Part shown: one piece after another, positions 1-63,956 of the stretch
Numbering within the stretch: the first letter of the stretch is position 1
How the letters are laid out: every line of letters starts with the position of its first letter
IMG/VR virus record: IMGVR_UViG_3300010397_000008
Coordinates: 1 to 63,956 of that record
Strand: one strand, 5' to 3'
Origin: a virus
Taxonomy: Duplodnaviria; Caudoviricetes
DNA length: 63,956 nucleotides
Notes under the pieces: model-generated
The model's input: only the letters and a program-made list of their open reading frames with translations
Told to the model about the DNA's origin: nothing
The model's database searches: none
Made by a program: the position numbers and the translations under genes

Positions 1-156
1 CCGCCTGGGCCGCCGCCTGGGCCGCCGCCGGGGCCGCCGGGGCCGCCGCCAGGGCCGCCGCCGGGGCCGCCTGGGACGCCGCCAGGGCCGCCGCCTGGGC
101 CGCCGCCTGGGCCGCCGCCGGGGCCGCCGGGGCCGCCGCCAGGGCCGCCGCCGGGG
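1..156 (+). repeat. Coding GCC-rich tandem repeat with a 66-bp unit duplicated at 1-66 and 91-156
   Basis: Direct sequence comparison. Confidence 0.85.
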
Positions 157-215
157 ACGCCGCCTTTCAGCGCATGGCCGACAAGCTCATGGAGATCGTG
201 ACCGATGGCCGATGA
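1..215 (+). CDS. Ala/Trp-repeat phage protein, 3' part (AWAAAWAAAGAAGAAARAAA...FQRMADKLMEIVTDGR*)
   Basis: Same frame as 63593-63956; stop TGA at 213-215 overlaps the next gene. Confidence 0.7.
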   Translation, partial: AWAAAWAAAGAAGAAARAAAGAAWDAARAAAWAAAWAAAGAAGAAARAAAGDAAFQRMADKLMEIVTDGR

Positions 216-813
216 CCTCGCAGCCGCCGTCCAAGCGCTGCAAGACATCCTGCGCGAGCCTGCGCGCGCCAAGGAGATCGCCGAGGACGCCATAGCCGCG
301 ATGGTGCGCCGAAAGATGGGGCTTGTCGTGTGTCCCGAGGTTCGCGTGCCCGTCCGTATTCCGGCGCTTGCCGCTGGAACCGCCGGCTGGGCCAAATGGG
401 TTATCGGGACCGACCCCAAGGCCCGAGGCGGGTTCATGTTCGAGGGTCCGTTTCTGCCGCTCGGTCAGGCGTCGCCGCTGCCGCCCGGCGCTGTGGTGAT
501 GATCGCTGATGGCGATGCCGCGCACTCCGGAAAAAAGCACAACATCTATCGGGCGACCGCCTACATCGTGCAGCCCAATGGCGAGTTGGGCGGAAACCCT
601 TTCACCGCGCAACGGGCGTGCTGGGACGAGATGGCCGAGCGGATTGCCGCGTATCAGGAACGCACACGCGGATTGCCGTTGCTGAACGAGCGGCGGTTTC
701 CCCCACGGTCGCCGGCGCCGCCGCCTGTCCCGTATGGCCCGCCGATCCCGGTGGACATCGTGGTCGCCCCTATTTTGGCGACAGACCATCTCGACGGGCC
801 TCCGTCGCCGTAA
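205..813 (+). CDS. Hypothetical phage protein
   Basis: 202-aa ORF coupled to the upstream gene; globular-looking sequence (GWAKWVIGTDP...FEGPFL). Confidence 0.65.
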   Translation: MADDLAAAVQALQDILREPARAKEIAEDAIAAMVRRKMGLVVCPEVRVPVRIPALAAGTAGWAKWVIGTDPKARGGFMFEGPFLPLGQASPLPPGAVVMIADGDAAHSGKKHNIYRATAYIVQPNGELGGNPFTAQRACWDEMAERIAAYQERTRGLPLLNERRFPPRSPAPPPVPYGPPIPVDIVVAPILATDHLDGPPSP

Positions 814-1348
814 CGCCCATAGCGGCGGCGGTCAGCGGCGTCACCGCCGCGCGAAACCGCGACTTGGCAAAGATATCGTCAACGACCATGCTGTACGCGA
901 CGGCCCAAGACATCTTGTGCGCCGTCGCATAATCGTCGATGTCGTCATAGCCGCGCTCGACAGCCCAGCGGTTTACAATGTCGCGTCCCTCGCGCTGCAA
1001 TTCCGAGTGTCGTTCCTCGCGCCGCGCGAGCACGGCTTCCCGCGCCGCTCGGATCGCTTGGGTATCCGGCCCCTCCAAAGCCAGCCGATCGTTTTCCTCG
1101 CGCTGAATGTCAATCGCGAGCAACCGGACATTTGCCGGCGTCGGCCGGCGATCATTGGCGATCCGCCATCGGGCGCACGCCTCATTCACGATATCGGGGC
1201 CGAACTCCCGAAGGTCGATGATCCAGTCCTCGATCTGCGCCTCCCTGGTCTCCACCGGGTCGGCCGCTGTCCAATAGTGGGAAAGAAGCCGCGACACCAT
1301 TGCGGCGATGGCCCTGTTGGTCGATTTCGTCGAGCCTGTCTGCTGCAC
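770..1348 (-). CDS. Replication-associated protein (helicase-loader position)
   Basis: Directly downstream of the initiator; DW..DL.EF...ACARWR....RPTPA.VR pattern typical of phage loader/inhibitor-like proteins; SD aaggag. Confidence 0.55.
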   Translation of the reverse strand: MQQTGSTKSTNRAIAAMVSRLLSHYWTAADPVETREAQIEDWIIDLREFGPDIVNEACARWRIANDRRPTPANVRLLAIDIQREENDRLALEGPDTQAIRAAREAVLARREERHSELQREGRDIVNRWAVERGYDDIDDYATAHKMSWAVAYSMVVDDIFAKSRFRAAVTPLTAAAMGVTATEARRDGLSPK

Positions 1349-2027
1349 GCATCGCTCCTTCGTAGAGGTTTGTGACCGGGGATTGCTTGCCGTTAGCGTG
1401 TCCGTTGCCATTTGACCGGGCAAAACCCGGCGCATTGTTTACCCATGTTCGCCATGCCGCTTCTAGGTCGGCAAATAAGTTACCCTTACTGGCGTGATAA
1501 TCCCGGCATCTCTGCCCCTCACGCGATATCCATTCGGCGCTATTCCCTCGGTTGGCGGCGTAAGCGAAACCTTGATCGGATGGCTCCCAGTCCGGGGGAA
1601 AAGGTTGTCTCGCGCGCGCGCGTTTAACCAGAGGCGTAGCCTCTGTAGGTTCTTTCTGAGAGATTAGGGGTGTCTTCTGGGTTGACAGGGGGGTGTCTTC
1701 TGGGTTGACAGGGGGTGTCAGATTAGTTGACACCACCTTCCCAGCGGGTGCCGGATGATCTTCCATTTGAAGACGATACTGACATGATGCGGTCGAGCCA
1801 TTGGGTCGCTGTCTTGTGACCACCACAACCATTCCACATGCCGCCAAATCAGCTAAAACCTGATTGACGTATTGTCTTGTGAGACCGCAACGATCAGCGA
1901 TCCGCCCCTGTGAGGGCCAGCAAACGCCATCCTGGTCAGCCGCATCGGCCAAAGCCAAAAGGACAAGTTTAGCGGCCGGGGATGGGCACCTAGTATCGAA
2001 GGCCCACGCCAGCGCCGCGATTGTCAT
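1182..2027 (-). CDS. Phage replication initiator (N-terminal winged HTH, HTH_36-like)
   Basis: AKLVLLALADAAD..GVCWPSQ.RIA..CGL motif; C-terminal FPPDWEP...RDYH...D.EAAWRTW motif; internal iterons. Confidence 0.8.
   Translation of the reverse strand: MTIAALAWAFDTRCPSPAAKLVLLALADAADQDGVCWPSQGRIADRCGLTRQYVNQVLADLAACGMVVVVTRQRPNGSTASCQYRLQMEDHPAPAGKVVSTNLTPPVNPEDTPLSTQKTPLISQKEPTEATPLVKRARARQPFPPDWEPSDQGFAYAANRGNSAEWISREGQRCRDYHASKGNLFADLEAAWRTWVNNAPGFARSNGNGHANGKQSPVTNLYEGAMRAADRLDEIDQQGHRRNGVAASFPLLDSGRPGGDQGGADRGLDHRPSGVRPRYRE
1667..1734. repeat. Iterons / putative replication origin inside the initiator gene
   Basis: GGGGTGTCTTCTGGGTTGACAGG twice plus GGGGTGTCAGATTAGTTGACACC, each with a TGTC...GACA dyad; lambda O-like arrangement. 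Confidence 0.65.
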
Positions 2028-2377
2028 GTTGGGAAATCCCGATCTTGCGGTTGAACGTCGTAACCCAGCCGCAACGCTACATCCCAACACCATCGCTGAA
2101 TGACATAATCAGCAATCTCCGGGCGCAAATGGAACCATTCCCCATGCGCGCGAAAATTATTTAGGCGCTTGTGAGTAATTCTCTCAGCCGCCAGCGCCAC
2201 AGGCAAACTTCCGCAATCCCAAATAGAATATATTTTTAGAGGATATGGGCTTGATGTTTTTAGGTTACGTAGCCGTAACCTAACATTTTTACTTATTCCT
2301 ATCTTACATAAATTAAACGGGTAGTCATCATCGTCCGACCGTAATTTGGCCGCAATTATATAAAGGGAAACGGACAT
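2024..2377 (-). CDS. GIY-YIG/T5orf172-family nuclease-like protein
   Basis: LYII...CKIGISKN...RL..L.TSSPYPL...E...H........GEWF motifs; AT-rich relative to the genome. Confidence 0.8.
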   Translation of the reverse strand: MSVSLYIIAAKLRSDDDDYPFNLCKIGISKNVRLRLRNLKTSSPYPLKIYSIWDCGSLPVALAAERITHKRLNNFRAHGEWFHLRPEIADYVIQRWCWDVALRLGYDVQPQDRDFPT

Positions 2378-2485
2378 ATCGTTGCCAGCCCTTCAGCCCG
2401 AGGAATATCATCGAGCGCGGGCCAACGACCATGAAAGAGGCCGGGGCTGAAGCGGCGCAACCGGGTCAAATCTGAAGCCGTCGCC

Positions 2486-2734
2486 TCAGACTGGCCCGCG
2501 CTCGATTCGTATAATATGCGCAGAGGTTGCCGTGGGGCAAGCCTCCCAAACCCGCTGCACGATGCACGCAGCGCGTTCCCATGTCTCGTTGCGATCAGGG
2601 AAGCCCCCAACCGAGGCGACGACCTCGGCGGGCGTGAACCCGGCTGAGCGCGCCCACAGGACGTGCTCGATGCCGACCGCGAGCGGGTTACTCGATCCCG
2701 AGAAATCCACGCGCTGCTGCTCCGTTGAGTGCAT
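2486..2734 (-). CDS. Hypothetical protein
   Basis: ORF in a tightly packed minus-strand operon; start uncertain. Confidence 0.45.
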   Translation of the reverse strand: MHSTEQQRVDFSGSSNPLAVGIEHVLWARSAGFTPAEVVASVGGFPDRNETWERAACIVQRVWEACPTATSAHIIRIERGPV

Positions 2735-2939
2735 CGGCGATTGCGAACGCCGCCGCTTTGCAGTCTATATGTCCGGCGACGCCCTGCCCCGTCGCCATCG
2801 AGCGCACGACGTAGGGCCTCTCGTAGCCGTTGGGACCGAGGTAGAGGCTCACGACGAACGGCGGCGGCGGGAGCGGGTCATCATGCGCCAGCGAGCGCCG
2901 GGGCTCGGTGGGCGGCAACCACACCCCTGCCTCGGCCAC
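2688..2939 (-). CDS. Hypothetical protein
   Basis: ORF in operon. Confidence 0.5.
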   Translation of the reverse strand: MAEAGVWLPPTEPRRSLAHDDPLPPPPFVVSLYLGPNGYERPYVVRSMATGQGVAGHIDCKAAAFAIADALNGAAARGFLGIE

Positions 2940-2940
2940 G

Positions 2941-3153
2941 TCAGTACGCCAGCCAGCGGTCGAACTCGGGCATCGCCGTCACGTCCTGACCCGATTCCGC
3001 CGCCTCGCGCAGCGCGCGCAGACGGGCAATGCCCTCGTCGTGGCGCTGGCGGTCCTCGGTGCTGCGGGCGGCGATGCAGCCTGACCAGAACGCAGCCGAA
3101 TTAAAGGTGGCGGCCAGGCGTGCCTTGGCCTCGTCGCAGATGCCGCGGCTCAT
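2941..3153 (-). CDS. Hypothetical protein
   Basis: ATGA-coupled ORF in operon. Confidence 0.5.
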   Translation of the reverse strand: MSRGICDEAKARLAATFNSAAFWSGCIAARSTEDRQRHDEGIARLRALREAAESGQDVTAMPEFDRWLAY

Positions 3154-3596
3154 TGGGCTGCCTCCGCGTCGGTGAGGAAGCCGATGCCGAGTTTCGATAC
3201 GGCGGGCGTCTCGGTCGCAGGCGGCGGCAACGAGAACACCCCGTCGCGCTCGACCACCTTGCCGTCGCCAACCAGCGATGTCAGCGACCGAGCGAGCGCC
3301 GAATCGGTCAGTTCGCCGATGCGCTGCTCGACAAGGCTGCGAATCATCGGTGCCGACATTGGCGTCCCGCGCTCGGTGAGGATCGCAAGCACGGTGCCCC
3401 GAATGTCCCGTTTCTCGCGGCGTTCGGGCTCGGCGGGCGTCGGCGCCGGGTCAGTGGGCTCGGCCTGCGCCTGCCGGACGCGCGCGAGGACGTGCCGGAG
3501 CACCCCCAAGCGATCATTCAGCCGGTGTACCTGGCGCTCGGCCTCGGCGATGTCTTCCTCGATCTCGGCGCGCAGGATTTGAAGTTGGTCGGTCAC
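3150..3596 (-). CDS. Coiled-coil plus winged-helix protein
   Basis: N-terminal heptads; C-terminal wHTH-like VLAILTERG.PMS...LARSLTSLV.DGKV. Confidence 0.55.
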   Translation of the reverse strand: MTDQLQILRAEIEEDIAEAERQVHRLNDRLGVLRHVLARVRQAQAEPTDPAPTPAEPERREKRDIRGTVLAILTERGTPMSAPMIRSLVEQRIGELTDSALARSLTSLVGDGKVVERDGVFSLPPPATETPAVSKLGIGFLTDAEAAQ

Positions 3597-3597
3597 G

Positions 3598-3810
3598 CTA
3601 CCCTCCCCCATGCACAAGCCACGCTTCTGAGGCGGGCTGATTGTCCAGATCAACGATTTGGGTCGGAGCGTGCGGGTAAGCGCCATCCGCCCAATCGCAC
3701 TTCTCGGCGATCTTCGCGAACGCTGTTTCCAGATCGGGCGCGAGCGCCACGATCATCCCGTTCGTGTAATCGGAAAGCACACCCTCGCCTTCCCAGATGT
3801 ACAGCTTCAC
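3598..3810 (-). CDS. Hypothetical protein
   Basis: GTGA-coupled ORF KLYIWEGEGVLSDY...HGGG. Confidence 0.55.
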   Translation of the reverse strand: MKLYIWEGEGVLSDYTNGMIVALAPDLETAFAKIAEKCDWADGAYPHAPTQIVDLDNQPASEAWLVHGGG

Positions 3811-4241
3811 GATGGCCCCCTGTAATAAGGCTCGACCCAAATCGTCATGCCGGGCGTCTCCGAGTACCGTTTCAGCACCCGCGCATCGACGACCTGCTTG
3901 TCGTCCCGAAAGACGACCTCGTTGAGCGCGTCGCACAGCTTCAAGGTGTTGTCCGCGTCCGGCTTGACGGTGGGCATGGCCTCGCCGCTCAGCGCGCGGG
4001 CGCGGGCCTTCTTTGACCACGACGCGGGCACCGGAAAGCGAATGTCCATGACCACCGAGATAGGCCCCTCCAAAGGGGGGCGTCCCGCCATCGCCTGCGT
4101 CGCGGCGTGCCGCAACTGCCCCTCGTATTTGACGGTGGCGGGGTCTGAATAGACCCGCGCGCCGACGCCGGGGATCGACACCGCCCGGCCCCGACCCTTA
4201 CCGCGTGGAACCCCCGCCAAGGTGATCGTGATGAGGGTCAC
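3807..4241 (-). CDS. rusA: RusA-family Holliday junction resolvase
   Basis: GKGRGR...KPDADNTLKLCDALNEVVFRDDKQVV motif. Confidence 0.9.
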   Translation of the reverse strand: MTLITITLAGVPRGKGRGRAVSIPGVGARVYSDPATVKYEGQLRHAATQAMAGRPPLEGPISVVMDIRFPVPASWSKKARARALSGEAMPTVKPDADNTLKLCDALNEVVFRDDKQVVDARVLKRYSETPGMTIWVEPYYRGPS

Positions 4242-4786
4242 GCCGCAGCGTGGGTACGCCGCGTCGCGCCACCGAGCGCTTCGACAGCCGCCTTTTGCCC
4301 TTGGCTCCACCCGAGCGAATACGACTGGTATTCCTCGGATGCGACATCGTATCCGCAATTCGACATCGGACTGCCGGCCGTTCCGGCGGCGACGCCTTCC
4401 TCGAACGCGACGTTGTTCTCGTGCTTCTGGATCACCTCGGCGTCCGCGCCGTTGCCGGCCTCGCCCGCTTCGGTCGCGTCCTCGGGGTCGTCGGAAACCG
4501 TCTCGTCGGGATCGACCGGGGCGCTCAGCCAGCGCATATACAGCCGATACCGTTCCTCGTCGGTCTGCCGCTCGTTGGCCGCCTTGAGCGCGTCGTTGTG
4601 GGCGCGTTTCAGCGTCTTTCGGTCGAGCCCGGCGCTCTCGGCGCGCTTGTAGACGGCGGCGACCGCGCTATCCGCCGACGCCTTCACGCGCAGCGCCGTG
4701 GTCAGCATGTCGTTGTATTCGAGCAAAGTTGCTTGATTGACATTTCCGTGCGTCGTCGGCTCTTTCCTCGGGCGTCCTCGGGGCAT
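4238..4786 (-). CDS. AT-hook + GapR(DUF2312)-like + RMF-like fusion protein
   Basis: PRGRPRK; AVYKRAESAGLDRKTLKR...ERQ..E....LY..WL (GapR-like); AFEEGVAAG.AG.....C.Y.......Y..GW..G (ribosome modulation factor-like). Confidence 0.6.
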   Translation of the reverse strand: MPRGRPRKEPTTHGNVNQATLLEYNDMLTTALRVKASADSAVAAVYKRAESAGLDRKTLKRAHNDALKAANERQTDEERYRLYMRWLSAPVDPDETVSDDPEDATEAGEAGNGADAEVIQKHENNVAFEEGVAAGTAGSPMSNCGYDVASEEYQSYSLGWSQGQKAAVEALGGATRRTHAAA

Positions 4787-4813
4787 CTTCTCAGGTTCCT
4801 TTCGGGGTTAAAT

Positions 4814-5355
4814 CATGCTTATCCGGTTGTTACCCACGGCTACTGTCTCTAGACGCGGTTCCGAGGAAGCCGCTCGGGAAAGCCGTAGCGTTTCGACGTG
4901 GCGTTAAACTTCGTCACGACCTCATCAGCGAGGTTTATCCCGAGGCGACAGGCGAGCAAATTGAGATAGAGGAACGTGTCGGCAAGTTCTTCGCCAATTA
5001 CCGCTACCGCTTCTTCGCGTGTTGCCAACAGCCGCCCAGGATCGCTGATATTGGCAATGTCGTCTTCAACACGGCGTAGCTTCTTGATCGCGTTGCATGC
5101 CTCGCCCGCCTCGCCCATCATCGCGACGGCCCAATCAGATGGGGTCCAATCGTTGATGCCGCCTTTGTGCCAGCGGTCGCACCGCGCCACATTGGCTTCG
5201 GTCACGGCGGCGAAAGTCAGCAAACCAGAGGGTAGGCACTTGTGGGCGTGTCCGGCCCATCGTTCCTCACCGCATTCGGGGCAAGGTTTCATCGCGTCCA
5301 TGTAATCGTCAGCCATCAACATCTAGCTCCGTTGGGCGTTAACCGGATAAGCATG
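4814..5355. mobile_element. Non-autonomous IS1595-family-like cassette (ISSod11-type ends) carrying a MazG-like gene
   Basis: Perfect 15-bp TIR CATGCTTATCCGGTT/AACCGGATAAGCATG; flanking 8-mers GGTTAAAT (4806-4813) and GGTTAAAC (5356-5363); no transposase. Confidence 0.75.
4849..5322 (-). CDS. mazG: MazG-like nucleotide pyrophosphohydrolase
   Basis: GEAGEACNAIKK...EELADT..YL..LA...GI.L...V..KFN motif. Confidence 0.85.
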   Translation of the reverse strand: MLMADDYMDAMKPCPECGEERWAGHAHKCLPSGLLTFAAVTEANVARCDRWHKGGINDWTPSDWAVAMMGEAGEACNAIKKLRRVEDDIANISDPGRLLATREEAVAVIGEELADTFLYLNLLACRLGINLADEVVTKFNATSKRYGFPERLPRNRV

Positions 5356-5357
5356 GG

Positions 5358-5720
5358 TTAAACCAGTGGGATTTTAGGCAGATCACGCTTGCGCACCGGC
5401 CATTGCGGCTTGCGCTCTTTCGGCGGCGGCGGTGTCCGCGCGACCGAGGGATCGAAATCGGGCGGGATCAGCGTATAGAGCACCCGCAGCGTATCGCTCT
5501 TTGGTGCCCACGTCGGATCATTGAAGAAGCGCAGCGACGACCGGGGCAGTTGCGCGTGGTGCGCGAGGGTGTAGATCGCCCAGCCCTTGAACGCGACGTA
5601 GGCGCGGATGGCGGCGATGGCGTCGTCCACCGATGGCGCTACCCGGCCGATGTATTTCGGCTCGCGCGGCTGCGGGCGTTTGCGGGGCCGCTTGGTCGGC
5701 GGGGCGGTGTCTGTCGTCAT
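5358..5720 (-). CDS. Cro-like HTH transcriptional regulator
   Basis: LAHHAQLPRSSLR..NDPTWAPKSDTL HTH; first gene after a divergent promoter. Confidence 0.6.
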   Translation of the reverse strand: MTTDTAPPTKRPRKRPQPREPKYIGRVAPSVDDAIAAIRAYVAFKGWAIYTLAHHAQLPRSSLRFFNDPTWAPKSDTLRVLYTLIPPDFDPSVARTPPPPKERKPQWPVRKRDLPKIPLV

Positions 5721-5740
5721 TTTTTCTGCGAAACTTCCTC

Positions 5741-5782
5741 TTGACAGGCGTGCATCCTACGGCACGTAATGGGCGCACGCAA
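5741..5782. promoter_or_regulatory. Overlapping divergent sigma70 promoters with operator CGTGC-N8-GCACG (5749-5766)
   Basis: Rightward TTGACA(5741)...CGTAAT; leftward TTGCGT-N17-TAGGAT. Confidence 0.7.
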
Positions 5783-5803
5783 TAGGGTTCCTACCGACAG
5801 GGA

Positions 5804-6004
5804 ATGACGATGCCTGACGACCTGACTATCTGCGGGGAAGATGCGGCCTACCGCTACACGTGGCCCGGTCGAGACGAGTCGTTCGTTTGCGAGGAACACT
5901 CAAGAAAGATGCGGGCGGTGGCGGCCGCTATGGGTTTGCATCTTCAACTGATCCCAATCGAACCCGCAGTGGGCGAAGCCTGCCGCCAACAGGTTCGCCG
6001 ATGA
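5804..6004 (+). CDS. Small Cys-containing hypothetical protein
   Basis: First gene after the promoter; CCTACCGAC box before the RBS. Confidence 0.55.
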   Translation: MTMPDDLTICGEDAAYRYTWPGRDESFVCEEHSRKMRAVAAAMGLHLQLIPIEPAVGEACRQQVRR

Positions 6005-6162
6005 ACCCCGGCGAAGACCCGCGCCGTGCCGCGCTGAACGAGGCGCTTGACGCGGCGTGGGAAGCCCTCGGCAACGTGCCGCTCGACGACCCACGGCGCG
6101 GGAAGATCGCGCAACGTGTGCGGGCGATTGAGGATGCGCTGGGCGCGATGGAGGGGGAGTGA
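6001..6162 (+). CDS. Hypothetical protein
   Basis: ATGA-coupled ORF. Confidence 0.5.
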   Translation: MNPGEDPRRAALNEALDAAWEALGNVPLDDPRRGKIAQRVRAIEDALGAMEGE

Positions 6163-6447
6163 ATGGCGACCATAAATAGCATCTCGACCGCGATAGACCT
6201 CGACGATGTTTCGATCGACACCGTTCCCGGTCTGATTGATTCCGCCGTCGATCGTCTAGTCGCCGATCTTCTGACCGTACCCGCGTTGGCCCGAGGAAAC
6301 GCACCCGGATTCCGTGTACGGATCATCTCGACGCACCTCGTCCCGGTGAATTGCCACTACAGCGTACCGGAGGGAGGGGGTTCTTTCCGGGATTATCATT
6401 ACAACGAGCGTGGCCTAGTACTCACTATCGTCTACGAGGTTATCTGA
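6163..6447 (+). CDS. Hypothetical protein
   Basis: ORF with SD ggggag. Confidence 0.5.
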   Translation: MATINSISTAIDLDDVSIDTVPGLIDSAVDRLVADLLTVPALARGNAPGFRVRIISTHLVPVNCHYSVPEGGGSFRDYHYNERGLVLTIVYEVI

Positions 6448-6473
6448 CGCTCACCCGTCGAGGATGGATCAAC

Positions 6474-6704
6474 ATGAAGCTCACCGAATCCGAGCGCGGC
6501 GAGGCGTTCGAGGCGATGCGCCGCCGGCAAGAGATGCTGCGGCTTGATGACCATGTCCCGTTGCCCGAGTGGGCGCTGTCCCAATCGACGCCGGGGGAAA
6601 CCCTGCTGGTCGGGCTGTTCGCCGCGCTGGTGGTCGCCGCGCTGACCATTATGGGCGCGCTGGTGTGCCTGTACGGCTGGCGGGTGCTGATCGGGGGCGG
6701 GTGA
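6474..6704 (+). CDS. Small membrane protein
   Basis: Hydrophobic C-terminal segment. Confidence 0.55.
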   Translation: MKLTESERGEAFEAMRRRQEMLRLDDHVPLPEWALSQSTPGETLLVGLFAALVVAALTIMGALVCLYGWRVLIGGG

Positions 6705-7063
6705 TGAATTGTCGCCATTTCCCGACGTATCCGCACTGTTCGTGCGATCCGGTGTCGTGCGTCATGCTGCGATCAACGGCGAATCCTGCCGGGCTTGAGG
6801 CACTACATTCGCCGCCAGCCGCGCAATCCGGCTGGCGGCCGATCGAGACCGCGCCGAAGGATGGAAAACACAAGCCGGTGCTGCTCCATGTCAATTGGGA
6901 GCCGCTGACCGTCGTAGGCTATTGGGGTGCAGCGTCGGACGTTGGCGAGTTCCAAAGCGATGAAGAGACGTGGCGGGTGCTTTGGGACCAAGCGCCAATC
7001 CGAGACGGCTATGACGAGCCGACGCATTGGATGCCGCTGCCAGAACCGCCGGCAGATGGCTGA
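6704..7063 (+). CDS. DUF551-like phage protein
   Basis: GWRPIETAPKDG...PTHWMPLPEPP. Confidence 0.8.
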   Translation: MNCRHFPTYPHCSCDPVSCVMLRSTANPAGLEALHSPPAAQSGWRPIETAPKDGKHKPVLLHVNWEPLTVVGYWGAASDVGEFQSDEETWRVLWDQAPIRDGYDEPTHWMPLPEPPADG

Positions 7064-7472
7064 CCATGACCCTCGCCCGCGCGTGCTCGACCACCCCGAA
7101 CCGGGGCTGTGGCTAATCCGCTGCTGCCCGCGCTGTCCGTGGGTGCCGGCGCGGATCGTCATGGTGCAGGTTTCGCACGAGCCAGGGCAGCCGGACAACG
7201 ACATGAGGGGCACCCGGTCGCCGTTTCTCGCCGCGTTCATCAGCGGCCAGCCGGTCGCGGTCAGCGACGTGTGGGGTCGGCGCGGGCGGATCATCACCCG
7301 TTCAGAATATGAACGAGCGGTCGCCGAGATCGCGGCGGCGGTGCGCGAGAACCGATATGACCCCCGTTGCGCCCCGTTCAAAGCCGTCGAGATAGAGAGT
7401 CTGCCGCTGCCGTTTCAGGAGGAAGCCGATGCCCGACGACCAAGCGCCGCCCGACGTAGGCATAGGGCATAA
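7056..7472 (+). CDS. Hypothetical phage protein
   Basis: PEPGLW.....RCPWVPARI motif; coupled to neighbours. Confidence 0.6.
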   Translation: MADHDPRPRVLDHPEPGLWLIRCCPRCPWVPARIVMVQVSHEPGQPDNDMRGTRSPFLAAFISGQPVAVSDVWGRRGRIITRSEYERAVAEIAAAVRENRYDPRCAPFKAVEIESLPLPFQEEADARRPSAARRRHRA

Positions 7473-8199
7473 TCAGCCTCCGCTTTCCGAGGTCTTGGCC
7501 GAAAACACCAAGCCACTGCGCGAGCGCGCGGAGGCGCTGATCGCGTCCGTCAACGCTGCCCGCATTGACAGCCCCGAAACCGCCGCTCAGGTCACCACGC
7601 TCGGCGGCATGCTGCGCGACCTGCGCGAGAAGGCCGAGGCGGCGCGCAAGGAGTCGGCCAGGCCGTTCGACGACGGCAAGGCGGCGGTACAGTTGGCCTA
7701 CGCGCGCGGTATCCTGGACCCACTCGACGCGGCGATGACCGCGTGCCGGAAGATGCTCGACGCATGGCGGGCGCAACTGGATGCTGCCGCCGCGGCCGAG
7801 CGCCGCAAACGGGACGAGGAAGCCGCCGAAGCCCGCCGTGTCGCCGAGGACGCCGAGCAGCGCCAACGTGACGCCGAAGCCGCGGGTGATCCCGGTGCGG
7901 CGATCAAGGCCGAGATGGAGGCGATGCAGGCCGCCGAGCGCGCTGAGAAGTTGGCGAGCGACGCCGGCACGATCCGGCCATCCGAGCCGATTCGTACCCA
8001 GACGGGGATGGCGTCGGCAGCGACAACCCGAGTTCCGACCGTGACGAATATTGGGCTATGCCTGCGATGGATGCTCGAAAATCAGTCTGCCGCGCTGATC
8101 GAGGCAATCAGCCCGCTCGTCGCTCGGCTGACGCGGGCGAAGGTCGAGATACCGGGCGTCGAGGTCAAGGAAGTGGCGGCAACGAGGTTCCGGCGATGA
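7429..8199 (+). CDS. Coiled-coil phage protein (recombination region)
   Basis: IGHNQPP start, E/A/R-rich coiled coil, C-terminal EIPGVEV. Confidence 0.7.
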   Translation: MPDDQAPPDVGIGHNQPPLSEVLAENTKPLRERAEALIASVNAARIDSPETAAQVTTLGGMLRDLREKAEAARKESARPFDDGKAAVQLAYARGILDPLDAAMTACRKMLDAWRAQLDAAAAAERRKRDEEAAEARRVAEDAEQRQRDAEAAGDPGAAIKAEMEAMQAAERAEKLASDAGTIRPSEPIRTQTGMASAATTRVPTVTNIGLCLRWMLENQSAALIEAISPLVARLTRAKVEIPGVEVKEVAATRFRR

Positions 8200-8402
8200 G
8201 TGCCCCGCGCCGTCTCCCGCTCAAGGCCGCGTTCATGCGTGCCGACGTTTGCGAGTACGGCTGCCCCGTCGTCATCATGTGCGATCAGGACGGCAACACG
8301 ATCGCCGAGGCCCATCTTATGCCCGAGCACGTCGAGGCGTTCGTTGCCCAGGTTCGCGATGCTGCCGAGGTCGGCGCGGCTAAGCGGAGGCCGGTGGCGT
8401 GA
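8196..8402 (+). CDS. Hypothetical protein
   Basis: ATGA-coupled ORF. Confidence 0.5.
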   Translation: MSAPRRLPLKAAFMRADVCEYGCPVVIMCDQDGNTIAEAHLMPEHVEAFVAQVRDAAEVGAAKRRPVA

Positions 8403-8516
8403 AGGTGATGCTGGTCGAGATCGGCTATCGCAAATACGTCGTGGAGCCGCGCGACGCGATCCTGCTGCTTGAAATCGCATCCCGCGTCATCGAGGTCGAA
8501 CAGAAGCATTACAAAG

Positions 8517-9296
8517 GGGAATTATATAGATGACTTCCTCGCGCGTTGAACGGATCGGCGATGCGACGCTGTATCTCCGAGACTGTCGGGATTGTATCCA
8601 GCAGATCGGGCTGGCACAGGAACGCGCCCCTGATTTAGCGGTCATTAGCGACCCGCCCTACGGCATGGATTTCGATACCGACAGCCGGCGCTTCACGGGC
8701 GGCACGATTCGGCGGGGAACAGGGAGGGACGATCGGTCCATCGCCGGCGACGCCGCCTCCTTCGATCCGGCGCCATGGCTCACCTTTGATGAGGTCATCC
8801 TCTGGGGCGCAAATCACTACGCGCAAAAACTGCCGATCGGCTCGACGCTGATCTGGCTCAAGCGCTATCAGGAGCATTACGGCAGCTTCTTGTCGGATGC
8901 CGAGATCGGCTGGCAGCGGGGCGGGCATGGGGTCTATGCGCTGCATGCGCCCGATAGCAGCGGCCGCCGGCGCCTGGAATTCACCGGCAGCGCGTTCGGA
9001 GATGAGACCGCGCATCCGTTCCAGAAGCCGATCGCGCTGATGGCCTGGTGTATCGAGCGCGTTAAAGGCCGTGCAATCCTCGACCCCTTCATGGGCTCCG
9101 GCACCACTGGCGTTGCCGCCCTGCGCCTCGGCCGCAAATTCATCGGTATTGAGATCGAAGAGCGCTGGTTCGATATCGCCTGCAGGCGGATCGAAGCGGA
9201 GGCAAACCAACCACGCCTAGCAATCGGCAGCGCACCGCCGCGACCGGCGGCTTTGGAGCCGATGCTGTGACCGAGGAAGTTAAATATATAATTCCC
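8517..9296. mobile_element. Non-autonomous IS1595-family-like cassette (ISNwi1-type ends) carrying a DNA methyltransferase
   Basis: 25-bp TIR GGGAATTATATA-(GATG/TTTA)-ACTTCCTCG; perfect 8-bp TSD TTACAAAG (8509-8516, 9297-9304); no transposase. Confidence 0.9.
8530..9270 (+). CDS. Orphan N4-cytosine/N6-adenine DNA methyltransferase (beta class)
   Basis: DPPY, HP.QKP, and DPFMGSGTTG motifs. Confidence 0.9.
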   Translation: MTSSRVERIGDATLYLRDCRDCIQQIGLAQERAPDLAVISDPPYGMDFDTDSRRFTGGTIRRGTGRDDRSIAGDAASFDPAPWLTFDEVILWGANHYAQKLPIGSTLIWLKRYQEHYGSFLSDAEIGWQRGGHGVYALHAPDSSGRRRLEFTGSAFGDETAHPFQKPIALMAWCIERVKGRAILDPFMGSGTTGVAALRLGRKFIGIEIEERWFDIACRRIEAEANQPRLAIGSAPPRPAALEPML

Positions 9297-9434
9297 TTAC
9301 AAAGAGGCGTGGCGGCAAGCCGCCGAGCAAGAGCCGTTTATCAGCGAGGCTCACTTGGTCAATTATGATCCGCTGGCGCTGCCGGAATTGCCCCAAGACC
9401 CCGTTGCCGCCGTACCCGTTACGGAGATGCCGTT

Positions 9435-9935
9435 TTGACCATCACCATCCTCCCGCCCGAGGCAGACCCGATCAAGACGCTGCGCACGATGGCAGCGTTC
9501 GGCATGGACGAGGGGCGCGGCATCGCCGAGATAAAGCGCGGCGACATCACGTTTACCGGCGTCAACGCGCAGCCGGTCATCGGCCTCGCGATCCTGTGCA
9601 AGACACCCGAAAAGACGCCGATCCCGATTTACGACGTGGCGACGCGCGGTGTCGAGGTCACGATGCTGGCCGATTGGCTCAAGGCGCGCGGGTTCGAGGC
9701 GAGCGCGTGCCGGTGGAACCGGAACCGAATAATCGGCCCCCCCAACTCTGCCGCTCATCGTCCTGCGTGGGAGCTTGTGACCGGCCCGGCCGATGTCCCG
9801 GCGATGCCGCCGGAGTTCCCACAAGGGCCGGCCATGAGCCAAATTGAGGTTGCAATGCGGCAAGCCGAATTGCAACGGCGCATCAACGAGATGCAGATGC
9901 GTGTGCCACCGTCATACGAGTGCGAGAGGAAATGA
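9435..9935 (+). CDS. Hypothetical protein
   Basis: TTG start coupled to the restored upstream gene. Confidence 0.55.
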   Translation: MTITILPPEADPIKTLRTMAAFGMDEGRGIAEIKRGDITFTGVNAQPVIGLAILCKTPEKTPIPIYDVATRGVEVTMLADWLKARGFEASACRWNRNRIIGPPNSAAHRPAWELVTGPADVPAMPPEFPQGPAMSQIEVAMRQAELQRRINEMQMRVPPSYECERK

Positions 9936-11260
9936 CCATGCCTGACGACGTGAAATCGCAGCAGATCGAGAAGCGCATAGACCGCGAGGTTGCGGGTGGA
10001 CTGTCCATCGTCAGCGGTGCCGGCACCATGACAATCGCGCCCCGCAACATGGGCGAGTTGATGGAGTTCGCGAAGCTCATGGCCGTGGCCGGCGACTGCA
10101 TCCGTCCAGCCTTTCGGGGCAATGCGGGCGCGTGCCTGTCGCTGTGCCTCCAAGCCTTCCGCTGGGGCGCGGACCCGTTCGCGGTCGCCAACAAGGCGTA
10201 TATCACCACCGGCAAGGCCGGGACGCAGATCGCCTACGAGGCGCAGCTTATCAACGCCATCGTCCACAACTCGCCGATGCTCGCGCGGCGCCTGCGGTCC
10301 CGATACGAAGGCGCCGGCCAGCAGCGCAAATGCATCGTCACCGGATGGGTGCGCGGCGAGGACGAGCCGTTCGAGTACGAGTCCCCGACCATCGCGCAGA
10401 TCGCCGTCAAAAACTCGCCGCTCTGGCAGGGCGACCCCGACCAGCAACTCGCGTACTACAGCACCCGCGCGTGGGCGCGGCGGTATCTGCCCGAGGTTCT
10501 GCTCGGCATCTATTCGCCCGACGAAGTGCAAGGCGAGGTCATCGACATAACGCCCGCACAGGGCACTATCCAGGAGGCGGCACGCGCCGATCTCACCCAG
10601 CCGATCCCGTGGGAGGTATTCGACGCCGCCGGCGAGGTCTACGAGTTCGAGATGTCCGATAAGGCCGTCGAGGCGTGCCGCAAGATACTGATCGCGAGCG
10701 CCGCCGACCCGGCGATGCTGGCGACGGCGTGGGAGAACAACGCCGCCTTCATCGTGTCGCTCGGGCAGGATGGGCTTGAAGATGACGCGCGGGCCATCGA
10801 GCGGCTTTACGCCGAACTGGCACCGAAGCAAGAGGTCGGTCATCCGGGACAGACCCCGGATGGTATGGCGGCGGCGTCCGTCAAAGGGGGGGAGGAAGCC
10901 ACGCCGGGCACGCCTCCCCCCGCCGAAGCCACAACCGATTCTCCGCCGGTGCAGCAAACACAGGAGGACGCGAATGGGATTGACGGCCCTGTGCCGGCGG
11001 GGGATGCCGCATCACGTTCGGAGCCGCCCGCTGATCTACTCGGCAACCCGCGCCCCGAGAACCTGACCGTCCCACTGCCGCGCAAACCCGATCTGGATCA
11101 CGTCGCCCGGCAACTGCTCGCGATGATCGCCGAGGCACCGGGCGACGCCTTGCGCCGCAACCGGATCAAGATGGCGAACGAAAGCGCCCTACTCGTCCTC
11201 AAGGCTGGCGCGGTCGAGCGTTACGACGAGGTTCAGGCGGCGCTCCACCGGGGCGCGTAG
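9932..11260 (+). CDS. recT: RecT-family single-strand annealing protein with a long C-terminal extension
   Basis: QAFRWGADPFAVANK...YEAQL...NSPLW..DPDQQLAY...R.WARRY.PEVLLGIY. Confidence 0.85.
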   Translation: MTMPDDVKSQQIEKRIDREVAGGLSIVSGAGTMTIAPRNMGELMEFAKLMAVAGDCIRPAFRGNAGACLSLCLQAFRWGADPFAVANKAYITTGKAGTQIAYEAQLINAIVHNSPMLARRLRSRYEGAGQQRKCIVTGWVRGEDEPFEYESPTIAQIAVKNSPLWQGDPDQQLAYYSTRAWARRYLPEVLLGIYSPDEVQGEVIDITPAQGTIQEAARADLTQPIPWEVFDAAGEVYEFEMSDKAVEACRKILIASAADPAMLATAWENNAAFIVSLGQDGLEDDARAIERLYAELAPKQEVGHPGQTPDGMAAASVKGGEEATPGTPPPAEATTDSPPVQQTQEDANGIDGPVPAGDAASRSEPPADLLGNPRPENLTVPLPRKPDLDHVARQLLAMIAEAPGDALRRNRIKMANESALLVLKAGAVERYDEVQAALHRGA

Positions 11261-11393
11261 CCGCGTAGTCGGCCAGCATCGCCGCCGCCCCCTCGATCCC
11301 TAGCCCTGCCGTCAGCCGAGCGCGATCGGTCGGCGGCAGGCGCATGATGAAGCGGATCGCCTCGGCGTGTGGCGGGCTCGTCAAGTCAGCCAT
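11199..11393 (-). CDS. Small hypothetical protein (paralog of the ORF at 12499-12735)
   Basis: Shared HAEA.RFIMRLPP..RARLTAGLGIEGAA. Confidence 0.5.
   Translation of the reverse strand: MADLTSPPHAEAIRFIMRLPPTDRARLTAGLGIEGAAAMLADYAATRPGGAPPEPRRNARPRQP
11284..11369. repeat. 86-bp imperfect direct repeat, copy 1 (copy 2 at 12617-12702)
   Basis: Ungapped alignment by eye with about 10 mismatches. Confidence 0.85.
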
Positions 11394-11549
11394 TTAGCAA
11401 CCGTAGGGGTCACGGCCCACGATGCGGCCCACGCCAGCCCCACCGCGCCCGCGATCACCATCCTCGGGCAATAGCGTCAGCAGAATCGGGATCGCGAAAC
11501 AGAGCGCCACGCCGACCAGAATCCACCAGCAGGAGCGCGGGGTTCTCAC
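11394..11549 (-). CDS. Small membrane protein
   Basis: WWILVGVALCFAIPILLTLL transmembrane segment (not in the ORF track). Confidence 0.45.
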   Translation of the reverse strand: MRTPRSCWWILVGVALCFAIPILLTLLPEDGDRGRGGAGVGRIVGRDPYGC

Positions 11550-11615
11550 AGCGCATCCCCATCTTTTTTATCGGTAATCATCGTGTCTTCGGAAGACGAG
11601 CGAGCGTCATAGGGG

Positions 11616-11921
11616 TTAGGATTTCCGATCAGTCCCGCTTCGGATCGCTTCATCGCCGATCACCTGAATCGATTTCTCGTGCAGGAGCGCAGCACTAATA
11701 GCGGCACGGACGTCCGAGATTCGCATTCTCATCAGGTTGGAGCGAGGGATAGAAAAGCGCATAGTCCCTAACTCAATGAGTTCAGCCTTAGTCCTTAGGT
11801 CATCAGCGATAAATTCTTCGACCGCTTTTGCATCCATATTACGAAGCAGTTCAGGCTTTGATATCCTGTCCTGAATGGCGCGCCGCATGGCTCGCGGTCT
11901 TGCGCTGGCGTGCGTTGTCAT
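11616..11921 (-). CDS. Hypothetical protein coupled to the ParA remnant
   Basis: ATGA overlap with the ParA-like fragment; lower GC. Confidence 0.55.
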   Translation of the reverse strand: MTTHASARPRAMRRAIQDRISKPELLRNMDAKAVEEFIADDLRTKAELIELGTMRFSIPRSNLMRMRISDVRAAISAALLHEKSIQVIGDEAIRSGTDRKS

Positions 11922-12121
11922 AGCGCATCTATCCGCGTCTTGAGAGCATCGGTGAGATTGCGGTACATTTGGTCCAGACCACGGCCACCCACATTTTGAG
12001 TTCCGGACCGATCATATACCGGTACGCCCTGAGAAAGCGCCTGTGAAACTCCGGTCCCCTCTTCGATATATGGGGTAGCAAGGTTTGGTCCCCACCTTCG
12101 CTGAAGTGATCCGCGGTACAC
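11918..12121 (-). pseudogene. C-terminal remnant of a ParA-family ATPase
   Basis: PYIEEGTGVSQALSQGVPVY...YRNLTDAL resembles a ParA C-terminus; no Walker A part upstream. Confidence 0.55.
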
Positions 12122-12616
12122 ACTTGAGTTTTTGGGCTGAATGTGCGACTACGCTTCAGGTGGTGGGCACTTGAAGGATCTGGGATGTCGGAGCCACTCA
12201 ACGCTTACGGCCAGATATCCGTCTGACCGAAGCCCCCTATTTCGCACCCCTTATATCTGCCGCTCAGTAGAACGAAAATTCCTGTTCCGGCATCGTAATA
12301 AAATAATTTCTTAAGTTGATTGTGGCTAATTTCAAACATCAGCGTCTCCCATGAACGCTTCCATACTTCATGTATCGCCTTCCATTCTCTGTATAGCTGT
12401 AATTTGCATTTGCGTCCACTTCCTCGACCACCGCCATGCGGCCGAGGCAGGATTCCAAACCCTCCATCAGAACCCGGTAGAGCCCGCTTTCCGCCTCGTC
12501 ACCGAGGGAGCCGCCCTTCCCCAGCATGCGCGCATAGCCGCCGGCCAGCGCGTTCAGCGTCAGCTTCGCGCCCCGCGCGATCTGCACCGCCGGCATTGCG
12601 CTCGTCATCCGCCCGA

Positions 12617-12702
12617 GCCGCCCCCTCAATCCCTAATCCTGCCGTCAGCCTAGCGCGCTCGACCGGCGGCAGCCGCATGATGAAGCGGACGGCCTCGGCG
12701 TG
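12617..12702. repeat. 86-bp imperfect direct repeat, copy 2
   Basis: Matches 11284-11369. Confidence 0.85.
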
Positions 12703-12883
12703 ATCCGTCACCATTTCGGGATCGGACGCTGCCACGCCTCCATGAGACTGCCCCAGAGCGTTTTCGGCCGCGGCGCCGCGGCGATCCGCTCAAGCGCATC
12801 AACCGCCCGTTCTTCGAGAGTCGGCCGAGGCTTCGGGGCCGGCGGCAGGTAAGGCGATGGCCGCCAAGGACCGATGAAATCGG

Positions 12884-13264
12884 TCACAACAGCGACAGCA
12901 CTACCGGAAGCACCATGCCGGCGATCCGCGCCGCCATCTGGACATAGCCCAAGACTTGCGGCAACCAGGTCAGCGAGCTTTGGTCGGCATTTCCGGTCGA
13001 TCCGCTGAGCATCTGTTCGCAATAGGCGTAGGGGTAGACCGCGACATCCCGGACCATTTTCGGTGCCGCGGCGCCGGTCGCAGCGATCAGTGACGGGGCG
13101 GCGGCGACGCAGGTGTCCTTGATCGCCGCCAGATCGCCGGCCGATAGGTTGCGGACGCTGCCAACGGCGTAGTCTTGCGCCAGGTCGATGCCGGTCTGCT
13201 GGGCGCCACCTTGGCAACCCGCGAGGATGAGAGTGATGGCGGCGGCGGCGAGGATGCGGTTCAT
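12884..13264 (-). CDS. Lipoprotein (lysis region, possibly spanin-related)
   Basis: Signal peptide MNRILAAAAITLILAG-C with a lipobox. Confidence 0.65.
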   Translation of the reverse strand: MNRILAAAAITLILAGCQGGAQQTGIDLAQDYAVGSVRNLSAGDLAAIKDTCVAAAPSLIAATGAAAPKMVRDVAVYPYAYCEQMLSGSTGNADQSSLTWLPQVLGYVQMAARIAGMVLPVVLSLL

Positions 13265-13482
13265 GTCCGGGGGCTCCCGTCTGGATTGCGGGTGATCGCG
13301 ATGTTGGCCCACATGGCGCAATCGCGAAGCTGGCGCAACAGATAGGTCTTGTCGGGACCGTCCGGCACGATGCCGTCGATCTCGGTAGCAAGGCTCTCAA
13401 ATTCCGCTCGGACGTGCGCCATTATTTCAAGTTGCGCATCGGTCGGTTTGAGATATTGAAACGTCGAGGGGTGCAGGCTCAT
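13261..13482 (-). CDS. Acb2/Tad1-like helical-hairpin protein (candidate immune-signal sponge)
   Basis: FQYLKPT..Q......R..F..LA..I....PDG.DK...L..L....MWAN.AI pattern. Confidence 0.65.
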   Translation of the reverse strand: MSLHPSTFQYLKPTDAQLEIMAHVRAEFESLATEIDGIVPDGPDKTYLLRQLRDCAMWANIAITRNPDGSPRT

Positions 13483-13601
13483 TCAACAAACTCCTGTTGC
13501 GGTTCCGGCTGGTAGAAGATGATCGTGCATGTGGCGACTAGCGCGCAGGCGACCACGATCGCGAGGATCGTCGCCGAGCCGCGCGGAGTCCATACCCTCA
13601 C
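13479..13601 (-). CDS. Small membrane protein
   Basis: ATILAIVVACALVATCTIIF transmembrane segment, coupled at both ends (not in the ORF track). Confidence 0.45.
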   Translation of the reverse strand: MRVWTPRGSATILAIVVACALVATCTIIFYQPEPQQEFVE

Positions 13602-13924
13602 CTGATCGGCGCGCCGAACACGCCCCAGCCAAGAAGCCCGATCAGGATATAGACCAGCTGTCTGTCAATGTACCGGATGATGACCTTCTCGCGGGGAACG
13701 CGCTTTTTGTCCAGCTTCGTAAGAAGGTCGGGGAGGCCCCGCGCTTCTGCGCTTACATTTCCTTCAAAAACGGCCACCCATTTATACGGATGGTCATTGA
13801 TCATCCGGGGATGGTTGCTGGAAAGCACCTTCGCTGCTTCAACAAAAGAACGAAGCTCTCGATCAATTTGGGCTGCGGACCCGCCAAGATGCTCTAACGC
13901 CTCCGCTGTGGAAAATTTGGGCAT
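13598..13924 (-). CDS. DUF5678-like protein fused to the tail of a small membrane protein (chimera)
   Basis: HPYKWVAVFEGNVSAEA..L..L; abrupt switch to LVYILIGLLGWGVFGAPIR and to GC-rich codons. Confidence 0.55.
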   Translation of the reverse strand: MPKFSTAEALEHLGGSAAQIDRELRSFVEAAKVLSSNHPRMINDHPYKWVAVFEGNVSAEARGLPDLLTKLDKKRVPREKVIIRYIDRQLVYILIGLLGWGVFGAPIR

Positions 13925-14111
13925 GACATGATGACTCCTTTCCTGATAGCCTTACGGAGTCAATCTAATGACCTTGTTTTTAGTGACGAGATGGGTCTAA
14001 ACTTGATTATATTAATCAAGTTTTAAATCCATCTCTATATACCTAATGCTAAATTTGCGTGTGTCAAGTGCGTTTTTTGCATGGCTGGGATTCGTGCATT
14101 CTACCCCGTTA

Positions 14112-14348
14112 TTATTTCTTTAGTTTCCAACGCACTGCCTGTCCGTCTTTGATCCGCTCGACATGGCCACGGAGCGCCATCTGATCGAGGCGGACAAGGA
14201 ACCGACCGACGAAGGTAGCACGAACGCCAGCATCCTCAATTCGCTTCTCAGAGAGCGCGATGTCGGCCAGCTCGGCGGCCGACACCGTCTCGCGGATCCT
14301 ACAGTCGAGGTCGCGGCCACGCTGGACGCCGCCATTGAACAGAAACAC
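14112..14348 (-). pseudogene. C-terminal fragment of a winged-helix-like protein
   Basis: SAAELA...L....RGHVERI......WKL; the 5' part is missing. Confidence 0.4.
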
Positions 14349-14377
14349 ATCAGCATCGATTCCACGCGCCGCGGCGG

Positions 14378-14899
14378 TTGCTTTTTCCAGACCTTGAGGG
14401 ACGTGCGACGCTTTCCTTTTATAAGATTATTCGTGACTACATTCGGTCGCGATCGATGCGGATCGCCACGGAGTACGGCAAGCGGCTCGCCCTCAAGTCG
14501 CAGAACCTGAAGCCAGACACGCTAAAGGCGCTTGCGGAAACATACTCTTCACACTCGTTTGTTATTGATCAACACGAGGCCGAAAGCCTCTTTGAGAACG
14601 TTCGCGGGGCCAATGAGGCCGAACAGGAACTGGTGGCGGCGCTTGGCCGCTATGCCAGATTCGAGATGGCAAGACCTGCGGATCTGGTGTTTGAAGCGTT
14701 ATCTAAGGACGATGAAGTTCCAAAGGAGGCCACCGATGCCAAAAATCAGCAAGGCGGAAGCGCGGCGCCTGATGGACGAGATTCTGCGCGAGCAGATGGA
14801 GCGGCCAGCCCTGCGCCCAAGCGACAGCGACGCCGCCGCAGCCAATCCATTTCGGACGGAAACGGACGTGATCGTGCCGCGCCCGACGCCGGCTGCTGA
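14378..14899 (+). pseudogene. C-terminal remnant of an SDH/SppA-like (Clp-fold) serine protease
   Basis: RSMRIATEYG.RL.......L..L...Y.SH.FVID..EA..L; catalytic N-terminal part absent. Confidence 0.55.
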
Positions 14900-14976
14900 C
14901 GATCGTGACAACGCGCGGGTCTGATTGGCGCGCTGTCGCGATCGTTGGAGGGGCTGATGCCGATCACCGGGCATCT

Positions 14977-15351
14977 TTAGCGCCTCGCCACCGTCACAAG
15001 CGCCCCCGGCATCGGTGCCGCAGCGGTCGCGGCATCCGCCAGAGCGACCCCCTCGGCGGTCGGCATCGTCTCCACTTTCGCGACCTCCGGCATCTTCGCA
15101 ACCGTGGCGACCAGATTGGCCTGCTTGTGCGTGATGACGCCCCAGGTGCCGGATGCCGCCACGCCGAGCGAGCCGACGGCCATCAGCACCAGCGTCGTCG
15201 CGGTGCTGATAAACTGCTCATTTGACAAGATCGCCGTCACCTGTGCCTGGGAAATCCAGCCCTTCGCGACGGCCCATGTCGCGAGCGAGGAACCGGCCGC
15301 GGTAATGAGCGTGCGCCAAGCGCTGTTGATCTGTTCCTGTGACGGGTTCAT
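14977..15351 (-). CDS. Putative holin
   Basis: Small protein with 2-3 transmembrane segments at the end of the late operon. Confidence 0.55.
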   Translation of the reverse strand: MNPSQEQINSAWRTLITAAGSSLATWAVAKGWISQAQVTAILSNEQFISTATTLVLMAVGSLGVAASGTWGVITHKQANLVATVAKMPEVAKVETMPTAEGVALADAATAAAPMPGALVTVARR

Positions 15352-15593
15352 ATCGCCTCATCCTTTGCTGGCGCGTTGAGGATCATATCACGTTCCGCGC
15401 GAAACTCGGCGATCCGCGCGGAGATGGTTGCAGCATCCTCCACCGCGTATTCCCGACGCGCCGGCTCGGGCCGCAATGCCTCTTTCCCCCATTGCGGCAC
15501 GCACGGTTGAGCGACGCGCGCATGGTGGACAGAAGTGGTGCCGCAGTGGACGCAACGCTGGCTCAGCGGTTCAAACTCGTGCTCGTTCGTCAC
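15348..15593 (-). CDS. Small CxxC protein
   Basis: HEF.....RCVHCG; GTGA-coupled. Confidence 0.5.
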   Translation of the reverse strand: MTNEHEFEPLSQRCVHCGTTSVHHARVAQPCVPQWGKEALRPEPARREYAVEDAATISARIAEFRAERDMILNAPAKDEAI

Positions 15594-16096
15594 GGCGCCC
15601 GCCCCTTGAACGCGTTGAGGGCAAGGGTCGAGAGCGCGATCAGCAGCATCAACCCGGCGACGATCCACCCCAGCATGTCGCCCCGCCCGCCGCTCTGCCC
15701 GCCGCTCTCCCACCGGAATTGCTCTAACTTTGCTGTCCGTTCCGAGAGGTCGGTCTTGACCTCCTTCAACTGCGTCGCCAGCAGCATCGAGGATGCGTCC
15801 ACGTTCGCGCGGATGACCCTCGCCAGTTCCAGATCGAAAATCTGCTTCTGCGCGGCCAACTCGTTGAGCCGGCGCGTCTCGGCGTCCCGCATCGCGTTCT
15901 GATACTTGCCCTCGGCGGTCCGCAGGTCATCCTGCCGCTTGTTGGCCGCTTCGGAGAGCGCCTTCACGTTCTCGGTCGGGTCGATCACCTGACCGCCACG
16001 AGCATCAACGCCGATGCCAGGCCGCCCCGGCACGGGGTCTTGAGCGCCTGCCGGGATGCAGATCAACAGGAACAAGACGGCCCAAGCGGCGATCAT
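15590..16096 (-). CDS. Membrane-anchored coiled-coil protein (lysis region)
   Basis: Signal peptide, coiled coil and C-terminal transmembrane segment. Confidence 0.6.
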   Translation of the reverse strand: MIAAWAVLFLLICIPAGAQDPVPGRPGIGVDARGGQVIDPTENVKALSEAANKRQDDLRTAEGKYQNAMRDAETRRLNELAAQKQIFDLELARVIRANVDASSMLLATQLKEVKTDLSERTAKLEQFRWESGGQSGGRGDMLGWIVAGLMLLIALSTLALNAFKGRAP

Positions 16097-16299
16097 TGCC
16101 TGTTATCCTTCCTCTCCAACAGCAGACGCAGGCGACGGATTTCCAACAGCATGCTGTCGATCTGTCTCTGTCGCTCCTTGTGCGGGGGCTCTCTTTTGAC
16201 CGTCTCCGATCCAGCGCGCGTCGCGCTCGCTGGCGGCAGCGCGGGTTGCTCGCACGCAATCAGGACGGACAACAGGACGCAGCATGCCAGCATTCTCAT
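16093..16299 (-). CDS. Small lipoprotein (o-spanin-like)
   Basis: VLLSVLIA-C lipobox followed by a Pro-rich segment. Confidence 0.45.
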   Translation of the reverse strand: MRMLACCVLLSVLIACEQPALPPASATRAGSETVKREPPHKERQRQIDSMLLEIRRLRLLLERKDNRQ

Positions 16300-16598
16300 C
16301 GCTTCGTATTGGCCCGGTTCTCCCTGAAAATTTCAAGTTGCGTGTCGATCCGGGCGAGGGTCTTTGAGGCGTCAACCAAATTTTGCGTCACGACGCGCTG
16401 ATCCTGGCGCTGATCCGAAATGTCTTTTTCCTGGCGCTCCAAGCGGGTGAGTATCTGCGCCATCGTCGCGTTGGTGGTGATCGCCCAATACGCAAGGGGC
16501 AACCCGATCGTCGCAAGCAGCAGTAGCACTTGGATCGCGTGCCCGAGCCAATCGCGCTGCCGCACCATCATCCGAGGGTTTTCCCCGTGTGATGTCAT
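16296..16598 (-). CDS. TM plus coiled-coil protein (i-spanin/holin-like)
   Basis: One transmembrane segment followed by heptads. Confidence 0.55.
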   Translation of the reverse strand: MTSHGENPRMMVRQRDWLGHAIQVLLLLATIGLPLAYWAITTNATMAQILTRLERQEKDISDQRQDQRVVTQNLVDASKTLARIDTQLEIFRENRANTKR

Positions 16599-16641
16599 CG
16601 CTCAACCGCCCCGCACGCCGACGGACGGCCGGACATCTGCC

Positions 16642-16854
16642 TCAAACAACTCCCGAATAACTCTTACGACTGATGATCCGCCAAACCGTGTCTCGGGAGC
16701 AGCCCAAGATAAGAGCCAGTTCCGTTGTGCCTTGTCCTTGTTCCCGTTGGCGCCTGATACGGCGCACGGTGGCATTCGTAAAGCGGGCACGAGGATGCCG
16801 TTCGTCCTTTGAGGAAACATTGTCATTCACCACGCCCTCGCCGGTATCGCGCAT
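16642..16854 (-). CDS. Small HTH protein
   Basis: HPRARFT...VRRIR.......TELALILGCSRDTVWRII; resembles the HTH at HNH-nuclease C-termini. Confidence 0.55.
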   Translation of the reverse strand: MRDTGEGVVNDNVSSKDERHPRARFTNATVRRIRRQREQGQGTTELALILGCSRDTVWRIISRKSYSGVV

Positions 16855-17174
16855 TGTGTATTGCTCGAATAGACCCGCACTCGGCCGGTGTGCTTATCGG
16901 TCGTGAACACCGAACCCTGTGCGCCATTGGCTGAAGCCCCCGCCATCGGGTACGCCGTGGGAGTTCCCTTTTCCGCCGCATCATCCAGGACAAGAATTGC
17001 CCCGGCCGCGCAAGAAACCATAAGCTCAACACCGAGACGATGCTCATTCGCAGGGATAGTCACGACGAGCGCGAGACCAGCAAAAGACACTGGGTTGGCG
17101 CTGTAGTCGATACCATCATTACCTGCTAAACTAATAGTCGGAACGATGGCGGCGGCGAGAAAGAGAGCCCTCAC
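16827..17174 (-). CDS. Signal-peptide-bearing beta-rich protein
   Basis: MRALFLAAAIVPTISLA leader. Confidence 0.6.
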   Translation of the reverse strand: MRALFLAAAIVPTISLAGNDGIDYSANPVSFAGLALVVTIPANEHRLGVELMVSCAAGAILVLDDAAEKGTPTAYPMAGASANGAQGSVFTTDKHTGRVRVYSSNTQCAIPARAW

Positions 17175-17854
17175 GGCAAGTATCCATAGAGGGTAAACAC
17201 CCCTGCCACGATAGTTCCTCCCACCGGGGCGTTGACGTTGTAGGTGCCGCTCGGCAAAAACCGAAGTGTGGTGATCGGGGTGAAGGACGGAGCAACCGTC
17301 GCATTGGGGTTGAAGCCACCAGAAATCTCTCCGCTCGTCACCGTAAACACACTTGCTCCATCGAGATCAAAAGACCTTATCGGACCAGAAACCTTCGCCA
17401 GATCGGTCGCCGTACCAGGAACGATGGTCAACTCTCCCGTCATCCCGTGCTTTACCGCAGATTGCACACCTTGATACGGGAGTGGATCAATCACTGACTG
17501 ATTTGCGGTGTAATCACCATCGGCAACTGCCGATGTGCTAGGTTTAATAGTTTTCGCAACCAAACCCCCAAAGTAGCTGTCATGGTTCACCAGGTCATTT
17601 ACAAAGCTGACCCCGCCGTTCTGACTAAACGCCATGATGGGATAGTCCTCGGCGTCCAGAAACAGCCCGTGCCATTCCAGCTTGAAGTACGAATATCGCG
17701 CTGACAGTGGGAAGTCGATGTATGAGGCCGGCGTCGTAATCGTGACGGTGGATATTTTGACAATGCCGGGCGATCCGCCGGGGGTCGGTTGCGCGTCCGC
17801 TGCCCCGGACAGCAGCGTCAGAAACGCAAAAACGGCGGCGAACAGAGCGCGCAT
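17171..17854 (-). CDS. Signal-peptide-bearing beta-rich (tail-associated) protein
   Basis: MRALFAAVFAFLTLLSGAADA leader; ends G.FTLYG. Confidence 0.6.
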   Translation of the reverse strand: MRALFAAVFAFLTLLSGAADAQPTPGGSPGIVKISTVTITTPASYIDFPLSARYSYFKLEWHGLFLDAEDYPIMAFSQNGGVSFVNDLVNHDSYFGGLVAKTIKPSTSAVADGDYTANQSVIDPLPYQGVQSAVKHGMTGELTIVPGTATDLAKVSGPIRSFDLDGASVFTVTSGEISGGFNPNATVAPSFTPITTLRFLPSGTYNVNAPVGGTIVAGVFTLYGYLP

Positions 17855-17896
17855 CGGACGTTCCCCTCTATTTCCCCAGGTGAAAGGCGCGGGCCA

Positions 17897-20071
17897 TCAC
17901 ACGTCGAGGTCGATCAGCGATGCCCCGGTAGCGAGGAATGTGATGCCCGTGAGCGATGTCCAGGTGGCGTCGAAATCAGTGGCCGTGACGATGCCGGCCG
18001 TGTCGATTGATACCGAGCCAGCGGTCCCCGCCGCCTTCTGCACGGTGCTGACGATCGCGCCCGGCGGCCGGTAGCCAGCCGGCAGGACGAATACGGTGTC
18101 CGTGAGCGTGCCGTTCCTGACCGAGCCGCCGATCGTGACCTGGCCGGTCTTGGCGCGGGTGAAATAGGCGTGCTGCTGGATGACCTGTACACCCAGGACG
18201 GTCGCCACGCCGGGATCGGTGGTCATCACCGCGACCAGAGTGCTCCCGGCCGTTCCGGCAATCGTCACGAACGCCCCGTTGTAGCCGGTCGGCGTCATTC
18301 CGCCGATCACGAACCCGACGCCAACGCCGAGGCCGTGCGGGGTAGTGGTGGTGTACGTGACCTGACCGCCGCTGGTGCTGGCCCAACTGGCGGCGGTAAT
18401 CACGTCGTCCATGTTCTCCCAACTGTTTTCCAGCACCGGAGACCGGAAAATACCCATCGTCGCGACTGCGCCCGGAACACCCGGCGTCGCACCGTCAACC
18501 TCAACTACTTGGGCGGTAAACGTCGTCGCGCTGACCGCGATCTCATTCATGCCGACGTTGGTGTACTGAGCATTGTTCTCGATGTAGATGCCCGCGCCCG
18601 TTGGCGATCCATCGCCGCGGCCGGACCTGATCGTATTGTCGTCGATGTCCGCGCCGATGCAGCGGCCGATCCGCACAGCCTTGGTGACGGTCGCCGTGCC
18701 GAAAATGCCGATATGGTTGCCATGCAATTCGGGGAAGGGCATCGGCTGGCTCGACCCATCGAAATCGACGACCGCGCCGTTGACGGTCCCGGCGCCATGC
18801 GACTGCTCGATGTTGTTGTTGGTGAGCTTTGGCAGACGCCCGCTCGCCATGAAAAACGCGCCACCATCGGCGTCGATGTTGCAATCGTTCATGTGGAAAA
18901 GAGCGGCATTGCCGGATGTGTCCGCTTCGTAGACCTTGACGCCGGTGCGTCCGCTCCCGATTGTCGAACGGATGATCGTTTCGTCCAAGACAACGCTGTC
19001 GCCCGCCTCGGATAGCTCGATGCCCTCCCAAAAGGCGCAGTGATGGATTATCGAGTTCGATGGGTTTCCTTGAATGTTGATGGTCGGGTTGTTCTCGATC
19101 TTCATCGAGATATCGAGGCCGCCGGGCAGGCAATAGACCCCGTGCATGTCCAACTTGTTGAAATTTTGTGTCAGACCATCCTGACCGCCAAAGACGATGT
19201 GCATTGCTTTTCCGCAGCGCGCCGCCGCATTCTGGTCGAGCGGGGTCAGGATGATGTCGCCGACCTCCATAAATTCGAGATATGCGCCCGCGTCGGCCAC
19301 GATTTGCAACAGGGTCGCCGAACTGGATACCGTGGAGAGCGGCCCGAGCACCGTGAGGTTGCGGGTTTCCCCGACGAACGAGGCCCCGCGGTTACGGATG
19401 CAATACCCGCCGTCAGGGTGCTCGCCCACCCGGTACGTCTTGCCGAGGAAGCACAGTCGGAGTGCGTTCGAATAGGCGTACTCGAAGGCCGCCTGTATCT
19501 GCGACCGCTCATCGAGCCCGGTGCCGAGCGCCCCGTAGACATCGACGTACAGGTTTTGTTGCTGCGGCAATAGCTGCCACCGACCCGCCGAGCCAGGGTC
19601 GATGCTGGTCGGCTTGATGATAGCCCCACCGTCATCGGCCGCGGTGGAAGTCGCCTGGTAGCCATAAATCGAGGCCGCCTTGTCGCCGGCGACGTAATAT
19701 CCCGTCACCATGACAAACGAGATCGTGGTCGGGATCGTCGCCGCTCGGAGTTCCGCGATTGTCCCGAACCATGCCAGCGACGGCAGCGCGGGGGGCCAAA
19801 TCAAAAACGGTTGGCGCAGCCACGCGCCCGGCCCGCTCCCATTCGGGACGATAACGGACAGGTCGTCGTCAGCGGCGGTCGCCGCGGAGTTCCAATAAAA
19901 CCAGCCGCCGTTCCCGTCGCCGACTGCGGCGCCGCCCTTGACGACGACCGCCATGCCATCGACGCCGATAAAGGCGCGCATGTCGCTGAACGTATTGCAG
20001 ATTTGGGGGAACGTGTTGAGATTGTCGCCAGTTACCGATGGCCCCCCATCCACGTAGACGGCATTGGTCAT
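17897..20071 (-). CDS. Tailspike/tail fibre with a pectin-lyase-like beta-helix
   Basis: 724 aa; GY...GD.....Y...ST..DDGG.I modules; VDVYGALG.G.D....IQAA beta-helix start; LPAGYRP C-terminal domain. Confidence 0.8.
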   Translation of the reverse strand: MTNAVYVDGGPSVTGDNLNTFPQICNTFSDMRAFIGVDGMAVVVKGGAAVGDGNGGWFYWNSAATAADDDLSVIVPNGSGPGAWLRQPFLIWPPALPSLAWFGTIAELRAATIPTTISFVMVTGYYVAGDKAASIYGYQATSTAADDGGAIIKPTSIDPGSAGRWQLLPQQQNLYVDVYGALGTGLDERSQIQAAFEYAYSNALRLCFLGKTYRVGEHPDGGYCIRNRGASFVGETRNLTVLGPLSTVSSSATLLQIVADAGAYLEFMEVGDIILTPLDQNAAARCGKAMHIVFGGQDGLTQNFNKLDMHGVYCLPGGLDISMKIENNPTINIQGNPSNSIIHHCAFWEGIELSEAGDSVVLDETIIRSTIGSGRTGVKVYEADTSGNAALFHMNDCNIDADGGAFFMASGRLPKLTNNNIEQSHGAGTVNGAVVDFDGSSQPMPFPELHGNHIGIFGTATVTKAVRIGRCIGADIDDNTIRSGRGDGSPTGAGIYIENNAQYTNVGMNEIAVSATTFTAQVVEVDGATPGVPGAVATMGIFRSPVLENSWENMDDVITAASWASTSGGQVTYTTTTPHGLGVGVGFVIGGMTPTGYNGAFVTIAGTAGSTLVAVMTTDPGVATVLGVQVIQQHAYFTRAKTGQVTIGGSVRNGTLTDTVFVLPAGYRPPGAIVSTVQKAAGTAGSVSIDTAGIVTATDFDATWTSLTGITFLATGASLIDLDV

Positions 20072-20077
20072 GGCGGC

Positions 20078-20734
20078 TTAATCCATCCACTTGCAGGCAA
20101 AGGCTGTCGAGCCTGTTGCGCAGAAGATCGACACCTGGTCGGTCGGGCAGGCCGTGCCGTTGACGTAGTAGCTGCCGCCGCTCGACAGCACCCATATCCC
20201 CGACGTGGCGCTGGGGATCGCAGCCCCGATGGGGTCTCGCAGGTCGTTGGTCATAAAGACGTATGGCGCTGCGGCATAGCCGGCGCCGGGGTCTTCGATC
20301 TCGAACGATGTCACCGCGCCGCCGGTCAGCACCGCATGCGCCTTGGCGGGCTTTTTGCCCGAGAGGTCGGTCCACCGGCCCGACGTGTTGCCCGCATCGC
20401 CCGGCGCGGGGTAGCCCGCCTGGCCGACGCCGAGATACGACGGGTTGCCGCCGTCGCCACCGCCGAGCAGTTCGACGACCGGCGGCACGGTGTAGCCGAA
20501 GCCCGCGTTGGTGATCGAGAACCCCGTTACCTTGCCGTTGGTCAGCGAGCACGTCGCCCGCGCGGCGCCGAACTCGATGAACATCTCGGCGGTGCTGAGA
20601 TTCATCACCAGCAGCATCGAGCGGCTTTTGGCGACCGGCAACAGCAGTTGCGGCGTCCCGCCGGTGCCGATCGTCCCCGAGGCGTCATAGAACGGGTGGC
20701 GGGTCTGTTGGCCGCTGGCTCCGACGAGTTTCAT
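20078..20734 (-). CDS. Virion structural protein with G.GY..PP.V repeat module
   Basis: ITNAGFGYTVPPVV and IEDPGAGYAAAPYV repeats. Confidence 0.65.
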   Translation of the reverse strand: MKLVGASGQQTRHPFYDASGTIGTGGTPQLLLPVAKSRSMLLVMNLSTAEMFIEFGAARATCSLTNGKVTGFSITNAGFGYTVPPVVELLGGGDGGNPSYLGVGQAGYPAPGDAGNTSGRWTDLSGKKPAKAHAVLTGGAVTSFEIEDPGAGYAAAPYVFMTNDLRDPIGAAIPSATSGIWVLSSGGSYYVNGTACPTDQVSIFCATGSTAFACKWMD

Positions 20735-20750
20735 GGGGCTATCGCCTCCT

Positions 20751-21137
20751 TCAGCGGCGCCGACCGGAAAATTCGAGCCACACCAGCGGCGCGACCGCGC
20801 CGGCGCAGAACGCGACCAGCACGTAGAGCCCGGCCGCCGATTGCCACTGCATCGCCAGCACAGCGAGGACGAACGCACCGATCAGCGACAGCAGCAGTTG
20901 GAACCGCACGGCGAGGATGCGCGCGATGGCGACGAACGCGGCGTGCAGTTGGTCGCCGATGGTGGGCTTTTGGGGGACGTAGACGGTCTGTGGCGGCGGG
21001 GGCGGTGATCCCGCTATCGGGACAGGTTCGGTCGGCGGATCGACGGCACGCAACGGGGGGCGGCGCGGCCGGTCGGGGATCGCCTCAACGGCGACCCGTT
21101 CGGTTCTTGGGCCGAAGTCTTGTAACGAATCCGTCAA
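20751..21137 (-). CDS. Two-TM membrane protein
   Basis: Hydrophobic C-terminal half. Confidence 0.6.
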   Translation of the reverse strand: MTDSLQDFGPRTERVAVEAIPDRPRRPPLRAVDPPTEPVPIAGSPPPPPQTVYVPQKPTIGDQLHAAFVAIARILAVRFQLLLSLIGAFVLAVLAMQWQSAAGLYVLVAFCAGAVAPLVWLEFSGRRR

Positions 21138-21384
21138 TTTCGGCAGGCTCCTCGGGTTCGTCGTCCGGCGGCTTCTTGCCAGAACGCATCTGCATGTATT
21201 GGGTGCAGCTTTTCAGCAACGCGATCCGGGTCTCAAGAGACACCGCAGGGCGCGCCAAACCGGGGCCTTCCTCCGAGGGTTCCTGTGTATCACCTTTTGG
21301 CGCATCGCCGCAATCGGGGCGCTCGGCCTCGTCCAGCAGCGAAATCACGTATTTGTCGAGGCGGGCGAGCAGGGGGTCCGTCAC
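21085..21384 (-). CDS. Small helical protein (weak TerS-like candidate)
   Basis: GTGA-coupled, ~100 aa, helical; function is a guess. Confidence 0.45.
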   Translation of the reverse strand: MTDPLLARLDKYVISLLDEAERPDCGDAPKGDTQEPSEEGPGLARPAVSLETRIALLKSCTQYMQMRSGKKPPDDEPEEPAEIDGFVTRLRPKNRTGRR

Positions 21385-21662
21385 AGCCAACCCGCCGCAG
21401 CCATAACGGCGTCACGAAGGTCTGCGTTGGGCAAAGGGATGGCATTTCGGCATAAATTGTAGAGGTCTTGAAACGACGGAGCGCCGCTGCCCACGGACTC
21501 ATTGACGCCCCTAATTCTCTCGGCGACAACCCACTCCGGCTCGGCTTCCTGAAGGGCGAGCACCAGTTCCACAGATGCCGCGCGCCCAAGAGAGGGGAAC
21601 GCCCCTCTCACCCTCTCCGCGCGGGCCAGCGTCTGGGCGATGAACTCCGGTGATGCGGACAC
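21381..21662 (-). CDS. Hypothetical protein
   Basis: GTG start with SD gggaagg. Confidence 0.5.
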   Translation of the reverse strand: MSASPEFIAQTLARAERVRGAFPSLGRAASVELVLALQEAEPEWVVAERIRGVNESVGSGAPSFQDLYNLCRNAIPLPNADLRDAVMAAAGWL

Positions 21663-21961
21663 ACCTTCCCTTTCCGAATCCTTGCCTTGCGAGGGGCAAG
21701 GATACCAGCTTCGAGGGTATAGCTCCACTGCCCGATATCGGAGGCCACCCGCTTGTCCCGGCTTTATGACCGTTTGGCCGTTAAGCGCCGGACGCTCTGA
21801 AAGGCAAGGGTCGTCGTGGAGTTGCCCGAAATCCTAGCTGGCGTTGGAAATTCAGCGGTCGGAAAGCCCGTTGCCGGGAAAAGTGCCCGCCCCCGTGTGC
21901 GTTTGCTCCGCCGGCCTTCAAGGGCAGGAGGCCGGTACTGCGGGCGGCGATCGGCGATATT

Positions 21962-21996
21962 GGTGCGTTGTACGGCACGCTTTGATGTGCTATAGC
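21962..21996 (+). promoter_or_regulatory. sigma70-like promoter with overlapping operator GGTGC-N8-GCACG
   Basis: TTGTAC(21968)-N17-TATAGC(21991). Confidence 0.55.
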
Positions 21997-22001
21997 ACCA
22001 A

Positions 22002-22085
22002 CACGATGCTCAGGTCGCTACCACGACTGAGTATCCAGCGGCCGGTTGGGGGGTCTCACCCCGCCGGCCGCCGCGCGCCTTTTGT
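22002..22085 (+). ncRNA. Candidate two-hairpin small RNA antisense to the late operon
   Basis: Hairpins at 22005-22035 and 22038-22071 followed by a T-run; promoter immediately upstream. Confidence 0.4.
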
Positions 22086-22285
22086 ACCACCGATGCGAAA
22101 GGTCTCCAACAAATGATCGGCGGTTCTTGGCGCGAAGATTTGCCACCCCTCCCAAAGAAATCTTGGAAGCGCATTCGCAAGGTATTTCGTGAGACTGCCC
22201 TAAAGCCGGAGCCAGCCGCAGATGTGAGAGACAACCCACACGGGGGCGGTCTACCGGCGACCCAATCGATCCCCATTCGGGTCGA

Positions 22286-24097
22286 TCACCGCTGATACTC
22301 GAAGGCGCGGGATAGGCCGTCGTCCTCGTGCGGCATCGCCAACGCAGCAGCGGGAACAGCCGTGTTCGGATTCGCTCCGTGCGTCGGCCGGTTGAACATC
22401 CGGTTCTGCATCCAATCGCTGCGCAGAAGGCTTCGGGCAGGATAACGCCCCGCGATGATCCCGCCGGCCAGCGGATGCCCCGCCCCGACCGCCGTTGCGC
22501 CAGCAACGAGGTCCAGTATGCTGAAAGCCTCCACCCCGCCGAACGCCGCCGGCGACTGCATGTTCCTGGTGAACGAATCGTATGCGTCCGCGATCGACTT
22601 CATTTCGCCGGTGAGGGGGCGGTCCCGCGTCCTGCGGAGCGCGGAAACCCGACGGGCGAGAACGTCGCCGTTTGCCAGATTGGTCGCATCCTCAAGGTCA
22701 TAGATTTTGGCGAACAACTGGCGAGCGTTCTGAAACTTCTTGATCGTCGCCTGCGCGGCGGCGGTATCGGCCGGGGTCAGCGTCCCCATCTTCGCCTTCA
22801 AATCCGCCTCGGCCGCCGCGAGCGCCGCCTGTGCGGCCGGCATGCCGATTGTCTGAACATTTCTCTGGCCGGCGAGAACCGCCTTCGCGTTCTCGACCGC
22901 CTGCGTTGCCTCGCTGACCTTGGCGAACGCCGCCGTGCGCTCAGGGCCGTAGCCAATTGACCGCTCGATCGCGTCCTCAAGGACATTCGCCGCCTGGCGC
23001 TGAGCTAAGCCAAGCTGGTGCATTTGGGGGTCGTTTTCCTTGCGGAAATTCCGCCCGGCATCAGCGCGCAGGTCGGCGATCTTCTTCATCACCGCGTCAG
23101 TTGAGGTGATGGGGTTGCGCAGCAGCGTCGCCTTCAGGTCCGCGACGTGAGGGTTCGGGACAGCCTCGGGGAAGGCGCGTTCCATCTCGGCGTTTCGAAT
23201 ACCGACGCCCTCAACCGCACTGCGAAACGCAGGGTCCGCGCTCAGCACCGTCTCGGGGGTTCCGGTCTTGACTGCATCGTATGCCTCGATGGCCGGCTTC
23301 TTGGCGGTTTCATAGGCCGCTTCGGTCAACATGGTGCCGGGCTTCAGCCCCACTGCTTTCGCCGCGAGTGCGTTGGTGTTCTTCTGGTTGTCCACCGAAA
23401 ACGACTGGTTTTTCTTGATCTTCCCGGAGTCGCCCGACAGCAGGCGCGACGTTGCGCTCGGGGACTCGCTGATTTCCTCGGGCGGCAGCCTGTACCCGGC
23501 AGACCGGGCGGAGACCGCCGCCGGGGTCGCCGCACTGGCACCGGGGATCGTACGCCTCCGCATTGCCGTCGCCGCACCACCCGCGAACGGCAGCACGTCG
23601 CCGGCAATCGTCGCGGCCGGCCCGAGCGTTTCGCGGGTTCCGGTCAGGTCGCCGATCCCGCCCGCCACCGCACCTATCGCCTGTCCGGGGATGCCAAGCG
23701 CCGCCGCCAGCCGGTCGCCGCTCTCGGTCTGTGGCAACCGCAGGCCCGACGTGCCTTCAAGCGATTTGTCGCGTTCCTCCCAAAACCCCTCGCGACCACC
23801 CTCGCTAATCGGCGGCGACCGGACGGCACCGACGACATCGGCCGCAAGGTTCCGCACCGGGTCAGCCACGAGCGTATTGTAGAGCGGCGGCCCGATGTTC
23901 TTCGTCAGGCTGTAGATCGGAGAATAGGACAGCACGTCATCGGCGATTGAGGTCAGTGTGGGCTTCTTGGGCGCGGCGACGGTCGGGCCGATGGGCGCGG
24001 TATCTTTCGGGACGGTCACAATATCCGGTGGCAGCGCAGCGACCTTTTGGGACGACGCGGCATCAACAGGGACCAGATCAGCGGGAAGATCGCTCAT
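22286..24097 (-). CDS. Internal virion / DNA-ejection protein
   Basis: 603 aa, Ala-rich and helical; last of three large ORFs after the tail genes. Confidence 0.65.
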   Translation of the reverse strand: MSDLPADLVPVDAASSQKVAALPPDIVTVPKDTAPIGPTVAAPKKPTLTSIADDVLSYSPIYSLTKNIGPPLYNTLVADPVRNLAADVVGAVRSPPISEGGREGFWEERDKSLEGTSGLRLPQTESGDRLAAALGIPGQAIGAVAGGIGDLTGTRETLGPAATIAGDVLPFAGGAATAMRRRTIPGASAATPAAVSARSAGYRLPPEEISESPSATSRLLSGDSGKIKKNQSFSVDNQKNTNALAAKAVGLKPGTMLTEAAYETAKKPAIEAYDAVKTGTPETVLSADPAFRSAVEGVGIRNAEMERAFPEAVPNPHVADLKATLLRNPITSTDAVMKKIADLRADAGRNFRKENDPQMHQLGLAQRQAANVLEDAIERSIGYGPERTAAFAKVSEATQAVENAKAVLAGQRNVQTIGMPAAQAALAAAEADLKAKMGTLTPADTAAAQATIKKFQNARQLFAKIYDLEDATNLANGDVLARRVSALRRTRDRPLTGEMKSIADAYDSFTRNMQSPAAFGGVEAFSILDLVAGATAVGAGHPLAGGIIAGRYPARSLLRSDWMQNRMFNRPTHGANPNTAVPAAALAMPHEDDGLSRAFEYQR

Positions 24098-25860
24098 TGC
24101 GCGGGCGCACCGTTCTTGTCATACGCCTTGCCAGCGTCGTCGTAGAACCGCTGCGTGCTCGGCGACCACCCTTTGAGCGTCATGCCCTTCAACGCCTCGG
24201 GCACAGGGGGTGGCGCGCTCGGCTGTCCGGCTGGCGCGGTGGTGGCAGGGGATGGAGACGATGGCACAGGCGACGGCTTCTCCGAATCAGCCTCACGCCT
24301 CGCCAGCATGCGTTCGGCGAACGTATTGACCGACTCCTTGAACTTCTTTTTGCCGCCGAACGCCAGTTGGTTGACATCGTGCACGCTGTACGGGACCGCC
24401 TTTTCGATCTCTTTTTGCAAGTTCCGCAGCAGTTCTTTTTGCGGCTCCTTCACGGCGTCCGACGACAGCATGGCGCGGATATTGGCCTCTGCGATCTGCC
24501 TAATCTCGGCATAGGATCGCATGACGGCGGTTCCAGACCAGCCTTTTTGCGGGACCAGAACATTGTTGGCCGTCGTGAGCCCGACCAGCCCTTGCGCGGC
24601 GCCCTGCGATTCGATGGTCGCCAGTTGCCGTTGAAGGCCGGTGAATTGCTGTGTCACGGCCAATGCCTGTTCACCGACAAGATGCGTCGCAGCCACGCGC
24701 CCGATTGCCGCCTTGAGGCTGTCCGGCTGTATCGACTGCAAACCCATGAACGCACCGGCATTTGAATCAATCGGCAACTCGACTAGGTTTTTCAGCGACG
24801 CCGCCAGTTCGCTGGTCGCGCCGATCAGCCTGTTGGCCTGCGACGCCGCCTGCCGGCCCTCGCTGCCGGGCGGCGCAGAATGGATCGTTTGCCCTGGTTG
24901 CAGTTGGATCGGCTGGTTATTGTCGGTTCGGACGATCTTGTTCTCACCGCGCATGCTTTCGCGGCCCATGACCCGCTCAACTTCTTTCCCTTGGGCGTCC
25001 CGGATGACGAACTCCTTGCTCGCGTGAAACTCCGGGGCGTTGGCGGCAGAGGCGTTCGAGGCTAGGTCATGCTGTGCCGCTCGGGCGTTCTTGTACCGCA
25101 ACTGCGCTTCGGGGTCGTTAGGGTTCTCCCGGAGCGCATTGCCAGCATCCAGAACCTCCTGGTTGACTTCGCCCGTTCGCCGCGCGGCCGCTGTCTGCGT
25201 TATCATCTGATCGGTGCGCGCCTTGCGCTCATTAGCGAGCGCCACGGCTTCGGTTAACTTCTCCCCCTTCGCAAACTGTTCCATCGGGCTATCGCCGAGC
25301 GCTACCGCCTTCGCGTTGAACAGCGCCAGCGCGCCCTTCGAGTCGGTCGCGATCATATCCAGCGCGTCCTTGTAGGACTCGTGCTGGTATTCGTAGAGCT
25401 TGAGGCTGTAGTCGCTCTCGGCCTTCCACTTGTCGAACGCCGTCTTGTACGCAGAGGCGTCCTTCGCCTGGTACGCCTTCATCACGTCAGCGGCGGCGTT
25501 GAGCGAGTTGAGCAGAGGGCGTTTGGTGAAGGCGCTGCCCAGCATCGCCATCGACATAGCGAGCGAGCCCCACGCCTCGACCGGGTTGGTATTCTGCATC
25601 GTCGGCGCGGGCTGCGGAGGCGGCATGGGAGGCTTTTGGAGCATCAGCGCGTGACGCGCGGCGTTCGATGCCTCCGTACTCTTGACCAGTTCGTCGCCGG
25701 CCGCTTTCAGCTTTTCTTGATGCGCCGCGCTCTCGCCCTTGACCTTGGCGATCTCGCCCGGCGTCGGCCCGGCCCCCATCGCGTTCGCAAAGCCGCTTGG
25801 CCCCGGCGGGATCGCCGATGGCACCGATGGCGGCTCGTCCCGCGTGGCGAGGTCGGACAC
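24094..25860 (-). CDS. Internal virion / DNA-ejection protein
   Basis: 588 aa, helical; position typical of podovirus ejection proteins. Confidence 0.65.
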   Translation of the reverse strand: MSDLATRDEPPSVPSAIPPGPSGFANAMGAGPTPGEIAKVKGESAAHQEKLKAAGDELVKSTEASNAARHALMLQKPPMPPPQPAPTMQNTNPVEAWGSLAMSMAMLGSAFTKRPLLNSLNAAADVMKAYQAKDASAYKTAFDKWKAESDYSLKLYEYQHESYKDALDMIATDSKGALALFNAKAVALGDSPMEQFAKGEKLTEAVALANERKARTDQMITQTAAARRTGEVNQEVLDAGNALRENPNDPEAQLRYKNARAAQHDLASNASAANAPEFHASKEFVIRDAQGKEVERVMGRESMRGENKIVRTDNNQPIQLQPGQTIHSAPPGSEGRQAASQANRLIGATSELAASLKNLVELPIDSNAGAFMGLQSIQPDSLKAAIGRVAATHLVGEQALAVTQQFTGLQRQLATIESQGAAQGLVGLTTANNVLVPQKGWSGTAVMRSYAEIRQIAEANIRAMLSSDAVKEPQKELLRNLQKEIEKAVPYSVHDVNQLAFGGKKKFKESVNTFAERMLARREADSEKPSPVPSSPSPATTAPAGQPSAPPPVPEALKGMTLKGWSPSTQRFYDDAGKAYDKNGAPAQ

Positions 25861-25861
25861 G

Positions 25862-27217
25862 TCACGCGGCCTTCAACGTGATCGTCCCGGCTCCCCCACC
25901 GCCAGCGCCGGCGAGCGCGCCAGCGAAATTGCCGATCGCGGACCCGAGCGCCTGGTCCTGGGCGAGCGCATCCCGACTTATGGCCTGGTAGATTTGGGCC
26001 GCCAGCCCCTCGGTGTTGACCGCCTGCCCGACCATCGCCGAACCCTGCGAGAGAAGCTGTAGCGCGATCTGCGCCGCGGCGTTGTGGGCGCGCTCGTGCG
26101 CTGCGGCGATGTCCTGCTGTTCCGCCGACGATCCCGACATGCCGCGATTCGCGTACCCGGACCTGATCTGCGCCTCGGCCGCGGCGGTCGCCGTCTTGAG
26201 GCCGTCCGAAAGCCCCGGCGGCAGCGTGCCGGTGTTTACGAACGATTCGAGTTGCTGCCCCTTGTTGGCCTGCGCGCCAGCCGTCGCCGCGAGGCTGTTC
26301 GCTGCGTTCCGAGTCTGCGCCTCGCCGGGGATCGGCTGGTTGCCTTTGAGCAGGTTCATGCCGAGGCCGCCCAAGGAAGCCGCAAGGCCGAGGTCTTTGC
26401 TGTTCAGCGCGCCGCCGGTGATGCTGCCGATCGCCTTGTCGAACCCGCTGGTCAAACCGCCGCCGGCGCTCGACGCGGAACTTGCGTCGCCGACACCGCC
26501 GGCCGTGGTCGCCCCCGTGGCGGGGTCAAAGCTCAAGACGCTGGTGCCGGGGCCGGCCTCGAACGTGTTGGTGAAGGTGCCCGTGGCCGCTGGCGACAAC
26601 TCCCCTATGCTGGACGGCACCGCTGACGCCGCCGCGCTGGGCAACGCGCTCGCGCCGACCGGCGACGCCGCGCTGGCCGGGACCGCCGGATTGGCAAGGT
26701 TCGCCAGCGGCGTGACGCCCTCGATGCCTGGAACCGAACCCGCCGGCACCGCGCCGGGGATGATGCCGCTGCTGCCGCCGCCGAGCGCCAAGTCCAATCC
26801 GCCGGAACCCGCGCCAGCAAAGTCAAGCGCACCGGCCCCTAGATCGAGCGCCCCCGCCCCGGCCGCACCCGCGCCAGCGCCGCCCAACGAAATCGCTTCG
26901 GGGATCGTGCTCGCCGCGCTGCCGGCTAGTTCGCCGGCCCCCAACAGGCCACCGCCCGCCAGAAGGTCGCCGGTGAACGCGCCGCCCGCCGCAGCCTCCC
27001 CCGCACCGATACCAGCGGCGGCAGCCTCGCCAGCCCCGATGCCAGCAGCGGCCTCACCAGCGCCAAAGAGGCCAGCCAACGCCTCACCGCCCAAGAGAAT
27101 GTCTCCAAGGGCAAAAATAGCGGAAAATGGGTCATGAAGGGTGGTGGGCGATCCCCACCGGAAAAATACGGCGCGGAATAGAGCCAAGATCAGCATTATC
27201 AGGACAAATTCGGGCAT
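25862..27217 (-). CDS. Gly/Ala-rich DNA-ejection (pilot) protein
   Basis: Gly/Ala-rich N-terminus; YANRGMSGSS.E motif. Confidence 0.65.
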   Translation of the reverse strand: MPEFVLIMLILALFRAVFFRWGSPTTLHDPFSAIFALGDILLGGEALAGLFGAGEAAAGIGAGEAAAAGIGAGEAAAGGAFTGDLLAGGGLLGAGELAGSAASTIPEAISLGGAGAGAAGAGALDLGAGALDFAGAGSGGLDLALGGGSSGIIPGAVPAGSVPGIEGVTPLANLANPAVPASAASPVGASALPSAAASAVPSSIGELSPAATGTFTNTFEAGPGTSVLSFDPATGATTAGGVGDASSASSAGGGLTSGFDKAIGSITGGALNSKDLGLAASLGGLGMNLLKGNQPIPGEAQTRNAANSLAATAGAQANKGQQLESFVNTGTLPPGLSDGLKTATAAAEAQIRSGYANRGMSGSSAEQQDIAAAHERAHNAAAQIALQLLSQGSAMVGQAVNTEGLAAQIYQAISRDALAQDQALGSAIGNFAGALAGAGGGGAGTITLKAA

Positions 27218-27666
27218 CTCCGGCTGATCTCCATCAGGCTGCCGTGGCGGCCGAAAGCCTCGCGGTCGCCGACCTTAACAAATCCCAGCCATTTCAGCCA
27301 CCGCAACGATTTTACCCAGCGATCATCCACAGCACATTGCAGCGTCGGCCATCGGGACAGGATTTCGCCGAGTTCGGCACGGGTTGTCCGCAGGAATCCT
27401 TTTTTGTCTCGCGCCACCGCTCCGGCGGCCGCCATCATCCAAAGGTACGGAGGATCGTCGAGCATCACGCCACCGACGAACACCACATGATTGCGATCGT
27501 CGCGGGCGCAAAACGAATAGGTCGAGCGGTCAAGGACGCGCAACAGCGCTCGGATCGGGTTGCCTTGCGAAAGACACGCCAATTCGGCTAGGTCATCATC
27601 GGCCAATGCGGATAGGAGTTCGGCAAGAGCCGCCGCAGATGCCGGGTGGTCAATGTGCATCAACAA
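27199..27666 (-). CDS. T7 gp13/DUF2833-like internal virion protein (GNAT-like fold)
   Basis: D.AEL...; YLWM; V......SLRWLKWLGF motif. Confidence 0.7.
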   Translation of the reverse strand: MLMHIDHPASAAALAELLSALADDDLAELACLSQGNPIRALLRVLDRSTYSFCARDDRNHVVFVGGVMLDDPPYLWMMAAAGAVARDKKGFLRTTRAELGEILSRWPTLQCAVDDRWVKSLRWLKWLGFVKVGDREAFGRHGSLMEISRRCPNLS

Positions 27667-27720
27667 GCGGGATGATGTCGGCGAGCGCCGCGACGAAGCC
27701 CTCGACTTGGCAGGTGACGG

Positions 27721-28266
27721 TCATCCCGCCAGCACCGCCGGGCTCTCCGGGTGCGTGTCGATAATCAGGTGAATCCTGGCCGCATCCCCCTCGTTCGCGC
27801 CCGAGTGCGCCACCTTGTTGTCGAGGGCGTAACAGACCCCCGCCGCAAGATGGTATTTCTCGCCGTCCACCGTCAGCCACGCCTTCGGGTTCGTTAAGAT
27901 CGGGACGTGAAAGCGCTCCGTGTTCGTGAAGTAGATGCCGGTGTCCGTGTGCTCGGCGATGACCCCGCCCGGCGACAGCCGCACCAGCATCGCCCGCGCC
28001 GGTCGGCCCTCCGTCCGAACGCAAATCTCGTCGATCGCCACGGCCAGCGCGCCGATGTGATGCCGCGTCGCCACCGAGGCCAACTGGTGCAGAATGTCGC
28101 GTGGCCTTGACCCAGGTTGTCGCCTCAAATGGATAACTTCGGAGTTCTTGTGCGGGGAGAACGGCAGCGTTTGTCTTAGCCGATCCTCGCCCCACAGGTC
28201 GTCAAAGGCCGGCAGCATATCGAGGATCGGCGTGATGTCGTAGGGGAACAGCTTGACGACTGACAA
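27721..28266 (-). CDS. Aspartyl/asparaginyl beta-hydroxylase-like 2OG-Fe(II) oxygenase
   Basis: L.PGG.I.EHTD...RFHVPI.TN...N...HS..N.G...RIHLI.D; TTG start with SD GGAGG. Confidence 0.85.
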   Translation of the reverse strand: MSVVKLFPYDITPILDMLPAFDDLWGEDRLRQTLPFSPHKNSEVIHLRRQPGSRPRDILHQLASVATRHHIGALAVAIDEICVRTEGRPARAMLVRLSPGGVIAEHTDTGIYFTNTERFHVPILTNPKAWLTVDGEKYHLAAGVCYALDNKVAHSGANEGDAARIHLIIDTHPESPAVLAG

Positions 28267-28307
28267 CGCAGCCTCCGAATTGGTGCGTTGCACCGTACCA
28301 CGGATCG

Positions 28308-28646
28308 TCAGATTTTCAACATCCCCCGCGCGGCGTTGATTTCGGTGAAAACCTGCCAGACCCACGCCTGCCGCTCGCGCTCGTCCTGTAAATCGACCGT
28401 CTCGATGTCGGCGCTCTGGACGTTCAACTCTTGGCAGATGTCACCGATGACGCCCGACACCCGCTCAAGCCACTCGCCGACCGCAGCCTCGGGGATCGGA
28501 AAAATCTGATATTCGACGAGGCTGACGCCCCGCTGCATGCGGAGCGCCTGGGTGATGTCCCTGACGTTTTGGTCGAGTTGGAAGCTCCACGAGGCCCAAT
28601 CGGATTGCTCGTGCGGGACGTTGAGCAGCGGTGCGGCGCTGGTCAC
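28308..28646 (-). CDS. Virion-module protein
   Basis: 112-aa ORF in the tail operon. Confidence 0.6.
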   Translation of the reverse strand: MTSAAPLLNVPHEQSDWASWSFQLDQNVRDITQALRMQRGVSLVEYQIFPIPEAAVGEWLERVSGVIGDICQELNVQSADIETVDLQDERERQAWVWQVFTEINAARGMLKI

Positions 28647-28649
28647 GCC

Positions 28650-28874
28650 TCACCAGTCGTGGACAGCCCCAGAATTGTCCTCGGAGTCGCGGTCCAGTTG
28701 CCCCCACCGCTCGGTATTGGGGTTCTCGGGCCGCCTGTACGGGCCACGGCTACCGCTCGGCGGCCCCTGCGTCGGATCGCGGCTGACGCCGCCGCCGCCG
28801 GCCTGCCCTGGCACCACGGCGCGGAAACGAGGGTTAGGCCCCTCGGCAGGGTATTTGCGGAATGCCATCGTCAA
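28650..28874 (-). CDS. Small disordered protein
   Basis: SD GGAGG; Gly/Pro-rich. Confidence 0.5.
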   Translation of the reverse strand: MTMAFRKYPAEGPNPRFRAVVPGQAGGGGVSRDPTQGPPSGSRGPYRRPENPNTERWGQLDRDSEDNSGAVHDW

Positions 28875-28883
28875 TCCTCCGTG

Positions 28884-29600
28884 TTATGGGGCGGCTTTGA
28901 ACGTCGCGATCCCGGTCGCGAGATCGTTTGTGATCCCGTTGTTCCACGTCGCGTTGCGCGTCGTTGCTGTGGTCTGCGCTTCGTAGGCAAGCGCGACACC
29001 GTATTTGCAGCCAGCCGGGCAGGTAACGGCGATCTGATCCACTATCGCCCCAACATTGGTGGTCGGGGCACTCGCGTAGACCCCAACCATGTGAACGACA
29101 AGCTCTGAATTTTCTGTCGGCGTAACAGAGCCGGTCGTAAGGGTGTTGACGCTCGCTGCCGCGTTGCTGTTGTGCTGGTCGTAGGGAGATGACGTTTTGA
29201 CCCCGGAGAAGGCCGCCGCAACAATCGCCGGAGCCGCTAGAGTAGTCGCAGTAATCGAGAACGTGTGCGACGCCCCGACAGTGCAAGGCGAGCAGTACCA
29301 CAACTCGCCATATTCATAGAGACCGATGAGGCCGGAAGATGCGTTAAGCCAGGTATTGCTCTTGCTGTCCGAAAGCGTCGGGAACCCACCATTTGCGTTG
29401 TAGGCGATCCCGAGGACGATCAAGCCATAGCCGGACGTGTCGATGGCCGGGGTAGTGGTGTTCTGGAACCCCTGAGAGGCGATGTGCGGCCCCAGGACGA
29501 ATTTCTGCGGCACCCCCGATCCACCAATCAACCATGCGTCGGCGCTCCCGCCGCCTAACGCGAGGCAGATCGCGAGCGTAAGTGCAAGTCGGAGCATCAT
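28884..29600 (-). CDS. Signal-peptide-bearing beta-sandwich tail/adhesion protein
   Basis: Leader MMLRLALTLAICLALGG; SDSKSNTW...FSGV..S.P.D. Confidence 0.65.
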   Translation of the reverse strand: MMLRLALTLAICLALGGGSADAWLIGGSGVPQKFVLGPHIASQGFQNTTTPAIDTSGYGLIVLGIAYNANGGFPTLSDSKSNTWLNASSGLIGLYEYGELWYCSPCTVGASHTFSITATTLAAPAIVAAAFSGVKTSSPYDQHNSNAAASVNTLTTGSVTPTENSELVVHMVGVYASAPTTNVGAIVDQIAVTCPAGCKYGVALAYEAQTTATTRNATWNNGITNDLATGIATFKAAP

Positions 29601-30484
29601 GGCGTCGGGGCCAGAAACACGGTGATCGTCCCGATGCCGGTGCCGCCGGTCCACGCCGTCGTGCCGGTTGTCTGCAAGCACAGCCGCTCCCCGGCCGCGA
29701 TCGTCGAGGTCGTTACGGTCAGCGTTTGGTTGGTCGCCGCGGTCCCGTTCGCGTTGAACGAACCGGAATGCAGCACGGTGCCGGCCGAACATGCAGTCCC
29801 GCTCGGGGCCTTGTAGACCGAGACCGTCGCCGCGCTCCCGGTAGCCGTCTCAACCGAGCCGATGATAGCGCTGATCGTGGACGCTTGGTTGATGACTGCC
29901 AGGATCGTGTCGTTCGGATTGAGGGCCGCCGGCCAGCCGATCGCAATCGGGACGTTGTGCAGCTTGGCGATCCCGGCCGTCGAGGTCGAGGCGGCGGCAA
30001 GAGCCGGCGCGCCGTCCGACCGCATGAACGTCGTGGCCGAACCGTTGACGGCTGATGCGCCAGCGGTCGCGGTCGGATTGGCTCCGACAGCCGACGCCGA
30101 GCCGGAACAGCCCGTGCCGGCATCGCTCAAATCCGCACATGCCGCGGTCGTGCCGCCTGTAACCTGCCCCTTGGCGTTGAATGTGATTTTGAGCGCGGTT
30201 CCGGCGGTGGTGAGGTTCGGTAGCGTTGCCACAACCGATCCCACACCAGGGCCGGCCGCGATGTCCCCGGTTAGTTGCGTGATACCGGCGTTTGGCAGCG
30301 AAGCCCCGAGGGAGTTCACCGTCAATTTCTTGGTCACGCCGCCTTGAACCAATACGATCTGCTCGGAACCGGAGAGGGGCGTGCTCGCGGTCGGGCAATC
30401 GGTGATCTTGCCGCACGCGGCTTCGGCACCCCACGGGAGCGCGATAGCTGTGATCGCGAGAAGCGGGGCGATCCATCGGTTCAT
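29597..30484 (-). CDS. Tail fibre-like protein with signal-peptide-like N-terminus
   Basis: KITD.P.A..LSGSE...VQGG.TKK and KITFNAKGQVT fibre motifs. Confidence 0.7.
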   Translation of the reverse strand: MNRWIAPLLAITAIALPWGAEAACGKITDCPTASTPLSGSEQIVLVQGGVTKKLTVNSLGASLPNAGITQLTGDIAAGPGVGSVVATLPNLTTAGTALKITFNAKGQVTGGTTAACADLSDAGTGCSGSASAVGANPTATAGASAVNGSATTFMRSDGAPALAAASTSTAGIAKLHNVPIAIGWPAALNPNDTILAVINQASTISAIIGSVETATGSAATVSVYKAPSGTACSAGTVLHSGSFNANGTAATNQTLTVTTSTIAAGERLCLQTTGTTAWTGGTGIGTITVFLAPTP

Positions 30485-30882
30485 GGCTGTTGCCCCAAAA
30501 GGAAATTGCCGTCCTCGGCCCGCAAAGGACAGGTTTCTGGGCCAACAATCGCCTGCTTGTACGTGTTCTTGACGAACGTGTTGTAGCGCTGATCGGCCGA
30601 GGCCAGGCTCGTAAACGGCTGCGCGACCGACAGCGGGACGTTGATATGGAAGTGGAACTCGCCGCTAAAATACGCCACCGCAAACAACTTCTGGCCCATG
30701 AAGTAACTGGTGAACTGGATCGTCCCCTGCGAGTACGGGGTGGACCAGTCAGCGGGCGGGTCGATGCACCCGGCGGGTTGCGCGTTGGCCGCGGCGGTCA
30801 GGGCGACGAGAGCGATCACGCCACCGTGAAGGGCGCGACGAAGGTGTATCGCTGGCCGGTTGCTGTGCCGACGCTGATCCAT
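30481..30882 (-). CDS. KTSC-like small protein with signal peptide
   Basis: L..V.Y.SG..H....VP.SV...F....S....YN..VK..Y resembles KTSC; probable start near 30819. Confidence 0.45.
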   Translation of the reverse strand: MDQRRHSNRPAIHLRRALHGGVIALVALTAAANAQPAGCIDPPADWSTPYSQGTIQFTSYFMGQKLFAVAYFSGEFHFHINVPLSVAQPFTSLASADQRYNTFVKNTYKQAIVGPETCPLRAEDGNFLLGQQP

Positions 30883-31307
30883 GCGACATACTGTCCCCCG
30901 GCGACAAGGTTTACAAGCACCTGCCGGATGGCCTGTCGCGTCCGAGGTCGCACGTCGATGATCGTCGCTTGCCCGAATAGCCGCGAGCCCGGCGTGGCGT
31001 CCGCGCCGTTCGCCGATAGAAGGCTGACCGCAGCTTGAGAGATAGCGGCGCTTTGGCCGAGCCGCGTCGAAAGGTCAATCACCAAGGCGATACCGATATC
31101 GGGCTCTGTGGGGATCGCGATCCCGGCAAAATTAGAGACGTTCAGTTCCTCGCCGCTCGGGCTCAAAAATGGGAATGGCGGCGGGAAACTTGGCTGTCGC
31201 GGAGACGGAGCGCGTACATAAAGCGTCCGCGCAATGACCGGGGGGCGAAGCGACCCCCAACTGCCGGACCATGCCACCCCCCATGAGGTGCCCCAACTGC
31301 TACTCAT
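30816..31307 (-). CDS. Tail-associated protein
   Basis: SWG.SWG repeats followed by an Ig-like beta-rich part. Confidence 0.55.
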   Translation of the reverse strand: MSSSWGTSWGVAWSGSWGSLRPPVIARTLYVRAPSPRQPSFPPPFPFLSPSGEELNVSNFAGIAIPTEPDIGIALVIDLSTRLGQSAAISQAAVSLLSANGADATPGSRLFGQATIIDVRPRTRQAIRQVLVNLVAGGQYVAWISVGTATGQRYTFVAPFTVA

Positions 31308-33280
31308 GGACCCCAGGGAGCCGACGCCGAGCCAGTTCCGCTCACGGTGATGCTGTTGACCGATCTGATATTCGTGTCCACCTGGCCGCTCACGGTGAAG
31401 GTCAAGGCGTCGGTTTGCGCTCTGATCGCGGCGATGGCGGTGTTATCCGGGGCGGCATATGACGCGCTGGCAAGGCGGGTCGAAACTGCAACGTCGAGGT
31501 TTCCTGGCGTCAATCCAACGACGCTCCCCACCGAGCCATCGACATTGCCGGTCACGCTCGCGACTGCGCCTCCGGCATAGGTCGAGCGCGTCAGCACGTC
31601 AGCGTCGATCGTCGCCAGTTGCGTGTCGAGATTGGCCGTCGCGACGCCGAGCGCGGTTCTCACGTTGGCCTCGCTGATGTCGTTCAGCCCCGTCAACCCG
31701 GTCCCTTTGGCGAGCACGATATTGGTGCCCGCGGTCAGGATTCGCGCCGCCGTTGACCATACAGCGTCGAGCGCATTTGCGGCGAAACTGGCGGCCGAGA
31801 TTGCCGCCGCCGCCACCGCTCCCACACTCGCGTCGATCCGGCCGCCGACGAGCGCCGCAGGAAGACGCAATTGAATATCGTCGGTGTCGGCCTGTACCGT
31901 GGCGAGCGCCGTGGACGTGGCGAGGCCGGCCTGAATTTCGGTCACGGCCGTCGCGGCGAGTTGATCCGATCCGATCGCGTCCGTCGCGATGACGGTTGCG
32001 TTGATGGCACCGGCCGCAAAGGAGGCCGTCGCGATCCCGCCAGCCGCTACGCTGCCGACCGAGCCTGCGACATTGCCTGCCACGCTACCGACAGCGCCAG
32101 TGACCGTCGTGATCGTCCCCGCCGTGATATTGGTCGGGCTCGCCACGGAGGACGGGAATGTGACGCCGGCCGCCGCCGTCACGGTTTGCCCGGCAAGTTG
32201 ATCGGCGTTCGCCGTCACGCGGTTAGTCACGGTCGCGATGGTGCCCGCCGTCAAATTCGTCGTGTTGGCGATCGTGCCGCTCGGGAATGTCGCCGACAGG
32301 AACCCGGTCGGTTGCGTGTACGTCGCCATGCGCGTCGTGACGGCTGCGTCTAGGTTGGCAATCCGAGTGTCGCCCAGGGCGGTCAACCCGGCCCCCGCCG
32401 CGCCAATCCGGGCGAACGAATCCCCGGTCTGCACCGTGTTTCCTGTGTACGTGGTCAGGGTCGCCAGCGTGCCGGTGATGTTGCCGGTCATGTTCGCGCG
32501 GAAATCGACCCCGCCGGTGCCGGCCGCCGCCTTGATCCCGTCGCTGGTCCCACCGTTGCCCCCGGTGGCGAGGAAGCCGTGCATGCTCGTGCCGACCGGG
32601 GCAGAGTTGATGCCGTGCCCCGAGGTCGTGGTGATCTTCAATCCGTCGCCCGATGTCGCGCCGCCGACAATGCTGAACCCAACGCCGGTCGCGCCGCCCG
32701 TCGCGCTCAAGCCGGCTCCTGTACCGTTCCCGGCGATACTCAACCCGGCCCGATTGAGCGTGCTGGGGGCTGAGATGGTCAGGCCATCGGAGAGAACCAC
32801 GTTCCCGGTGTATGTTGTCGCCCCGGTGACTGTTAAAGCAGCCAGAGTTGTCGTTCCGGCGTTGCTTCCGCTGATGAGTAGACCCGCGGATGCGCCTGCA
32901 ACCGCATTGGGAATCGCCCCGCCGCTGGCGGCAAACAGCGCGTCCCACAGCGCCGTGTTGACCACCATAAAATCCATGAATATCGGACAGAATGCCGCAG
33001 CGTTGGCATACTGCATGCGCAGCGTCCCGAGGGTGTTGGTGTCCGTCGTGTCGAGCGGCACAAGATAATTGCCGAAGGCGTCGTAGTTGCTCGCCCCGGC
33101 CGTGGCATGCCTGGCAGCGAACGCGCCACCGTTTTTCGATAGCCGGATGCCGGTCGAGGTATTTTCGGTCTGGTTGGCTCCGGTCCCGGTCAGGTTCGTC
33201 ACGAGGGTCACGCCGTCCGTATTGGCGACGGCTGGCCCGAATGAAACCGTCACGGCGGTCGATTGCCGGAGCCACAACAT
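31304..33280 (-). CDS. Long Thr/Ala/Gly-rich tail fibre-like protein
   Basis: MLWLRQST...G.Y...L.TTDTNTLG N-terminal domain; VGSV.GNV.G repeats. Confidence 0.7.
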   Translation of the reverse strand: MLWLRQSTAVTVSFGPAVANTDGVTLVTNLTGTGANQTENTSTGIRLSKNGGAFAARHATAGASNYDAFGNYLVPLDTTDTNTLGTLRMQYANAAAFCPIFMDFMVVNTALWDALFAASGGAIPNAVAGASAGLLISGSNAGTTTLAALTVTGATTYTGNVVLSDGLTISAPSTLNRAGLSIAGNGTGAGLSATGGATGVGFSIVGGATSGDGLKITTTSGHGINSAPVGTSMHGFLATGGNGGTSDGIKAAAGTGGVDFRANMTGNITGTLATLTTYTGNTVQTGDSFARIGAAGAGLTALGDTRIANLDAAVTTRMATYTQPTGFLSATFPSGTIANTTNLTAGTIATVTNRVTANADQLAGQTVTAAAGVTFPSSVASPTNITAGTITTVTGAVGSVAGNVAGSVGSVAAGGIATASFAAGAINATVIATDAIGSDQLAATAVTEIQAGLATSTALATVQADTDDIQLRLPAALVGGRIDASVGAVAAAAISAASFAANALDAVWSTAARILTAGTNIVLAKGTGLTGLNDISEANVRTALGVATANLDTQLATIDADVLTRSTYAGGAVASVTGNVDGSVGSVVGLTPGNLDVAVSTRLASASYAAPDNTAIAAIRAQTDALTFTVSGQVDTNIRSVNSITVSGTGSASAPWGP

Positions 33281-33281
33281 C

Positions 33282-33998
33282 CTACGCTCCCCTCTGCTGC
33301 GCCTGGTGCATACAGACCATCGGGACAACCGATTGCGGCGCGGCCTTGAACGACATGGTGAACTCGACCGCGCCGTTGAAGGTGCCCGACGCGCAGGTGA
33401 ACGCCGGTACGACGCTGGTTGTCGCTGCGACCACCTGATACCCGATCGCGGCGCAACAACTGTTCGCCGCATTGGCGGCGGCCGAGGCTGCGTTGACGGC
33501 GAGCAGGTTTGGCGATGTCGCCGCCGTATTCGTTTGCCCGCGAGTAAGGGCAAATCCCGCTATGACGAGTTCCGCCGCTTGTGCGAGCGTCCCGGTTGCT
33601 GTGCATGTGAAGGGAGAGGTCGCGTCAGTCGCATTGGCCGGCGACGTATCGAGGGGCGATGCGGTAAAAGCACCGGAGAACGCCGCGGCGGCTATAGCAA
33701 AGTCGTTACTACTGGCCGTGCCCGTCCCGGTAACGCTCGTCAACGTACCACCAGCGGTCGCGATGAACCAAAAGGCCCGGCCTCCGACCGTACTGAGCGA
33801 TCCTGCGTTCTGCGCGGTGTACGTGTGACCGAGGCTGTCGGTAACGCCCGTCACGGTGTTGGCCCCGACTTCGGCGACAACCGCGACAAGGAGATCGCCC
33901 ACCGAAACCGAGACCGACCCGCTTGCGGCCATCGCGCCGCCGACCGGAATCGCCGTGGCCCCGCCGCTTAATGTGCCCCTGAGTCCCCCGAACGCCAT
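33282..33998 (-). CDS. Beta-sandwich tail/adhesion protein (paralogous to 28884-29600)
   Basis: GDLLV..V; VTDSLGHTYT...FSGA....P.D...A.ELV. Confidence 0.65.
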   Translation of the reverse strand: MAFGGLRGTLSGGATAIPVGGAMAASGSVSVSVGDLLVAVVAEVGANTVTGVTDSLGHTYTAQNAGSLSTVGGRAFWFIATAGGTLTSVTGTGTASSNDFAIAAAAFSGAFTASPLDTSPANATDATSPFTCTATGTLAQAAELVIAGFALTRGQTNTAATSPNLLAVNAASAAANAANSCCAAIGYQVVAATTSVVPAFTCASGTFNGAVEFTMSFKAAPQSVVPMVCMHQAQQRGA

Positions 33999-34004
33999 CC
34001 CTGC

Positions 34005-36557
34005 CTACCCGAAGATGGCGTCAACGTCTTCGGTCGCGATCATCAGGTTGTAAACCGCATGGTCGGCCCCCGTCGAACGCAGCGTCACGCCGATCTGCGC
34101 GCCTGGTATGTCGTCGGTCGTCGCCATCAGCACCGGACACGCGACGGTCGGTGCCACGGCAGTCGCCGGCAATGGCGCATTCGGCGGGAACGCGATCTGC
34201 GGCGAGGCGGCCGGAAAGCTCGCGTATTCGGTATCGACGGTCAACCCAAACAGCGGCGCGCTGTTCACGTCGGCGAAGTTCTCGGCTTGGACGTAAACCA
34301 CGCGCCCCTGCTTGACCATGTACGGCTGCTGCGCGCCATAGAGCTTCGTGCTCCACGTCTTTTGGAGCGTCGTCGATGGCGTTGTCATCAGCGGGTAGAG
34401 GCGCACCCCGTCCGTGCCCCAGGCCGCGAGTTGGCTGTTGATCTCTTGCGTCCCGATATAGGTCAGCGGGTTCATGGACGATTGGCTGACGATCGACCAG
34501 TCCTGCTCGTTCCAGCACACCATTGCGTTGCGAAACGTCAGCGTGAACGGGTCTTTGATGCTCATCAGCATCAGGTAGACCTTGCGATTGTAGAGGTTCG
34601 CCACCGCCGAACTCGGCGTTACCGGAGCCCCCGCAGCGCGCGGATCATCGCCGGTCGGCAAATCGGCCTGCTCGAACACGCGATCCATCTTGCCGCTGAG
34701 CTTCGTCACCGCGCCGCCGAACAGCCCATAAATCCCGAAGGTGTTTCCAAAGACGATCGTGCGCGAGAAATCTTGGATCGAGTCGCGCCAGTTGGTGCCG
34801 GTCTGCGGGTCCGTGTTCTGGCTGGTCAGGCTCTTGGTCGGCGGATTGCCCTGCACCTGGACGTTACTGATGACGCCGACCGACGAATCGCCGAACGGAT
34901 AGAGGAAGCCGTTGGCCTGCCGGATCGCCGTGTATTCGCCGCGCAAGAAGCGATCGGTGTTGTTTTCCGCAAGCCCGCCGGCCGACGTGGCGAAGTTGCT
35001 GATGCTCCCCGGCGCCGACGACAGCCGGACCCCGCCTGTCGGGATTGTCCCCTGCTGGTAGGGGTGCTGTAGCCAAACCTGCGACTGGTAGGTTTCGATG
35101 TTCGACCCCGACACCCCGTAGGGCATCAATTGAATGATGCCGGACGCCGCGCTGTTGAGCCCGGCCTGGACGATCACGGTCGGCGCATCGGTGTATCCGA
35201 CGCCCGCGGTCGTCAGCGACGTGCCGACGATCGAGCCCGCGCCGATGTTGCCCGTGGCGGTCGCCGCCCCGCTGGAAAACGTGATGATCGGCCCGGTGTA
35301 ATCGCTGCCGCCGGCCGTCACGGTGACTTCGGTGATGACCCCATCGACGAGCCCGGTCACAAGCGCCGTCGCGCCGGTGCCGGACCCGGAATCGGTGATC
35401 GTCACGCCGGGCACCGAGGCGTACCCCGATCCGCCATTGGTGACGGTGATCGTCTCGACCGGACCCGGCCCGCCGAGGATGGCAAACCCTGTCGCCCCAG
35501 ACCCGCCGCCGCCGGTGATCGTCAGCGTCGGGATGCCGAAGAAATTGGTGCCGCCGTCCTGAATGCCGATGACCGACACGCTGCTGGCAACCAACGTCGC
35601 CTGCGCGATGGCGCCGCTGCCGCCGCTCACCGGCGTCAAGGTGATCGCGGGCGCCGACGTGTACCCGGTCCCGCCGCTCGTCAGCGTGATCGACGTGACG
35701 ACATTGCCGGTGAGCACCGCCGTCGCGGCCGCGCCGGAGCCGCCCCCGCCGACAAACCCCACCGTGGGCGGGGCCAGATAGCCGCTGCCGCCGGCCAGCA
35801 CGACAATCTGGTTGACCGCAGCAGGAACCAGCGCCGTGCCCAGCGCCGCACCGTTGTCCGAGCCGCCGCCCTGGAACACCGCCTGCACGATGTCGCCGAC
35901 GATATAGCCCGTGCCCGGCGACACCACGTCAACCGATGTCACCACGCCGTTCGCGACATTGGCAGCCAGCGCGATCCCCGAGCCATGCCCCCCGAAGGCG
36001 ATCACCGTTGGCGTGGCGATGTAGTTCTGGCCGCCGCTGGTCAACGTGATCTGCGGGCCGATCGAACCCGCCGTGTAGAGGACGTTCCCATCCCACGCCC
36101 AATAATCGTTGGGCCTGTTGTTGTTCGAGATCAGGAGATACGTGCTACCCCATTGCACCGTCGCAGGAAGTTGCCCGCCGGCGTAATAGAATGACCGGGT
36201 TCCCGCCGGCACGATGTTGGTGACGGCACCCTGCCGATCGACCTGCACCGCCGAGCCGTCGTCGAAGAACACGGCGCAGTAATAGGTGAGGCCGATGTTG
36301 AACCAAGCGAAATTGACGATTTGCCGGCCGCCGGTCGCGGCGTACAGCCACGGCCCGAGGTCCGGCACCGTGCGGACGTTGCCGTCGCCGATCTTGATGT
36401 AATTCTCAAGCCACCACGCCTCGTTGTCCGCGATGAACAGGCGTGAGGCTTGGGTGTTCATGCCGGCGAACGGAGCCGGCGACTTGAACTGGATCGTGTC
36501 GGGCAGGCCGAACCGGGTCTGCACCGCGCGCGAGAGCCGGCCGTCGTTGCCCTGCAT
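34005..36557 (-). CDS. Tail nozzle / head-closure protein (P22 gp10/T7 gp12 position) with an inserted Gly-rich repeat domain
   Basis: F.GMNT..SR..I.D.E..WLEN start; central G.GYT.AP.....GGGG.GA repeats. Confidence 0.7.
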   Translation of the reverse strand: MQGNDGRLSRAVQTRFGLPDTIQFKSPAPFAGMNTQASRLFIADNEAWWLENYIKIGDGNVRTVPDLGPWLYAATGGRQIVNFAWFNIGLTYYCAVFFDDGSAVQVDRQGAVTNIVPAGTRSFYYAGGQLPATVQWGSTYLLISNNNRPNDYWAWDGNVLYTAGSIGPQITLTSGGQNYIATPTVIAFGGHGSGIALAANVANGVVTSVDVVSPGTGYIVGDIVQAVFQGGGSDNGAALGTALVPAAVNQIVVLAGGSGYLAPPTVGFVGGGGSGAAATAVLTGNVVTSITLTSGGTGYTSAPAITLTPVSGGSGAIAQATLVASSVSVIGIQDGGTNFFGIPTLTITGGGGSGATGFAILGGPGPVETITVTNGGSGYASVPGVTITDSGSGTGATALVTGLVDGVITEVTVTAGGSDYTGPIITFSSGAATATGNIGAGSIVGTSLTTAGVGYTDAPTVIVQAGLNSAASGIIQLMPYGVSGSNIETYQSQVWLQHPYQQGTIPTGGVRLSSAPGSISNFATSAGGLAENNTDRFLRGEYTAIRQANGFLYPFGDSSVGVISNVQVQGNPPTKSLTSQNTDPQTGTNWRDSIQDFSRTIVFGNTFGIYGLFGGAVTKLSGKMDRVFEQADLPTGDDPRAAGAPVTPSSAVANLYNRKVYLMLMSIKDPFTLTFRNAMVCWNEQDWSIVSQSSMNPLTYIGTQEINSQLAAWGTDGVRLYPLMTTPSTTLQKTWSTKLYGAQQPYMVKQGRVVYVQAENFADVNSAPLFGLTVDTEYASFPAASPQIAFPPNAPLPATAVAPTVACPVLMATTDDIPGAQIGVTLRSTGADHAVYNLMIATEDVDAIFG

Positions 36558-36563
36558 CGACGC

Positions 36564-37163
36564 TTATCCGCCGTCAGCGTCGCGGCGTCGGTTCCTCTGG
36601 GCGATGGCGATCTTTTCCGCGCGATCCCCCAAACAGGACATTAAATAAATGCTCCGCGGATCATCCTGCAAAAATACAGCGTCCGCGATTTGGCCGTATG
36701 GAATGGCCGACGCGATGAAAGCCCCGTCCGTCTCAAACGGGGGAAGTGGATAACCCGCAGGAAGCGCTCGGCGCACGCACTCTCCCCACTTCGGGATATC
36801 GTCGTCGAAAAGACCCTCCGGCACCAGATAAACCGCCTCGGAGATAATCCCCAACGGCTGAAACCCCGGCAGCGCACGAGCGGCAGTAAGCGTTGGCGCT
36901 TCAACAACGAACAGCAGCATGGCGCCGAAACACCCGTTTCCGTCCTGAACCCCCGCCCCATAGATGCGCACTGGCATCCCAAGGTCGCGTTCGATCATAT
37001 CCTTGTCACACCCGTCCATCGAAATTCCGGCAAGCACGCCGAGGGGTGCCGGATTGATCGCCGATGGCTCCGGCCTCGGATACGCCCCCGCGAAATCGTT
37101 TATTTGTCCCGCGCTCTGCGGAACGCAGACGTAAATCGGATATGTCATAGCGGTCTCCTTCAC
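36564..37163 (-). CDS. Hypothetical protein
   Basis: 199-aa ORF with lower GC. Confidence 0.55.
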   Translation of the reverse strand: MKETAMTYPIYVCVPQSAGQINDFAGAYPRPEPSAINPAPLGVLAGISMDGCDKDMIERDLGMPVRIYGAGVQDGNGCFGAMLLFVVEAPTLTAARALPGFQPLGIISEAVYLVPEGLFDDDIPKWGECVRRALPAGYPLPPFETDGAFIASAIPYGQIADAVFLQDDPRSIYLMSCLGDRAEKIAIAQRNRRRDADGG

Positions 37164-37471
37164 TGGTTGTCAGCGGCGTCAAGGTCGTCGGCCGCCTTCC
37201 TCACCCAATACGCGAGGTTCGGGTTGCCGGCCACGTCGAGCATCGCGCCGTCGTCCACGGCCGGCGGCGCGGGCAGCGGCGGTCGGTTGAGCGCGTCGCA
37301 CAGGCTCGTCAACAGCATTTCCAGCGTAGCGGTCGGGACGGACGTGTTGAGGCTGTCGCGGTCGAGGTCCATCAGCATTTGCCGCGCCAGCGCGCGAACC
37401 GTCCCGTCCTCGTTGTGGATCGCTTTCGGGACGACGCGCAGCGACGGCGCCGGTCGCGGCAGACCGAGCAT
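37160..37471 (-). CDS. Hypothetical protein
   Basis: Coupled ORF. Confidence 0.55.
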   Translation of the reverse strand: MLGLPRPAPSLRVVPKAIHNEDGTVRALARQMLMDLDRDSLNTSVPTATLEMLLTSLCDALNRPPLPAPPAVDDGAMLDVAGNPNLAYWVRKAADDLDAADNQ

Positions 37472-37758
37472 CAGGGCCTCGGCGTATTCGGGACGCGCCC
37501 GACACCCATCGTCTCGGCGAGCACCGCGTCCATCGCTGCATGAAGGGCGTCCATGCGCTCGAACACCGTGCTCGGCGGGCGGTAGCTCTCCGGCTCACCG
37601 AACCGCGACCAGATGCCGGCGACGACGTTTTTGCTGACGCCGAACCGCGCCGCGACGGCTTGCTGTTTCATGCCGTCCTTGAGCAGTTCCAGTGCCTTTT
37701 CCTGTTGCTCGACGGTAAGCCGCCCAGAGCCGCGGCTCGCCCGCGACAACTTCGACAT
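37471..37758 (-). CDS. GcrA-like HTH protein
   Basis: LT.EQ......L..DG.....VAARFGVSKNVVAGIWSR resembles the GcrA N-terminal HTH. Confidence 0.55.
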   Translation of the reverse strand: MSKLSRASRGSGRLTVEQQEKALELLKDGMKQQAVAARFGVSKNVVAGIWSRFGEPESYRPPSTVFERMDALHAAMDAVLAETMGVGRVPNTPRP

Positions 37759-37804
37759 GACCGCCCCATTCACACGTATCATTTTCAAATCACCCCTACA
37801 GCAC

Positions 37805-38554
37805 TCACACGTAGAATGAGGGGACTTTCCCCCTGTCGGTAGCGGCCCGGTCGATCCCAAGATGCCGCAGATACTCGCCCTCCATCAATTCGGCCGAGCC
37901 GAACCGCTGCGAGGCCATGTAGACGTAGTTCGCCGCCTTGAACTTGATCGCGTCCCGAAACGGTGCCGGGATCGCTTCGAGGTCGTTGTTGTTGTAGAGC
38001 GGCTTCGGCGTGCAGGAGCAATCCCACTCCATTTCGAGCGCCTGACCGGGCACCGGGAACAGGTACAAAATCTGATTGATCCCATCGCCTTGCAGCGCGG
38101 CCTTGAACGGATAGGTGAACACGCCGGCCGAGTAGATGCGGGCGAGCGCCTGCAACTCGGCGAAGTCCATCCATTCCATCACCGGGCGCGCGGCCGATCC
38201 CCACGAGACCGCGACGCTCATCAGATCGACGACGTTATCGTACCCCGCCCACTGCGCTTGAAGGTAGAGCCGGGCATAGCCGAAATGGTAGTGCTCGACC
38301 CCCGGCAGCGTGGCGAACGTCGTGACGGTCGTGTCGGGGATGCCCGGCGTAAACCCGCCCGGCACCATGAGGCCTGGCGTCGAGCCGCTGCCGAACGGGG
38401 CATTCCCGGCGACCAGCGCGCGCAGGCATGCCGTGAGCAGGCACACGTCGTTGCGGGCCATGTTGATGTAGGAGATCAGTTCGTCGCGGGGCGTCGAGAT
38501 ATTCGCCCTGTCCCGAATGAGGCGGCTGGTCTCCAAGATATATCGGTCGAGCAT
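37805..38554 (-). CDS. Head-to-tail adaptor protein
   Basis: L..YIN.AR...; LYLFPVP...Y.....D.E.IP.PF..AI motif; position after the capsid genes. Confidence 0.7.
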   Translation of the reverse strand: MLDRYILETSRLIRDRANISTPRDELISYINMARNDVCLLTACLRALVAGNAPFGSGSTPGLMVPGGFTPGIPDTTVTTFATLPGVEHYHFGYARLYLQAQWAGYDNVVDLMSVAVSWGSAARPVMEWMDFAELQALARIYSAGVFTYPFKAALQGDGINQILYLFPVPGQALEMEWDCSCTPKPLYNNNDLEAIPAPFRDAIKFKAANYVYMASQRFGSAELMEGEYLRHLGIDRAATDRGKVPSFYV

Positions 38555-39912
38555 CAGGCGGCCCTCACACGCTGCAACCGCAGCGCGCTTATTTCCCGGC
38601 TGTGCTCCGCGGTCTCGTAACTCAGCCGGGCCGCCAGAGCGCCGAGAAGGTCTTGCTGCTCCCGAGCGTGACGCATCAGGTAGCCTATCTGCGAAACGGT
38701 GTGCTTGTACATGAAGTAGATGGTCGGCTTCGGCATCGTGGTCGGCGTCTCGCTGACGCTCAACAGGCTGATCGGATCGTTCGGCGAGTCCGCGTAGCGA
38801 TCGGCCGGCAGCGCAGGCCGCACATGACCGCCGCGCGACATAATCACGTCGTCCAGCGCTTCCTCGACGGCATCGACGAACGCCGCATAGGTGTACCGGC
38901 CCGCCGCGATCAGATGTCGCCACGCGCGCTCGGCCATCTCCTGCAATTCCTGCGGCCGGTTGAGCCGGTCGAGCACCGCGGGCACGTTCGCGAAGTCCTT
39001 GCGCAGCGCAACATAGTGCGTCTCGGGTTCGAGGATGCCGCTATAGCGCCCCTCGAACAGCACCATCGGCGTGTGGCAGGCGGCGGCCTCGAATACCCGC
39101 GGGCTGATCTGCCCGATGTCCCATTCCGCCTCGCGCTCTGCGAGCCACGGCAGGAACTCGGCGTAGGACGGCCCGCCGCGCCTGCGGTATTCGTCCAAAA
39201 CCTCGCCGTCCCAATCGAACACGTTGGACCCGCTCTCGGTGCCCAGCACCGCGCGGCAACTGCCGAGGAAGTCGTACCAGGCGTCGCCATAGACCCGCTT
39301 GTCCTCGGTCCACTCGATGTCGTGCCGGATGCACAGCCGCTCGCACTCGACCTTCATGCGGCGGCCGATTTCGAACTTGTCAAACGCGAGGCGGCCGTAT
39401 CGGGGGCCGATGTCCCGCCCACGATAGCCGAGCAGGACGTTGCGGGCGGCAAGCGGCGTGAACCCGGTGCGCGCGGCAAGGCTCTCAGGGACATATCCGG
39501 TCAGGACCGGCACGAATCGGGTATTGGGGAACATCTCGGGCGGGTAGACCCGCGCCACCTGATCCTCGGGGATACAGGTCAGGACGATATCGTAGCCAAT
39601 CTCCGCCAGCCGTGACCGCAGGCGGTTCGTGTTATCGTACTCATCTTGGATTGCGATGACCTTGACGCCGCGGTAGGCGGCCATGGCTCGGCAGAAAGCG
39701 TCGCTGGCGCTGCCATCGACCGGGAGACGGGCGCAGTAGCTTTGCAGCACTGCGTCGAACTCTCCAAGATCGGTCGCCAGTTCCGCACCATGCGTCACAT
39801 GCAGGTAGCGCACGTCCCAGCGCGAGTGCCGCGCGAACGAGGCGAGGTACTCCGCCGTCGTCGGGACGTAGTTGCTGGAATTACTGTAACAGACAAGGAG
39901 CCTCCCACTCAT
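38554..39912 (-). CDS. Glycosyltransferase (GT-B)
   Basis: IQDEYD, GYRGR, LGTESG, ISPRVFEAAAC.T..VL.EG.YSGIL.P..HY motifs. Confidence 0.8.
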   Translation of the reverse strand: MSGRLLVCYSNSSNYVPTTAEYLASFARHSRWDVRYLHVTHGAELATDLGEFDAVLQSYCARLPVDGSASDAFCRAMAAYRGVKVIAIQDEYDNTNRLRSRLAEIGYDIVLTCIPEDQVARVYPPEMFPNTRFVPVLTGYVPESLAARTGFTPLAARNVLLGYRGRDIGPRYGRLAFDKFEIGRRMKVECERLCIRHDIEWTEDKRVYGDAWYDFLGSCRAVLGTESGSNVFDWDGEVLDEYRRRGGPSYAEFLPWLAEREAEWDIGQISPRVFEAAACHTPMVLFEGRYSGILEPETHYVALRKDFANVPAVLDRLNRPQELQEMAERAWRHLIAAGRYTYAAFVDAVEEALDDVIMSRGGHVRPALPADRYADSPNDPISLLSVSETPTTMPKPTIYFMYKHTVSQIGYLMRHAREQQDLLGALAARLSYETAEHSREISALRLQRVRAA

Positions 39913-40223
39913 GCGGACACCCAAAACCCATCCCGCAGCCACCCATGCCACCGACAATCAGTGGTGCGCTGGATGCTCGGCGAGAGCGTTGGGCTTTCCC
40001 GATTGCCGTCCCATTCCCATGACGGATGGCTTTGATCGTAGGCGTTTGCCCTGAACTGTACCGCGCCGTGCGCCCCGCACCCGCAAGGACAGATAAAATG
40101 CAGGCCACGCGGCGGCGCATCTTCGGGGTCGCTCAGGCCGGTGGTGAAATTGAAACTTCCCGCCACCCCCGGCGTGCAGGGCATTTCCGCTTTCAGGGGA
40201 GGACGGCCGGACATGCCGGCCAT
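39909..40223 (-). CDS. DUF6527-like Cys/His protein
   Basis: CPCGCG...W.WDG....PTLSPSI.....C.WHGW..DG. Confidence 0.75.
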   Translation of the reverse strand: MAGMSGRPPLKAEMPCTPGVAGSFNFTTGLSDPEDAPPRGLHFICPCGCGAHGAVQFRANAYDQSHPSWEWDGNRESPTLSPSIQRTTDCRWHGWLRDGFWVSA

Positions 40224-40238
40224 CCTAGCACCGAACGG

Positions 40239-41303
40239 TCAGACCGGGTAAAGCTGCGTGAAGTCCTGGTTCCCGCCCATCGCCAGCGTCGCGGTCGTCG
40301 CCGATGGGTAGAGGCCGCTGTTCTGGATAATCAGCGCGGTCGGCACGTTCTGGTAGATGCCGCCGTCGATGACAACTTCGCCGGTCGAGGTTGGCGCACC
40401 CGTCGCCGTGGTCGGCACGTAGATGACCGCCTGCCGCATGCGGACAAGGCGCAACTGCGTGTCGGGGTTGGTGTAGATCGGCGTCGCCGCCGTCAGCATC
40501 GGGACATACGACATCTCGAACGCCCCGGCGCCGACCGTGTAGCCGGTGCCGCCCGAGAACGTGATCCCGGTGATCGACCAACACATGATCGCGGTCGCCG
40601 CCGCGGCCGACCCGCCGCCGCCCGAGAAAGCCAGCGTCGGCACCGAAGTCAGTGGCGTGCCGTGGTCGGTCGCGAGAAGCCCGGTGATCGTCCCCGATCC
40701 GGTCAGCACGCACGTCCCCTGCGCGTTGCTTCCGGTCGAATCGCGCGCATCGTTGATGAAGCTGATGGTCGGCGCGAACGTGTAGCCCGCACCCTGGTTC
40801 GTGACCGTGACGCCGGTAACGACGCCGCCCGAGATCGTCGCGTAGCCGGTGGCTTGGATGCCCGGCGTCGGCGGGGCCGAGAACGCGACCTCCGGCGGGT
40901 AGACGTAATTGGTGCCGCCGTTCGTCACCGTTACGCTGGTGTTGACGGCACCGCCGACAATCGCCTGCCACACGCTCGACCCGGACGAAGGCGTGACGGT
41001 CGGGGCCGACGTATACCCGGTGCCGGCGTTGGTGATGACCGCGCCGACCGTGCCGCCGGTCTGGTTGCACAGCCGATGGTTCACCCCATCCGACTCGATG
41101 CGAACCGTGATCCCGCCGTCGCCGACGTTCCGCCAGATGCCCGTAACCGTGTCGAGCACCTGATAGTTGGTGTACAGCCCGAGCTTGCCGAGCCAAGAAC
41201 CGGCCGGGACCAACTTCGCCTCGCACGGCTGAAGCTGGTAGACGTTGGAGGGCTGGCCGCGCAGCGTCGGGCCGAGGCCGCTTCCGCCAAAAACAACAGG
41301 CAT
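40239..41303 (-). CDS. Capsid decoration / minor structural protein with G.GY..AP repeats
   Basis: Directly after the MCP; NAGTGYTSAPTV-type repeats. Confidence 0.65.
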   Translation of the reverse strand: MPVVFGGSGLGPTLRGQPSNVYQLQPCEAKLVPAGSWLGKLGLYTNYQVLDTVTGIWRNVGDGGITVRIESDGVNHRLCNQTGGTVGAVITNAGTGYTSAPTVTPSSGSSVWQAIVGGAVNTSVTVTNGGTNYVYPPEVAFSAPPTPGIQATGYATISGGVVTGVTVTNQGAGYTFAPTISFINDARDSTGSNAQGTCVLTGSGTITGLLATDHGTPLTSVPTLAFSGGGGSAAAATAIMCWSITGITFSGGTGYTVGAGAFEMSYVPMLTAATPIYTNPDTQLRLVRMRQAVIYVPTTATGAPTSTGEVVIDGGIYQNVPTALIIQNSGLYPSATTATLAMGGNQDFTQLYPV

Positions 41304-41315
41304 CGTATCCCTCCG

Positions 41316-42383
41316 TTACAGGACGGCCGGCGGGCCAGGCGTGTTCGCCCACGCCGCGCCAGTGAGGCCGGTTAGATGCGCGCCCGAACTGGGTTTGGCG
41401 CATACCAGGTTGAGCGCGCTGATGAGCACGCCGATTTCGGCGATCTGGCCCTGCGGGATCGCGCTCTCGAAGCCCGAGAACACCATCGGGGCCGTGTACT
41501 CGCTGACGAACAGGCTGAGGTAGCGGCTGTTGATCGCGTACATCTCGCCGCGCGGGCAGAACGGGTCGGGGAAGATCGGCGTGTCGAGCACCCGCAGCGC
41601 GCGGAAGCCGGCATTGACCGGATCGTCCTTGCCGTACATCGACCGGGGCCGAGACTGGTACATCTCGTAGCCCATGAAGTCGGCGAGCACCGCCGACCAG
41701 TCGGCCGGGTTCATCACCGCAAAATCGGGCGCGTCGCCGCCGGCCCCGGTCGCGATCCGGGTCAGCGCGATCGCCATCCCCGTCCGGTTGCTGATGCCGG
41801 CGCTGTTCGGCAGGTATTGGCCCTGCCACCACGCATTCCCGGCCCGCGTGATCCCGCCATACGCCGGCACGTTCGCGCCCGCGTCATAGGCTTGCACGAG
41901 GCTGTCGAGCGCGTTCGGCGTCGCGTAGTTGTTCGAGTAGAGCGATTGCGCGAACGCCTGCTTGATGACGACCGCAGCGTCGCTCGTCACCGCCCGCAGC
42001 TTCGGGATGATGACCTCGCTCGACTGGGCCAGCGCCTCGAACCCGAAGAAGCCGATCGGGATCATGCCGATCTTGAGGTTGAACGTCGCGTTCTGAAGCG
42101 CGGCCACGTCCTCCGGCATTGGGAAGTCGCCGGCGAAGCTGCCCCACGAGAACGATACGAACGAGGCGCCCTGCGTCGGGATGGATATTTGGCCGACGCC
42201 GCCTTTTGCGCGCTGCGAGTTGGCCCACAGCAGGGAGAGCAAAGGGTGACTTTGGTAAATCTGGACAAATACGCTGGGGATAACTGCGCGCCGCGTGATA
42301 GCTGACAGTTGAGCCCCGAGTTGACCGCCAGGAGTCAAACCTCCGACAGTAGCCGGGGCCTGAAACGTCGAAGGATACGCCAT
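41316..42383 (-). CDS. Major capsid protein
   Basis: 355 aa after the scaffold gene; YGGITR, PIFPDPFCP.G.MY.INS.YL motifs; strongly biased codons. Confidence 0.85.
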   Translation of the reverse strand: MAYPSTFQAPATVGGLTPGGQLGAQLSAITRRAVIPSVFVQIYQSHPLLSLLWANSQRAKGGVGQISIPTQGASFVSFSWGSFAGDFPMPEDVAALQNATFNLKIGMIPIGFFGFEALAQSSEVIIPKLRAVTSDAAVVIKQAFAQSLYSNNYATPNALDSLVQAYDAGANVPAYGGITRAGNAWWQGQYLPNSAGISNRTGMAIALTRIATGAGGDAPDFAVMNPADWSAVLADFMGYEMYQSRPRSMYGKDDPVNAGFRALRVLDTPIFPDPFCPRGEMYAINSRYLSLFVSEYTAPMVFSGFESAIPQGQIAEIGVLISALNLVCAKPSSGAHLTGLTGAAWANTPGPPAVL

Positions 42384-42416
42384 CTACTCGGCCTCCCGTT
42401 TACGGTGTCCGCGCGA

Positions 42417-43028
42417 TCACGCGGCGGCCTGGTCGAACTCAGCCATAATTTCGCTGATTTCTTGGTCCTGCCAGCGAATCGGATCTTCATGAAGACGCTT
42501 CATCGACGCGTCTTCCGACTTCCCGTCCATGCCGAGCACGTTCAGATCGGCGGGGCCGAAATTCGTCCCGTTGACGACCTTGGGCGGCTCGATCTCGGAG
42601 GCGACGAGCGCGGCGGCGGCGTGCGGGTCGGCGATGTTGCGCTCGACCATGATCTTCTTGACCTCGGCCATGCCTTCGTCGGTCAGGCGATAGCGGGACT
42701 GTGCCGAGGACAGGTTCTTGACCAGATCGCCGGTCGCCGCAGCATCGGCACGCGCCTGGCGGTCGGCCTCCAATTCCTCGCGGAGCTTCTTGTTCTCGGC
42801 GTCGAGGGCTTCCTGGCGCTCGCGCAGCGGCGTCAGCGCCGGTTCGAGCACGTCAAGTTCGGGGATACGCATGGTCGGGCGCACGTCTTTCATCGCCTTC
42901 TTGATGGCGAGGCCGTGCGTCGGATGGTCGAAAAGCTCGGCTTGGAGCTTCCATGCGTTTTGCAGGGTTGCCAGATCGGCCTTGGTGATCGTGACCAGAT
43001 CGGGATTGGGCTGCGGATCGTCGGGCAT
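42417..43028 (-). CDS. Capsid scaffolding protein
   Basis: Acidic coiled coil immediately upstream of the MCP. Confidence 0.65.
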   Translation of the reverse strand: MPDDPQPNPDLVTITKADLATLQNAWKLQAELFDHPTHGLAIKKAMKDVRPTMRIPELDVLEPALTPLRERQEALDAENKKLREELEADRQARADAAATGDLVKNLSSAQSRYRLTDEGMAEVKKIMVERNIADPHAAAALVASEIEPPKVVNGTNFGPADLNVLGMDGKSEDASMKRLHEDPIRWQDQEISEIMAEFDQAAA

Positions 43029-43031
43029 CGG

Positions 43032-43205
43032 TTACGATCCCTGCTTGCCGCTGTCGCCGACGTGACTGATCGAGGGCATCCCGTCCATCGTCTTCGGCAT
43101 GCCGGACGGGCGCGAGCCGATCTCGGCGTGTTCGAGGTTGACTCGCTTCATCATCGGGTCCGACGCTTTCGGGTCATGCTGGCCCGCCCGAGGGAACTTC
43201 GCCAT
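43032..43205 (-). CDS. 57-aa head-operon peptide
   Basis: SD aggag; MAKFPRAGQHDPKASDPMMKRV... (not in the ORF track). Confidence 0.55.
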   Translation of the reverse strand: MAKFPRAGQHDPKASDPMMKRVNLEHAEIGSRPSGMPKTMDGMPSISHVGDSGKQGS

Positions 43206-43217
43206 GTCGGTCTCCTG

Positions 43218-43709
43218 TTATGCGGCCATCGGCATCGGCGGCGCTTCGCCGCCCGGCGCAGCACCCGGCATCGCGGGCGGCTGGCCCTGCGGTGCCATCA
43301 TTTTCGACAGCGCGGCCATCGGCGAGGACTGCGACGCCTGCCGGGCGCTCTGCAAAAGGGACATCAGGTCGATACCCTTTTCGCCGCCGCCGCTGCCGCC
43401 TGAGAAGGTCTTGGTCAGCTTCGAGAGGGTGCCGAGAATTTCGGTGTGCGCCGGGGTTCCCATCGGGATCATCGGCAGCGCTTCTTCGAGCATCGTGATC
43501 GCGTTGCGGACCTTGCTCATCCCGGCCGCCGCGTTGCCGGCGTTCGGCTGCGGCGTGGTAACGGGTCCGACGTTGGGCCTGGCTGCGCCCATCGGGGGTG
43601 CGCCGGGCATCGGCGGTGCGCCACCGGGCGCGGCTCCGCCGGGGGGTGCGCCACCTGGGGGCGCGCCACCGGGCAATCGGGACAATAATGAGGCGATGTC
43701 TGCTGGCAT
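43218..43709 (-). CDS. Pro/Gly/Met-rich head-assembly protein
   Basis: GGAPP repeats around a helical core. Confidence 0.65.
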   Translation of the reverse strand: MPADIASLLSRLPGGAPPGGAPPGGAAPGGAPPMPGAPPMGAARPNVGPVTTPQPNAGNAAAGMSKVRNAITMLEEALPMIPMGTPAHTEILGTLSKLTKTFSGGSGGGEKGIDLMSLLQSARQASQSSPMAALSKMMAPQGQPPAMPGAAPGGEAPPMPMAA

Positions 43710-43778
43710 GTTCTTGGTGGTCGCGCGGCCGGGGCAAACCTCGGAGGAAGGCCCCGGCCTACGCTTAGACCATCGGGC

Positions 43779-43835
43779 CTACTTGCGCCGGCCCCTGCGG
43801 TGCTTGCGCATGCGCTTTCCGGTAACTTCGATCAT
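43779..43835 (-). CDS. 18-aa basic peptide MIEVTGKRMRKHRRGRRK
   Basis: SD GGAGG 5 nt upstream; first ORF of the head operon. Confidence 0.5.
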   Translation of the reverse strand: MIEVTGKRMRKHRRGRRK

Positions 43836-44004
43836 AGCGACCTCCAAGCTGCGTTTCGACCCGAGAACCAATTTCGCGGGTTTGCAACGCGCGAAGCATA
43901 CGGGAGACTGACGGTTGTTTCGCGCGGCTGTTATTGCCGCTTGGTTGTGCGCGGGCGCATTTTTCTTGCTCGCCCTCGGCGTTTCTGATAGCGCCCCTTT
44001 CTCA

Positions 44005-44209
44005 AATGCAGAACCGCGATACGCTGTTTCATCGGTGGCGCAGGCGAATGGGCCTGACGCAAATGGCCGCAGCGGATCGGCTTGGCTACAGCATTCGACG
44101 AATACGGGCATTCGACAACGGCGAGGAAACCCCACCGCTGCGCACGCTGGTCGCCATGCAGGCGATCCGACACAATCTCCCGCCCTATTCCCTTGAGGAC
44201 GCAGCATGA
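44005..44209 (+). CDS. XRE-family HTH regulator
   Basis: WRRRMGLTQMAAADRLGYSIRRI..FDNG. Confidence 0.75.
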
Positions 44210-44562
44210 TCTACGAGACCAGCGAGATCGCGCGCATGGCGCACGAGGTCAACCGGGCCTATTGCGAGGCTTTGGGCGATCACAGCCAGAAGCCGTGGGA
44301 AGACGCGCCCGATTGGCAGCGCGCATCCGCGCTGAAAGGCGTCGATTTCCATCTGGCGAACCCGAGCGCCACGCCGGCAGCCTCACACGAAAGCTGGCTT
44401 CAGGAAAAGGCCGCCGCCGGATGGAAGTGGGGGCCGGAGAAGGATGAGGCGGCAAAAACGCACCCATGCTTCATGCCGTACACCGATCTGCCAATCGACC
44501 AGCGCGCCAAGGACTTTCTGTTCCGGGGCGTAGTTCGCGCCATGTCGGGAGACGCAGCATGA
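44206..44562 (+). CDS. RyR-domain protein
   Basis: HESW...K...GW.WG..KD...KTHPC..PY..LP..Q..KD. Confidence 0.85.
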   Translation: MIYETSEIARMAHEVNRAYCEALGDHSQKPWEDAPDWQRASALKGVDFHLANPSATPAASHESWLQEKAAAGWKWGPEKDEAAKTHPCFMPYTDLPIDQRAKDFLFRGVVRAMSGDAA

Positions 44563-45035
44563 AGGTTTCCGAGCATCCCGCGCGCCTGCCGCCCGGCGTA
44601 CAGCCGCCGTTCGAGGATGCGGAGACGCGGCGCGGGCGCGGACAGGCCGAGCGACCGCCGCCACCGTTCCAAGCGGCCGTTCAGGACGACGACGACACTC
44701 ACGAAGATTTAGGCGATGGGCTAAAGTTAGCCTCGGGCCTAACAGACACTAATTTCCCCGCTCCGACCCGCGAGCCCATCGACACCGCGCCGCAGGACGG
44801 CCGCGACGTGCTGGTGTTCTGGGGCGACGACGACGCCGAGGGCCGCGTCGTGCGCTGGAAGCAGGGCCGCTATTTCACCGGACGCCGATGGATGCAGGGC
44901 GGGCGCTGGGCGCCGTCCGATGGCACCACGCCGCTCGTCGCCGACGCGCCGACGCATTGGCTGAAGCCGCCCGGCAGCGAGGATGCCGCCGCCGAGGGCG
45001 CTCCCGAGGCCGAAGACGAGTCGGCCGCCGCCTGA
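44559..45035 (+). CDS. DUF551-like protein
   Basis: PIDTAPQDGRDVLV...PTHW. Confidence 0.6.
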   Translation: MKVSEHPARLPPGVQPPFEDAETRRGRGQAERPPPPFQAAVQDDDDTHEDLGDGLKLASGLTDTNFPAPTREPIDTAPQDGRDVLVFWGDDDAEGRVVRWKQGRYFTGRRWMQGGRWAPSDGTTPLVADAPTHWLKPPGSEDAAAEGAPEAEDESAAA

Positions 45036-45556
45036 TGGCGCGCTTCAAGATCACCTGTCGGTGCTTGACGTGCGGAAACGTGTGGAAATTCACGACCAAA
45101 GACCCAGAGGCCCCCGACCCGCCGTGTCCGCGTCCCGTCCGGTTTGACGCCGCCGGGAAGGTGGTCGAGACGTGCGGCCACGAGAACCGGGTGCGCGGCA
45201 TGGACCTATCCTCGAACCGCGCGCCGGGGATCGGCGGCGAGAATATCCACAACAAGGCGATCGACGAGACCGCCGCGATGGTCATGCACGATTACGGGAT
45301 GACCGATCTGAGCAGCGACGTTCGCGAGGGCGAGACCGCCGCGCCGAAGCTGCCGCCGCGTCAGCAAGCGATGGCCGACAATTATTTTGGCGGGGCAGGC
45401 GGTCGCCGGCCGCGCATGGGCGTCAACCTTGCCGGCCACGCCGCCGCAGCGCTGAGCGGGCGGCTGTCCGACCCGGCTTCGACCAATCGTTCGATCGGCG
45501 CTGTCCACGCGAACCGCGTGCGACCGCCGGTGCACATCGTCAACCGGCAGGGATAG
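45035..45556 (+). CDS. Zn-ribbon protein preceding the portal
   Basis: C..CG...CP...CG motifs. Confidence 0.65.
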   Translation: MARFKITCRCLTCGNVWKFTTKDPEAPDPPCPRPVRFDAAGKVVETCGHENRVRGMDLSSNRAPGIGGENIHNKAIDETAAMVMHDYGMTDLSSDVREGETAAPKLPPRQQAMADNYFGGAGGRRPRMGVNLAGHAAAALSGRLSDPASTNRSIGAVHANRVRPPVHIVNRQG

Positions 45557-47398
45557 ATGCCCTTAAACATCCCGACATCGACGGACCGATTGGCAAATTG
45601 GGCATCAGAACTGGTGACGGCCTGCCAATCGTCGCTGCAAAAGCGCCGTCAGCGTGGCGCGTCCTTTCGCAACCTCTACCTGACCGGCAGCGAGGACGGC
45701 CAGCCGCAGACATACCGCAAGACCTATACCTACGTCCAAACGCTCGCCTCGATGCTCTATTCGCCGGTGGAACTGCGGTTCACCGTCGCGCCGCATGGTC
45801 CCGCCGGGCCGCGCGACCGGGCAATGGGACACGCCGCTGCGACGACGCTGCTCGAATACATGCGCGGCGGCAACGCCGATACGACCGTCGAGGATGCCGT
45901 CGAGTGGTCGCTCGTCAAGGGCAAGACGTTCATTCAGCTTGAATGGTCTCGTCGCGGGATCGAGGCCCACATGGTTCAGCCCGAGACGATGGGGGTGCTG
46001 CGCGACGACATCACCCGGCTCGACCGGCAGGATGCGTTCGTGCATTCGACGTGGTTGACCGAGGCGCGCTTCGCCGATCACGTCGCGGACCATCCGAACC
46101 GCGCCAAGATCATGCACGACATCGAGAACCTTGCCGGCACCGACGACGACCGGCCGGACACCGCCGACAACGCTCGGCAGGTAATGATCGGCGGGCAGCT
46201 TTATCCGTTCCGCGCGCAGAACACCCCCGGCTCCGGCCAGGGCCGCGGCATCGTCAACTGGCTGCAAGCCCCGATCCCCGAACTCGACTCGAAGACGATG
46301 GCGAGCCTCGTGCGCCTCGACGAGCTTTGGGTGTGGGATCGCACCCGCGACGATTGGACGACAATCCAGCTTGTCGGCAACGTCCTCATCGAGCCGACCG
46401 GGCAGTTCCGCAACGCCTTCGCGGCCGGCGCACACTACGACAAGAGCGGCAAGCGCATCGCTCGCGGCGAACCCGGCGACGATCGCAACCCGCTTTCGGG
46501 ACACCACCCGTTCATCGAAATCTGCGCCAACCCGCTTCCCGACTATTTCTGGGGCTGGTCGGAGATGCTGAACGTCGGCGCGATCCAGATGCAAATCAAC
46601 AAGCTGGTGGACGACATCAACTTTCTGCTGCGCCGCCAACTCGACCCGAGCCACATCTTCACCGGCACCAGCCAGACCGCGGCAAAGGTGCGGTCGGCCC
46701 TGCGGCGACCGGGCGGATACCTCGTCGATTCGAGCCCGCAGTTCAAGCATGAGGAAGTCGCCCCCAAACTGCCCGAGGGCGCGTGGCAAAGCCTCCACGA
46801 ACACGAGGCGATGTTCGACACGATGGCCGGGTTCCCGCCGGTCATGCAGGGCCAGGGAGATTCCGGGGTGCGGGCGCAAGGCCACGCCGAGACGCTGGTG
46901 CGAATGGCGAGCCCCCGGTTCAAAGATCGGGCGCTGGGGATCGAGCGCCAAGTCGAGGAAGTCGGCGGGCTCGCGCTCGACATGCTGCGCGCCCACTGCG
47001 CCGACATGCTTCCCTATTGGGTCAAGGAAAAGGACGTTGGCCCGTTCAAGGGCAAGGAACTGGACGCGCTGATCTACGAGGCCCCGGCGCCGGGCATGGT
47101 CCCGCTGCCGTTCCTCATGCACCAGGTCAGCGACCGTTTCCGCGTCGCGGTAGACAGCCACTCGGCATCGCCGGCGTTCAGCCACGACGCCCGCGAACTG
47201 GCAATCCTGCTCTTGAAGGCTGGCGCGCTCGGGCCGGAGGAACTGATCCGGCAGACTTCGCCGGCGAACGAGGAAGAACTGATCGCCGATCTGCAAACCC
47301 GCGAGGCGGCGAAGGCCGCCGCGATCGCCTCGCTACCGCCCGAACTGCGGGCGAAGGCGATGGGTGCCGGCGGTGGGCGTTCGCGCAGCCACCACTAG
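45557..47398 (+). CDS. Portal protein
   Basis: 613 aa; HPFI...NP..DYFWG.S...Q..IN; G.P....G.G.SGVR pattern typical of podovirus portals. Confidence 0.75.
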   Translation: MPLNIPTSTDRLANWASELVTACQSSLQKRRQRGASFRNLYLTGSEDGQPQTYRKTYTYVQTLASMLYSPVELRFTVAPHGPAGPRDRAMGHAAATTLLEYMRGGNADTTVEDAVEWSLVKGKTFIQLEWSRRGIEAHMVQPETMGVLRDDITRLDRQDAFVHSTWLTEARFADHVADHPNRAKIMHDIENLAGTDDDRPDTADNARQVMIGGQLYPFRAQNTPGSGQGRGIVNWLQAPIPELDSKTMASLVRLDELWVWDRTRDDWTTIQLVGNVLIEPTGQFRNAFAAGAHYDKSGKRIARGEPGDDRNPLSGHHPFIEICANPLPDYFWGWSEMLNVGAIQMQINKLVDDINFLLRRQLDPSHIFTGTSQTAAKVRSALRRPGGYLVDSSPQFKHEEVAPKLPEGAWQSLHEHEAMFDTMAGFPPVMQGQGDSGVRAQGHAETLVRMASPRFKDRALGIERQVEEVGGLALDMLRAHCADMLPYWVKEKDVGPFKGKELDALIYEAPAPGMVPLPFLMHQVSDRFRVAVDSHSASPAFSHDARELAILLLKAGALGPEELIRQTSPANEEELIADLQTREAAKAAAIASLPPELRAKAMGAGGGRSRSHH

Positions 47399-47583
47399 GG
47401 CCGCACTCGGCCCCGTGCTCTGTCGATCAGCTTGAAATAAGCGTCGCGGGTCGCCCAACGGATTTTCCACAGATAATTTCGGCACGCCCGGCAGGTTCTG
47501 TCCCGATGACCCCTGCCATCGACGCTGAACTGGAAGAGAACTTTATCCTCCCCACACCGGACGCACTTGGCTGTTTCAGACAC
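47395..47583 (-). CDS. Small Zn-finger protein
   Basis: C..C...K....F...........C..C. Confidence 0.55.
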   Translation of the reverse strand: MSETAKCVRCGEDKVLFQFSVDGRGHRDRTCRACRNYLWKIRWATRDAYFKLIDRARGRVRP

Positions 47584-48157
47584 GGCCTACCGCAACCTCG
47601 GCGAGACGGTCCATTGCGAAGGCAATCACCCGTTCCTCGTGGTAGCGAATGTTCGCCGGGCGGCGCTTGAAGAACAGAAACCGCGCGGATTGGCAAACAG
47701 CCGGCAGCACCCCGCTTTTTACAGCAAGGGTGCCGGCATGTGCGCGCCACATACATGAGCGTGCAATTCCCGGCGCGATCCCACGAGAAGACCTCAAAAA
47801 ATAAGCAACCGCCTCCCCCTCGGGCAGCGCCACAGTGAACACCGCGTCGGTTCCACTCCACGCCGACGAGCGGTCATCCTCGCGGCCGGTGTAGACATTG
47901 AACACGACATCGCCGGACGCCATCGCGTCGCGCAGCGCGGCTTCGGCCGGTGCGGCGGGGTCGTCGAGAATGCGCCTCGATGCGCGGCGCTTCTTGCCTT
48001 GTATCCGCACCGCATCGAACATCAGTATTCGCATTGGGACAGGCGACACACGGTAGTCGAGGGTCAGCCGCTCATCGCCGAGTTTTTCGGACCATGCCGC
48101 GGCGGCGCGCGCCTCGTCAGGCGTGATCGGTCGGTAGAGGATCAGGCGGCGGATCAT
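47576..48157 (-). CDS. Hypothetical protein
   Basis: ATGA-coupled ORF. Confidence 0.55.
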   Translation of the reverse strand: MIRRLILYRPITPDEARAAAAWSEKLGDERLTLDYRVSPVPMRILMFDAVRIQGKKRRASRRILDDPAAPAEAALRDAMASGDVVFNVYTGREDDRSSAWSGTDAVFTVALPEGEAVAYFLRSSRGIAPGIARSCMWRAHAGTLAVKSGVLPAVCQSARFLFFKRRPANIRYHEERVIAFAMDRLAEVAVGRV

Positions 48158-48612
48158 GCCGGAGGGTGCGCGGCGTTGAAAATCGCCTGCAACACCGGAT
48201 GCGTGCGGTAGATTTGGACCATCGCTGACGGTAAGAATGCGCGGCGCGTGATATTGACAAGCTCGTCCCAAATTGGCGCTGGCTCGGGGAACGCGCGCGC
48301 AACATCGGGCCGCTCGCTGATCTTGACGCTCTCATAACCCCGCTCCGGCGACCATACCGCGGCCACGCCTTCCTGCATGGGAATGGCGATCAGCACGCAA
48401 ATCTGCTTGCCGTTCCAGAGTGGCGACGGCGCGGGCACCTTATCCTTGCCGACGTTCATCGCCATCATGTGCTGAATTTTGAGCACCTTGGCAGCGGCAT
48501 CGAAACTGGCGGCGCGCTCATCTAGCCATTGCTGATACCGAGCACGCTCAGCCGCAGACGGCCGGCGACGCTGCCGGTCAGCCCAAGACTCATGATCGTG
48601 TTTGCGCTTCAC
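48154..48612 (-). CDS. Hypothetical protein whose C-terminus resembles the MCP N-terminus
   Basis: ITRRAFLPSAMVQIYRTHPVL versus MCP ITRRAVIPSVFVQIYQSHPLL. Confidence 0.7.
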   Translation of the reverse strand: MKRKHDHESWADRQRRRPSAAERARYQQWLDERAASFDAAAKVLKIQHMMAMNVGKDKVPAPSPLWNGKQICVLIAIPMQEGVAAVWSPERGYESVKISERPDVARAFPEPAPIWDELVNITRRAFLPSAMVQIYRTHPVLQAIFNAAHPPA

Positions 48613-49463
48613 CCGAACATGCTCCCGAACGGTCGGCGACGGCCGGCGAGGATCGCCGACAGCGCGTCAGCATAGCCCTGTCGCAAGTTGGGGGCCTGGA
48701 TCGGCGCGATCGGGGCGAGTTGCAGCGGCGGCGACGGCGCGGCGACCGCGGGCGCGGCGGCGGCCGGTGCCACCTGTATCGGGACACCGGGGGCCTCGGC
48801 CGCCGTCAGCGCGCGCCGCAACCCGCTCGGTGCGGCGACCGCCGGTGCGGGTGCGTCATCACCACCCGGCACCAGCGGTCCCATCCCGCCGAATCGGCCG
48901 GGCATCCTGCGTCCTGCTGCTTGACCTGCACCGCCCGCACTTTGCTGGCCCGCCTGCACCCCGCCAGCCGAGCGCTCGAAATACTTGTCCCACAGCTTCG
49001 CCGCCGTCGCGCGGTCGGGGGCCGCGAGGATTTCTGCCCAATGCTTCGTCGCGATTGGATCGCCGCCCGTGACCTCGCTGTAAGCGTGCTGGTGCTGAAC
49101 AAGCGGGTTCTGCCAGTTCGGGCGCTGCATGAGCGCGGCCTTGCGATCGGCGTGGTGCTGGTAGAGGCCGATGCTGGTGCCCTTGTCGCCGGGCACGGTC
49201 GGATTGAACCCGCTCTCCGCTTGCACCCGGTCGGCAATGCCCTCCGCGACGTGAGGCGGGGCACCCTTGCTCGTCCAGAACGCGACGGTTTGGGCGCGCG
49301 GGTCCGGTGCGACCGTCGCAACGGCCTTGGCAAGAGGGGACGACGACGCGAAGCGTGCGCCCGATGGGTCCGCTTGTTCCTGCGCGTCAACAGCAAGCCG
49401 CCATGCGCGCGGGCTGCTGTAGACTTTGCCGTCAACGGTGATCGGCGCGCCCGGTTCGGCCAT
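48609..49463 (-). CDS. Phage tail lysozyme-like (Phage_lysozyme2) muramidase with a Pro/Ala-rich tail
   Basis: GI.....AESGFNP...GD.GTSIGLYQ....R...L...YFER motif. Confidence 0.8.
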   Translation of the reverse strand: MAEPGAPITVDGKVYSSPRAWRLAVDAQEQADPSGARFASSSPLAKAVATVAPDPRAQTVAFWTSKGAPPHVAEGIADRVQAESGFNPTVPGDKGTSIGLYQHHADRKAALMQRPNWQNPLVQHQHAYSEVTGGDPIATKHWAEILAAPDRATAAKLWDKYFERSAGGVQAGQQSAGGAGQAAGRRMPGRFGGMGPLVPGGDDAPAPAVAAPSGLRRALTAAEAPGVPIQVAPAAAAPAVAAPSPPLQLAPIAPIQAPNLRQGYADALSAILAGRRRPFGSMFG

Positions 49464-51371
49464 TTACATCAACCCCCGTTCCTGCCGCCACGGATCGCCG
49501 GCCCACGCCGGCGGCTCGTCGTCGTCATCCTCGGCCTCACGACGCGAAAAGTACGAGTAAACGAGCCGGTCCATCATGCGCTCCGCGACCGTGTTGCGGC
49601 CAGCCGCTTCGTTCATCACCCGGTCGTAGGTCGCCCCAGCGGCGATCAGCGGCATCCGCAGCCACTCGTTCCACGCCCACACCGCGAGCGCCGCGGCGAA
49701 CGGGCGATCATCCTTGAGGCTGCCCGGCGCGGCTGGAGCAAGGTCGGGCTTTTCCTGAACCATGTCGTTCATTTCTTCCAGCATGGGCATGCTGTTCACA
49801 ATCAGCGTGTCGGTCTGATAGGCGTTGCGGAACCCCTCGAACAAGGCAACCTTGTTGGAAGCTGACGTTTTGAAGTTGTACACGAATCCCGCGCCCAGGC
49901 TGTCAACGCGCCGATAGAGGAACCACCGCGCCGTGGACATAAAGTCGTCGTCCCAGGCGTTGTCGCGGTTCTGCGTCGCGTACATCTCCTGGCGAAGTTG
50001 CGCGCGGATCGCGTCAAATTCGTTCATCACTACGGCGCCGCCGCCCCACAACTCCAAGTTCACCATGCAATTCCGGTAGGCACCGGCAAGCCCGGCCAGC
50101 ACCCACGCGCACTGGTTGGACTGGAAGCGGTTGCCGGCGTACTCGGCAACCTGAACCATCTTGTCGGCAAAACAACGCCACACGCTGATGCAAAAATTGT
50201 TGGTTTTCTCGCCCTGCCCGCCGGCCGGGTCGGCACCGATCACGTACTGCGCCTCGATGATCGGGTCTTCCCAAATCTTCAACTCGATCTGGTCGCGGTA
50301 GGCCGGGTCGGTGATTCGCTCAAGCCGCATCGCCCAAAAGCTGTTTCCCATCTCGAAGCGATACGCTTTGAACTTGATGTCCTGCTCGACGATCTCGCGG
50401 TAGCGGTTCTGCAAGAGGCGGGTCTGAAAGAACGAATAGCCCGACAGTACGAACGCCTGCCGTGCGGTCCACGGCTGATTCTGTTCCTGCGATTGCTGGT
50501 CGCTCAGCGACAGCCGCCAGCGCCACCACGCCAGTTGCTCCATCGTGACGACGTGGCCGTATTCCTCCAAGACCTCGTTGCAAAGCTGGTGTTCCTCGCC
50601 GTTGGGCGGGGTCAGCCCAAACCGGCGATAGTTCGGGGAATTGCGCGGGAGGTAGTTCATCTCCGACGCCCACCATCCGAGGAAGATGCGGTTGATCGAC
50701 AACTCGTCCTCGGCCGATTCCCACATGTCGTGCCAGGCGTTCGCGACACCTTTTGCCGTACTTTCAAACAAGAACAAGCGATCTTCGTTGGATTGCGCCA
50801 GAGCCTCCATGAAGCTCTTGATGCCCTTGTCGCTGCCGTAGCTGGCGACCTCCGTGCACAGGCACGCGCTATAGCCGCGCGACTCACCCCAATTCTCCTT
50901 GCGCTTCCCGGCGACGAGGTAGTCGATGCGCGAGCCGTTGCTGAACAGGAAATGCCGCTCGTTGTGGCGTTGCTTGACGAAGCTCGATCCGAAGAAATTG
51001 GGCGGAAACGACTTCATGTAGCGGTCGAGCGTGTCCCGGAAGGCGTTGCGGACTTCCTCGTCGTTACACACCAGCGCGGCGATCGTGCGCGGATGCACCG
51101 CGACCCAGAACAGCAAGAGCGCGGTGGTGATTGTAGAAATGCCCAATTGGCGAGACTTAAGTACGTAAATCATGCGCTGGTTCTTGAGGAACCCGTCGCC
51201 GACCTGTTCGAGAAACATGCGCTGCGAGCGCCACATATCGAGCGGGCTGCCGCGGTCGTCCTCGGCCTGGACCTCCTTCGAGTCGATGCGCAGCTTGTCG
51301 ATGAACTTGATGAACAGCGACAGCCACGGCTGCCGGCGCGCGAGGGTCGAGAGGCGGTCAGGTGGCGGCAT
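49464..51371 (-). CDS. terL: Terminase large subunit
   Basis: LKSRQLGIST Walker A; TEVA Walker B; FESTAKG; YVIGADPA.G nuclease; DDRPFA. Confidence 0.95.
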   Translation of the reverse strand: MPPPDRLSTLARRQPWLSLFIKFIDKLRIDSKEVQAEDDRGSPLDMWRSQRMFLEQVGDGFLKNQRMIYVLKSRQLGISTITTALLLFWVAVHPRTIAALVCNDEEVRNAFRDTLDRYMKSFPPNFFGSSFVKQRHNERHFLFSNGSRIDYLVAGKRKENWGESRGYSACLCTEVASYGSDKGIKSFMEALAQSNEDRLFLFESTAKGVANAWHDMWESAEDELSINRIFLGWWASEMNYLPRNSPNYRRFGLTPPNGEEHQLCNEVLEEYGHVVTMEQLAWWRWRLSLSDQQSQEQNQPWTARQAFVLSGYSFFQTRLLQNRYREIVEQDIKFKAYRFEMGNSFWAMRLERITDPAYRDQIELKIWEDPIIEAQYVIGADPAGGQGEKTNNFCISVWRCFADKMVQVAEYAGNRFQSNQCAWVLAGLAGAYRNCMVNLELWGGGAVVMNEFDAIRAQLRQEMYATQNRDNAWDDDFMSTARWFLYRRVDSLGAGFVYNFKTSASNKVALFEGFRNAYQTDTLIVNSMPMLEEMNDMVQEKPDLAPAAPGSLKDDRPFAAALAVWAWNEWLRMPLIAAGATYDRVMNEAAGRNTVAERMMDRLVYSYFSRREAEDDDDEPPAWAGDPWRQERGLM

Positions 51372-51383
51372 AGGACTCGTTCA

Positions 51384-51614
51384 TTATGGGCGAACCCCGA
51401 TAACGCGCAGCCGGTGGGCCGACATCAAGATCGCCTTTGCTGCCGTGATTTCCGCCCGCCGCCGCGCCCTCGCTCGATTGCGCCGACGCTGCGCGTTTCG
51501 CGTGCCCTTCCATCGCTTATAGTACGCCTTCTTGTACTCGTTCCGGCACACCTTGCAATGGCCGCTCGCATCGCGGCCGGCGTCGTGTCCCCGCAGGCAG
51601 GGGGTCGTCATCAC
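51384..51614 (-). CDS. Small Cys/His basic protein
   Basis: C.RGH.......C..C. Confidence 0.55.
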   Translation of the reverse strand: MMTTPCLRGHDAGRDASGHCKVCRNEYKKAYYKRWKGTRNAQRRRNRARARRRAEITAAKAILMSAHRLRVIGVRP

Positions 51615-52252
51615 GATACCGCGAAGATGTTGACCATCCCGAACGCACCCTGCGCCGGATGCGGCTGATCGCGGTCAAACGAATAATCCGCCAGCATCGC
51701 CACGGCGCGATCGAGTTTCGCGATCTCGCGCTCCATCAGGGCGATGTTGGCCTGTTGCGCGGCGATTCGCTGGTCGAGCAGCGCCGCGATGCGGTTGCCC
51801 CCGGTCTTGCCCTTTTTGACCTTGAACCGCCCGCGCAGCTTTTCCGATTGCGCCAGGTGGCCGGCGACCTCGTGCTTGCGCTGGGACATGCCGGATTTCG
51901 CCTCGACTGCGGTGCGGGTCATCATACCGAGCAGGTCCATGCTGGTCGGGTCGCGGCCGCTCTGCGCGCATTGTACCATCGCCGCGTCGAGCAACTGGCT
52001 GATCGCCACCAGCGCATCGGCCAGCGCGTTGTCGGGGGCCTCATCGTCGATCACCCCGTCGCGGTCGAACCGGGCGCGCCTCGCCGGGTCGAGCAGCACC
52101 ATGCTCGCGCGCTTCGTCCGCTGGAACGCCACCGGATCGCCACCGTGGTCGGGGTGCGTCGCCTTGGCGCGGGCGCGGTACGCGCGGCGCACGGCCGCGG
52201 TGTCGGCGCCGGGCGCAATCCCGAGTTCGGCGTAGGGGTCAAGTTGGGGCAA
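51611..52252 (-). CDS. J-domain (DnaJ-like) protein with coiled coil
   Basis: DPYAELG...VRRAYR..AK.THPD.GG...F......L.DP..RARFD. Confidence 0.9.
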   Translation of the reverse strand: MPQLDPYAELGIAPGADTAAVRRAYRARAKATHPDHGGDPVAFQRTKRASMVLLDPARRARFDRDGVIDDEAPDNALADALVAISQLLDAAMVQCAQSGRDPTSMDLLGMMTRTAVEAKSGMSQRKHEVAGHLAQSEKLRGRFKVKKGKTGGNRIAALLDQRIAAQQANIALMEREIAKLDRAVAMLADYSFDRDQPHPAQGAFGMVNIFAVS

Positions 52253-52436
52253 TCGGGCCGTCCATCAGGTCGCCGTATCCGCAGTCGCAATCGTCGCAGC
52301 GCGGATCGGCTTCGGTCATCGTCATCCGGCGCACGCTGCCATCTTTGCAGAACCACCACACGGCTTCGGGCGGGTCACCGCCGGCAGTCTGCGTTGCACG
52401 CTGAAGGAGCCGCGACATTTCGTCGCGCGCCATCAC
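52239..52436 (-). CDS. Hypothetical protein
   Basis: Coupled ORF. Confidence 0.45.
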   Translation of the reverse strand: MMARDEMSRLLQRATQTAGGDPPEAVWWFCKDGSVRRMTMTEADPRCDDCDCGYGDLMDGPIAPT

Positions 52437-52639
52437 TGCACCTTCCCCGAAAACAAGTCAGCCGGCAGCAGCGCCCACGACCTGCCCGGCGGAAGCGTGA
52501 CCTTCACCAGCCGCGATCCATCCCCCATCCGCTCAAGCGTACAATTCTCGCTGAGTTGAATCGGCAACGGGGGATTGTGCTCATCCCCAGGCAATACTCG
52601 GATTTCGGCGTCTTCGTAGAGCAGAGGGATCGTAATCAC
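52433..52639 (-). CDS. Hypothetical protein
   Basis: GTGA-coupled; start reassigned to VITIPLLY. Confidence 0.5.
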   Translation of the reverse strand: MITIPLLYEDAEIRVLPGDEHNPPLPIQLSENCTLERMGDGSRLVKVTLPPGRSWALLPADLFSGKVQ

Positions 52640-52959
52640 TGCACCCGCCCCACACCCTCGGGGATCAGCACCCCGCCCGGCGTCCGCATCCGCGCCTCGA
52701 CGTGCCGGTTCAGCACGCCCGGCAGGTTGTGCCGAATCTCCCCAAGGATGCTGTTGCGCAACTGCTCGGGCTCGACCAGCGCCAGCAGCTTCCCGATGTG
52801 CTCGCACAACACGTTCATCACGTCGGTCGCCGGCACCGGGATCGTCAGCATCAGCGCGACGTGCGCGGTGAGGCCGGCGTTCAACAGGCCCAACGCCACG
52901 GTGGCGGGGTCGATCGTCGGCGCAGAGCCGCGCGCGGGCTGGTTATTGTTCTCGGCCAT
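52636..52959 (-). CDS. Hypothetical protein, first gene of the terminase operon
   Basis: SD GGAGG preceded by the variant box GTCCTGCCGAT. Confidence 0.6.
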   Translation of the reverse strand: MAENNNQPARGSAPTIDPATVALGLLNAGLTAHVALMLTIPVPATDVMNVLCEHIGKLLALVEPEQLRNSILGEIRHNLPGVLNRHVEARMRTPGGVLIPEGVGRVQ

Positions 52960-52971
52960 CAGGCATCCTCC

Positions 52972-53100
52972 ATCGGCAGGACGTGCATCCTATGGCACGA
53001 AGCCGCCTTGCCGCAAGCCGGAAACGAAACACCCCCGCGCTTGGGGCTACGGGGGTGATCGCGCAATCCTTGTTGACGCCGGCGCGGCATTCGCTAGGAT
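52972..53100. promoter_or_regulatory. Divergent promoters with operator CGTGC-N8-GCACG (52982-52999)
   Basis: Leftward TTGCGG-N18-TAGGAT; rightward TTGACG(53073)-N16-TAGGAT; hairpin at 53032-53057 between them. Confidence 0.6.
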
Positions 53101-53162
53101 CACTTCTCGACGGTGTGACGAGCACCGGAGCCTGCCTTACATGGAGGCATTGCGTGAAAACT

Positions 53163-54277
53163 ATGTCACCCAATACGGAATTGCAAGCGGACGATCCAAC
53201 CGTCCTCGCGGTGGCGCGCGCAATGTGCGGCAACCGCACCCCTTGCACGTACCATGTGCGGCTGGCGCGCATCGCAATCCCCGCTTACGAGGCCGCGGCC
53301 AACATCGTTCTCTCGCACGAGGGAACCGTCCGATGAGCGGCCCCCGCGTTGATGGCAAGGGCAGCGCCGCGTGCTCGCACATCCCCGAGGCGCACGTCGT
53401 CTACGAGGCACCGACCGGCCGCTATCGTGCCGTGCTGACCTGCGCATGCCGCAAGGTATCGGTCGATTCGCCAAAGACGCGCCCCACGCTCGTTGCCGCC
53501 AACGCCGATGCGCGGGCGCTGACCGTCCTGGCCCGAGGAATTACCGCATGACGCGGCCCGCATCGATCGTGACCCATGCGTGGGGCCTCGTCTTCCCGGC
53601 CGATGGCACCGAGCGTCCCCCGGTGCTCGGCACCCTGCACAAAACCGCCTTCGCCGGCCCTGACCAACTCGGCGGGTATCAGGTTCTCGCGTTCAAGACC
53701 CGCGAGGCCGCGCGCTCGTTCGTCCACCGCTATTACGCCGGCCGCACCGATATCCGGGTGCCCGAGGTCGTGCGGCTGCGGATCACGGTCGAGGGTGGCG
53801 AGGAATGAGCGACCTGCCTATGATGGTCGTTTTCGACGCACCACCCGAACTGAACCACGCCTTCCTCGAAAACGGCTTCCTGCCTCACGGGCGGCAAGCC
53901 GGCGCATGGCATATCCGCATCGACCCCGACAGCACCGAAGCCCGCGACCTCGCTTACGAACTGAAGGGCGTGGGGCTGACCGCGAAATGGTGGACGCCGC
54001 AATGAGCGACCGGGCGCAGGAGGAAGCCGCGATGGCCGAGTGGCTTGCGGCCAACAAGCCTAAGCGCTTACCCAAGCGCAGCGCCTCCGCACCCCCTATC
54101 CTCGCTATCCGTGCCGCCCTCAGTCGCGGGCGCGATATCGAGTTCAAGCGCGGCAAACGCCGCACCGTCATCTTCAAATCAGCCTCCGTAGGCGCCGAAA
54201 AGATTGTCCACGATGAGGGCATGAACCGGCGCCGCCGCCACAAAGCGGCCGGCAAGAGAAACAACCGCCAGCGATAG
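53163..54277 (+). other. Cluster of five short coupled hypothetical ORFs (53163-53336, 53333-53551, 53548-53808, 53805-54005, 54002-54277)
   Basis: Chain of ATGA overlaps. Confidence 0.6.
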
Positions 54278-54315
54278 GGCCCCGAGAAGGCTCCCCGTCG
54301 TGAGACGCGGGGCCG
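54278..54315. terminator. GC-rich hairpin after the small-ORF cluster
   Basis: ggccccg...cggggcc stem; no clear U-tract. Confidence 0.35.
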
Positions 54316-55080
54316 CACGCCAGGCTTGATCGCGACGATGTAAGTCCCCCTCATAGTCCGAATTATGTCCGCAATCTGGACACGTCTTCCCACGATACGG
54401 GAGGGTGCGCCGCAGCCTCACCACCTGCGGCCGGTGGATGGGCGATGGGATGCAGGGGGCGATGGTGTGCCCGAAGGGCATGCTTCCGAAGGCAAGGACG
54501 GATGAACGCCCTACCGCTTCCGTCGCCGCTCACGCGGCGCCGCATCCGAGAGACGATGACATCAACGACAGGCTCTCAATCAGCCAGCAACGCAATCGGT
54601 CATCGACAAGCGCGCGCTGAGCCGCCGCAGCAAAACCTTCACCATCACCAGACGCGAAAAAAAGAGCGGGGGTAGACCGGAAAAACGCCAGAAACTAAAA
54701 AAAAGTTTCGAAGCGGGGCGCTCCAACGCCCCCGATCCACCGTCCCGATGCCGAATCAAAACCTTCGATCCCGCAGCGGGACCGCCTGGGGCGCTCCGTC
54801 CCACCAGGGGACACCGTCCCGTATGGTGCGCTGCAACAGCCTGTTCCGCTGTTCTATTTTCCATAATACACGTTGCGCGACGTTCACGCTTCTTCCCAAA
54901 GCACGCAATATCAGATGGTTATGTCCTATCGGGACGACATCGCAAGCTCATACCGCGACGCAGCATCAATATCTTGTGTCGAGCCTGTCGAAGCATGCTG
55001 CGCTGCAACGCCGGGAAGCACGCGCTTCCATGCGCTTCGATGGATGCCGCGCGCGAGGCTTTCGGGACAGTTTCGGGACG

Positions 55081-55560
55081 CTATCGGGACCGCTTGTCCA
55101 ACAACGAGCGCGAGGGCGTTTCGCCGATCATCCCTGGTACAGACTGCGCAGCCGGGCGCACGACGCCAGCCGTGGCGTAATCCTGAGCAATGAGCGCTGT
55201 CCGGTAATCGAGTTGGGCGGCATGGGCTCTCGCGGCCAGGTCTCGCATCTCCGACGCGGTGCGAGCGCGAACGTCGGTTTTCCCGTCGTCGAAATGGTCG
55301 GGCTTTCGCCGGACCATGAACCGGCGCAGTTGCTCGGGAATTTGCCGCTCGATCGGGATTACCGTTGGTAAGACCTGATTGAGTGCCCAGCGGACAAAAT
55401 CGGAGCGGCAGTAGCCTTTTGCGGCGGCCGCAGCGTCGATCATCGCCATCTCGTCGGCGTTGACGCGGCAATTGAGGATAGGACGGGGATCGTGTTTTTT
55501 TGGCTTTGACGCCAGCAATTCCGCTACCTTTGCGGCGAGCGCGTCGAGGTCTGTTGCCAT
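55081..55560 (-). CDS. Ribbon-helix-helix (CopG/MobC-like) DNA-binding protein
   Basis: ILNCRVNADEMAMIDAAA...G..RSDFVR.AL. Confidence 0.7.
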   Translation of the reverse strand: MATDLDALAAKVAELLASKPKKHDPRPILNCRVNADEMAMIDAAAAAKGYCRSDFVRWALNQVLPTVIPIERQIPEQLRRFMVRRKPDHFDDGKTDVRARTASEMRDLAARAHAAQLDYRTALIAQDYATAGVVRPAAQSVPGMIGETPSRSLLDKRSR

Positions 55561-55609
55561 AGGGACACGGTTTTAGCGGATAACGGGACAAAATGCGAGC
55601 GGCGGTAAA

Positions 55610-55680
55610 CGTACGCTTGACGGCACGCGCATATCAACGAGATTAGCGTTCCTACCGATACGCAACCTACCGACACGGAG
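55610..55680 (+). promoter_or_regulatory. Promoter with operator variant CGTAC-N8-GCACG and two CCTACCGA(C/T) boxes
   Basis: TTGACG at 55617; boxes at 55651 and 55666 before SD GGAG. Confidence 0.6.
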
Positions 55681-55686
55681 CGAGCG

Positions 55687-55893
55687 ATGTACACAATCGA
55701 GACACGGCGGACTTACGGCTCGGGCTGGCTACAACTTGGTCAGCGGAGATCGCGCGAGGATGCGCAATGGCTGGCAATCGACATTTCCCGCGAGCTTGAT
55801 CGGACAACCCGCGTTGTCCGCTACGGTAAACGATTTGAGCTTATCTCCGAGCATGACGCACTTGGCGGTAGCATCCCGAAGCGGGAGGGCTAA
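55687..55893 (+). CDS. Hypothetical early protein
   Basis: SD GGAG; first gene after the promoter. Confidence 0.55.
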   Translation: MYTIETRRTYGSGWLQLGQRRSREDAQWLAIDISRELDRTTRVVRYGKRFELISEHDALGGSIPKREG

Positions 55894-55896
55894 ACC

Positions 55897-57117
55897 ATGC
55901 GAGTTTCCTCCTACGATGCGGCTGCGCTTGAGGCGCAGATTGGCGCGCGCGGCGCCGCTGCGGTGAACAGCGGCAATCGCGCGCTGGTGCAAAACTGGCT
56001 CGTTGCCAATGGCGTCCCGAGCGTGCGCGCGAAGGCCATGAAGGTCACGACGCTTTGGAAATGCTACAACAAGCCGCGGTATCTCTCGGCAGTGCTGGCC
56101 TATGTCGAATCGCATGGCGCGGCGCCGGATATCGACACGCGGATTGACGACATGCCGGCGCCAGTTGATGCGCCGCTGCTCGACGATCCGGCGCCCGCGA
56201 TCACCACACCAGCCTACGCAACAGCGTTGCCGGCAGTCGCGCCCAACGACGCAGGCGCCCAGCTTGCCGCGCTGATAACCTCGCTGGCCGCTGGGGCGAT
56301 CAACGAGGCTCGTGTGATCGAATTGATCGCCGAGCATGCGCCACGGCCGCGGCAACATGAAATCGTCGTCGTCGATACTGTTGGCGAGCGCCGCGCGATC
56401 GGGACGCAGCATCGGCAGTTCGAACAACTGTTGCGGGCATGCGCGGCGCGCGATCATAGCGGCAATCGGCTCAATATCTGGCTTGCGGGTCCGGCCGGGA
56501 GTGGGAAGACGACAGCGGCCGAGAATGTCGCGAAAGCGCTCGGCCTCGCGTTTCACTTCAACGGCGCCATCGACAACGAGTACAAGCTGCTCGGCTTCAC
56601 GGACGCCAACGGCCGCATCGTGTCGCGGCCGTTCCGGGAAGCCTATCAGAATGGTGGCGTGTACCTGTTTGACGAGGTGGATCGCTCGTTGCCGGGCGCC
56701 CTGTTGGCGTTCAATGCGGCGCTCGCGAATGGTGTTTGCGACTTCCCGGACGGGACGATCGCGCGGCATCCCGATTGCGTCATCATCGCGGCCGGCAACA
56801 CTTGGGGCTTGGGCGGCACGACGCAGTATGTCGGCGCCATGAAGCAGGATGCGGCATTCGTTGATCGCTTCGCGTTCCTGCTATGGGAAATCGACGAAGC
56901 GCTAGAAACCGCTGCCTGCCCGAATGCGGAATGGTGCAGCTACGTGCAGCGGGTCCGGGAGCGCGTCGTCGCCAATGGCGTGCAAGGCGTCATGGTGTCG
57001 CCCCGCGCGTCGTTTATCGGCGCCTCGCTGTTGGCGGCAGGGCTCGACCGCGACACGGTTATCGCGATGACGATCCGCAAAGGTATGAGCGCCGAGCAAT
57101 GGGGAGCGGTAGCATGA
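55897..57117 (+). CDS. MoxR/CbbQ(CobS)-type AAA+ ATPase
   Basis: GPAGSGKT; YLFDEVD; AAGNT.G.G....YVG....D.A..DRF; SPRAS. Confidence 0.9.
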   Translation: MRVSSYDAAALEAQIGARGAAAVNSGNRALVQNWLVANGVPSVRAKAMKVTTLWKCYNKPRYLSAVLAYVESHGAAPDIDTRIDDMPAPVDAPLLDDPAPAITTPAYATALPAVAPNDAGAQLAALITSLAAGAINEARVIELIAEHAPRPRQHEIVVVDTVGERRAIGTQHRQFEQLLRACAARDHSGNRLNIWLAGPAGSGKTTAAENVAKALGLAFHFNGAIDNEYKLLGFTDANGRIVSRPFREAYQNGGVYLFDEVDRSLPGALLAFNAALANGVCDFPDGTIARHPDCVIIAAGNTWGLGGTTQYVGAMKQDAAFVDRFAFLLWEIDEALETAACPNAEWCSYVQRVRERVVANGVQGVMVSPRASFIGASLLAAGLDRDTVIAMTIRKGMSAEQWGAVA

Positions 57118-57923
57118 TCCGGCGCTATGACTGCATCGCGGCCGTGGCGCGCGATGCAAAATCTCGGGCAGTGCTGCGCTCGCCGAGCGGCCGCAGCGAT
57201 TGGTTCAGCGGCGAAACTGGCTTGGAAAGCGTATCGCTGGCGCTGCGTGGCGATACGCGATTGGTCCCCGACGCCGAGCGGCTGCTGTCGCAGATTGACG
57301 CTGCAATTGACGTGCAGCACCGGGAATTGATCGCCGATCGCGTCGGCGCCTACCCTTGCGTCCCGGAATACCTGCAAGGCGTCCCTGACTGCATGCGGCG
57401 CCGGGCGCCCGTGGAGAATGAAGCGGCGCCGGTGGCGATCTATGTCGTGCTGGCATGCTCGGCGAGCATTGATGCGGCAACGCTGTTGCGGCGCGGTGTC
57501 GCGATACTGGCGCTGGCAATGGCGCTGGCGCGGCATCGGCCGATCGAATTGAACATCGTTCATATCGGCGACAGCAACACGGCCGGCGAAACCGAAAGCG
57601 TCATGGTGGCGCCGATCAATACCCGGCCGCTCGATTTGGCGAGCGCGGCCTACGTGCTGACATCGGCCGGTTTCGTGCGCCATGTCTGTTTCGGGCTGCA
57701 AATGGCCGATCGCGGGTTCACCGGCGGCTGGCCCGCCGATTGGCGCGTCAACAAGCCAGCTTACTTCGCAGGGCTGTTGCGGCGGCTCGGCGGCGATCCG
57801 GCGCGCGACATCATCATCGGCTCGGCCGATCATGGCGACGAATTGTTGGCCGATCCGGTGGCATGGGTAAACGGACAGATCGCCCGCTTTCGGGACGGTG
57901 CCGAGATGGGAGTCGCAGCATGA
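57114..57923 (+). CDS. Divergent vWA-like partner of the AAA+ ATPase
   Basis: G..P.VP.YL.G.P..M; ACSAS MIDAS-like site; RG.AI.AL. Confidence 0.65.
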   Translation: MIRRYDCIAAVARDAKSRAVLRSPSGRSDWFSGETGLESVSLALRGDTRLVPDAERLLSQIDAAIDVQHRELIADRVGAYPCVPEYLQGVPDCMRRRAPVENEAAPVAIYVVLACSASIDAATLLRRGVAILALAMALARHRPIELNIVHIGDSNTAGETESVMVAPINTRPLDLASAAYVLTSAGFVRHVCFGLQMADRGFTGGWPADWRVNKPAYFAGLLRRLGGDPARDIIIGSADHGDELLADPVAWVNGQIARFRDGAEMGVAA

Positions 57924-58354
57924 GCGCCGCACGCTGGCTCGCCAATGCCCGAGCGGCGCACACGCGCGCGCTCGGGAGCACGCAAGCCTTCCCGCTGTTC
58001 GGCGATGGCGATCACGTCGCCGGCATCCTGACGGGACAGGTCGAGCGCGACCCCGACGTTGCCGGCGCGGCGCTGGCCGAGGCGCGCTATCGGGACTGGC
58101 AGCACGCGCGCATGACCGGCGCGGCCGACACCAGCGCATTCGGGACAGCGGGCGCCTACACGTCGCCGCCGCCGCTGGCGTTGACGCCGGATGACGTGCC
58201 TGCGGTTCAGACCCGGCTTACCCTGCCCTCGCGCCAGCGCACGCGCACGCCGCTGGACGACGCTGCGGCGATCATCAAGGGCCTGGTGGACGAGTTCGGC
58301 GACCTGTTCCCGGACGAGTGCGCAGCGGCCGTGGCGTGGCTGGCGCGGCAATGA
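57920..58354 (+). CDS. Hypothetical protein
   Basis: ATGA-coupled ORF. Confidence 0.5.
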   Translation: MSAARWLANARAAHTRALGSTQAFPLFGDGDHVAGILTGQVERDPDVAGAALAEARYRDWQHARMTGAADTSAFGTAGAYTSPPPLALTPDDVPAVQTRLTLPSRQRTRTPLDDAAAIIKGLVDEFGDLFPDECAAAVAWLARQ

Positions 58355-58683
58355 CCGAGCCCGCGCCGCCGCTGATCGTCCTGACCGAGCGCGAGGCGCT
58401 GGCGGCGCTGTTCACCGTCGCGGCGATGCACCAAGGCTGGTACGTGTACAGGATGAACGAATTTTACCCGCGCACGTCTGACCCGCTGCCCTTTGTCGGA
58501 TATGCGGCTTTTGATGGCTTGACGAGACCTGTCGCCCCGCTTTGGGCGTGGCGCGCAGGCGATGGGGCGTATGGGCTGATGTTGCCGGACGATATGGCGA
58601 TCCACGTCGTCGCCACCGGGCGCGTTGACCGCGGCCTCGGGGCGATCACCCCACATAAGACCGCCCCGGACGCCAGCGCGTGA
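58351..58683 (+). CDS. Hypothetical protein
   Basis: ATGA-coupled ORF. Confidence 0.5.
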   Translation: MTEPAPPLIVLTEREALAALFTVAAMHQGWYVYRMNEFYPRTSDPLPFVGYAAFDGLTRPVAPLWAWRAGDGAYGLMLPDDMAIHVVATGRVDRGLGAITPHKTAPDASA

Positions 58684-58689
58684 ACGCGG

Positions 58690-58728
58690 CGAAACCGGGG
58701 CGGAATGTCCTACCGACTAGGAACCCCG
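58690..58728 (-). ncRNA. Candidate trans-acting antisense sRNA (seed GUCGGUAGGAC)
   Basis: Leftward promoter CTTGCA(58760-58755)-N17-CTATGT(58737-58732); nested stems CGGGG/CCCCG and UCCUA/UAGGA; complementary to leader boxes. Confidence 0.5.
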
Positions 58729-58731
58729 CAC

Positions 58732-58796
58732 ACATAGGGCACGACGAAAATAAATGCAAGCGTGCCGTTGACAGCACGAAACGCAGGGATTACGAT
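58732..58796. promoter_or_regulatory. Back-to-back promoters with operator CGTGC-N8-GCACG (58761-58778)
   Basis: Rightward TTGACA(58768)-N17-TACGAT(58791). Confidence 0.75.
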
Positions 58797-58833
58797 TGTT
58801 TTCGTTACCTACCGACACCGACAGGAGCACACC

Positions 58834-58977
58834 ATGTCAGCCTTTATCGTCTCTCACGACCACATCGACGCGATCGCTCGCAGCCTCGAAAGTCGGATGC
58901 CAGCGGCGATATTTCACCCAAGGCATGCCACCATCGACGGCCCCGACCTCGGGCGCGATGGGAGGACCATCCCATGA
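58834..58977 (+). CDS. 47-aa leader ORF (MSAFIVSHDHIDAIA...), possibly a truncated gene
   Basis: SD AGGAG; ATGA-coupled to the ATPase. Confidence 0.5.
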   Translation: MSAFIVSHDHIDAIARSLESRMPAAIFHPRHATIDGPDLGRDGRTIP

Positions 58978-59993
58978 AAATCAGCGCCCTGATCGAGACG
59001 ATCAAATCGCAGTACCGGCAACCGCCCGAGCGGCGGCGCCCGATCTTCGCGCAAGGCGTGCCAGGCGTCGGCAAGAGCCAGGCCGCCGAGACCGCCGCCG
59101 CCGACCTCGGCATAGGGTTCATGTCGCTGCAAGCCACGATTGAAGACCCGATTACGCTCTCGGGGCTGCCGGCGCGCGACGTGTACGTTGACGGCATGCA
59201 ATCGGTGCCGACCAACGAGGCGGTGTTCCTGCCTTTTCGCGACAAGCTCCCCTCGCGCGGTGAGGGTGTGCTGTGCATCGACGAAATCAACACCGCCGCC
59301 CCGATGGTACAGGCCGGGCTTTATGACCTGTTTCTGCACGGCAAGCTCGGCTCGTACCGCCTTCCGACCGGCTGGTACGTGATGGCGACCGGCAATCGGG
59401 ACGAGGATCGCGCCGCGACGCAGCGTATTCCGATGCCGCTCATCGGCCGCTGGACGCGGGTTGTCGTCGAAGTGGACCTCGCCGACTGGACGAAATGGGC
59501 GCTGGTCAATGCGATCCGAACCGAGATGATCGCGTTTTTCCAGTTCCGCCCCGAGCTTTTCCACACGTTCGACCCCAAGAAGGCCGAGCCCTATTGTTGC
59601 CCGCGCACGGCGGTTTTCGCCTCGCACATCATCGATTCTGCCCCGCCGGGACTTGAGCACGAACTGCTCTGCGGGACGATCGGCGAGGGCGTGGCAACCG
59701 AACTGGTCGCGTTCATGCGGGTGTTTCGGGAGATGATTTCGCCCGACGCGATCCTACTCAATCCGGCCACTGCACCTGTCCCGACCGAACCGGCTGCCGC
59801 CTGCGCCATCGCTGCGGCGCTTGCGCACAAGGCAACGGAGTCGAACTTCGGGCGGGTGCTGACCTACGCGAACCGGATGCCGGCCGAATACGGCGTGTTG
59901 ATCGTCAAGTTGGCGACGCACCGCGATATCCGGTTGAACGCGACCCGCGCGTTTATCGAGTGGGCGGCGGCGAATACGGATGTTGTGCTGTGA
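58974..59993 (+). CDS. MoxR-type AAA+ ATPase
   Basis: GVPGVGKS; LCIDEIN; ATGNR..DRA; PRT. Confidence 0.9.
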   Translation: MKISALIETIKSQYRQPPERRRPIFAQGVPGVGKSQAAETAAADLGIGFMSLQATIEDPITLSGLPARDVYVDGMQSVPTNEAVFLPFRDKLPSRGEGVLCIDEINTAAPMVQAGLYDLFLHGKLGSYRLPTGWYVMATGNRDEDRAATQRIPMPLIGRWTRVVVEVDLADWTKWALVNAIRTEMIAFFQFRPELFHTFDPKKAEPYCCPRTAVFASHIIDSAPPGLEHELLCGTIGEGVATELVAFMRVFREMISPDAILLNPATAPVPTEPAAACAIAAALAHKATESNFGRVLTYANRMPAEYGVLIVKLATHRDIRLNATRAFIEWAAANTDVVL

Positions 59994-60349
59994 GCGCCGT
60001 GAAACCTGGCTTCGCGTTGGTGATCCAATGCGACGAATGCCCTTGGCGCCGTGATGTCCCGACCGGGAATTTCCCGCCGGAGCGGTATGCGGCCCTCGCC
60101 AACAGTTGCCGGCAAGGCTATCCGCCAGCGCCGATGTTCGCTTGCCACAAGACCCCGGAGGGCAAAGAGCAAGCGTGTGTTGGCTATCTGCTTCGCAACG
60201 GCACCAACAACATTGCCGTGCGGATTGCCGCAGCAGAGGGCCGCGTCAAGTTGCGCGCCCTACAGGTTCGTGGCCCGCTCTATGACGGATTTCGGGCGAT
60301 GGCGGTCGCTAACGGGTACGACCCCGGCGACGATTCAGATTTGGCATAA
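59990..60349 (+). CDS. DUF6283-like Cys-rich protein
   Basis: C..CPWRRD...F.CH......C.G.L. Confidence 0.7.
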   Translation: MSAVKPGFALVIQCDECPWRRDVPTGNFPPERYAALANSCRQGYPPAPMFACHKTPEGKEQACVGYLLRNGTNNIAVRIAAAEGRVKLRALQVRGPLYDGFRAMAVANGYDPGDDSDLA

Positions 60350-60375
60350 TCCACCTACCGACAGGAGAAATCACA

Positions 60376-61266
60376 ATGACCCTCACCACGAAAGCCATGC
60401 TCTGCCGCATGCAAATCCGCATGTGGACCGCTCGCCGATTTGATCGGGACACGTCGGAGGAAATCGCCGACCTGCACGGGGCGACCGACGCGGGCCGCTT
60501 CAATAAGCTGCTCCTGCCCAAGACGGCGCTCGCCGGCATGCAGTCGGCTGCAACCGCGCTGCGTACCCACCACGCGGCCAACACGCTGCCGTGGACGCTT
60601 GACGGCGTGGGGCTGCTGCCTGCCACCAACTACTTCCCGTACATGGCCGAGCACAAGCGGCTCGCGATCATGTTCGACCTCGCTAAAGAGGCGTTCCTTG
60701 AGGGCTTCGCCGCGGCAAAGGGCTCGGCCAAGGTGAGCCTGGGCGACCTCTACCGCGAGGATGAGTACCCGACCGCCGACGACCTCGCCGGGCGCATCGG
60801 GTGCGCGGTCAATGTGTGGCCGCTGCCCGACGCCGGCGACTTCCGGGTGGACCTCGGGAACGCCGAGGAAGCCCGCATCCGCGCCGACATCGAGGCGTCG
60901 GTCAACGATGCCGTGGGGGCGGCGGTGCGCTCGCTGTGGCAGCGGGTGCACGACACGGTGTCCGCGATGCACGAGCGGTTGACCAAATTCCACCGGGACG
61001 ACGACGGCAAGGTCAAGAACCCCTTTCGGGACAGCCTTGTTACGAACATGCGCGAGTTGGTGGACCTGATGGCACGCTTGAACGTCACCGACGACGCTGC
61101 GCTCGAATCGATGCGGCGGCGGCTGGCCGAAAAGTTGTGCCCCATTGATCCCGACGACCTGCGCGCGAATGACGAACTTCGGGCGATCCAAGCAGCCGAG
61201 TGCGCTGCCGTGCTCGATTTGATGGCCGCGTATACCGGCGCGGCTCCCGCGCTCGCTGCGGAGTGA
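60376..61266 (+). CDS. DUF3150-like helical phage protein
   Basis: W...R.D; KLL; TLPW...G..LLP; Y...EYP motifs. Confidence 0.65.
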   Translation: MTLTTKAMLCRMQIRMWTARRFDRDTSEEIADLHGATDAGRFNKLLLPKTALAGMQSAATALRTHHAANTLPWTLDGVGLLPATNYFPYMAEHKRLAIMFDLAKEAFLEGFAAAKGSAKVSLGDLYREDEYPTADDLAGRIGCAVNVWPLPDAGDFRVDLGNAEEARIRADIEASVNDAVGAAVRSLWQRVHDTVSAMHERLTKFHRDDDGKVKNPFRDSLVTNMRELVDLMARLNVTDDAALESMRRRLAEKLCPIDPDDLRANDELRAIQAAECAAVLDLMAAYTGAAPALAAE

Positions 61267-61271
61267 CGGCG

Positions 61272-61583
61272 ATGACCCTATCCATCGCCGAAATGGCGAA
61301 GATCGCCGAACTGCATGGCAGGCTGACTATCAGATTGACCCAACTCGATGACGCCCGGCGGCGGCTCGCGTTGATGGTCAAGTCAGCGAAAGTAGCCCCG
61401 ATCGTCACTGTCATTTACACGCACGGATCGGAAAATCGCAACGAATCCTATTTTACCGAGCGCGGCGAGTTTCCGGCTGCTGTCATCATCCAGCAGCAAA
61501 TCTATAAGTGCGCTCGGCTTGAGCGAGAGGTTATCGCGCTCGGTGGCACCGTGCCGATGGATAAGTGGAGAGCGAATCCATGA
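61272..61583 (+). CDS. Hypothetical protein
   Basis: ORF in operon. Confidence 0.5.
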   Translation: MTLSIAEMAKIAELHGRLTIRLTQLDDARRRLALMVKSAKVAPIVTVIYTHGSENRNESYFTERGEFPAAVIIQQQIYKCARLEREVIALGGTVPMDKWRANP

Positions 61584-61841
61584 TCCGGCGCAAGCGGAGC
61601 GACCCGCAGGCCAAGGCCGAGCGGCGGAAGGCGGTGGCTGAAAAGGCCGTCGCCGAGTTGACCAAGCACCAAGGGCAAGGTGAAGCGCCGCTACGCGCTG
61701 GCGGTGATGATGCCCGAGGGCCGGTGTCTCGTGTGGGACTTTCGGGACGGCTTCAAAACCGGCGCGTGGGCCGACCTCGAGAACCGCAGGGCGCTGCACA
61801 CGCCGTCGCAACCCGTCGAGTTCTTGGAGGCAGCGGAATGA
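61580..61841 (+). pseudogene. Gene frameshifted by a 7-nt duplication (ACCAAG-C-ACCAAG, 61661-61673)
   Basis: Removing 7 nt gives an 84-aa ORF coupled by ATGA at both ends. Confidence 0.6.
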
Positions 61842-62128
61842 CCCTAGACCAAATGCGCAAGCTGTGGCCCATCGCGAAGTTGCTGCACGAGGCGCGGCAG
61901 CAGATCGCCCCCACGGCGCTCGGCGGGCAGGCGTGGCCCGAGTGGACCCCGGCCTACCCGCACAACCCGATCGCGTTCGTGGACATTGCGCTCGCGCAGG
62001 CGGCGGCGGTGGAGCCGGTGGTTGATGCGCTGGCAGCGATTGAGAGAAGCACCGATTACGGCGGTGACGGCGATGATCGACCTCTGATGCGTGCGGCCCG
62101 CGCTGCTTTAGCCAAGGTGACGCCATGA
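61838..62128 (+). CDS. Hypothetical protein
   Basis: SD GGAGG; ATGA-coupled. Confidence 0.55.
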   Translation: MTLDQMRKLWPIAKLLHEARQQIAPTALGGQAWPEWTPAYPHNPIAFVDIALAQAAAVEPVVDALAAIERSTDYGGDGDDRPLMRAARAALAKVTP

Positions 62129-63288
62129 CCCCGACCGAAACCGCTCGCGCGCGGATATCGAAGGCCCGCGCTGCTTTAATTTTGTCCCAGCCCTTCTGGG
62201 CCGCGCTCGCGCTGCGCCTCGACGTGCAGCCGATGCCGGCGAACGTCGCGTGCTCCACGATGGCAACCGATGGAAAATACCTTTGGTTCAACGCTGACTT
62301 TGTGCTCGACCAAAAACCCGAGCATCTTGTCACCATCGTTGCGCACGAGGCCGGGCATTGTGCCCTGCAACACCCGATGCGCCGGCAGGGGCGCGACCCG
62401 GCGCGCAGTAATATTGCCGAAGATCACGCGGTAAATCTGCTGCTCAAGGGCTCGGGATTCCCAATGCCGAAAGGTGCCTACTGCGACCCGCAGTACACCG
62501 ATTGGGCGTTCGAGCGGATTTACCCGCTGATCCCCGAGCAACCGCCGGCGCGTGGCGGCAACTACGGTGGCATGGGGTGCGTGGTGGACGCCTCGGGCGA
62601 CGGCGGCCAAGCGCTCTCGCAGGCCGACCGCGAGGCGATGGAGCGGGAATGGAAGATCGCGCTCATACAGGCCGCACAGGCGGCCAAGGCGCAGGGGAAG
62701 TTGCCGGGGTGCCTGGAAGGGCTGATCGAGTCGGTTCGCGCGCCTGCGGTGGACTGGCGCGCCGTTCTGCGGGAGTTCGTGCGCTCGGTCGCCGCCAACG
62801 ACTATTCGTGGCGTCGGGCTAATCCGCGCTTCCTCGCCACCGGCGATTACCTGCCGAGCCTGTGGAGCGAGGAAATCGGCCCGCTGGCGATCGGGGTGGA
62901 CACCAGCGGCTCGGTGAGCCAAGCCGAATTGGAGGCGGTGTGCTCGGAGTTGAACGGCATCCTCGATACCGTCAAGCCCGAGTTTGTCGCTGTTGCCTAT
63001 GCCGACGCTCGCGTGCATTCGCACGAGGTTTTTAAGCCCGACGATTGGCCGGTTAAGATGGCGGTGCAAGGCCGCGGCGGGACAGATTTGCGGGGTCTGT
63101 GGCCGTATTTCGATAAACACGACATAACGCCATGCTGCGCGATCGTTTGTACCGACATGGAACTGCGTGTCGCTGACCTCGGCGAAGAACCGCCCTATCC
63201 CGTCCTGATCTGCACCACCGGACGCATGGAGCCGATGGACGGGCCGGTTGCCTTTGGTCAAGTCATCAAGGTCGAGTTGTCGCCGTGA
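62125..63288 (+). CDS. DUF2201-type HExxH metallopeptidase-like + vWA protein
   Basis: TMATDG, HEAGH...H..R, N.A.D..VN; vWA DTSGS...GRGGTD...TD. Confidence 0.9.
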   Translation: MTPTETARARISKARAALILSQPFWAALALRLDVQPMPANVACSTMATDGKYLWFNADFVLDQKPEHLVTIVAHEAGHCALQHPMRRQGRDPARSNIAEDHAVNLLLKGSGFPMPKGAYCDPQYTDWAFERIYPLIPEQPPARGGNYGGMGCVVDASGDGGQALSQADREAMEREWKIALIQAAQAAKAQGKLPGCLEGLIESVRAPAVDWRAVLREFVRSVAANDYSWRRANPRFLATGDYLPSLWSEEIGPLAIGVDTSGSVSQAELEAVCSELNGILDTVKPEFVAVAYADARVHSHEVFKPDDWPVKMAVQGRGGTDLRGLWPYFDKHDITPCCAIVCTDMELRVADLGEEPPYPVLICTTGRMEPMDGPVAFGQVIKVELSP

Positions 63289-63596
63289 CTCGCCTCATCT
63301 GGGCAGACTTGGCGACGGTCCAGGCCGAGGCCGAGCGATGGGAGCGGCGGGTACGCTACGCGCGCCGCGAGAGCGCCCGCCGCCGCGCCCTGTTCACCAA
63401 AGCCGAAAGGGTGTTGGCGACCGCAGCGGCGATGGCCGGCAGCAAAGCGCCGCTGATCGCGGTGCAGGCGTGGCATGACGCCTACGGGCGGCGGCAAGGG
63501 CTCTACATCATCCTGCCGGGCGACCGGGAAATGGCGTGGACGCCGCGCGGTGGGTTCAACGTCGGCGAAATCTCCTACGGGAAGATACCGTTTTGA
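63285..63596 (+). CDS. Hypothetical protein
   Basis: GTGA-coupled ORF. Confidence 0.5.
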   Translation: MTRLIWADLATVQAEAERWERRVRYARRESARRRALFTKAERVLATAAAMAGSKAPLIAVQAWHDAYGRRQGLYIILPGDREMAWTPRGGFNVGEISYGKIPF

Positions 63597-63956
63597 TCCA
63601 ACCCGAATTGACCGATCGGCAGCGGTTCATCGGTGCCGTCGTCGCCGCGCGCCTGCACGATGACCAGCAAGCATATGGGACGATCCTCGACGACATGCGG
63701 TTGCCGCCGCAGTTGACCGCGCTCGCACGCGAAATCGGAGAGCACGTTCCGGCGTTCTTGCCGCGTTTTCTCGTTGCCGTTGATCCGAGTGCCGACCTGA
63801 CGACCGCATGGCCGCGCTTCGCCGTGTGGCTGCTGCGCGATGTGTGTCTGCCGGCGATCACGGTGGATTGCTGGAAGTGTCGCGAGGCGGTTGAAACCGT
63901 CGCTCGGCTATATGAGGATGACGTTCCCGCCTGGGCCGCCGCCTGGGCCGCCGCCG
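63593..63956 (+). CDS. Ala/Trp-repeat phage protein, 5' part (continues at 1-215; ~182 aa in total)
   Basis: TTG start overlaps the upstream stop; frame ...WPRFAVWLLRDVCLPA...ARLYEDDVPAWAAAWAAA stays open to the end of the window. Confidence 0.7.
   Translation, partial: MIQPELTDRQRFIGAVVAARLHDDQQAYGTILDDMRLPPQLTALAREIGEHVPAFLPRFLVAVDPSADLTTAWPRFAVWLLRDVCLPAITVDCWKCREAVETVARLYEDDVPAWAAAWAAA
63927..63956. repeat. 30-nt terminal overlap identical to positions 1-30 (circular assembly)
   Basis: ccgcctgggccgccgcctgggccgccgccg at both ends; the reading frame continues across the join. Confidence 0.85.

Follow-up and report, generated by a model that had tools for sequence, protein, structure and literature searches.

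Single-gene cassettes with IS1595-family ends in the genome of a tailed phage and in other viral contigs

Introduction

The term mobile insertion cassette (MIC) covers elements such as MIC231 of the Bacillus cereus group (De Palmenaer et al., 2004, cited in PMC3129680). As outlined in the latter source, MICs consist of insertion sequence (IS)-type terminal inverted repeats (TIRs) around at least one non-transposition gene, lack a transposase and are expected to be mobilised in trans by a cognate IS. The two units described here, in a complete virus record of 63,956 nucleotides (the whole stretch analysed, hereafter the window), share this design. They differ from MIC231 in their IS1595-family ends, in that elements of their kind lie in phage genomes, and in being very compact (one ORF, from leader to right repeat) with many DNA methyltransferases among the cargos. 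IS231 is a member of the IS4 family. Transporter ISs (tIS) of the IS1595 family (Siguier, Gagnevin and Chandler, 2009, as summarised in PMC3129680) have the same transposase family as the relatives of our cassettes (PF12762 plus PF12760), 8-bp target-site duplications (TSDs) and passenger genes inside the repeats. Similar elements with the same ends as the window cassettes occur in viral contigs (L072, L123, L156, L158, L035, L040); the window units themselves, unlike tIS, are without any transposase. The mycobacteriophage mobile elements MPME1 and MPME2 (Sampson et al., 2009) are, in the excerpted account of PMC3029335, 439-440 bp long and nearly constant in sequence, and add 6 bp at one end, not an 8-bp TSD. 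They resemble our cassettes in being ultra-small, in having inverted repeats and in occupying different sites in closely related phage genomes, but that account gives them neither an IS1595 link nor a varied cargo.

Integron gene cassettes offer an analogy, being mostly promoterless single ORFs, compact and with diverse cargo between conserved boundaries. Unlike them, the window units have TIRs and TSDs rather than attC, and lie at dispersed A/T-rich sites rather than at a single attI; with these boundaries and sites, and no match to the tyrosine integrase profile PF00589 in the window, they are not integron cassettes in the sense of attC units at an attI beside intI. A phage moron brings a promoter and a terminator of its own and has neither TIR nor TSD. 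Our cassettes are moron-like in placing a single accessory gene between two phage genes, often at lower GC than the flanks, but they have TIRs and TSDs and no promoter or terminator matches. Phage accessory genes, counter-defence genes included, move fast between unrelated phages, the usual routes being recombination and morons, while ISs are, to our knowledge, considered rare in phage genomes. The window encodes a large terminase and virion proteins; an identical copy of it is included in a bacterial MAG.

Results

Two cassettes with one gene each

The initial annotation had read this region as two cassettes with IS1595-group ends, each with one gene and no transposase, and TIRs, TSDs and single ORFs were confirmed for both. 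Cassette A occupies 4814-5355 on the minus strand:

4806-4813, no strand: target-site duplication of cassette A, copy 1 (GGTTAAAT), directly outside terminus 4814; matches 5356-5363 at 7 of 8 bases
4814-4848, minus: cargo-distal end (IRR), the terminal 15-mer CATGCTTATCCGGTT and the subterminal stretch to the cargo stop codon; the exact 15-mer is inverted at 5341-5355
4849-5322, minus: cargo, 157-aa MazG-like nucleoside-triphosphate pyrophosphohydrolase with a Cys/His-rich N-terminus (Pfam, PDB and structure matches)
5323-5355, minus: cargo-proximal end (IRL), the terminal 15-mer and an 18-nt leader, whose GGAG lies 5 nt upstream of the ATG (direct reading)
5356-5363, no strand: target-site duplication of cassette A, copy 2 (GGTTAAAC), matching copy 1 at 7 of 8 bases

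The 15-mer, which starts at 4814 on the plus strand and at 5355 on the minus strand, has exactly two occurrences in the window, and the two more at three mismatches are within the number expected by chance (1.0). The cargo is the only long ORF of the cassette, is on the same strand as both adjoining genes and has its start codon at a distance of 34 nt to the terminus, a spacing shared by L070 and L109. It matches PF12643 (E 2.5e-4; 21.7 bits, under the cut-off of 27) and dCTP pyrophosphatase 1 in the PDB (E 0.002), and a structure search (Atlas) gave TM 0.65-0.70 to viral MazG-like clusters. The repeats diverge beyond 15 nt and the TSD has one mismatch; cassette A may be an old insertion that is now immobile.

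Cassette B occupies 8517-9296 on the plus strand:

8509-8516, no strand: target-site duplication of cassette B, copy 1 (TTACAAAG), all 8 bp of which are repeated directly at 9297-9304, in agreement with the family's nWWnnWWn target pattern
8517-8541, plus: left inverted repeat (GGGAATTATATAGATGACTTCCTCG), containing the cargo start codon at element position 14
8530-9270, plus: cargo, 246-aa N6/N4 (DPPY-type) DNA methyltransferase (PF01555, phrog_67)
9272-9296, minus: right inverted repeat, starting 1 nt past the cargo stop codon
9297-9304, no strand: target-site duplication of cassette B, copy 2 (TTACAAAG), matching copy 1 at 8 of 8 bases

The two arms, of 25 nt each, are 88% complementary, and the B end pattern matched twice in the window where window shuffles predict 0.00. 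The sole ORF matches PF01555 (68.1 bits), phrog_67 (E 1.3e-36) and a CcrM-like region (E 7e-17), and shares its strand with the exonuclease gene (7429-8199) and the RecT gene (9920-11260). Homologues of this methyltransferase are carried by L041, which has B ends, and by L109, which has A ends.

The GC content of the cassettes is 0.58-0.62 vs 0.66 in the flanks. No sigma-70-like promoter was found inside or adjoining either cassette, no terminator-like structure at the cassette ends, and no empty site or presence/absence polymorphism for either. Profile searches of the window for PF12762 (at E ≤ 1), PF00665, PF01609 and PF07282 returned no transposase, in agreement with what had been read from the letters; nor was a cognate transposase found in the assembly containing the identical contig, which is incomplete.

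The ends belong to the IS1595 family

Termini identical to those of the window cassettes flank DDE_Tnp_IS1595 and Zn_ribbon_IS1595 genes elsewhere, and thus the assignment of the ends to this family holds. Autonomous members of the family encode a transposase with the DDE_Tnp_IS1595 catalytic domain, to which most subgroups add a Zn ribbon at the N-terminus. Transposase-bearing elements that end in the A 15-mer are L072, L123, L156, L158 and L177, all with an IS1595 transposase, and the B terminus borders IS1595 transposase genes in L035, L040 and L014. Each of six long elements examined matched both PF12762 (E 1e-32 to 2e-44) and PF12760, and the NCBIfam model for the IS1595 family transposase (NF033547) scored 186 and 194 bits vs a cut-off of 75. 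Candidate subgroups are ISSod11 for cassette A, whose termini fit the ISfinder end consensus nnnGcnTATC, and ISNwi1 for cassette B, whose termini fit ggnnatTAT. Both subgroups are named within the IS1595 family, and an 8-bp TSD is given for it, in the excerpted text of PMC8101967. The window units share the TIRs and the 8-bp TSD of the family (8/8 bases in B, 7/8 in A) and encode no transposase; since PF12762 has no match and the cargos are a methyltransferase and a MazG-like protein, they are derivatives of the family and not ISs.

In a tblastn search of 121 listed elements, 18 had a full transposase (12 viral, 6 bacterial) and 5 a fragment. Passengers were present in 12/12 transposase-bearing viral copies, whereas 4/6 bacterial ones were plain ISs of 1.09-1.17 kb; passengers lie upstream of the transposase gene in A-end elements and downstream of it in B-end elements. 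The collection contains a series of forms from IS through transposase-plus-passenger element and transposase-deleted derivative to single-gene cassette. As an example of the third, L006 (947 bp) corresponds to the transposase-plus-passenger element L040 (1675 bp) minus an internal 728-bp deletion of the transposase gene, with 93% identity and a different TSD.

Both end types recur at many sites

The census was made by exact-pattern end scans; its counts are not frequencies, those of A ends are lower bounds, and its labels 'viral' and 'bacterial' are blurred. Within these bounds the B end pattern matched 46 viral loci, the A 15-mer at least 119 viral loci and a longer A pattern at least 120 loci in bacterial assemblies, isolates included; several viral contigs contain 2-5 ends. 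With the partner end free to differ at up to 2-3 positions, we counted at least 79 distinct TSD-flanked elements in viral contigs (at least 62 A and 17 B) and at least 42, all A, in bacterial assemblies. Among unique pairs with exact ends (listed viral loci plus the window), 45 of 53 have an 8-bp flanking repeat at no more than one mismatch, 44 of them perfect; the other eight are probably ends of different elements. By hand arithmetic, about 0.002 combinations of end pair and TSD would be expected by chance over the 173 listed family-A viral ends.

The flanking 8-mers vary between loci and are duplicated at the far end of the element in each. The 57 distinct TSDs have 29% GC and the pattern nWWnnWWn, with A or T at positions 2, 3, 6 and 7 in 46-53 of them. 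Transposase-less units with TIRs and an 8-bp TSD, for which the initial annotation had foreseen a virome scan, are therefore common in viral contigs, at many sites and each with its own TSD. The window cassettes are part of a large and, it seems, hitherto undescribed set of mini-transposons with gene cargo, dispersed among the genomes of uncultured phages. Only three weak matches to these transposases were found among 50,697 GenBank phage records, and this near absence may be the reason why the elements have gone unnoticed.

The cargo is varied

Of the 121 listed elements, 86 are 270 bp or longer and have no transposase similarity by tblastn; these make up most of the elements without a full transposase, and a single unrelated ORF occupies them. 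Across the 82 elements of 270-999 bp, the median share taken up by the longest ORF is 85% vs 41% in shuffles: judged by sequence, the cargos are not decayed transposase genes. The 36 cargos scanned fall into 30 sequence clusters. Elements L079, L071 and L060 have ends that are 100% identical over 40-50 nt around unrelated interiors. Conversely, related cargos lie in cassettes at different sites (L070/L232, at 80% identity; L116/L255; L124/L141/L169), and the passenger of L072 is homologous to the only cargo of the last three. With related cassettes at more than one site and cargos of this kind, confinement to a single site and random IS decay both fail as accounts of these units.

DNA methyltransferases make up 10 of the 36 cargos (PF01555, three; PF02086, one; PF00145-like, three; PF05869, two; PF05063, one), but 23 of the 36 have no Pfam match, and the suggestion that these are counter-defence genes is not established. 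That each gene follows the orientation of its operon holds for both window cassettes and not as a rule: a crude count against flanking genes gave 51 co-oriented vs 36 opposed (p = 0.13), and a hand count with same-strand flanks only gave 14 vs 7.

Probable mobile insertion cassettes, presumably mobilised in trans

Both units have inverted repeats of IS type, lack a transposase and carry a gene with no relation to transposition; they are very probably MICs, i.e. non-autonomous IS1595-family derivatives that entered the genome by DDE transposition with the enzyme provided in trans. IS TIRs would here frame one promoterless cargo gene in the place of the transposase gene, and each unit would have inserted into an A/T-rich intergenic 8-bp target, duplicating it, in the early/recombination gene region of a tailed phage of ~64 kb. 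Because this phage encodes no matching transposase, the enzyme would come from elsewhere: a full-length IS in a host chromosome, or another phage, resident in the same host or co-infecting it, with a transposase-plus-passenger element. The transposase-deleted derivative and the related cassettes at different sites with different TSDs point indirectly to such mobilisation. Translation would use signals at the element's end, a ribosome binding site and a start codon 14-60 nt from the terminus (inside the repeat in cassette B), and transcription in this phage would probably occur by read-through from the surrounding operon. Once expressed, the cargos may well benefit the phage, that of B by self-methylation against host restriction and that of A by nucleotide-pool or alarmone hydrolysis.

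Alternatively, complete ISs might have inserted at both sites and had their transposase core later overwritten by phage genes, leaving immobile fossils that never travelled as cassettes. The lack of a transposase in the window would fit, as would the imperfect TSD and diverged subterminal repeats of cassette A and the nature of the nearest cargo relatives, ordinary phage genes without repeats (such ends accompany 0/2 of the closest relatives of cargo A and 0/30 of those of cargo B in other viral contigs). Yet each replacement would need to stop precisely at start and stop codons, and dozens of different sites have single-ORF units with perfect TSDs, with unrelated cargos between identical ends and related cargos at different sites; we consider this origin unlikely.

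Still less probable is that these are general MICs of bacterial chromosomes, called viral through prophages or mis-binned contigs and with no special link to phages. The A ends in bacterial assemblies and the identical copy of the window in a bacterial MAG speak for it, as do the genes flanking 13 bacterial copies, whose PHROG matches are a mix of phage-like and cellular. Against it, the window is a complete virus record with no integrase, the relatives of its cargos are viral, several viral contigs have multiple ends, and passengers accompany every viral transposase-bearing copy while most bacterial ones are plain ISs. That the repeats are instead regulatory or recombination palindromes of the phage (moron boundaries, terminators or recombinase sites) has their intergenic location and the common arrival of single accessory genes as morons on its side, but it has next to no probability and is already contradicted by 8-bp duplications that vary between sites, by identical termini bordering both IS1595 transposase genes and canonical 1.09-1.17-kb ISs in bacterial assemblies, and by ends without terminator-like structure.

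A proposed route of gene gain between IS ends

The core of the original proposal, single genes packaged between IS ends, is supported; integron-like capture, counter-defence and a co-orientation rule are not established, and no capture mechanism was found. A bolder reading makes IS1595 ends a modular platform for phage gene exchange, in which a dedicated mechanism of capture or exchange would place unrelated promoterless ORFs precisely between identical ends, and cassettes would hop between unrelated phages and prophages by means of host or phage transposases. The left end of ~45 nt would then give the ribosome binding site and start codon, and the right end of ~40 nt would give or abut the stop codon. 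We hold this to be possible but rather doubtful; if true, phages would have an equivalent of the integron cassette pool that runs on transposases and favours the spread of anti-restriction methylases and of small anti-defence genes.

For the study of phage gene gain, single genes between IS1595 ends would represent a scannable route, in which precise insertion scars date and delimit each gain, and the end motif with its nWWnnWWn 8-bp duplication would serve as a signature of recently acquired genes. With its many DNA methyltransferases and small proteins without known function, the cargo list provides natural candidates for anti-defence screens, and the elements raise the testable question of how an ORF gets placed exactly between two ends of 40-50 nt.

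Low-GC patches near the cassettes

Two low-GC patches nearby had been taken for bacterial or IS-passenger-like gene debris. End-pattern scans of the window located no IS1595-type ends in either. The dips are real: GC is 0.50-0.54 in the first patch (11.6-12.4 kb) and 0.47-0.57 in the second (13.6-14.8 kb) vs a window mean of 0.64. Debris is shown for the second patch only, as a broken, inverted gene of bacterial type for an SDH-family serine protease.

Two single-gene cassettes in a complete phage genome

The 63,956-bp window is recorded as a complete virus and has terminal repeats; its genes include a large terminase (phrog_2), virion structural proteins, RusA, an exonuclease and RecT; no tyrosine integrase was matched within it. 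The initial annotation had proposed two cassettes, each with one gene between inverted repeats, and a repeat search of the window indeed returned two inverted-repeat pairs framing a single ORF, both with target-site duplications (TSDs).

Features of the two cassettes, in window coordinates
4814 (+) and 5355 (-): termini of cassette A, the 15-mer CATGCTTATCCGGTT, placed by alignment with other loci
eight bases outside each of these termini: TSD of cassette A, GGTTAAAT and GGTTAAAC, 7/8 match
4849-5322, minus strand: sole long ORF of cassette A, MazG-like
8517-9296: cassette B, 780 bp, with 25-nt arms that are 88% complementary
8509-8516 and 9297-9304: TSD of cassette B, TTACAAAG, a perfect direct repeat
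8530-9270, plus strand: sole gene of cassette B, N6/N4 DNA methyltransferase (PF01555, 68 bits; phrog_67, E 1e-36)

Comparison with other loci ruled out an outline of cassette A by 24-nt repeats, the first of them beginning at 4805. Its cargo has a weak Pfam match (21.7 bits) and hits a dCTP pyrophosphatase in the PDB (E 0.002), and its predicted structure matches viral MazG-like clusters (TM up to 0.65-0.70). In cassette B the methylase ATG is found at element position 14, within the left repeat, and the right repeat begins one base past the stop codon. The likely ribosome-binding site, AAAGGGGA, some 9 nt 5' of the ATG (window 8509-8533), is composed of the TSD and the opening bases of the left repeat, so that the translation signals depend in part on the insertion site. 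No further copies of the A or B ends were found in the window above chance expectation.

The ends belong to IS1595 transposable elements

Exact-pattern scans, whose counts are lower bounds and not frequencies, located the A 15-mer at no fewer than 119 viral-contig loci, the B end at 46, and a longer A pattern at at least 120 loci in bacterial assemblies. Among the matches listed, and counting the window, exact ends formed 53 unique inverted pairs, of which 44 had a perfect 8-bp flanking repeat, one (window cassette A) a 7/8 repeat, and eight none; these eight are probably ends of different elements.

The same termini bound longer elements (1.7-2.0 kb), and the six tested all encode DDE_Tnp_IS1595 (E 1e-32 to 2e-44) together with Zn_ribbon_IS1595; the NCBIfam model 'IS1595 family transposase' scored 186 and 194 bits (cut-off 75). 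Homology also links the transposases of A-end elements with those of B-end elements. The proposal that the cassette ends are of IS1595 type is thus confirmed, and we have established transposon ends, target duplications and the transposase family linked to these ends. The bacterial A loci listed come mostly from Alpha- and Betaproteobacteria and Acidobacteria according to record labels. Some are canonical ISs, 1093-1170 bp long, whose transposase (~342 aa) shares 60-68% identity with its viral counterpart (a 342-aa ORF at L177; L-numbers denote other public loci, from viral contigs or bacterial assemblies). The ends of cassette A presumably fit the ISfinder consensus for ISSod11 and those of cassette B the one for ISNwi1. 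ISSod11 and ISNwi are named among IS1595 subgroups in passages of PMC8101967.

Cassettes without a transposase are common, and TSDs show target choice

For a census of distinct elements we required a partner end (2-3 mismatches allowed) and a TSD whose two copies differed by one base at most. From 173 viral A, 57 viral B and 141 bacterial A exact ends, among the matches listed, we obtained at least 62 A and 17 B elements on viral contigs and at least 42 A elements in bacterial assemblies, which were classified by tblastn with two transposases.

Classes of distinct elements, counts among the matches listed
Class: viral A; viral B; bacterial A; total
Full transposase: 9; 3; 6; 18
Transposase fragment: 1; 1; 3; 5
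MITE-sized (<270 bp): 3; 1; 8; 12
Cargo, no transposase similarity: 49; 12; 25; 86

Units with terminal inverted repeats and an 8-bp TSD that lack a transposase gene (tnp), which the initial annotation had suggested looking for, hence exist well outside the window, as 86 cargo elements among the matches listed. The 57 distinct TSDs had 29% GC vs 50-66% in the flanks and followed the pattern nWWnnWWn, with A/T at positions 2, 3, 6 and 7 in 46-53 of the 57 (among the matches listed). Such composition and pattern are those of a real transposase choosing its targets. Several single viral contigs bear two to five ends, and on one other contig an A and a B cassette occur together, as in the window.

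Among the matches listed, all 12 transposase-bearing viral elements measure 1.6-2.25 kb, a size from which we conclude that each carries a passenger, and four of the six bacterial ones, at 1.09-1.17 kb, are plain ISs. Autonomous copies borne by phages may carry cargo in every case.

Cargo genes

In 82 elements of 270-999 bp (among the matches listed), the longest ORF covered a median of 85% of the element vs 41% in shuffles, and coverage of at least 0.7 was reached by 85% of elements vs 4% of shuffles. Cargo ORFs mostly start 14-63 nt from one terminus and often end within the opposite repeat, as with the TAA of ...TAACCGGATAAGCATG. Using simple ORF calls, we scanned with Pfam the cargos of the 36 exact-pair cassettes that lack a transposase (viral loci and window), which form 30 sequence clusters among the matches listed. 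Ten of the 36 cargos, among the matches listed, are DNA methyltransferases (PF01555 x3, PF02086 x1, PF00145-like x3, PF05869 x2 and PF05063 x1), eight of them exceeding the curated cut-off; that this amounts to an enrichment is a judgement. Weaker matches were MazG-like, PAPS-reductase-like and to one DUF, and 23 of the 36 had no Pfam match. The recurrent cargo of L070, a viral-contig cassette, falls in viral clusters that show a faint signal of a papain-like fold.

The initial annotation had also described the two cargos as following the orientation of their operon. Both window cargos do lie on the strand of the neighbouring genes, but wider counts do not establish a general rule: in a crude ORF-based count of flanking genes 51 were co-oriented vs 36 opposed (p = 0.13), and a hand count of cases with both flanks on one strand gave 14 vs 7.

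Cassettes and full elements: loss of the transposase seen in one case

Full A-end elements are ordered left end, passenger(s), tnp, right end, and B-end elements left end, tnp, passenger, right end. Formation of cassettes through an alternative internal end was discarded, since elements with transposase and passenger contain no internal end copies. Deletion, in turn, is directly visible: the L006 cassette (947 bp) corresponds to an L040-type element (1675 bp) minus positions 76-803, a stretch comprising most of tnp, with 93% identity and different TSDs. Likewise, the passenger of the L072 element is homologous to the only cargo of L124, L141 and L169. L070 and L232 are related cassettes (80% identity) at different sites, one on a viral contig and the other on a bacterial chromosome. 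Loss of tnp through deletion is therefore established, and so is the recurrence of the same or of related cassettes at more than one site (here L070/L232 and L006/L040); the initial annotation had asked whether identical cassettes recur in this way. Three other cassettes (L079, L071 and L060) have ends that are 100% identical over 40-50 nt, initial ATG-TTG-A included, around unrelated interiors of unequal lengths.

As for the origin of the window cargos, their closest relatives in other viral contigs had no IS-type ends, which were seen in neither of two for the MazG-like gene (69-76% identity) and in none of 30 for the methylase (30-66% identity); a single isolated end-like motif was seen at two of the 30 methylase loci. 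Since their nearest relatives lack such ends, the window cargos are ordinary phage genes that in some lineages lie between IS ends.

Some arrangements are more complex. L047:3538-4588 has two A-type left ends (3546 and 3989), each directly after the 8-mer GAAAGAAC, which also directly follows the lone right end (4580); a partial and a complete cassette are thus arranged in tandem or nested. Many A-type cassettes, including L128, L081, L047, L070 and L109, have a near-palindromic subterminal motif (CTAGATGTAG or CTACATGTAG) just inside both ends, which may serve cargo exchange as a recombination site or else be bound by a protein as a second site. Finally, L279 and L284, ~64 kb apart on one Rhodoplanes elegans scaffold, are an identical 644-bp cassette with TSD ATCGCATT both times, suggesting a duplicated region and not two separate insertions.

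Source of the transposase and phage context

The claim that the window lacks a transposase stood: none was found with PF12762, PF00665, PF01609 or PF07282. We infer that cassettes move in trans, through IS1595 transposases of host ISs or of other phages' elements, and the two window copies would have arrived in this way. As no promoter match was found, the cargo would be expressed by read-through, using the GGAG/ATG at the element end. The methylase of cassette B could then shield phage DNA against restriction, and the MazG-like enzyme of cassette A could change nucleotide or alarmone pools.

A contig 100% identical to the window (L281) is part of a bacterial MAG labelled Ramlibacter, a weak hint of the host; PF12762 had no match in that assembly, which is incomplete. 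The alignment of this contig runs on across the window ends (position 91 to 63956, 30 nt of overlap), which fits an assembly that is circular or terminally redundant.

A search for empty sites gave no close relatives of RecT or of ORF 4238-4786 in viral contigs, and metagenome RecT relatives were only 47-58% identical. One of the latter, L325, which has an exonuclease, a small ORF and RecT with no methylase, was considered as an empty site and proved too distant. In one DNA sequencing run that contains the window stretch, and from which it probably derives, no contig joints skipped either cassette. Window 4000-16000 had no nucleotide match among GenBank phages, where matches to cassette B are confined to conserved methylase cores. 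Flanks of bacterial copies gave a mixed PHROG picture over 95 ORFs, pooled across loci.

Relation to known mobile elements

Mobile insertion cassettes and passenger-carrying ISs are established concepts, and 'transporter ISs' have been described for the IS1595 family (passages of PMC3129680 and PMC4611040). Very small mobile elements in phages have a precedent in the MPMEs, yet, unlike the cassettes, these have a constant sequence and no TSD, according to sections of PMC3029335. Full-text literature searches returned no description of IS1595-end cassettes in phages, and an earlier mention is possible. GenBank phages are nearly devoid of these transposases (3 weak matches in 50,697 records). 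IS1595-end cassettes are real and widespread in uncultured phages, and merit systematic study.

Low-GC patches near the cassettes

Two low-GC patches had been read as debris of bacterial or IS-passenger-like genes. The GC dips are real and the second contains a broken gene of bacterial type, but neither patch has IS1595 end motifs within it, and we rejected them as IS cargo.

Features in and around the low-GC patches, in window coordinates
11284-11369 and 12617-12702: 86-nt direct repeat, 88% identical, bracketing the first (1.25-kb) patch
13261-13482, minus strand: 73-aa ORF with an Acb2/Tad1 hairpin domain (PF24729, 35.2 bits, cut-off 27; phrog_1454, E 2e-13)
14390-14301, minus strand: N-terminal piece of a protease, ~30 residues (~12-41), head-to-head with the C-terminal half
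14393-14812, plus strand: C-terminal half of the protease, residues ~141-318, in the second patch

Rfam families and tRNAs were absent from both patches; ORFs at 11.6-12.4 kb had no Pfam or PHROG match, and one ORF of the first patch has only three database relatives. The 86-nt repeat duplicates sequence coding for the N-terminus of a small ORF on the minus strand (...HAEAxRFIMRLPP..RARLTAGLGIEGAA) and looks like an insertion or recombination scar, left by a mechanism other than IS1595 transposition. The protease at 14301-14812 is a ~340-aa SDH-family Clp-fold serine protease (PF01972 relatives), recognizable as a broken gene from its full-length relatives, which are largely bacterial; residues ~42-140 are missing, and its history points to an inversion plus a deletion. 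Between both patches and outside any cassette, the product of 13261-13482 is, from its domain match, a candidate cyclic-nucleotide sponge that would counter CBASS or Thoeris.

Follow-up and report, generated by a model that had tools for sequence, protein, structure and literature searches.

How a DNA methyltransferase gene came to lie inside another gene of this soil phage, with its start codon inside a terminal inverted repeat, is the question raised by positions 8509–9304 of the window, by which we mean the whole 63,956-base stretch of DNA that was analyzed. The original prediction described a 780-bp unit with 25-bp inverted repeats and a perfect 8-bp duplication, and all of these parts are present. 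The 780-base cassette (8517–9296) is bounded by terminal inverted repeats of 25 nt that are complementary at 22 of 25 positions (88%). The left repeat (GGGAATTATATAGATGACTTCCTCG; 8517–8541, plus strand) is of the transposase-distal type, and the right repeat (GGGAATTATATATTTAACTTCCTCG in its inward reading; 9272–9296, minus strand) is of the transposase-proximal type. Directly outside them, the 8-bp sequence TTACAAAG, to which no strand is assigned, stands at 8509–8516 and again, as a perfect match, at 9297–9304. A scan of 8300–9500 yielded 41 inverted pairs, the longest of which is that of the cassette. Exact matches to the outer 12-mer GGGAATTATATA occur in the window only at the two cassette ends; when up to two mismatches are allowed there are three matches against 0.71 expected, the third of which, at 2351, has two mismatches. 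The same ends with 8-bp duplications at dozens of unrelated loci confirm that this anatomy is beyond chance.

The cassette was predicted to hold nothing other than an intact methyltransferase gene whose ATG lies within the left repeat, and this was borne out. The gene encodes a protein of 246 aa (8530–9270, plus strand) that matches PF01555 (N6_N4_Mtase; E 1.4e-18) and phrog_67 (E 1.3e-36). It is the only long ORF in the cassette and the only one with a family hit; no transposase is encoded. The unit satisfies the structural part of the definition of a mobile insertion cassette (MIC; PMC3129680), in that it combines IS-type inverted repeats, a passenger and a target duplication with the absence of a transposase. 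With a G+C content of 0.62, the cassette differs little from the phage flanks (0.66), a match that sets it apart from most sibling cassettes.

In-silico excision of 8517–9304 restores an 83-aa ORF with its stop at 9436, and this ORF is coupled to both neighbors as had been proposed. Upstream, the stop of a 68-aa gene (8196–8402, plus strand) shares bases with the GTG from which the interrupted gene is read (GTGA, 8399–8402). Downstream, the TTG start of a 166-aa gene (9435–9935, plus strand), which has its own GGAG 8 nt 5' of the start, overlaps the TGA of the interrupted gene (9435–9438). Neither neighbor has a Pfam or PHROG match. The same string of co-oriented genes includes an exonuclease-like gene (256 aa; 7429–8199, plus strand; phrog_10477, E 3.5e-23) and a RecT-family recombinase gene (9920–11260, plus strand; PF03837, E 8e-13). 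The truncated 5' part of the interrupted gene (8399–8533, plus strand) consists of 39 native and 5 repeat-encoded codons and now ends, as was anticipated, on the methyltransferase start, its TGA overlapping the ATG (ATGA). The 3' remnant (9304–9438, plus strand) retains 44 codons and the stop and has lost its start codon. The cost of the insertion to the phage is 788 bp.

The original prediction would have been undermined if the two gene halves had matched unrelated proteins. Instead, both match a single uninterrupted protein of 88 aa, P0002, in colinear order. The restored ORF aligns with P0002 end to end, with identity in 44 of 88 columns; the junction, where YK of P0002 stands opposite YK, is free of gaps. 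The N-terminal half is 61% identical to P0002 residues 4–41 (E 2e-4 in a search of the whole library); for the C-terminal half, identity to residues 40–70 is 55% (E 1e-10, from a pairwise comparison only). P0002 is one protein and a singleton, and the C-terminal half had no match among longer proteins. Judged from this alignment, the insertion split a real gene exactly at the duplicated 8-mer.

The ends of the cassette belong to a family. An IS1595 transposase is encoded by eleven elements that have the same ends and lie in other viral contigs and in genomes (L003, L006, L022, L042, L049, L076, L081, L104, L107, L108 and L125). The L081 transposase is truncated; the ten full-length transposases match PF12762 (E 1e-41 to 1e-45) and PF12760. 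Those of L003 and L006 comprise 305 aa with both domains, and that of L003 matches NF033547 above its cut-off (E 4.3e-60). At all 25 positions, the left repeat of the cassette agrees with the transposase-distal repeats found in L003 and L006. The right repeat agrees at 23 of 25 with the transposase-proximal repeat of L003. IS1595 elements with matching ends do exist, as the prediction required. Membership in IS1595 calls for same-ended elements that encode an ISXO2-like DDE domain with an N-terminal zinc ribbon, which these relatives do, and for an 8-bp target duplication, which the window unit has in TTACAAAG on both sides. Of 57 paired ends at the loci analyzed, 37 have a perfect 8-bp duplication and five more have one with a single mismatch; the A+T content of the duplications, taken over 38 non-redundant elements, is 82% compared with 46% in the flanks. 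The ends start with GG, and copies of 1.6–3.7 kb carry passenger genes beside the transposase. Autonomous copies are present on phage contigs, and the ends also occur in genome bins labelled as many different phyla. A partner search with 84 unpaired ends gained a clear partner only for L046; most loci were cut too short. On plasmids, the best-matching transposases reach only 44% identity and carry no annotation beyond 'IS1595 family transposase'. ISfinder lists for the ISNwi1 subgroup the ends ggnnatTAT together with a catalytic signature of its own; the sequence GGGAATTAT fits these ends, and the cassette may belong to that subgroup.

Where might the transposase have come from? CheckV rates the phage record as 100% complete, with direct terminal repeats, and no PF12762 match was found anywhere in it. 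The cassette is therefore non-autonomous and, in the absence of a transposase from both element and phage, the window unit is filed as an IS1595 derivative rather than as an IS; it does not meet the requirement of an autonomous IS for a transposase of its own. Apart from L085, whose 100% identity over 8000 bp marks it as the same phage, no second copy of the exact cassette was found. The 4.2-Mb genome bin that holds L085 contains no detected IS1595 transposase; this bin is incomplete and its binning unverified. The proposal that a host transposase acted in trans stands only in part. The family assignment and the action in trans are supported, the latter as an inference, and the host as source is not established. 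The transposase need not be the host's, given that other phage contigs contain autonomous copies. Mobilization in trans is inferred from the identical ends of autonomous elements and from a passenger shared between L009 and L049, and would have to be regarded as putative on such comparisons.

The original prediction also called for relatives with an empty site, and no empty-site DNA allele was found. No relatives of P0002 or of the downstream 166-aa protein were found in viral or metagenome contigs, and none of the RecT gene in viral contigs. A blastn search of 7400–11300 against 50,697 phage records returned only short stretches of methyltransferase motif, in nine records. The one sequencing run in which the phage occurs, a soil metagenome (Logan contigs) and probably the source sample, contained the filled site only and no joint. 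Since contigs drop rare variants, this result is no evidence against an empty allele.

The repeats contribute to the coding sequence of the cargo. The left repeat contains TAG-ATG-A, in which the start codon of the cargo occupies positions 14–16 and the two other incoming frames meet stops. An ATG at positions 14–16 was present in 11 of 76 repeat ends, and every one of these 11 opens a frame of at least 97 codons; at the same loci, the baseline for all ATGs is 21% (481/2259). At the other end, a repeat-encoded TAA terminates 11 of 25 cassette ORFs. That the repeats supply translation signals is new here. No sigma-70-like promoter site was found in 7000–11500, and transcription of the cargo therefore probably occurs by read-through from the phage operon.

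In the methyltransferase, DPPY (motif IV, residues 41–44) precedes FMGSG (motif I, near residue 187), the order that defines the beta class. The closest solved relatives are CcrM (6pbd, E 2e-15) and DpnA; the likeness to CcrM is limited to the shared catalytic motifs, residues 158–221, with both motifs given as aligned. Its transposase-distal repeat encodes the start codon and the first two to four or so residues (MTSS), and the N-terminus reads MTSS-RVERIG compared with MSRIEH, MTVRVEH and MSRVEH in homologues that are 60–84% identical. PF01555-type homologues number in the thousands, many of them on phage-sized contigs, and the repeat pair was found around none of the related genes at 30 viral loci with relatives of the cargo. 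The cassette contains no second gene and thus no partner nuclease, a statement that does not extend to the rest of the phage. We infer that the protein methylates phage DNA and thereby protects it from host restriction; its activity is inferred as well.

Other cargo, for which the original prediction suggested looking between the same ends, occurs both in sibling cassettes and in transposase-bearing elements. DNA methyltransferases are the sole cargo of seven of the 19 transposase-less cassettes that measure 432 bp or more, all in viral contigs, and represent four families. This four-family recurrence is new here. Sibling cassettes also carry genes other than methyltransferases, namely DUF1643, TnpB, SieB and six unknowns. 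No Pfam, PHROGs or NCBIfam match was found for the cargo of L012, L028, L040, L068, L106, L002 and L008, and an ESM Atlas look-up of the L040 cargo gave no usable lead. A crude assignment by longest ORF gave cargo and upstream flanking ORF the same orientation in nine of 15 cassettes, a count that is uninformative. A 947-bp cassette (L009, L023 and L031) and the transposase-bearing 1675-bp element L049 have in common a 213-aa passenger, a DNA methyltransferase of phrog_757 (E 1e-65). We infer that transposase-less cassettes arise by internal deletion of autonomous elements, for which the passenger common to L009 and L049 counts.

It is highly probable that 8517–9296 is a non-autonomous mobile insertion cassette with IS1595-type repeats, a single passenger and no transposase. 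The same-ended IS1595 transposases, the 8-bp duplications and the split gene support the transposase-less, IS1595-derived mini-transposon that was originally proposed; these features, together with the anatomy and the repeat-encoded start, are directly observed. The following course of events may be envisaged. An IS1595-family DDE transposase, supplied in trans by a host copy or by an autonomous one carried on a phage or prophage in the same cell, would recognize both 25-nt ends. The cassette would then insert into the AT-rich 8-mer of the 83-aa gene within the exonuclease/RecT string, duplicating the 8-mer, and the distal repeat would give the beta-class PF01555 passenger its start codon and first residues. 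The mode of expression is likewise inferred: transcription would probably proceed by read-through of the phage operon and translation by termination-reinitiation where the truncated ORF overlaps the cargo start (ATGA). The likely benefit would be that methylated phage DNA is shielded from host restriction, an inferred role resting on an inferred methyltransferase activity.

A rival reading concerns this last step. The cassette could be a genuine IS1595 derivative whose methyltransferase has a function other than anti-restriction, such as epigenetic control, of the CcrM/Dam type, over genes of phage or host, evasion of methylation-sensing defenses or a selfish benefit for the element. That the closest solved relative is CcrM, a regulatory orphan methylase, speaks for this reading, as does sibling cargo other than methyltransferases. 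On the other hand, the similarity to CcrM does not reach beyond the catalytic motifs, and four methyltransferase families in seven of 19 cassettes fit selection for phage-DNA methylation better than they fit one regulatory circuit. We consider a role outside anti-restriction unlikely, if by no means negligible.

Two further readings may be considered. The cassette might be an old relic with decayed ends (22/25) that can no longer be mobilized and whose methyltransferase is now a domesticated phage gene. The three repeat mismatches that suggest decay correspond instead to the normal asymmetry of the family (25/25 left, 23/25 right); the duplication has no mismatch, and the target gene still has two open, alignable halves. 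The single copy recovered, the lack of a cognate transposase nearby and a G+C content near that of the flanks, unlike most siblings, are what such a relic would leave, and we regard it as rather improbable. Finally, the repeats and the 8-bp direct repeat could be coincidental, or the gene could have been gained by recombination as a moron or in a homing-type event. The missing empty-site allele is compatible with either possibility. The same ends of 22–25 nt, however, flank 37 elements with perfect 8-bp duplications at unrelated loci, 11 same-ended elements encode IS1595 transposases, and the gene is split exactly at the duplicated 8-mer, colinear with intact P0002. The family-wide duplications and the restored-ORF alignment effectively refute coincidence or recombination, to which we attach next to no credence.

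It is tempting to speculate, and no more than that, that phages have a system of gene cassettes defined by these IS1595-type ends, the transposon equivalent of integron cassettes. Such a system would package single ORFs between two repeats of 22–25 nt; the repeat start (TAG-ATG-A) would couple the cargo to the interrupted gene, the TAA of the other repeat would end it, and a -35 box would lie in the transposase-proximal repeat. Methyltransferases and other counter-defense genes would be its preferred cargo, moved between phages of very different hosts. Taken jointly, these components make a tentative proposal that may well fail. If it were true, the unannotated cargo (L012, L024, L028, L040, L058, L068 and DUF1643) would be candidate anti-defense genes. 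Phage genomes are considered to tolerate insertion sequences poorly (PMC3429520). The window cassette, with two repeats and one ORF, offers a route by which such sequences can be tolerated in phages and are probably selected, and it delivers a methyltransferase straight into an operon. The four methyltransferase families, the phage-borne autonomous partners and the multi-phylum ends together suggest a general transposition route for counter-restriction genes, with transposition, and not homologous recombination, spreading them among unrelated phages. Small phage cargo genes of unknown function can be collected by means of the 22-nt end motif as anti-defense candidates, and the repeat-encoded start and stop provide an experimentally testable example of translation signals within transposon ends.

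The window cassette belongs with the known IS1595 transporter IS and with mobile insertion cassettes. In 2009, Siguier, Gagnevin and Chandler reportedly described the insertion sequences of the IS1595 family, including the forms termed 'transporter IS' (tIS). Like these, the relatives of the cassette have PF12762/PF12760/NF033547 transposases, GG ends, AT-rich 8-bp duplications and passengers beside the transposase; the window element differs in that it lacks a transposase, fuses its cargo ORF to the start codon of the repeat and sits in a phage. According to a TnCentral preprint (10.1101/2021.05.26.445724), only the IS1595 and IS66 families include tIS, and ISApl4 (IS1595 family, IS1016 subgroup) is described as having A/T-rich 8-bp repeats (PMC12561309). 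Orphan phage PF01555 methyltransferases (CcrM/DpnA-like, beta class) share the DPPY/FxGxG order and the PF01555 and phrog_67 matches of the cargo; only the window copy is packaged in a cassette with an IS-encoded start, the repeat pair being absent around the gene at all 30 viral loci with relatives.

Mobile insertion cassettes such as MIC231 of IS231 in Bacillus cereus are said to have been treated by De Palmenaer et al. in 2004. MICs have IS-type repeats around one or more passengers, no transposase, a target duplication and a presumed mobilization in trans by the cognate IS, all of which recur here. MIC231 belongs to the IS4/IS231 family, whereas the window cassette is of IS1595 type and phage-borne; moreover, in IS1595-type cassettes with a single ORF the repeats encode the start and stop codons used, and the cargo is dominated by methyltransferases. 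Also comparable are the transposon-like restriction-modification (R-M) units of Xanthomonas oryzae and Neisseria gonorrhoeae, which have inverted repeats, 8-bp duplications and no transposase (Furuta, Abe and Kobayashi 2010, PMC2853133). Their authors state that insertion by a trans-acting transposase could not be excluded. Those units resemble the window cassette in placing DNA-modification genes between imperfect inverted repeats with an 8-bp duplication; they are chromosomal, comprise whole R-M systems or larger gene sets and have no IS family assigned. For the window cassette, by contrast, both the IS family and autonomous partners have been identified, a methyltransferase alone makes up the cargo, and the replicon is a phage.

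The complete virus record of 63,956 bases, which has direct terminal repeats, contains a cassette bounded by 25-nt terminal inverted repeats at 8517-8541 (left) and 9272-9296 (right). These repeats are complementary at 22 of 25 positions, and among the 41 inverted pairs within 8300-9500 none is longer; exact matches to their outer 12-mer occur in the window only at these two ends. The 8-bp duplication TTACAAAG lies immediately outside the repeats (8509-8516 and 9297-9304). The one credible gene between them (8530-9270) encodes a 246-aa methyltransferase that matches PF01555 (E 1.4e-18) and phrog_67 (E 1.3e-36), has CcrM and DpnA as its closest solved structures, and is the only PF01555 gene in the complete phage. 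Its ATG lies within the left repeat, at positions 14-16, and its TGA ends 1 base short of the right repeat. The interrupted frame, which begins with GTG at 8399, now stops at a TGA that overlaps this ATG. Thus, the matching repeats, the perfect duplication, the intact methyltransferase as sole cargo, and the upstream gene truncated on its start codon are all present as the original prediction had described them.

Removal of 8517-9304 by script generated an 83-aa ORF with a stop at 9436. Its start overlaps the stop of an upstream 68-aa ORF and its stop overlaps the TTG start of a downstream 166-aa ORF, which agrees with the claim that excision restores a gene coupled to both neighbors. When the 39-aa N-terminal half was run against 1.84 billion representatives with full HMMER, two proteins matched, the window's truncated ORF and P0002, an uninterrupted 88-aa homologue (61% identity, E 2e-4). 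Residues 40-70 of P0002 match the C-terminal half (55% identity, pairwise E 1e-10). In a global alignment of the restored protein with P0002, 44 of 88 columns are identical and the YK at the junction lies opposite YK without a gap. Because this match is colinear and gapless, the two halves represent one gene, and the break falls precisely on the duplicated 8-mer; halves matching unrelated proteins would have refuted the prediction, and instead both align to a single protein. P0002 is a singleton, and no empty site was found at the DNA level. The interrupted small gene is apparently dispensable. The downstream 166-aa gene retains its own GGAG 8 nt before the TTG and therefore need not rely on the translational coupling broken by the insertion. 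The module that hosts the cassette (7429-11260) is co-oriented and of recombination type; besides an exonuclease-like gene (phrog_10477), it comprises three small ORFs that hit no family and a RecT-family protein of 446 aa with a long C-terminal extension.

Scanning viral contigs for exact matches to the two-part repeat identified five further loci. Two of these (L003, 1679 bp, duplication TTAAATTG; L006, 1721 bp, imperfect duplication with 2 mismatches) encode a 305-aa transposase together with small passenger ORFs. Both transposases match PF12762 (E about 1e-44) and the PF12760 zinc ribbon, and that of L003 also matches NF033547, which bears out the expectation that IS1595 elements with matching ends exist. 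The search for the same ends around other cargo was likewise productive, yielding a PF05869 Dam methyltransferase as sole content of L004 (516 bp, duplication AAATAAAA), a DUF1643 gene as sole content of L005 (529 bp, CATTTTAT), and further cassettes described below. The fifth locus, L002 (338 bp, CTAAATTT), has perfect repeats and no family hit. The 22/25 match between the window's repeats could be taken as a sign of decayed ends. This reading is ruled out by the autonomous elements: the left repeat is identical at 25 of 25 positions to the transposase-distal repeat of L003 and L006, and the right repeat at 23 of 25 to the proximal repeat of L003. Because each end matches its counterpart, the asymmetry reflects the family's normal left/right difference. 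The window ends also fit the ISNwi1 consensus, ggnnatTAT, so that membership in that subgroup is presumed from the ends alone. A second copy of the repeat's inner half (GTACTTGACTTCC) occurs about 50-70 nt inside the transposase-proximal terminus (L003_L and L006_R); this internal copy may offer the transposase an additional binding site or serve as the -35 box of its promoter.

A relaxed 22-position pattern matched 60 stretches of viral contigs and a further 70 of one-genome-per-species contigs, the latter from bins labelled Acidobacteriota, Methylophilaceae, Oligoflexia, Dehalococcoidia, Micrococcaceae, and others. Among 57 ends paired by script, the 8-bp duplication is perfect in 37 pairs and has one mismatch in 5. 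The other 15 pairs show two or more; some of these fall in A/T runs, which let the boundary shift by one base, and some are probably wrong pairings. We left out as redundant L085, which is the window's own phage (100% identity over 8000 bp), and exact duplicates (L023, L031, and one L128 copy). The resulting set comprises 38 elements of 161-3693 bp, 23 in viral and 15 in genome contigs, in which the duplications are 82% A+T versus 46% in flanks. IS1595 transposases are encoded by 11 elements, including L006, which is outside the 38 owing to its 2-mismatch duplication. Nine elements are shorter than 350 bp and MITE-like. Derivatives of 163-192 bp that keep these ends but have no ORF recur in one Methylophilaceae-labelled bin (L073, L078, L083, L091, L095, L098, L115, L120, L130) and one Terriglobia-labelled bin (L086, L093, L094, L102, L128), and constitute MITE-like amplification of this family in bacterial chromosomes. 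Two viral contigs each carry two different family elements: L002 and L058 (75.7 kb; G+C 0.63-0.66, as rich as the window phage) and L007 and L029 (102 kb). Three repeat-like ends in both orientations fall within 93 bases at L019:636-728, a pattern suggestive of insertions nested in or abutting one another.

Of the 38 elements, 19 lack a transposase and measure 432 bp or more. In seven of these, all in viral contigs, a DNA methyltransferase is the only recognizable gene: PF01555 (window, L038, L051), PF05869 Dam (L004 and a fragment in L017), PF05063 MT-A70 (phrog_359; L032), and phrog_757 (L009). Six others contain ORFs without a family (L012, L024, L028, L040, L058, L068), two have no clear ORF (L092, L121), and L099 holds a transposase remnant; L005, L025, and L071 complete the 19. 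The DUF1643 protein (PF07799, E 5e-40; phrog_3230), the only gene in L005:941-1469, takes its C-terminal residues and stop codon from the repeat and is a candidate for a phage-beneficial function. L025:2921-4318 (1398 bp, IS1595-type ends, perfect duplication ATTTAATT) encodes a 390-aa TnpB (PF01385, PF07282, PF12323), an IS605-type RNA-guided nuclease gene inside the ends of an unrelated transposon; L052 has the same end and duplication. The cargo of L071:5316-7422 (2107 bp, duplication CAAAAAAG), from an Acidiferrales-labelled genome bin, includes a homologue of the superinfection-exclusion protein SieB (PF14163, E 2e-13), accompanied by other small ORFs. Methyltransferases also occur inside three transposase-bearing elements: L081 (807-aa PF02384 enzyme), L042 (170-aa ORF that has DPPY but hits PHROGs only weakly), and L049, whose 213-aa passenger is the same as in the L009 cassette. 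The L049/L009 pair shows how internal deletion of a transporter IS can yield a cassette.

The distal-type repeat reads ...TATAGATGACTTCC, with the ATG at positions 14-16, an in-frame TAG directly before it, and a TGA that overlaps it in another frame. A host ORF entering in two of three frames therefore ends at or just before the cargo start; in the window cassette, the incoming frame uses the TGA. This ATG is carried by 11 of the 76 repeat ends of the 38 elements, each time opening a frame of at least 97 codons, as against 481 of 2259 ATGs (21%) in the same loci. These 11 ends are not all independent; two are both ends of L002. The ORFs started by repeats include some for unrelated proteins that all begin MT(S/P) or MI (window methyltransferase, L058, L028, L106, L104, L108). 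Homologues of the window methyltransferase (60-84% identity) start MSRIEH, MTVRVEH, or MSRVEH and the window protein MTSS-RVERIG; judged by this comparison, the repeat has taken the place of the native start, with the switch almost exactly at codon 2. The repeat pair was absent from all 30 viral loci that encode relatives of this enzyme. A repeat-like end with 4 mismatches (L159:1699-1723) is located some 330 nt downstream of a more remote relative (38% identity) and may be another insertion beside a resident methyltransferase.

Stop codons were surveyed in 25 principal ORFs of at least 45 codons from all 28 transposase-less elements. A TAA five bases from the distal terminus ends 11 of them, giving repeat-encoded tails such as ...GKLSI, and another repeat TAA, 13 bases from the terminus, ends three more. 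In five transposase-bearing elements (L104, L108, L022, L049, L042), the proximal repeat has TTGACT or TTGACA followed 17 nt later by TATTAT, TATATT, TATCTT, or TAGACT, an arrangement that, as far as sequence can tell, is promoter-like for the transposase. The window cassette lacks this -35 box and has no sigma-70-like site nearby, which fits read-through expression from the phage exonuclease/RecT gene string. Antisense ORFs of 550, 575, and 739 codons, opened by a repeat ATG, span the entire length of the transposase-bearing elements L003:9067-10719 (minus strand), L006:192-1919 (plus strand), and L022 (from its left repeat), respectively; that of L003 is codon-aligned with both transposase and passenger. 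No such ORF exists where repeats lack the ATG (L042, L049, L076, L107, L125). These ORFs may reflect chance plus shared ancestry, or an overlapping gene.

As far as the structure is concerned, we consider it very probable that an IS1595-family transposase acting in trans inserted this repeat-ORF-repeat unit at an AT-rich 8-mer within a small phage gene. The original prediction named the host as the transposase source; the family, the ends, and the split gene are supported, but the host's role, the ISNwi1 subgroup, and the function remain unproven. PF12762 had no match in the complete phage. The same phage genome is also the 63,977-base contig L085 in a bin labelled Ramlibacter sp., and the 4.2-Mb bin, which is incomplete, had no PF12762 match either; that a phage contig was placed in a bin is only weakly indicative of its host. 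Phage contigs of 37-53 kb (L003, L006, L022) carry autonomous copies whose ends are identical, which makes a co-resident phage or prophage as plausible a source as the host chromosome. Once inserted, the methyltransferase would be transcribed as part of the phage operon, and its translation would start at the repeat-encoded ATG, probably through termination-reinitiation. That the enzyme may methylate phage DNA and thereby counter restriction is an inference we favor with some reserve, because four methyltransferase families recur as sole cargo of phage-borne cassettes. The precise capture of ORFs between the ends is unexplained.

Siguier (2009) is reportedly a source on transporter IS of the IS1595 family. 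Such elements appear in a TnCentral preprint (10.1101/2021.05.26.445724), mobile insertion cassettes are defined for IS231 in PMC3129680, and methyltransferase passengers of an IS1380-family transporter IS are mentioned in PMC11891212. We found no description of IS1595-type methyltransferase cassettes in phages or of repeat-encoded start codons; an earlier description is not excluded, since the search lacked the key 2009 paper and ISfinder. Alone, the window insertion is a clean but classifiable case; worth specialist follow-up is the family-level pattern of methyltransferase-shuttling, single-ORF phage cassettes with built-in translation signals. Furuta et al. (PMC2853133) describe restriction-modification units that, like the window cassette, are transposase-less, flanked by repeats, and bordered by 8-bp duplications. 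Those units reside in bacterial chromosomes, whereas the window's methyltransferase cassette resides in a phage.

Follow-up and report, generated by a model that had tools for sequence, protein, structure and literature searches.

The C-terminal tail of ORF152, a small accessory protein encoded close to the terminase of the phage analysed here, is an old copy, about 30 residues long, of the helical N-terminal arm (N-arm) of the major capsid protein (MCP) of the same phage, and one that has been maintained by selection. A sequence-only reading of this DNA had pointed out the resemblance between the two segments and had proposed that the tail is a capsid mimic; the resemblance can now be followed into the homologs of ORF152, and into a second family of small proteins in which the same tail stands behind an unrelated N-terminal part.

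The window, by which we mean the whole stretch of DNA that was analysed, is the complete record of a virus (63,956 bp, completeness rated at 100%) bounded by direct terminal repeats, and its G+C content is 64%. No cultured relative of this phage was found among 50,697 records of a phage collection; the nearest MCP in these deposited records has 37.7% identity and comes from an uncultured 'Bacteriophage sp.', with the Myxococcus phages Mx8 and Mx9 next at 26%. In viral contigs 45 related loci were recovered, with MCP identities of 64-93%, and a scan of genome contigs with the MCP alignment gave 9 loci, in MAGs binned to many phyla. The features needed for what follows are these:

41316..42383, minus strand: major capsid protein (MCP), 355 aa (phrog_9953 'major head protein', 2.2e-19; NF033394)
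42210..42320, minus strand: N-arm segment of the MCP, residues 22-58, source or paralog of the ORF152 tail (conservation, BLASTP match)
42417..43028, minus strand: scaffold-like protein, 203 aa (directly upstream of the MCP, helical, no family at threshold)
47576..48157, minus strand: ORF193, downstream of ORF152 (ATGA overlap, start of the homolog in L003)
48154..48612, minus strand: ORF152, accessory gene, 152 aa, GTG start (ORF list, codon-position GC, start/stop overlaps)
48157..48264, minus strand: arm-like C-terminal tail of ORF152, residues 117-152 (BLASTP to the MCP arm, arm HMM)
48609..49463, minus strand: lysin-like protein, 284 aa, immediately upstream of ORF152 (PF18013 Phage_lysozyme2, 8.3e-10)
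49464..51371, minus strand: terminase large subunit (TerL), 635 aa, heading the coupled string of genes (phrog_2, 3.7e-13)

The major capsid protein and its N-arm

The MCP of the window is HK97-type, and it scores 91.4 bits against the NCBIfam model NF033394 (capsid_maj_Podo, cut-off 80) with a match that runs over profile positions 4-309 of ~311. Across 30 MCPs the stretch from residue 25 to residue 52 is at least 90% conserved in 19 of its 28 columns, compared with 155 of 303 columns elsewhere, so that the N-arm is well conserved and yet is not the top stretch of the protein (rank 51 of 328 windows). Helices are predicted in the arm region at residues 21-32, 37-44 and 47-54 by a low-confidence AF2 model, which was built on a 30-row alignment and with a mean pLDDT of 40.3 is too poor for use; comparing the model with the PDB by Foldseek yielded nothing at E<=0.001. 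Sequence searches of the PDB returned nothing at E<=1 with the MCP profile and just two irrelevant matches, both with E>1, with the single MCP sequence.

The gene directly upstream encodes a protein that, from its position and helical character, is probably the scaffold. No Pfam, PHROG or NCBIfam family reaches threshold for it, its C-terminal block is conserved in 30 relatives, and it is one candidate partner of both the MCP N-arm and the ORF152 tail. A protease family was sought in Pfam and PHROGs among 10 neighbouring proteins and none was found.

A copy of the arm at the end of ORF152

ORF152 ends ...ELVNITRRAFLPSAMVQIYRTHPVLQAIFNAAHPPA and residues 25-52 of the MCP read ...QLSAITRRAVIPSVFVQIYQSHPLLSLL. 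As had been claimed from the sequence, the two align without a gap: in a pairwise BLASTP residues 117-144 of ORF152 match MCP 25-52 with 15 of 28 residues identical and 21 of 28 positive (E=6e-8), and the count of 14 identities in 21 residues over ITRRA..HP.L that was given at the time is correct. When the whole 63,956-bp genome was searched in six frames the two segments matched only each other and themselves, with E=3.7e-5 when the MCP was the query and 8.5e-6 when ORF152 was, and a motif scan of the window likewise found exactly two copies. ORF152 as a whole has no family match to NF033394. To call it non-structural, as the sequence-only reading did, is an assumption.

The divergence of the codons, another point of the sequence-only reading, is borne out. 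Over the 28 aligned codons 45 of 84 bases are shared, and at third positions only 9 of 28; pS is 0.70 and pN 0.38, which gives a rough dN/dS of 0.27. A cause at the level of the DNA, be it a recombination repeat or an RNA element, was considered and is ruled out by this 54% nucleotide identity and by the random third positions.

The relationship can also be recovered from the capsid side alone. An HMM was built from nothing but MCP arms (54 MCPs of three clades, giving 41 unique sequences), and with it the tail is recovered in 11 of 12 members of the ORF152 family, P0009 being the exception. In the second family, described below and referred to as the leader family, it finds the tail in all 120 of the proteins listed at E<1e-3, these being the best 120 of at least 1630 and having been picked with a profile that itself contains the tail; a strict regular expression detects tails in 95 of the same 120. 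The matches end close to the C-terminus, a median of 5 residues before it in the ORF152 family and 9 in the leader family, with median scores of 41-43 bits, and among 660 shuffled controls not one did better than E=0.065. The columns that are invariant in the arm (L4, T8, R9/R10, A11, P14, V18, Q19, Y21 and P25) are the conserved ones in both families of tails. The consensus residue is the same as that of the arm in 23 of 34 columns for the ORF152 family and 18 of 34 for the leader family, and the conservation of columns in arm and tails is correlated (Spearman 0.57 and 0.43 respectively). The last seven columns of the arm (SLLL.NA) are not retained in the tails.

ORF152 and the genes coupled to it

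ORF152 is a genuine gene, late and accessory. The GC content by codon position (0.66/0.47/0.72) has the pattern of coding sequence, weaker than that of the core structural genes (GC3 0.83-0.86), the GTG start is preceded at 9 nt by a GGGAG, and the homologs begin MKR.... The layout of the protein is a basic helical N-terminus followed by a small alpha/beta body and then by the arm-like tail. Neither ORF152 nor ORF193 has a match in Pfam, PHROGs or NCBIfam. An AF2 model of ORF152 (3-row alignment, mean pLDDT 49.2) is too poor for use, the ORF152-family profile gave one irrelevant match in the PDB (E=0.14), and the ESM Atlas gave no usable feature match.

The gene had been placed in the terminase operon, and the junctions agree with this. 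The order is terminase, lysin-like gene, ORF152 and ORF193, and the string is translationally coupled: the stop codon of TerL lies directly against the start of the lysin-like gene, the TGA of the lysin-like gene overlaps the GTG of ORF152 (GTGA), and the TGA of ORF152 overlaps the ATG of ORF193 (ATGA). Between 47300 and 51700 no promoter-like sites were found, and terminator-like sites were no more frequent than in shuffles. TerL is kept in the relatives at 40-58% identity. The lysin-like protein scores 39.4 bits against PF18013, where the cut-off is 28.2, and it also matches lysin regions of tape-measure proteins in PHROGs. ORF193 had two possible starts, and because of the ATGA overlap, and because its homolog in the related record L003 (41% identity, E=4e-36) starts at the equivalent MVIRRLIL, the true start is taken to be the ATG at 48157, giving 193 aa, and not that of the longer 231-aa frame.

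Retention and selection of the tail in the ORF152 family

A word-indexed search found two relatives of ORF152, with the tail in both. HMMER was then run exhaustively over 1.84 billion representatives and gave 20 proteins at E<=1e-3, of which 17 were examined, the other three (P0013, P0015 and P0016) being long proteins that are matched by short internal stretches only. Body and tail are both present in eight of the 17 (P0002-P0008 and P0010). P0009 has the body but has lost the tail after 'SELAVSR', P0011 (84 aa) and P0012 (60 aa) contain little beyond the tail and may be partial gene calls, and P0018 is a fragment of an MCP; the remaining five (P0014, P0017, P0019, P0020 and P0021) are a different type of protein with the same tail at the end.

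The tail is thus kept in 10 of 11 database relatives, at 29-55% identity. The 9 full-length members, compared in 36 pairs, are on average 52% identical in the tail as against 32% in the body, and in a 12-row alignment the residues that are invariant or nearly so, after the initial Met, all fall in the tail (R123, R124, A125, P128, Y135 and P139). Homologs retain the tail, no other part of the protein is as well conserved, and the residues invariant in the arm are kept, so that the tail is maintained by purifying selection, the opposite of what would be expected of a neutral scar, and the earlier suggestion of a diverged copy of the N-arm kept by selection holds. The sequence-only reading had also named loss of the tail from homologs, or neutral evolution, as what would speak against it: the tail is retained in nearly all database relatives as their best-conserved part, but tail-less members do exist, namely P0009 and an 88-aa homolog in L003/L004. 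DNA encoding members of the ORF152 family was not found in the viral contigs or metagenome contigs searched, nor was P0017 found in the viral contigs.

A second family with the same tail

The five proteins of different type belong to a family whose members are 70-130 residues long and consist of an N-terminal leader, a variable linker and the arm-like tail, with no relationship to the body of ORF152. The consensus of the leader is RRGF.xGLG....AAPAIVRAxSLMPV. A profile of seven of these proteins finds at least 1630 proteins at E<=1e-3 (8000 candidates scored); in the best 120 of them the leader, written as a regular expression, matches 118, and the linker has a median length of 34 residues with a range of 19-47. 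No model for the family was found in Pfam, PHROGs or NCBIfam. Against NF033394 its members score 10.6-11.5 bits and match profile positions 2-36 only, and they carry the arm and not the capsid fold.

The leader bears a weak resemblance to a Tat signal, which is no more than suggestive. TIGR01409 (Tat) scores 13.0-14.6 bits in 8 of 15 leader-family proteins, with none of the 15 at the cut-off of 16.7, and the Pfam model TAT_signal matched none of the five proteins tested. Neighbours of P0021 by language model in the ESM Atlas are unnamed clusters and Tat-signal families, and these are leads only. ORF152 has no Tat-like leader.

A search with the leader alone gave 11 proteins, five with the arm tail and six with unrelated C-termini, and because the leader also occurs with unrelated C-termini the leader and the tail are independent modules. 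The body of ORF152 likewise occurs without the tail, in P0009 and in the 88-aa homolog of L003/L004.

Distribution among phages with this capsid protein

In relatives of the window phage the tail sequence mostly leads back to the capsid gene. A tblastn of three ORF152-family proteins against the 45 related MCP loci gave matches to the MCP arm only, and with the ORF152-family profile 29 of 30 whole records were matched, the best match always being the MCP arm. ORF152 is absent from 7 of 7 relatives in the clade of the window with a completeness of 90% or more. Only in the two closest relatives, G001/L003 and G002/L004, with MCP identities of 92-93%, is there a second match in syntenic position, and it is weak (E=2e-5). 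In L003 the syntenic protein has 88 aa and has its first ten residues and an AIWSPE block in common with P0003 (E=7e-7); it lacks the tail and ends right after the AIWSPE block, where the homolog of ORF193 starts. Most relatives have the portal block close behind the terminase, its g222 gene following within about 0.35-0.9 kb going by HSP coordinates, and therefore the lysin-like gene, ORF152 and ORF193 form an inserted cassette.

Two further clades contain small proteins with the tail. One includes G031, a complete 45-kb phage with an MCP that matches the MCP profile at E=4e-80 and with exactly two arm motifs and one leader, together with G036, G041 and G043; of 9 near-complete records here, 3 have a small tail-bearing protein and 6 do not. 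The third clade comprises the 62-66-kb phages G050, G060 and G056/G057, and there a small tail-bearing protein is present in 2 of 7 records and absent from 5. In all 8 genomes that could be read for both (the window, G031, G036, G041, G043, G050, G060 and G057) the tail is accompanied by an MCP of the same family, although these loci were reached through searches that favoured phages with this MCP family.

If each tail were matched to the arm of its own phage it might be expected to resemble that arm best. The tail of G050 shares 21 of 34 residues with its own arm, including 16 in a row, whilst agreeing at 11 of 34 third positions, and the cognate arm is the better match there (21 vs 14) as it is in the window (15 vs 13). 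Over 8 pairs compared with the arms of other clades the cognate arm is best in 2, ties in 1 and loses in 5, and the tail of G036 is closer to the arm of the G050 clade (21/34) than to its cognate arm (13/34).

A possible docking peptide, and other explanations

The reading we favour, which is put forward tentatively and may well give way to another, takes the tail for a docking module, a peptide derived from the N-arm of the MCP by which accessory proteins would be coupled to the assembly of the procapsid. It is suggested because a conserved terminal peptide is found on exchangeable partners, in genes of accessory distribution that occur together with the matching shell protein; judged from the sequences, such modular reuse on unrelated N-terminal parts would be a hallmark of a targeting or docking signal. 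The coupling of ORF152, in a late operon, with the terminase and a virion-type lysin provides the context for this reading. As the tail keeps the conserved contact residues of the arm (L, TRRA, P, VQ.Y, P) it should fit the acceptor site of the arm, and would then occupy a site that evolved for the N-arm of the MCP. By analogy with solved phages that site would in the procapsid be at the C-terminal end of the scaffolding protein, and at a later stage on the N-arm or P-domain of an MCP next to it in the shell. In the 80alpha procapsid the C-terminal helix of the scaffold packs on the N-arm helix of the capsid protein (excerpts of PMC5644958). In SPP1 all MCP subunits bind the scaffold through the N-terminal helix, and after release of the scaffold the N-arms stretch out and form antiparallel pairs between neighbouring capsomers (excerpts of PMC6813328). 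The tail might in this way tie the protein fused to it to the assembling procapsid, and the outcome would be the recruitment or encapsidation of accessory proteins, much as with the nearest precedents, the capsid-targeting sequence (CTS) of T4 and the targeting peptides of encapsulins. A complex prediction for the MCP, the C-terminal region of the scaffold-like protein (140-203) and region 100-152 of ORF152 scored 0.00 in two runs, made without controls, a result that counts neither for nor against binding.

Some observations sit uneasily with docking. The tails do not clearly follow the arms of their own phages, the cognate arm being best in just 2 of 8 pairs; the minimal proteins of 60-84 aa would fit a free competitor or a decoy better than a cargo label; the leader family, if it really is exported, would put the tail outside the cytoplasm and away from procapsid assembly; and the gene is dispensable, being missing from many near-complete relatives.

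The first two of these have their counterpart in the idea of a competitive modulator or poison, whereby the copy of the arm would plug the arm-acceptor site of the MCP, or titrate the scaffold, and so delay or limit the assembly of the phage itself, or block that of co-infecting phages with the same MCP family in a form of competition or exclusion between phages. P0011 and P0012 consist of little but tail, several tails are closer to the arm of another MCP clade, as in G036, and the accessory, patchy distribution is typical of conflict genes; moreover the arm-arm and arm-scaffold contacts of SPP1 are described as essential for formation of the lattice (PMC6813328, in the part drawn upon). It would nevertheless seem unlikely that this is the explanation, as ORF152 is translated together with late genes of the same phage and the MCP that its tail fits best is that of this phage (15 vs at most 13), which would amount to self-poisoning unless the dosage were low, and as the conserved but variable N-terminal bodies would be left without a role. 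A use of the arm with no link to the capsid at all, as a compact helix-turn-helix or self-associating unit that was taken from the MCP gene and co-opted for oligomerisation or folding in small phage proteins, cytoplasmic as well as exported, would account for the occurrence of the tail behind a Tat-like leader in hundreds of proteins and for the lack of convincing cognate co-variation over the 8 pairs, and the pairing of N-arms in SPP1 indicates that such an element may self-associate (PMC6813328, same part). A generic fold would not, however, be expected to keep the same residues at the same positions as the arm despite randomised third codon positions, and the tail is found with this MCP family in 8 of 8 genomes, albeit in searches that favoured such phages; we consider co-option of this kind rather improbable.

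An immune function has also to be weighed, in which a host sensor would recognise the N-arm of the MCP and the tail, as a surrogate ligand, would saturate or mis-activate it. Triggers of defence are known among capsid proteins and also among short peptides from them, the Gol peptide of T4 reportedly being such a trigger for Lit, and the gene is accessory and patchy whilst its tail keeps the residues that define the surface of the arm. One such trigger is an MCP that activates CapRel (excerpts of PMC9712102). Yet a mimic would be expected to trigger a sensor and not to block it, no sensor for this MCP family is known to us, the leader family looks exported or membrane-bound whereas the known capsid sensors are cytoplasmic, and the gene of the window is late and co-expressed with the MCP so that the decoy would be outnumbered; a role as decoy or mask is in our judgement decidedly improbable. 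Least of all would we expect the tail to be a chance similarity, or a neutral recombination scar at the end of an ORF, for which the probability is very small indeed. With 28-34 aa the segment is short, and it is missing from two members of the family, but the genome-wide E of 8.5e-6 and its retention in 10 of 11 relatives stand against this, and the explanation is contradicted by the better conservation of the tail than of the body, by its recurrence on a second family and by the shuffled controls, 0 of 660 of which match.

Docking may be part of something broader. It is conceivable, albeit with appreciable doubt, that the N-arm has become a transferable 'self-address' peptide carried by hundreds to thousands of small accessory proteins, those of the ORF152 type cytoplasmic and those with a leader possibly membrane-active or exported, which would serve either for entry into the procapsid and delivery to the next cell or for jamming the assembly of competing phages that share the arm. 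Were this so it would be a new principle, in which cargo is loaded, or assembly interfered with, by mimicking the domain-swapping arm of the shell subunit. If the tail does dock on the partners of the arm, it would be the first natural signal for capsid targeting or assembly interference to be derived from the capsid protein itself. It would furthermore give a sequence-level handle on the partners of the N-arm in procapsid assembly, a step not easily studied by other means, across a large and entirely uncultured group of phages, a testable role for a very large family of small 'hypothetical' phage proteins (at least 1630), and a tag of ~30 residues for loading proteins into HK97-type shells.

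Comparison with known targeting peptides and mimics

In the full-text literature, supplementary files not being covered, there was no report of an N-arm mimic, of an N-terminal-arm decoy or of capsid-linked Tat-type phage proteins. What would appear to be new in comparison with known targeting peptides is a label copied from the arm of the shell protein itself, and as an address such a label would differ from both the T4 CTS and the peptides of encapsulins.

The CTS of T4 is an N-terminal peptide of ~10 residues that targets the scaffolding core and is removed by the prohead protease. This conserved terminal peptide is all that the diverse internal proteins IPI/II/III have in common, and it directs them into the prohead (excerpts of PMC3012670). 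The tail of ORF152 is similar in being a conserved peptide on variable bodies in accessory genes. It differs in lying at the C-terminus, in being ~30 residues long and in being homologous to the MCP N-arm, whereas the CTS is no copy of a capsid protein, and it is not the N-terminal, protease-removed peptide of ~10 residues that defines the T4 type. The C-terminal targeting peptides of encapsulins bind a site formed by the N-helix and P-domain on the inner face of the HK97-fold shell (excerpts of PMC11664910). The C-terminal position on unrelated proteins is common to both, but the encapsulin peptides have ~10 residues and are not homologous to the shell, whereas here the peptide is homologous to the shell and the genome is that of a true and complete phage with a terminase and a scaffold-like protein, so that the tail does not belong with encapsulin cargo loading.

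The triggers of CapRel are alike in that short conserved segments of an MCP can be what a sensor sees (excerpts of PMC9712102); those of CapRel and Gol are, however, parts of an MCP and not separate genes that carry a copy. Finally, CpmB of SaPI1 copies the C-terminus of the 80alpha scaffold and binds the same site on the capsid protein, beside the N-arm helix (excerpts of PMC5644958), and like ORF152 it is a small accessory protein whose C-terminal segment copies an interaction motif of an assembly protein. ORF152 is not a scaffold mimic of this kind, as a BLASTP of it against the scaffold-like protein gave E=20, and unlike CpmB, which is encoded by a parasite and copies the scaffold end, ORF152 is encoded by the phage and copies the capsid arm, the other side of the interface.

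The ORF152 cassette

The lysin-like protein of 284 aa that lies in the same cassette as ORF152, the gene whose C-terminal tail copies the N-terminal arm of the major capsid protein (MCP), ends in ...YADALSAILAGRRRPFGSMFG (48609-48690, minus strand), and the lysin-like protein of L003, one of the two closest related loci, is 360 aa long and otherwise different, and ends in ...YQDALASILNGQRRGFGSIFG (L003:1200-1283). The lysin-like end is a second conserved C-terminal motif within the cassette, and it is possibly another incorporation signal.

The third gene of the cassette, ORF193, has no known family. Mechanical ORF calling gives a frame of 231 aa here (47576-48271, minus strand) that overlaps ORF152 by 118 nt; the L003 homologue shows that the real gene is 193 aa long and begins at the ATG at 48157, within an ATGA overlap. 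The cassette genes (47576-49463) have a third-position G+C of 0.67-0.79, compared with 0.83-0.86 for the terminase, the MCP and a conserved 613-aa protein, and this lower value would fit an insert that was acquired on its own.

A genome contig of 63,977 bp (L122), with an MCP 100% identical to the one described here and the same ORF152, was binned in a MAG labelled Ramlibacter sp., and relatives were binned in MAGs from at least seven other phylum-level groups; MAG binning is no reliable guide to the host of these phages.

The Tat-signal-like leader

The leader RRGF..GLG...AAPAIVRAxSLMPV is a module of its own, carried by many small phage proteins whose C-termini are unrelated, with instances in the database proteins P0141-P0146, the phage records G059 and G050, and locus L131, where two adjacent leader-bearing ORFs (3996-4289 and 4286-4810) overlap by 4 nt. 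The stretch past its hydrophobic segment is conserved to a degree that is unusual for a mere signal peptide. Leader-family homologues in L099 and L100 (records G046 and G037; ~1492-1752) have an 87-aa frame and no recognisable arm tail, and these may be decayed or frameshifted copies.

The morphogenesis module

Three further features were compared with the related loci:

44888-47398, plus strand: block of g222, a portal-block gene, and the conserved 613-aa protein (compared with L003-L046)
40239-41303, minus strand: 354-aa protein directly after the MCP, with repeated Ig-like segments
43218-43709, minus strand: 163-aa protein rich in Pro, Gly and Ala, with PGGAPPGGAPPGG repeats

The g222/613-aa block lies on the strand opposite to the terminase and MCP in this genome, L003 and L004, and on the same strand as both in many relatives (L005, L017, L021 and L023 for example); in L008, L015 and L019 the flip is confined to the 613-aa gene. 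As block orientation differs among these genomes, the morphogenesis module has been inverted repeatedly. Size and position alone make the 613-aa protein, which has no family match, a candidate portal.

The 354-aa protein is kept behind the MCP in nearly all relatives and probably serves as a head decoration or fibre protein; its Ig-like segments match parts of PHROGs for giant virion structural, head-closure and baseplate-wedge proteins. The 163-aa protein, for which no family match was found, is conserved in most relatives, with the portal block on one side and the scaffold-like gene on the other.
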